Assembly: GCA_051362555.1 (NCBI GenBank)
Contig: CM120649.1
Location: 6,882,001-6,946,000, forward strand
Direction of reading: 5' to 3'
Source of the DNA: Lingula anatina
Taxonomy: Eukaryota; Animalia; Brachiopoda
Length of the DNA stretch: 64,000 nt
Part shown: positions 1-64,000 of the stretch, piece by piece
How the letters are laid out: each line of letters begins with the position of its first letter
How positions within the stretch are numbered: position 1 is the first letter of the stretch
The notes under the pieces: generated by a model
Seen by the model: the letters and a program-made list of their open reading frames with translations, nothing else
Told to the model about the DNA's origin: nothing
Database searches by the model: none
Made by a program: the position numbers and the translations under genes

Positions 1-1557
1 GGAGGGGAGGGGGAGGATGCATTTTTGCATGTTCTCTCAACAGACTATCATAAATTTTTAGCCAACAGCTTTTAAATTGTCAGGCTTTTATTCAGTTTTG
101 TCTGATGATGGTACCGACTGGTCTACCCTATTGGTTACATTAAGATTACGTAGCATTTAGTATTTAAGTATGTAAAGTGAAATCTTCTTTTAACTTGCCC
201 TGCTGATGGATGGTTTTTGGCTTTTCAAATTTACTCTGAAAATTTTTTAGATAAAATTGTGTAGGTCCAGCCAAAGGATATGCCTATTGGTCAGTGACAT
301 TTGAGCCAGTGGTCACTGGGCAGTAACATTCTATCTCCATTGTACTCAGCTCTCCGTGTAGTGGACGTGCATGCTCAACAGTAAAATAGAGAGGCATGAA
401 GTTACTGCATTGAAAGTACCCAGTTTAAAATATTTGTGTCTCATGCCATACATATATGATCACAAGAATTTAAGCCTGGGGAGATTTCGTAATATGATTC
501 ATTGCTTGGCAGGAAATAACAAGGGGGGAAAAAAAACTTCAGATTTCATGGCAAAGACTAGAAGCAAAATTAGGCATTAAAGTTAATGGCAAAGTTATAA
601 AGAGCACTTTATGTTACTGTTTAAATACAAATGTAAAAGTGGTTTATATTGGACAGAATTGCCAAAAGTAAATGTGGCAGTTGGAAAAAGGTTGAAAAAA
701 ACAACAACAATATAAAGGTTATAAAACCTGAAAAGGTAGTTATGGGTATTAAAGCAGCTGTTTATCTGATTAGATAGACAGATATTTAAATGGCAGCTGC
801 GAAGACTGCCAAGGCCAACTGAAACATCTCTGTGACTTGCATGTTAAGCATAACTAGGTATGAGTTGGCTCCTTTGACTGGTTGTTTTTCTTTATCAGCT
901 CTTTCTTTTTTTTTTTAATTGATGACAGTGCACTGATGAAACCCCTGAGGACCTCCTTAGTTAGTTCTTCTTGTCATGTTTTGATTAATTATTCTTGTAT
1001 TATTTCCAGAATCCTACATTTTTATTTACAGGAATGGTGTTTTTTATAAGTCAGCTTCTGCATCTTTTTTTTTTTTTTTTTTTTTTAAATGAGATTTTGA
1101 CTCATACCGACAGACAGATTTTTTTTCGGTAGTTAACAGGATACTCCAGGGGACAGAAAGTTAGAAATGTATTGAAAAAAATAATCAATTTGCTGATTTG
1201 ATTATGAAAATAAAAGTAAGGTGACTATTGTAGTCTATACCACTGATTATTTAAAAGTGGAGTTAGACGAACTGATTTACTAAATTGGGAAATGTTATCA
1301 GCTTAAGCCAGATGTAAATTATAGAAGACCAGAAGCCAGTTATTTACATTGCCTGACTATGTAACACTCACAAATATCTTAGCACATTGTTGACAGCCTG
1401 GTGTATGTGTTTGTGTATATGTGTATGTTTGTATTCCTTTACACATATATTCTGTTATATCTGTTTCAAGATTTTTGAGGGCATTTCCTTTATTTACTGA
1501 AGTGCAATTCATTTATGTTACAGCCTGCAGACTTTTGTGACAGTCAGTCTGTATGAG

Positions 1558-1560
1558 TAT

Positions 1561-1603
<43 letters not shown>

Positions 1604-1606
1604 TTT
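1558..1606. repeat. (TATT)n microsatellite
   Basis: About 12 direct copies. Confidence 0.95.
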
Positions 1607-2371
1607 CAGCAAAAGCTGTCTTTTTACTTGTCCACTTTACTTCCATCTTACAGCCTTAATGAAACTATTAAATCTCTCAGCCGTGAAAAGTAATTTCAGA
1701 ATGATAGGTCAGTTGTTTACACCCTTCCCATCAAAATGGAGAATTAATACCTTATAACCTGGCGTGGAACTCAATTAAGGATGAATTTAATTTAAGCCAA
1801 ATATCCACAGAATTTATTTTCTAGTTAAATTGTCTTGTAGTCCAAACTCTAGGAATTAAGTAAAAAGATTTAGAAATAATTAAAATTCAGTGAAATACAG
1901 CATCTTTTTAATATTTGATTTGTGAGGAGATATATTATTGCCAGTTGGCAGAGATATATCAAGATAGGGTGCAGCAGAAAGAGGTCACTGTTGTTTATGT
2001 GTCTTCATATATATGTATATGGGTAGGTTGACAGTCAATCCCTTGAATGGAAATTTCCTATGGTCACCAGATGGCGCTGGTGTGGCTTTGGCGTATGTGT
2101 CGCCTTAACTGGTGTATTTTCTCCATTACACTATCATTTCCAAGTGCAAGCAAGTGCAGGAGTAGAACTTTCCAGAAAGTTATCTGTCATTGGAGATATT
2201 TGTTTGAATTTATGAGTGCTCTTCTCATTTCGAGATAACAATTTATCAGAGACTCAAAAAGTTTTGACTTCAAGAAGATTTGGGGTGCAATAGCCTAGAT
2301 TTCAGTATCAGTAAACACGTGTTTGTTTTGTATACAATATCAAGAACCACATCAACAGCAACAGTAGTAAA

Positions 2372-46255
<43,884 letters not shown>

Positions 46256-49200
46256 CCCCGCCATCGTTGCAGCCAGAGTTGCTGTTAATGCCGCCATTAT
46301 GGGCAGCTTCATCAAGTTTTGCTATGCTCACAGTTGCCATTTTTATCATTATTCTAAGTCATCGCAGCAGTTACATGAGATATACAGAAGGTTGCAGAAT
46401 TTCTGTGGAGTATGACTGCAGATTATTGGATTATTCTTGGTAGAAAGTATGAGAATGGATGTAGATTTTCTTTGACCTTTGATCAAAGGAGAGAACATTT
46501 GATATGGGTCTGAATGGTAATTGGGAAGCCGAGGTACAGTTTGCCATCAGACTTGGTTCTTGGACTTGGAATGCAAAAACTGTATTTCCTAAGAAGAGAG
46601 GGCAGATGGATATGAAAGTTTTGAGAATACTCAACTATGTCACACCTTAAGTTAGTCAGGACCGTGGTTGGAGCACCAGCTCCTTGAACCTCTTTTTATA
46701 AAGAGAGTGGATAGTTCTCCAGATGGAAAGGTTCTAATGATGTAAGAAGCTAGAAAGTTTATATGGCAAAAAAAAAAAAAACACTTACTATTGCCATGTG
46801 TGTGCCACTGACAGTGTCTTGGATGGCTATGCTCTTTTTAAAGAACATAGGAAGCGTTGGTTCACATGGTCATGATGTTACCATGGTTACCACTGCTATG
46901 GAAACCAGTTGCTGTGGTGACAATTTTCTGCTACTGTTATAAACATTTTACGCATGCTTCTATTCATGGCCATTTACTGCATCATCATCCTTCATTGTAA
47001 CATATATACATATAGCTGTACATCTGTGACTGTGAACATGAACTATACGAGATACAATGGACGACTTTGGGGCACAGAACCCCGTGATTTTGCTCAAAGC
47101 ATTACGTGACAGAAAAAAGGGGAGACTATAAAAGGTGCAGATAGCTTGGTGAGCGGAGTTGGGATGAATATCATATTGTATAATTGCTTATCCAGGTATC
47201 CGTGGATAGATGGCAACTCCAGGTATCCATGCACGGATTGCCCTACCAGGTATCCATGGATACTTTCCCACTCCAGGTAGTCTTGGATGGATAGCTACTT
47301 CGGATATCCATTGGTGGATTGGACTTCACTTACAAAATGTAGAAGACCAGTAATTTTCAGCCTGGACAAATAAACATTTTGAATGCGAATGTATTACTGA
47401 ACTTGGGAGTTATTGAGTTCTCCATGGAATGCTCCAGAGTTTAAAAATGAGAAAGCAAAGCATGTGATGCAGGGACTGCACCTGTGAATTCAAATACCTA
47501 GCTCACCTAAGTCCCTCCTATTGAATTCCCATACAGGGCATCCATCTATTAAGATTATGTATATAATGAGGCTGAATGAAAACTTTTACAAGAAAAAATA
47601 CTTTGATCTTATGAAGATTCATGGGGCATTATTTTATAAGTGATATATGTAGATTAGGGGAAACGTGAATGATATTATGAGCAAGAGTTTTGCAGGCTGA
47701 TTTCCCCTGCCTGGGTTATAAAACCATTGGTATGTTTTATAGTTACTTTAATTATTGAGCTTTGATTTGGTTCTGTCTTGAATCTTCAATAGGGGCACAT
47801 TTCATTTCCTCCATATTTGTACCTACTTATACAACTACTTGCAGATCAACCCCATGTGTTTAGATGATATTAACTAGTAGAATAAAATGTTGCCATCCTC
47901 TGTGCTAAATTGATGCCATCGGGTCAGTATTAGGGAGCCGTCCCCTCAAAGAAGAGGTGATGACAAAATTTTTATGTGCAATTTATTTTCTATTATGATT
48001 CATGTATTGAAATGAGGGGAAAATTATCTAATAAGTACCTATTGCATGTGCAGTTTTCATATTGTCACTCAACCTTAGATGAAGGTCAAGGTCAGATAAT
48101 ATCAAGGTCAGATAATGACCTTGATAAAGACCATTGATCTTTGTAGTATCAGATAGGGATGTTAGACATTATTAGTTATTGCACCTTATGATATGTCACA
48201 ACATTACCAATAAAAATTTCCTGTAACAATTAATATAAAACGGTTCAGACTAGTCAGTCATATGAAGGATATATTTTAAAAAGCATCACACTCACAGTGA
48301 TCTGCAATAACATATCACATACAATTATTTAGTGGTGGTATTTTAGCAAAATGATGAGCAAAACGATACAAAGAGGAAAAGTTCTCCATGCCACAATTTT
48401 ATGTTGAGTATCTCTTAATGTAAAAAAAAAAACAATTCAAAGTTCAAGGTCGGGTGTAAGATCAAGGCATGTTATAAGTTCAGAATAGCACTTAACTTAT
48501 GTAATAGCACAAGAAAATTTCTCTTATGATCAAAACATCTGTTTTATTGCCTTTTAAGAAACCTAATAAATCAGTCAACTTCATCAGACATTGACCTTGG
48601 CATATCCTTGACCTTAATCCAATTAGGATGGTTAGTTAAGCAGCTATAACATTGTGGTCCAAGGACCAGTATATTTCAAATGGTGCTTTGCAGTCAGTTT
48701 CAGTTAGTTGTAGCAGGCAGCATGGAAGTAAAGATTGGGTTAGCATTTGAAATGTTGGAGAATGTGTTAGGTGTGTATCCAACACAATCCCTCTCCTGAC
48801 GTATGAGGAAAGTATATTTGCCCACATGTGCCTGTATGAAACTGACTGCAGTTATATCCAATTTCAATATTAACAATGTATAAGCCAAATATGTAGAGTT
48901 TTGCATATTGTATTAATAGGCAAGAAAATAATGTGATTTTGTAATGCATAATATGATATGCTAGGCATGAAGGCAAGTGAGGAGCAGCTGCTTGTTGTAC
49001 AATGCTGCTTGTGGCTTGGATTATGTGATGGTTTTTCACAGCGTCCTAGTTAGGATGAATTGAATTTGAGTTTTTTACGAGAACGGTAGATTTATATAGG
49101 TAAGATGAGGTATGATGTGGTGATCTTTCTTGACTATTTGGAGAGCGATTTAGTTGTTCTTCGGTCGCTAACCGCACAGGGGCCTCAATTTGGTACAAGC

Positions 49201-49627
49201 ACTATCCTGCATCATAGGTCTGTGGTACTTCTTAAAAGAGGTTCATGTGCGGAAAATTCCATATATGCTCTGTAGGCTTATTTTCTGATGACTTTCAATA
49301 TAATTTTATTCTTTGTTGCTAAGATACAGTGTATATCTTATCCATGCCCTGGCCAGAAGAGATGGCCTAGCCTTGAACATGTATATTTAATAGCGGGGCC
49401 TGTCAGAGAGATCAATGTAGATATGTATATTAAGATTAAGTAATCCGTTTCCCCTCGATCGAGTTCTATAAACAAGTGAACTCGGGGGGGAATTTGCTCA
49501 TCGTTGTCATTATTATTCTCATCATGCCCTCTCCCAAAGGTCTTCATTTTTACTAAGCCCCACATATGGATATGTTATATGACAGAAACTGTTATGTGAT
49601 TTGTAAGAAATTACAAATTTGCCTTGA

Positions 49628-49645
49628 AATAAATTACTTATTAAA
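49628..49645 (+). terminator. Likely distal polyadenylation signal of TSC22D (~3.4-kb 3' UTR)
   Basis: AATAAA (49628-49633) plus ATTAAA, followed by a GT/T-rich tract (cttggtgttgattttttttc). Other AATAAA hexamers occur earlier in the UTR. Confidence 0.5.
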
Positions 49646-50028
49646 AATAGCTTGGTGTTGATTTTTTTTCCTTATTGAAAGAATAAGTAAGCAGCAATGG
49701 GTTAACATTTCACATTCAATTTGTTGAGTATTCCTACTTTTACAGATTTTTCTGTTTTATAAAAAGTTCATAAAATATCAGATTTTGTTTGAAATATTTA
49801 GAAATGGTAGATAATGCCAGGAGGAATTAACATCTTTATAAGATACAATTATTACTTTTATATCAATTTCCTAATTGTTTTGAATTTTTTCAGAACTAGA
49901 CTGAGCTAAATAATTTGACCAGAAAATGAATTTATCCAACCTACTAAGTTTCTTTATTAAGAAATTGATGGGAAAGTGCACAAAAAGAGTAAAATTAAAA
50001 AGACAGTAACTTAAACAACTGGAATAAC

Positions 50029-50034
50029 TTTATT
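50029..50034 (-). terminator. Likely polyadenylation signal of MT-like gene A
   Basis: AATAAA on the minus strand followed by a T/GT-rich tract, ~1.1 kb after the stop. Alternatives exist at ~50197 and ~49953. Confidence 0.4.
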
Positions 50035-50935
50035 TCAAGAAATGTTTGGTCCACAAATGAAAAGAAATGTTAACAGTCTTGATCAACATTCAAGATAATT
50101 TTACACAACTTTTGAAAACTAATAATTTGAAATACAAACAATTTTGCTCAACATTCAGGATAACTTCAAATTATAATCTTAATAGAAAAATTACAATTTA
50201 TTATTTTTTTTTTCTACTTGGCAAAATTGGATTATTTGTTGCAAATAATATGATTATATGGGTTCATAATTATGTCCATAAGCAAGTGTAAACAAGAAAA
50301 CTAAAGCTACATGTACTCCTATGTTACATTTTACAGATTATAATTACAAAACTGATTATAATAATTCAATTAACGAAGCGTCTCCATTAATTTTTTGCTT
50401 TTCTATCTAATCAATTTGCTTGGAATGAATTTTTCTTTTCAATCATATATCGGTGGTTGCATAAGCTTTTAAAGTTTGACATACATTTAAGATATGTCAC
50501 ATTTTCAAGAGTAATGATTGACAGTATTGCAAAATTACAAAGTCTCACATTAGTCAATTAATTATCTAGCTACCAACCAATGTTAATCTTTAGTGAATCA
50601 TTTGTCTAAAGAAATAGTTAAACAAGCTTTTGAGTGGCATAAGAATCTGCAAGAACTTGAGGCATCATATTATCCAGTATAACTGATTTTCATATTCTCC
50701 AGTGTAACTGATGGTTATACAAAATTATTATCAGAGTTCAATTAAATCATTGATTTTTCCCCAATCAATGTCCATCTTCAGCAAATCATTTTATCACTCT
50801 AATAGTTCCACAAGCTTTCCAGTATGTAATACTCCATGTAAACTAACTTCAGATATGGTGTGTAAATATCAATAATACTGTTAAAGCTAATATTTGATAC
50901 ATGCAGTATAAAAAAAAAAAACTGCCAAATATCTC

Positions 50936-50967
<32 letters not shown>

Positions 50968-51129
50968 AATTTTTAAATCTCTAAATCACTGTAAATCAGT
51001 AGCAAATCACTTTTCAATCACATTGTTGCACAAGCAATGTAGTCAATACACATAGAACAAAAACCTGCACCATTGTAGTAATGTATAATACCTTTGATGA
51101 GAGATAAAGAACAAGCAGGGCACTAAATC

Positions 51130-53883
51130 TTACTTGCAAACACAGCCCTTGGGTCCAGAGCACTTCTTGCAGCCAACTGGGCACCCCTGGAAAAATATGA
51201 TCATTTTCTCAAAATATGTTGACTACAGAGAAAACTGTTAGAAATCAAAAATTGTGAACATATCTTTGTCAATTTAAATAGGGAATTCAAAGGTTTTTTG
51301 TTTGTTTTTTTTTTGACATATTTTTTTTCTTTATTTTATCTAGTAGGTCACAATGACCCAATACATTACTCACCTCATCAGTGCAGCAGTTGTCGCTAGT
51401 ACACTTACAGCACATACAACCCTTGGGTCCAGAGCATGCTTTACAACCTGCTGAACATCCCTGGAAATATAATTTTTCACATTCAAACATGGTTTTATCA
51501 AAATATTTGAGCAAAAAAAAAATTAATATTCAATCATTAAAATCATATCAACATAAAAAAGAAACTGGCTAATTCTGTGATAATCTAAAGAAATCGAAGA
51601 CATGTTTATAATGAACTAACAATTCCATAGGTGGTTATTTTATTATAAATTGATCACTTTAAATATCAATATCACTTACTTCATCAGTACAGCAGTTGTT
51701 GCTAGTACACTTACAGCACATACAACCCTTGGGTCCAGAGCATGCTTTGCATCCTGCTGAACATCCCTGGAAATATTTTTTGCACAATTAAGCATGGTTT
51801 TATCCAAGATAACGAGCAAAAATGAATAAAAATTCATTAAAATCATATCAGATGTAAATAGAAAGTTACTAATTTGTGAGAATATAATTTTATATAATCA
51901 AAGACTGGTTTTACATGAACCAACAATGTCATAAGGGTTTTGTTTTTTATATACGTTAATTACTTTGATTATCATCAATGTTACTCACCTCATCAGTGCA
52001 GCAGTCATCGCTAGTACACTTACAGCACATACAACCCTTGGGTCCAGAGCATGATTTACAACCTGCTGAACATCCCTGGAGAAATGGCAAAAGATCCACC
52101 ATTATTTTGAAAGGGTAGGTGGTAAATTAATTGCAATAATATAACAAAAAACTTTATCCATCACTCTGGTTCTAATGTTTTTTTTTTAATAATGAAACCA
52201 TAAAAGAAGACAGAGGCAGTCTTTCAAAATTTTCAAGGAGTCATTTTCATTTCTTTCCACTCAAGAAACCGGAAATCATTGATGAACACCAGCAATTTCT
52301 ACAATCACTCACCTTGTCAGTGCAGCAGTCATCGCTAGTACACTTACAGCACATACAACCCTTGGGTCCAGAGCATGCTTTACAACCTGCTGAACATCCC
52401 TGGAAATAAACCAAAAATTTATTTTGAAAAATGGGGAGCCATTAAAAAAATTCAATAAAAAGTAAACTTTCTCAAAAGTTATCATTTTTGGACATTTCTT
52501 TTGAAAATAAAAATATAGCATAAGTCAGAGACTGAATCTTTCATAAAAGCTGTTTTTTATTCTTTTTCTTATTATTTACACTCAGAGGGCTTGACATCAT
52601 TTATAAATGACAACAATTACTAAAATCACTCACCTCATCAGTGCAACAGTTGTCGCTAGTACACTTACAGCACATACAACCCTTGGGTCCAGAGCATGCT
52701 TTACAACCTGCTGAGCATCCCTGGAAAATGGCAAAATATCTTTTTTTTTTGTTTGTTTTTTGTTTTTGTTTTTTGTTTTAGAAAATGTGTATAGGCACTA
52801 AATAATCCAACAAAAGTGTCTCTGTCAAAAGTGATCATTCTGAACATTTCTTCTGAAAATGAAAATATAAACTGAACACAACTAAAAACTCCTTCAATAC
52901 TTGAAAGACACTTTTTCTTGTTATTTTCACTCAAGAATCCTACCATCATTTATAAAAGACAATAAGTTCTACAAAAACTTACTTTGTCAGTACAGCAGTC
53001 ATCACTAGTACACTTACAGCACATACAACCCTTGGGTCCAGAGCATGCTTTGCAACCTGCTGAACATCCCTGGAAATAATGTCAAAAATCTTTATTTTGA
53101 ATAATGGGTGGTCATTAAATAGTCTAACAAAAAGTATATCTGTCCAAATAATTGCCCTTGAACTTATCTTTAGAAAATTAGTATAAAACTGATGAGAGAG
53201 TTCAAATCTTTCAAAAACTTGAAGGTCACTTTTCTTTGTCTTTTTCTTTGCACTCAAGAAATTTGGCATCATTCATAAACAACATTAATAAATAAAATCA
53301 CTCACCTCATCAGTGCAGCAGTCATCGCTAGTACACTTACAGCACATACAACCCTTGGGTCCAGAGCATGCTTTGCAACCTGCTGAACATCCCTGCAAAA
53401 ATGGAAGAAAATAAAATTATTATAAAAAAAGTAGTCATTAAGAAATCCCACAAAATGTATATTTGTCAAAAGTTATCATTTTTGAACATTTCTTTTGAAA
53501 ATAAAAATATGGCAGAAGACAGAGACTTAACATTTCAAAATCTTAAAAAATGCTTTTTCTTTTTCTTATTATTTTCACTAAAGAAGCTTTTCTCATCACC
53601 CATAAATATCAACAATTACTAAAGTCACTCACCTTATCAGTGCAGCAGTTGTCGCTAGTACACTTACAGCACATACAACCCTTGGGTCCAGAGCATGCTT
53701 TACAACCTGCTGAACATCCCTGGAAAAATGGAAAAATATCTTTCTTTTCTTTTTTTTTTCGAAAATTCTTAGCTACTAAATAATCTAAAAAAATTATCTC
53801 TGTCAAAAATTATCATTCTGAACATTTCTTTTAAAAATGAAAAAATGACTAAAAACTAAAAAAAAAACTTGAAAGACCCTTTT

Positions 53884-53932
<49 letters not shown>

Positions 53933-54383
53933 CAAGAATCCTACATTCATTTATAAACACCAACAAAATTCTATAATCACTCACCTTGTCAGTGCAGCAG
54001 TCATCACTAGTACACTTACAGCACATACAACCCTTGGGTCCAGAGCATGCTTTACAACCTGCTGAACATCCCTGGAAATTTTTTTTTTCACAATTAAGCA
54101 AGATTTTATCCAAGGTAATGAGCAAAATCAATAAAAATTCATTAAAATCATATCAGGAGTAAAGAGTAAGTGGCTAATTTGTGAGAATATCTTTTTATAT
54201 AATCAGATTGGTTTAACATGAACTAACAATGTCATGGGTGCTTGTTATATACGTTAATTAGGTACTTTGATTATCATCATTGTTACTCACCTCATCAGTA
54301 CAGCAGTCATCGCTAGTACACTTACAGCACATACAACCCTTGGGTCCAGAGCATGCTTTACAACCAGGATTGGCTTCGGCCAT
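51130..54383 (-). CDS. MT: Multi-domain metallothionein-like protein A (310 aa, 94 Cys), 11 coding exons
   Basis: First coding exon 54383-54291 (MAEANPGCKACSGPKGCMCCKCTSDDCCTDE). Nine 87-nt exons follow: 54071-53985, 53719-53633, 53392-53306, 53069-52983, 52720-52634, 52399-52313, 52075-51989, 51766-51680, 51460-51374 (GCSAGCKACSGPKGCMCCKCTS[DN][DN]CCTD[EK], one A>S). Last exon 51186-51130 (GCPVGCKKCSGPKGCVCK*). All are flanked by AG/GT in phase 0. The protein is ~30% Cys, has no aromatic residues, and the promoter has MREs. Confidence 0.9.
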
Positions 54384-54660
54384 TTTTTTACTCCTACTGA
54401 AACAGAGAAAAATAACAAACAGGAGGTCACAATGAAGGTCAAAAATAAGAAATAAAAGGTTTAATAAAATTAAGTGAGAAATTTCACTAGTTCTTATCTT
54501 ACTAAGACAAAACTTCAACTAATGAATTTTTATTGCTTTCGCACACTATGCTTTAAAGGACAGAATATCCTATGTGTAATTATTACATCCCAGGTAATTC
54601 CAAAACTGGCCAAATTGACCAATTGATTGTATAAGATAGAAACCCGCATGCAATGACTTA

Positions 54661-54879
54661 GGGTGCATTCCCAGAGATTTAGATCGATCCTGAGATTTAG
54701 ATCAACCTAACTCCCTGGGGGTTCACGCTAAATTGCAGTCAGCCGAGCGCGCACCATAGTTAATTACTCCCTTACAGCTTTTAGTAGGCGGGACAGACGC
54801 TTCAGCAGGCTAAGCTGACAGTAATCTAGTGAGACTCCCCACAGGGATAGATCGATCTAAAATCTATAAGAATGGGGTC
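54661..54879 (+). mobile_element. MITE (PIF/Harbinger-like), copy 3, in MT-A intron 1
   Basis: Core homologous to 20385-20599; TTA TSD. Confidence 0.8.
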
Positions 54880-55713
54880 TTAAATGATCCTTCCATATTC
54901 TTGTTTGGTCAAATAGCTTTAAGTACTTGGCTTTTTTCTGGCTTCAACAAAGTGCTCATTAAATTAATATGTTGCCATAGCAACAGAATGTAGAACGTTT
55001 ACTGGTTAATTTTATATTCACAACAGAATGTTGAACGTTTAATTTTATATATACAATTTTTTTTTCGTATTGCCGCACATGCATACATGCCATATGGTAT
55101 CAAGAACGTAATTTGCTGATACCATATATTGCCGAATTATGACATTTTTAAAACAAAAAGTATACAGTCTATCAGTTCTCAGCTCAATTTACAAAAATAC
55201 CGAGCAACAAGAAGTGTGGTTTGTCAACCTATAAGATTATATATCGACACGTACATCGTACAACACTGCATGGATAAATCCACTTAACATTTAAAGTTCC
55301 ACCGTATTTATAAGAAGGAAATACTGGCAATAATTACATTCCATCTTTAGAAGCGTATATCGCATGACCCAGATGTGCATTACACGGGTTGTTGCATTAT
55401 GCAGCACAGCACCGTGACCCGATTAGTTCATGGAGCCAAGGAGGTAATATGCACCGGCTGTGCAGAACGCGGCACGTTTTTCGTTTACAATTTATTGTAT
55501 TCAGGGGAAAATTCCCACATTTCCACGTCGGTCACTGGTCGGTTCGTTGTGGCATTTTTCATTCCGAGAATCCAAATTTAACAGATAAGGTTCGAAAGAG
55601 ATTTCACGGGTCGGTTTGACAACGTGACAACAGGCACGTGTTCTGCTATGTACTCAGTACGGTGACAATTTATCGGATAGCTAGGCCTTCTGGCTTCTCA
55701 TGTTTTCACTTAC

Positions 55714-55770
55714 CTTATAAATTTCTTTTGATTGAGAACTTTGTACGGCGTGCTGCACTTCTTTATCGAC
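55714..55770 (-). other. Non-coding first exon (5' UTR) of MT-like gene A
   Basis: Strong donor AAG|gtaagt at 55714/55713, no ATG in the exon, and a TATA box just upstream. The acceptor of the next exon is at ~54396. The start position is estimated from the TATA box. Confidence 0.7.
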
Positions 55771-55794
55771 CGGTACGAGTAAAGAAATCGTAGA

Positions 55795-55983
55795 TTATAT
55801 ATAGTAATCACGGTGATTTTGCACACGTCGCTTAACTATGGGTGCGTGTTCAGTGTCGGGTGAATGCTGTAGGTCGTATGGGCACATGATGTTGGTTGCT
55901 TTTGCACACAGCACCAGCTCAGTCACAAGGAGATGACCAAATAAGGAAATGTTTTTCGCTTACTTCAGCTAGTAACGGGTGCA
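55795..55983 (-). promoter_or_regulatory. MT-A promoter: TATA box and three metal-response elements
   Basis: TATATATAA on the minus strand at 55803-55795. TGCRCNC MREs at 55820-55826 (tttTGCACACg), 55903-55909 (tttTGCACACa) and 55977-55983 (TGCACCC on minus). Confidence 0.8.
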
Positions 55984-56149
55984 CAATATCGATCGCATAG
56001 CAAATGCTTGGGTAAGTGATGCGGGTCGTTTAAACATATAGCATTAATTCAAGGAGCTACTCTGTGTCATTTCAGTAGCCTATATTTTATATTGATCACA
56101 TAGCATATGATCGCATATACTTGGGTAAGTGATACGGCTCGTTCATTAA

Positions 56150-56487
56150 AGGCATAATAACTCTTTGTATGAGACCTATATTTCACAATAAAAACCTTGT
56201 GAATAACTCATAGAAATATAATATATAATGTTTTACCACAAAAACAGCAGTTATAGCTTTTATTCTGATATTTGAACTTGTCTTTAGACCACGTGACCTC
56301 CATTGATGTCTATACTTTGTTAAAATCTCTTAAGAGATTTTAACAAAAAAAACAAACTTTTTGGAAAAAAACCAGGGACTAACTTTGAATGTAAAAATGG
56401 ATTCATTAACCATTGGTAAGTATGGGAAAATTGTTGTTTACTCCAGGAAAATTCATTTTTTGGCCGAAACGAAGAGTTATTATTGCT
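56150..56487 (+). mobile_element. ~340-bp TTAA-flanked MITE (Kolobok-like), copy 1, upstream of the MT-A promoter
   Basis: TTAA flanks, imperfect TIRs aggcataataactct / agagttattattgct, homologous to 62830-63172 in the opposite orientation. Confidence 0.75.
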
Positions 56488-56913
56488 TTAAGTTTAACGC
56501 AATACCCTTTACAGTGCATGGCAATTGCCTGTGCCATGTCAAAAGACTTGAAATTGATATTGGTGGCATAGCACGTACTTGGGTAAGCGATACGGGTCGT
56601 TTACATATGATTATCTCTTTAACCCCCCAGTCCGTGTCATTTGAATTTTTTTATTATAGTCGACTTCAGATCTTGATAAGATTGAGACTTATTTCTCGTT
56701 ATGATTAAAGTAATAAGACTCAAAAGGAATCCCACGTAGGAGACATAACCCCTTTCTTTGAATTTATGAAAATAGGGAAAGGAGCAAGACTTTTTTACCG
56801 TTAAGATTTGCAATCGTCCAGGCGAAAATAAAACTCAATTACCAGGATATTCAGAGGAGAAAGCAAAATAGTATTGAATGAAATGAATCAGTGCATTATG
56901 TTCTGAATTAAAT

Positions 56914-56919
56914 TTTATT
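56914..56919 (-). terminator. Possible polyadenylation signal of MT-like gene B
   Basis: AATAAA on the minus strand ~0.9 kb after the stop codon. Confidence 0.35.
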
Positions 56920-57385
56920 TTGGCAAATATTTGTTCCACAAAGTCGGACGCGATCAATTTAAATAATATCTGGATTAATTTCAAGTCCTCCTCTCCATGA
57001 AATAATTATGGGTTTTGCTTCTCAATATTAAACCATACAAATATCAAATCCTTAACCAGAAATAAAATGCATTGACTTAATTAGTGTTGCTTTATGCGTC
57101 TAGTAATAGCCGCAATCAATGCCCTAAATTGCCAAACACCCCTGTACATTGTATATCCATTGATTTTCAAACATTGATCTCCAAATATTCAAACATTCTT
57201 TTTTATCAAACAGTTGCATGAAGAACTCATAGTTTATAAGTTGAATAAAGCGTGCGTGTCCGTCTTGATCATCTTCAGAGTAACGGAGTAAAGACGTAAC
57301 TATTCTCTCTCTTCACAGCCTGAAATAGGACCGAAATATATATCAAATTTTGTGTATCATGATCAGTTTGGATTATCTCTCTGTT

Positions 57386-57389
<4 letters not shown>

Positions 57390-57453
<64 letters not shown>
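57390..57453. repeat. (TC)n(AC)n microsatellite in the putative MT-B 3' UTR
   Basis: Directly visible. Confidence 0.9.
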
Positions 57454-57455
<2 letters not shown>

Positions 57456-57806
57456 ACACAAACACACACGATACAGTATCAAATACAGCAGAAAAGCAAA
57501 TTGCACTTAGAGATTCACAATGCCTTTGTCAAAGATACAGAATAAGATATTTCTGCTTAATGTGATCATCTGATACCCTGTTCTCTGAGCTGAACGGTAA
57601 CCCGGTACAAAGGGTGTATTATTTACGTAGTGCTTGCCGCACACGGAGATTAAAACCAAGTAAGCCTTCGATATGCTATATAATCAAAGGGGTGTAGTAT
57701 ATGCACATGAAAGATACGTGTGCAAGTCACATAAGTGGCACCGTTATTGTAAATTATAATAATACCTTTGAGGACAGATAAAAAGCAAGCAGGGTAGCAC
57801 ATGATC

Positions 57807-58025
57807 TTACTTGCAAACACAGCCCTTGGGTCCAGAGCACTTCTTGCAGCCAACTGGACACCCCTGGAAAAATAAATTTTGTTTTAAATTTTAATTGAAG
57901 TATTGTCTTTGATATGCAAGCTGCGAAAGGCCATCATCATCGCTACTATACTATTTTGATTCGAGAATCGTATCAGAAATGAAAATCGTAAACATATCTG
58001 TAATGCTGCCACAGTGCTATCTTGT

Positions 58026-58088
<63 letters not shown>

Positions 58089-61000
58089 AGTGTGCGATCC
58101 CCATGCATTGTGAGAAGACACAAAGCGTGTATATCAATCCTGCCAATTGATCTTAAAATATGTAGTCTTGTTAATCCACATGTAACTATTTATGTAATTA
58201 TGGAGTTCATTTATATGTTCACATCATGTACATTTTCATCAGTACTACCTGATGCCTAAGTATGAAATAAAGCTTATAAGCATATATTGTAATATCTTGG
58301 ATATATAAATTAAAACCTGGGTAAAAGGCTGATGTGCTGTTAAGAACCACTGTCATAGTATTTTTAAATAACCCCGAAGGTGCCTGAATTCACTCACCTC
58401 GGCGGTGCAGCTTTCCTTCCCGGTGCACTTACAGCACACGCAACCCTTGTGGCCAGAGCACAACTTGCAGCCTACTGAACATCCCTGAAAACAAAATGAT
58501 ATCATATATGTTTGTACTGGCGTAATGGCGGTTAATTCATCTAAATCCATGTCTTCGAATTCTGAGGCCAGAGATAAAAATCGTGAAAATGTAACATATG
58601 TCATTATATAAAATGTAACATATCGTGTATGTATGCCATTATATAAGCTGTAAAGCTAAATTCACAACTAACTACTCAGTACTTATTTCACGGAAGACAG
58701 TTTAAGTTCTCAATAAATTCAAATTTAGACGCCTAAAACCACTTTACCTCGGCGGTACAGCAGTCCTTGCCGGTGCACTTACAACACATGCACCCTTTGG
58801 GTCCAGAGCACAACTTACAGCCCGCTGAGCAACCCTAGAAATGAACTGTAAATTAAAGCTCCATTTTGGTAGAATTTTTCACTAATGTGAAGTACGAATA
58901 ATGTAGTACAATCTCGACATGTCATTGACGATATATATTACTATGAGAAAGGTCTTGGCCGTTTTCATTTAGATGACTAAAGTCACTCACTTCGGCGGTG
59001 CAACATCCGTCGCCGGTGCACTTGCAGCACATGCAACCCTTGGGTCCAGAGCACAACTTGCAGCCTACGGAACAACCCTGCAAAATAATGCAGGTTAATC
59101 AGTATTCAAAATGATGTTTAAGCCTTAAAAATAAACGAATGAACATGTTTCTTAATGAAGTAAATCTGTCCTACGGTACAAGTTATTTCATGATCACAAT
59201 TGACCGTATTTTGCTCATGTCAATTTTTTCGCCTGAAATCACTCACCTCGGGGGTGCAGCATCCCTTGCCGGTGCACTTGCAACACAAGCAACCTTTTGG
59301 TCCACAACACAACTTGCAGCCCACTGAACAACCCTGGATGATGGAATTAGAATCAAATTTCAATTCTGCTTAAAACCACGAAAAAGCAATGAGTAACCGA
59401 CACATTAATGTTTTTTTGAAGTTTTTTAATCCGGGAGAAAAATCTACCTGATGGGTAAGATTATCTGTATGAAAAGGTGCCTAAATTCACTTACCTCGGC
59501 TGTGCAACATCCTTTGCCAGTACACTTGCAGCACATGCAACCTTTGGATCCGGAACACAGCTTACAGCCAACTGAACAACCCTTAAAATATAATTAAAAT
59601 ATATTAAAAAATGTCAGTTTTTTTTTTCTGTCAAAGAACGTGACAACTCAAAACAGATTATCATTAACATGTCAGAAACCTATCAAATAACATATATCTG
59701 GCAATGAAAAAAAATATAATCTGGGGTCAAATCTACAGTATATTTCAATAAATGATGTTTTCAATGCCATTTATCACTCAGATTTCTAAAAACACTCACC
59801 TCGGGGGTGCAGCATCCCTTGCCAGTGCATTTGCAGCACATGCAACCCTTTGGTCCACAACACAATTTGCAGCCCACAGAACAACCCTAAAAATAATATT
59901 TATTGATTTTAAGATCCAGTCTGTCAAAACAGTTGATAACTGAATACGTACTAAGTTTTTGATAATGCCAGGGGAGATAAACTTTAGCATTTTTTTTTCG
60001 AAAATTAAGTCAATTATAGCAATTGTATCCAGGGCCGTAGCCTCCGGGGGGGGGGGGGGGCAGGGGGGGCAGCTGCCCCCCCTGGGATTTAGATTTTTCC
60101 ACACTGGTAGGGGGACACCCTCTCCTCCCTCGGGGGCTTCGCCCCCTCGTGTCCGCCTACTGCCCCCCCTGGCATTTTGCTCAGGCTACGGCCCTGGTAT
60201 CTATAAGGCACATAAAATCACTCACCTCGGGGGTGCAGCATCCCTTGCCGGTGCACTTACAACACATGCAACCTTTTGGTCCAGAGCACAACTTGCAGCC
60301 TACCGAGCAACCCTGGTGATAAGATTTGGCAAAAATAAAAGCTTTGGTTTATCAAAATGAGGGTGCTGAATAATGATTTTTAACTGTTCAACGGTAATAG
60401 CTTCTCCTGATCTTGCACGCCATATATATAAAATGGAAAAAGCAAACAAATTTGAAGCTATAATCAAAGTCTAAGTTCCATTTTAATCTTTTCATTGACA
60501 CTTTTTAAAGTCGAAACAGCTTAAATCGCTCACCTCGGGGGTGCAGCATCCCTTGCCAGTGCACTTGCAGCACACACAACCTTTGGGTCCACAGCACAAC
60601 TTGCAGCCAACGGAACATCCCTGGAAAAAGTTAATATTATTTCACTATTTTTCTTGTTAAAACATGAGCGTTAGGAAAATGGTGTTTTTGTTTGAAAATA
60701 AAACGTAAGCAATCTTTCATTTGAATTCGGTAAAATTGAAAAAAAAAAATCCAAAAATGAATTCAAATCACTGATAGTCGGTATAATTTGATTCCAAAAG
60801 GCACTCACCTCGGCGGTACAGCATCCCTTGCCGGTACACTTACAGCACATACAACCCTTGGGTCCAGAGCATAATTTGCAGCCTACCGAGCAACCCTGGA
60901 TAACAAAATATAAATCTACACATTGTCTATGAAGATTGAACAGCGGTAATCTGAAAATTGAGTCTAAAAAATGAAGCAAAATCTTGACAACTACAAGCAT

Positions 61001-64000
61001 TAAAATGTCTGAGACAAGCGATCCAAGCTATGGCTGATATGTAATTTTAGTCAGTCTCGTGAAATCACTCACCTCGGGGGTGCAGCATCCCTTGCCAGTG
61101 CACTTGCAACACATGCACCCTTTTGGTCCACAGCACAACTTGCAGCCCACGGAACATCCCTGTGAGATGGAATTTACCGAATTTAAAATCCAGTCCGTCA
61201 AAGTAAATAATAACAGAACAAGATTTAAAGCACGTTTAATTAATGAGAACTTTTATCATTGTAATGAGACACCCAATACCACTCACCTCAGCGGTGCAGC
61301 ATCCCTTAGACGTACACTTGCAGCACATGCAACCCTTGGGTCCCGAGCACAGCCTGCATCCAACTGAACATCCCTACATATGAAATAAGAATTAAATTAA
61401 ATATTTGATTGTGTAAATTCTACGACCGTGGTATGAAATAAGACATGAAATATCTTCAACTGTTGAAGTACTAGATTTTTGCACAATATCACGGAAATTT
61501 CCAAAATCATCGTTTTTGCAATCAGTTGTTTCGATCTTTTAATTTTTCAATTACCTTATAGGTGCAGCAGTCTTTCCCAGTGTATTTACGAAATGAATTC
61601 AAATCACTGATAGTCGGAATAATTTGATTACAAGGGGCACTCACCTCAGAGGTGCAGCATCCTTTGCCGGTGCACTTGCAGCACATACAACCCTTGGATC
61701 CAGAGCAAAGCTTGCAGCCTACTGAGCAACCCTTAATACAAAATGACCCAAATTAATCGTTTATTTTTCAAATAAGGTGTGCAGTGAAACATTGCCACTA
61801 TCCCTGAACTATCTGTTGCTAAAAGAAAAAAAACTTCTCTGTGATAAAAAAATCAGTACTGTCGGATTCAACGAGCATCGATTATCGTAATTACCAGTTA
61901 CTGATAACAAAGACGGCTTAAATCATTTACCTCGGGGGTGCAACATCCCTTGCCAGTGCACTTGCAACACATACAACCCTTGGGTCCACAACACAGCCTG
62001 CAGCCAACTGAGCAACCCTGGAAATAAAGATTGGTCAAAACGCTACAGAAGTGACATTACTTTACTTAGGCCTATCTAAATGAACGTAATAAATGGACTA
62101 CATAAAGAAAGAAATAAAGAAAAAGAAGAAAATAAAAGAAAAAGAAGCAAGAAAGATTATTTTGAACAATTATTTGACAGTGATAAAAAATGAGGCTAGC
62201 AGTAGAAACAAAGACTACAATAAATTCCAAGATATTTTTGTTACTTTTCATAAAGGTATGGATTCACCCACCTCGGGGGTGCAGCAACCTTTGCCAGTGC
62301 ACTTGCAGCAGCAGCATCCTCCAGGTCCACAACACAGCTTACAGCCCACTGAACAACCCTGGAACGTATTTCGTCGAAATGTGTATTAAAACTGAAGAAC
62401 TAATTAAACTTTAAGAAATATAACACCGAAGAAAGAATGATGACAACCTTTAATTCTTTTGATAAGAATAAAAATATTAAAAAATTACATAAAATTTTCA
62501 ATGTTATTTCTTTCTTTCTTTCTGTTTATTATTATTTATAAATTATTATTATTATTATTATTTACTTATTTATTCCTCACCTCATCGGTGCAGCATCCTT
62601 TGCCAGTGCAAGTACAGCACATACAACCCTTGGGTCCAGAGCACAACTTGCAGCCAACCGAGCAGCCCTGTAAATGAAAAATTAAAATATCACTTTAGAA
62701 TGATAATAATATCGGATAGATAAAAAAACACCAAAGGTTTCTTTGACAATTATACACATACCGGGTAATGACAGAACCTGAATTTTAAAAACTGTGGGCG
62801 ATGTCAACAACGTCTGCTTCTATCTTTAAAGGGATAATAACTCTTCGTTTTGGCCAAAAAATGAATTTTCCTGGAGTAAACAACATTTTCCCCTTACTTA
62901 CCAATGGTTAATTAATCCATTTTTACATTCAAAGTTAGTCCCTGGTTTTTTTTTCTAAAAAGTTTTTTTTTTTTGTTATAATCTCTCTTAAAAGAGATTA
63001 TAACAGAGTATAGCCATCAATGGAGGTCACGTGGTCTTAATACAAGCTCAAATATCAGAATAATAGCTATTACTGCCGTTTTTTTGGTACAACAGAATAT
63101 ATTATATTTCTATGAGTTGTTCAAAATGTTTTATTGTGAAATGTAGATCTCATTCGAAGAGTTATTATCCCTTTAATAAACATTTAGGTGTATGAATTCA
63201 CCCACCTCGGCCGCGCAGCATCCTTTTCGCGCAGCATCCGCGCAGTATCCCTCTTCTTGCTGATACGGGTAAGATATGATGATATAATACCTTACACTCA
63301 ATAACTCCCCATCGATTGATTCAGTTTTAATTATTATCTTTAATTACTGAAAGTGTAAGTCATCTGCTTTACAACATATGGTATATTTAAAATAAATGGA
63401 AAAGCCGAAAAGAAAACCCTGTGATCTTCTCAATCGCACTTAACCAGAATAATTAAAGCAACGGTCAAAATTTGCAAACGATTTGAAGAAACTTCATTTT
63501 CATCATTCTATTTCGATCATTTCATTTTAATCAATCATTGTTTTACAAAATTATCATAATTTTTTGTATGTATTTCTTCATTCACGCAACGCTTGGCATC
63601 ACTCACCGACTCAGTGCAACAGCCTTTGCCCGTGCATTCACACAAGCGCTTACAGCAGCACGCGGCAGTGGGGCAATCGGAACAGCCAGTTTTGCACACC
63701 TATGACATAAGATTTCATTACATCAATTTCCAAATAACATTAATAGCTTGAAAAGGAAAGTTGACAATAATTACAGCGGTTTTTAGAAGAATAGTGTACC
63801 AAGACGCATTAGACATTGTTTATGTTTTAATGTTTTATTTCCTGCGAAGCTACCAATCTTTTCCAATTCAGACCTTAAAGGTGTTAATATACTTAAGTGC
63901 CATTTTCAAAATAATCTGAATAAGCTATCCTGAAAAAGAAAATTCTACAAGTGATTGATTTATAAAAGTAAAGATGAAGCGCTCACCTTGCCCGCTACGG
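57807..64000 (-). CDS. MT: Multi-domain metallothionein-like protein B (at least 484 aa, at least 156 Cys; 5' end outside window)
   Basis: An exon end at 64000-63987 (..VAGK|gtgagc), then 63699-63607 (VCKTGCSDCPTAACCCKRLCECTGKGCCTES). Fifteen 87-nt exons follow: 62667-62581, 62358-62272, 62017-61931, 61731-61645, 61373-61287, 61159-61073, 60895-60809, 60620-60534, 60312-60226, 59886-59800, 59581-59495, 59333-59247, 59077-58991, 58834-58748, 58484-58398 (consensus GCSVGCKLC[SC]GPKGCMCCKCTGKGCCT[PA]E). Last exon 57863-57807 (GCPVGCKKCSGPKGCVCK*). All are AG/GT, phase 0, with no stops. Confidence 0.88.
58029..58085. repeat. (TA)n microsatellite in the last MT-B intron
   Basis: Directly visible. 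Confidence 0.95.
60030..60196. mobile_element. 167-bp GC-rich MITE, CAGG-terminal family, 5-bp TSD, in an MT-B intron
   Basis: Perfect TIRs cagggccgtagcc / ggctacggccctg, flanked by GTATC on both sides. Confidence 0.85.
61555..61589 (-). pseudogene. Truncated remnant of an MT-B repeat exon (3' part: KYTGKDCCTYK|gtaatt)
   Basis: Homologous to the last third of the 87-nt module and retains a donor. The acceptor and 5' part are missing, and it lies only ~55 nt from the preceding donor. Confidence 0.7.
62830..63172 (-). mobile_element. ~340-bp TTAA-flanked MITE (Kolobok-like), copy 2, in an MT-B intron
   Basis: Perfect 18-bp TIRs agggataataactcttcg / cgaagagttattatccct with TTAA on both sides. 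Confidence 0.8.
63206..63259 (-). pseudogene. Degenerate or rearranged MT-B repeat exon (QEEGYCADAARKGCCAAE|gtgggt)
   Basis: The 3' end and donor resemble exon 62272. The interior is a triplicated ~12-bp motif (cgcgcagcatcc). A tatcag acceptor would make an in-frame 54-nt exon. Confidence 0.5.

Follow-up and report, generated by a model that had tools for sequence, protein, structure and literature searches.

Two neighbouring genes on the minus strand of a 64,000-nucleotide stretch of Lingula anatina DNA (the window), here called A and B, are real, under selection and at least partly expressed, and we consider it highly probable that they encode cytosolic multi-domain metallothioneins, with metal binding and induction being predicted properties. 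Both would have been built by repeated duplication of one 87-nt Cys-rich exon. What is new here is the module, the strict exon-per-module design and the length of A, the multi-domain form itself being known.

Exon arrays of genes A and B

Scanning the entire window, in both orientations, for AG, 87 nt with at least 6 Cys and no stop, and GT identified 24 intact module exons in frame 0, all on the minus strand, the remaining rows being offset matches on the same exons (the first exon of gene B included), microsatellites and two unrelated stretches. A DNA profile search of the window recovered 24/24 module exons at E about 1e-20 to 1e-25, together with both last exons, the first coding exon of B, a 93-nt exon of A and one decayed half-module, and gave no further match below E 1; Rfam and tRNA searches returned no matches. 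Every module (24/24) has AG/GT ends and phase 0 and encodes 29 amino acids with 8-11 Cys, the consensus spacing being C-x3-C-x2-C-x5-CxCC-x-C-x4-CC, that is nine Cys with two CC pairs. The last exons of both genes (18 codons, 5 Cys) encode GCPVGCKKCSGPKGCVCK and then TAA. Scan and profile search agree with the preliminary description of this DNA, which had counted 24 intact 87-nt minus-strand exons plus first and last exons, 29-residue modules of 8-11 Cys (true of 24/24), and two genes each closed by the peptide and stop just given; its tally of 10 and at least 16 domains stands for the modules, and each gene additionally ends in a 5-Cys half-module.

Gene B probably begins with a non-coding first exon (55714..55770, minus; 5' end approximate), placed from its sequence, that contains no ATG and ends at a GTAAGT donor; RNA depth in its bin is low in 3/4 runs and its joint is absent among those listed. 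The first coding exon (54291..54383, minus; 93 nt, 31 aa, 8 Cys) has its ATG at 54383, and spliced reads connect its 3' end with a module. Then follows an array of nine 87-nt exons (51374..54071, minus) with RNA joints and introns of 187-265 nt, the scan placing exon starts at 54071, 53719, 53392, 53069, 52720, 52399, 52075, 51766 and 51460, and each module carries Asp/Asn in its second half. Reads continue from the last coding exon (51130..51186, minus; 18 aa, 5 Cys, TAA) past the stop and on into about 0.9 kb of 3' UTR (50200..51129, minus; end approximate), which has an AATAAA at 50202 and in which many reads terminate at 50217-50220 beside an A run. A donor at the stop codon (CAA/GTAAGA) and another in the 3' UTR were rejected, gene B reads passing straight through both. 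The joined product has 310 aa and 94 Cys (30.3%) and lacks F, W and Y. In exon register its Cys layout is 8 + 9x9 + 5, and a half-module shift gives 4 + 10x9 with a complete final unit. The exons are 94% alike, the introns 68-85% alike where alignable, and dN/dS among modules is 0.087 (NG86; 35/36 pairs; dS 0.26).

Gene A extends to the window edge, where the 3' end of a probable upstream exon (63987..64000, minus; VAGK if phase 0, donor GTGAGC) is cut. A possible degenerate phase-0 exon of 54 nt (63206..63259, minus; 18 aa, 3 Cys) has AG/GT flanks and a GCC-x-x-E ending and adjoins a dispersed repeat; both candidates were recognised from sequence alone, and the degenerate one was excluded from the gene A count. 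Scan and profile search support an atypical 93-nt module exon (63607..63699, minus; 31 aa, 10 Cys) and an array of 15 87-nt exons (58398..62667, minus) encoding Lys/Gly-rich modules, with introns of 127-339 nt and exon starts at 62667, 62358, 62017, 61731, 61373, 61159, 60895, 60620, 60312, 59886, 59581, 59333, 59077, 58834 and 58484. The decayed half-module (61556..61589, minus; nhmmer E 0.0026) lies within an intron whose opening 54 nt match the start of a second A intron at 93% identity. All 16 module exons have open frames and canonical splice ends, one of them being an 8-Cys module, and the last coding exon (57807..57863, minus; 18 aa, 5 Cys) ends in TAA. Joined, the product has at least 484 aa, the start codon lying beyond the window, with 156 Cys (32.2%), 52% Cys+Gly, one His and no F, W or Y. 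Among modules 29/29 third codon positions vary, versus 8 first and 10 second positions, and this concentration of variation argues that the array is not a product of chance. The modules have a dN/dS of 0.06 (NG86; 90/105 pairs scorable; dS about 1.1), and the introns are mostly unrelated to one another (2/105 pairs align). Contigs of the DNA run X1, which may be the source sample of the window, run across several exons and introns of A, at 5-12 differences in 530-960 bases.

In eight successive A modules (7-14; 58991-61159) the Cys count switches without exception between 10 and 9 from one module to the next. Likeness is slightly higher among even-spaced than among odd-spaced modules (0.91 vs 0.89), which hints at a two-module unit. 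About 490 nt past the gene A stop we also observe a strong acceptor-like site at 57320 (minus), with almost no RNA depth, which on its sequence could start a non-coding last exon of gene A. A read-through fusion of A to B is unlikely, given the separate promoter of B and the in-frame stops brought in by the first acceptor of B.

Several other features were noted in the neighbourhood. A TSC22/bunched-family gene (15996-46255, plus; 3' end near 49585) converges on the 3' end of gene B, with exons at 16608-16656 and 46055-46255; two further stretches, near 15996-16185 and 22900-23094, are probably alternative first coding exons. A start at the second of these would bypass the exon carrying a 10-residue peptide, and we presume this alternative start to be GILZ-like. 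The SSTVAIDNK signature of this gene is common to 3 named mollusc matches and unlike the vertebrate form (100/120 matches), the list of 120 containing no named invertebrates besides these three molluscs; a search with a variable exon of this gene gave no match. Within a long TSC22 intron lies a tandem array of a 146-bp unit (31066-32328; about 8 copies, 93% match) with TGACCTTTGACC motifs. Short high-copy dispersed repeats, identified by very high contig depth and many unrelated reads, occur at about 54650-54880, 56146-56491, 60040-60200 and 62826-63176, the second and fourth being related and in opposite orientation.

RNA evidence

Reads of seven runs, six RNA and one DNA, were compared with the window. 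Among the 15/151 joints listed, 10 fall exactly at module exon edges and one adjacent to an edge, while the others comprise one 3' UTR deletion and three joints in dispersed repeats. Two of the 10 module-edge joints read CT..AC and so correspond to minus-strand GT..AG introns, and backward-going joints represent joins between modules, mapped to whichever copy fitted best. First mates of the stranded runs X14 and X15 lie almost only on the plus strand over B, and in X15 on the minus strand over the 3' end of the neighbouring gene, which places gene B RNA on the minus strand. All module joints listed come from X17-X19, a single study, and X15 shows none among those listed. Reads of X17-X19 show fixed differences from the window at many positions, some of them in the UTR of the neighbouring gene, and their source is a divergent population, a cryptic species or a paralogue; across 49500-54400 these runs, which are labelled as the same species, show a 204-nt deletion in the 3' UTR and module amino acid changes that spare Cys. 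For a B-like transcript the reads establish splicing from module to module at the sites predicted, and gene A is weakly covered. Of the exon chains that were to be checked against RNA reads, as proposed earlier, B-like joins are seen; no listed joint lies within A, and the joins do not give the order or number of modules, near-identical exons preventing ordering.

This disparity bears directly on how gene A should be read. RNA depth is about 0-1 over the unique bins of A compared with up to 37 over the module bins of B, and a joint inside the A array is absent among the 15/151 listed. Together with the decayed half-module, the 8-Cys module and a start that lies outside the window, these data would fit a situation in which gene B works but A is silent, a pseudogene, or a source of short spliced products, such that the very long protein is never made. 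We judge this unlikely, considering that 16/16 A module exons are open with canonical splice ends, that dN/dS is as low as 0.06, and that A depth, although low, is non-zero in X19 and X17 at 90% likeness, compared with a maximum of 80.5% between A and B modules. An intact gene A that is low in the RNA samples examined, and perhaps inducible or tissue-restricted, is the reading that we retain.

Searches for relatives and Cys spacing

A profile of 26 exons found no match among 1.84 billion representative proteins. Searching the longer proteins of a 5.8-billion set (those of 22-70 aa left out) gave 498 candidates, none at E 0.01, and 597 pattern matches in metagenome contigs yielded none that was confirmed. 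PDB sequences contained no relative (one chance match, E 1.1), and 0/5 module peptides matched any Pfam family in a scan run without a positive control. In a control scaled to the sizes of these databases, single modules reached E values of 1e-7 to 1e-10, a self-match that bounds close relatives only. The HMM search for module relatives proposed in the preliminary description was thus carried through representatives, longer proteins, PDB and metagenome contigs and found no relative, where close ones would score. An AlphaFold model of one module has a pLDDT of 60 and a pTM of 0.18, and Foldseek on this low-confidence model gave no match.

We compared Cys spacing with 21 published patterns from molluscs, chordates and chelicerates, echinoderm, annelid, crustacean, insect and nematode forms being covered by the Pfam scan only. 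Of these, 0/21 match A or B exactly and none scores above shuffled spacings. By group, exact matches number 0/9 for the mollusc alpha, beta1, beta2, beta2-like, beta3, gamma and delta patterns (PMC7826182 Table 1), 0/7 for the chordate patterns (vertebrate alpha/beta, amphioxus 9C/11C, ascidian and appendicularian 12C; PMC8476144) and 0/5 for chelicerate D1a, D1b, D2a, D2b and D3 (PMC13168519). The earlier statement that the spacing is not that of a named mollusc or chordate domain holds accordingly, now with chelicerates included. The nearest pattern is the vertebrate alpha domain, at 0.79 of the maximum, a score that 17% of 60 permutations equal. Module peptide words, short common ones excepted, are missing from PMC7826182 Table S2. 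A description of the module was not found in the literature within reach, subscription journals being mostly outside it.

Probable metallothionein identity

Both products lack aromatics, and Lys/Gly/Ser/Thr spacers separate their CC, CxC and CCC motifs. High Cys in such motifs is the definition of a metallothionein in PMC7826182, and the composition of A and B fits it; absence or scarcity of aromatics is likewise a classical criterion, with known exceptions. The composition first described (about 30% Cys, no aromatics, high Lys/Gly/Ser) is confirmed at 32.2% for A and 30.3% for B, with F, W and Y absent. The dN/dS values of 0.06 and 0.087 indicate purifying selection on the modules of both genes. 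Secretion was checked for gene B, where the N-terminus reads MAEANPGC and has no signal peptide by inspection, and since the inferred first exon has no upstream ATG, we find no secretion signal. An Atlas search with the B first exon ranked a metallothionein cluster highest, at 0.81, which is no more than a weak lead; a second query gave no metallothionein, and all Atlas matches were below 0.9.

Further support comes from the promoter of gene B. Using TGCRCNC, which we take to be the MRE consensus, we found cores at 55977..55983 (TGCACCC, minus), 55903..55909 (TGCACAC, plus) and 55820..55826 (TGCACAC, plus), all three within about 190 bp of a putative TATA box (TATATAA, 55795..55801, minus). 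Three cores in 300 bp occurred in 0/1000 background windows (overlapping, from positions 1-50000) and 8/10000 shuffles, for a region chosen post hoc. The MRE-bearing promoters of the preliminary description are thereby upheld for gene B and not in the plural, B's being the only promoter within the window. Through these elements gene B would be open to MTF-1-type induction. A metallothionein gene of Biomphalaria, however, has similar GTGTGCA sites in a three-MRE cluster and yet is not Cd-inducible (PMC5578137), so MREs do not guarantee induction.

As no homologue emerged from the sequence searches, membership in the metallothionein family rests on composition and context, not on homology. The metallothionein reading made at the outset is supported by composition, motifs, the absence of a signal peptide in B, the MRE cluster, splicing and purifying selection. 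Keratin-associated and cornified-envelope proteins offer a comparison for a different reading, as they work by disulfide cross-linking: A and B might be intracellular structural proteins, cross-linked in this way, and not metal sponges. The 52% Cys+Gly of gene A, the long tandem repeats and the lack of a sequence tie to any metallothionein family all fit such proteins. We nonetheless consider this quite improbable, because the MRE cluster sits at the gene B TATA box, the Cys spacing over 29 residues is rigid despite a dS of about 1, each unit has nine Cys as in M3Cys9 domains, aromatics and Gln are absent, and RNA depth is modest. An assembly artefact as the source of the arrays, or a mere repeat in the DNA that reads as Cys by chance, is already largely refuted and has a negligible chance of being right, for although B exons are 94% alike with related introns, those introns differ by 15-30%, A introns mostly bear no relation (2/105 pairs align), X1 contigs cover several A exons with few differences, variation falls largely at third codon positions, and spliced reads are present.

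If A and B are metallothioneins, their stoichiometry may be estimated by analogy. In Alinda 10d-AbiMT4 each nine-Cys repeat binds three Cd (PMC11645667), and by that comparison each 9-Cys unit of A and B would bind about three Zn or Cd ions, such that M3Cys9 clusters strung like beads would hold about 30 ions in gene B and at least 50 in gene A.

Discussion

Multi-domain metallothioneins are an established class in snails, tunicates, spiders and fungi, with giant examples of 319-399 aa, and it is against these that A and B should be seen. Closest in size is Alinda biplicata 10d-AbiMT4 (nine beta3 domains plus beta1, 319 aa; PMC7084494, PMC11645667), which is like gene B in its length of about 310-320 aa and its ten nine-Cys units, and like the pair in the occurrence of two related long genes. 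However, the Alinda genes are intronless and have beta3/beta1 spacing without CC pairs, whereas A and B devote an exon to each unit, have two CC pairs in it and lack a beta1 cap. Two further marine-invertebrate metallothioneins are similarly very long, repeat-built and about 30% Cys, namely OdiMT2 of Oikopleura dioica (399 aa, 123 Cys, up to seven repeat units; PMC8283569) and BscMT1 of Botryllus (365 aa, 105 Cys, Zn36; PMC8476144), but they use 12-Cys and trimmed units with other spacing. The Biomphalaria glabrata protein (three beta3 domains and a 5-Cys tail, five exons, three MREs; PMC5578137) resembles A and B in being intron-bearing and multi-domain with a 5-Cys terminal piece, and gene B in its three proximal MREs, while it has only three domains, beta3 spacing and a differently spaced tail. 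Short metallothioneins of 46-70 aa are also described in which homomeric 9-Cys repeats contain CC pairs and domain number is set by one-exon splicing, though with spacing that differs from A and B (no exact match). If fully spliced, gene A would encode 484 or more residues with at least 156 Cys and be longer than any metallothionein found in the literature searched; a seven-unit Oikopleura allele comes to about 465 aa by our own arithmetic, which is not a published figure.

The vertebrate alpha domain (CCxCCx3Cx2Cx3[CxC]x4-12Cx1-3CC; PMC8476144 Table 1) shares with the module the order Cx3Cx2C...CxC...C...CC, with 11 Cys as against nine. By eye the last exon agrees with bovine MT1A at 12/18 positions, 7 of them non-Cys, given a two-residue insertion, and phmmer against PDB did not detect this likeness. 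Alignments of Cys-rich proteins can mislead, as PMC8476144 points out, and deuterostome metallothionein coding introns are phase 1 (PMC5412396), compared with phase 0 in A and B. Kinship with the vertebrate alpha domain is therefore a lead suggested by sequence, not a result. We lean, by a modest degree, towards the milder claim that the domain is undescribed and the length a record. Unlikely, in our view, is the full proposal that the 29-residue unit is an undescribed metallothionein domain which shares an ancestor with the vertebrate alpha domain, was kept in an invertebrate and was copied, one exon at a time, until it formed the longest recorded metallothionein (at least 484 aa, at least 50 ions), with frame-neutral exon skipping setting the metal load per molecule.

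The two arrays appear to differ in history. Last exons of A and B differ at 1/57 bases, whereas modules are 72% alike (at most 80.5%), which suggests gene conversion between the last exons; the 3' UTRs were also seen to be alignable for more than 100 nt past the last exons (57700-57863 and 51020-51186). Since A introns are mostly unrelated and B introns 68-85% alike, the A array is likely old and that of B younger or more homogenised, and gene A looks like the older array and gene B like the younger, more uniform one and the main expressed copy. Growth would have proceeded by unequal crossing-over of exon plus intron, with phase-0 ends keeping duplication frame-neutral; such symmetric exons could be gained, lost or skipped without a frameshift, and the decayed half-module in the A intron would be a trace of exon duplication and loss. 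The contrast of Lys/Gly modules in A with Asp/Asn modules in B may mean a different metal preference. The K/N rule (62:0 and 38:6), which would point to divalent metals, was given little weight, as it fails in tunicates.

That automated annotation would miss such genes was anticipated from the start, and the absence of the family from 1.84 billion predicted proteins indicates that gene callers do miss it. The classification of metallothionein domains rests on Cys spacing, with catalogues drawn mainly from molluscs, chordates and chelicerates. A 9-Cys unit of a new kind, with two CC pairs, would be a further, independent instance of elongation and would probably bring a new cluster geometry. 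Moreover, the phase-0 layout of one exon to one module, with the young array next to one that is old and diverged, would provide a record of array growth, and makes both domain boundaries and splice-tuned capacity directly testable.
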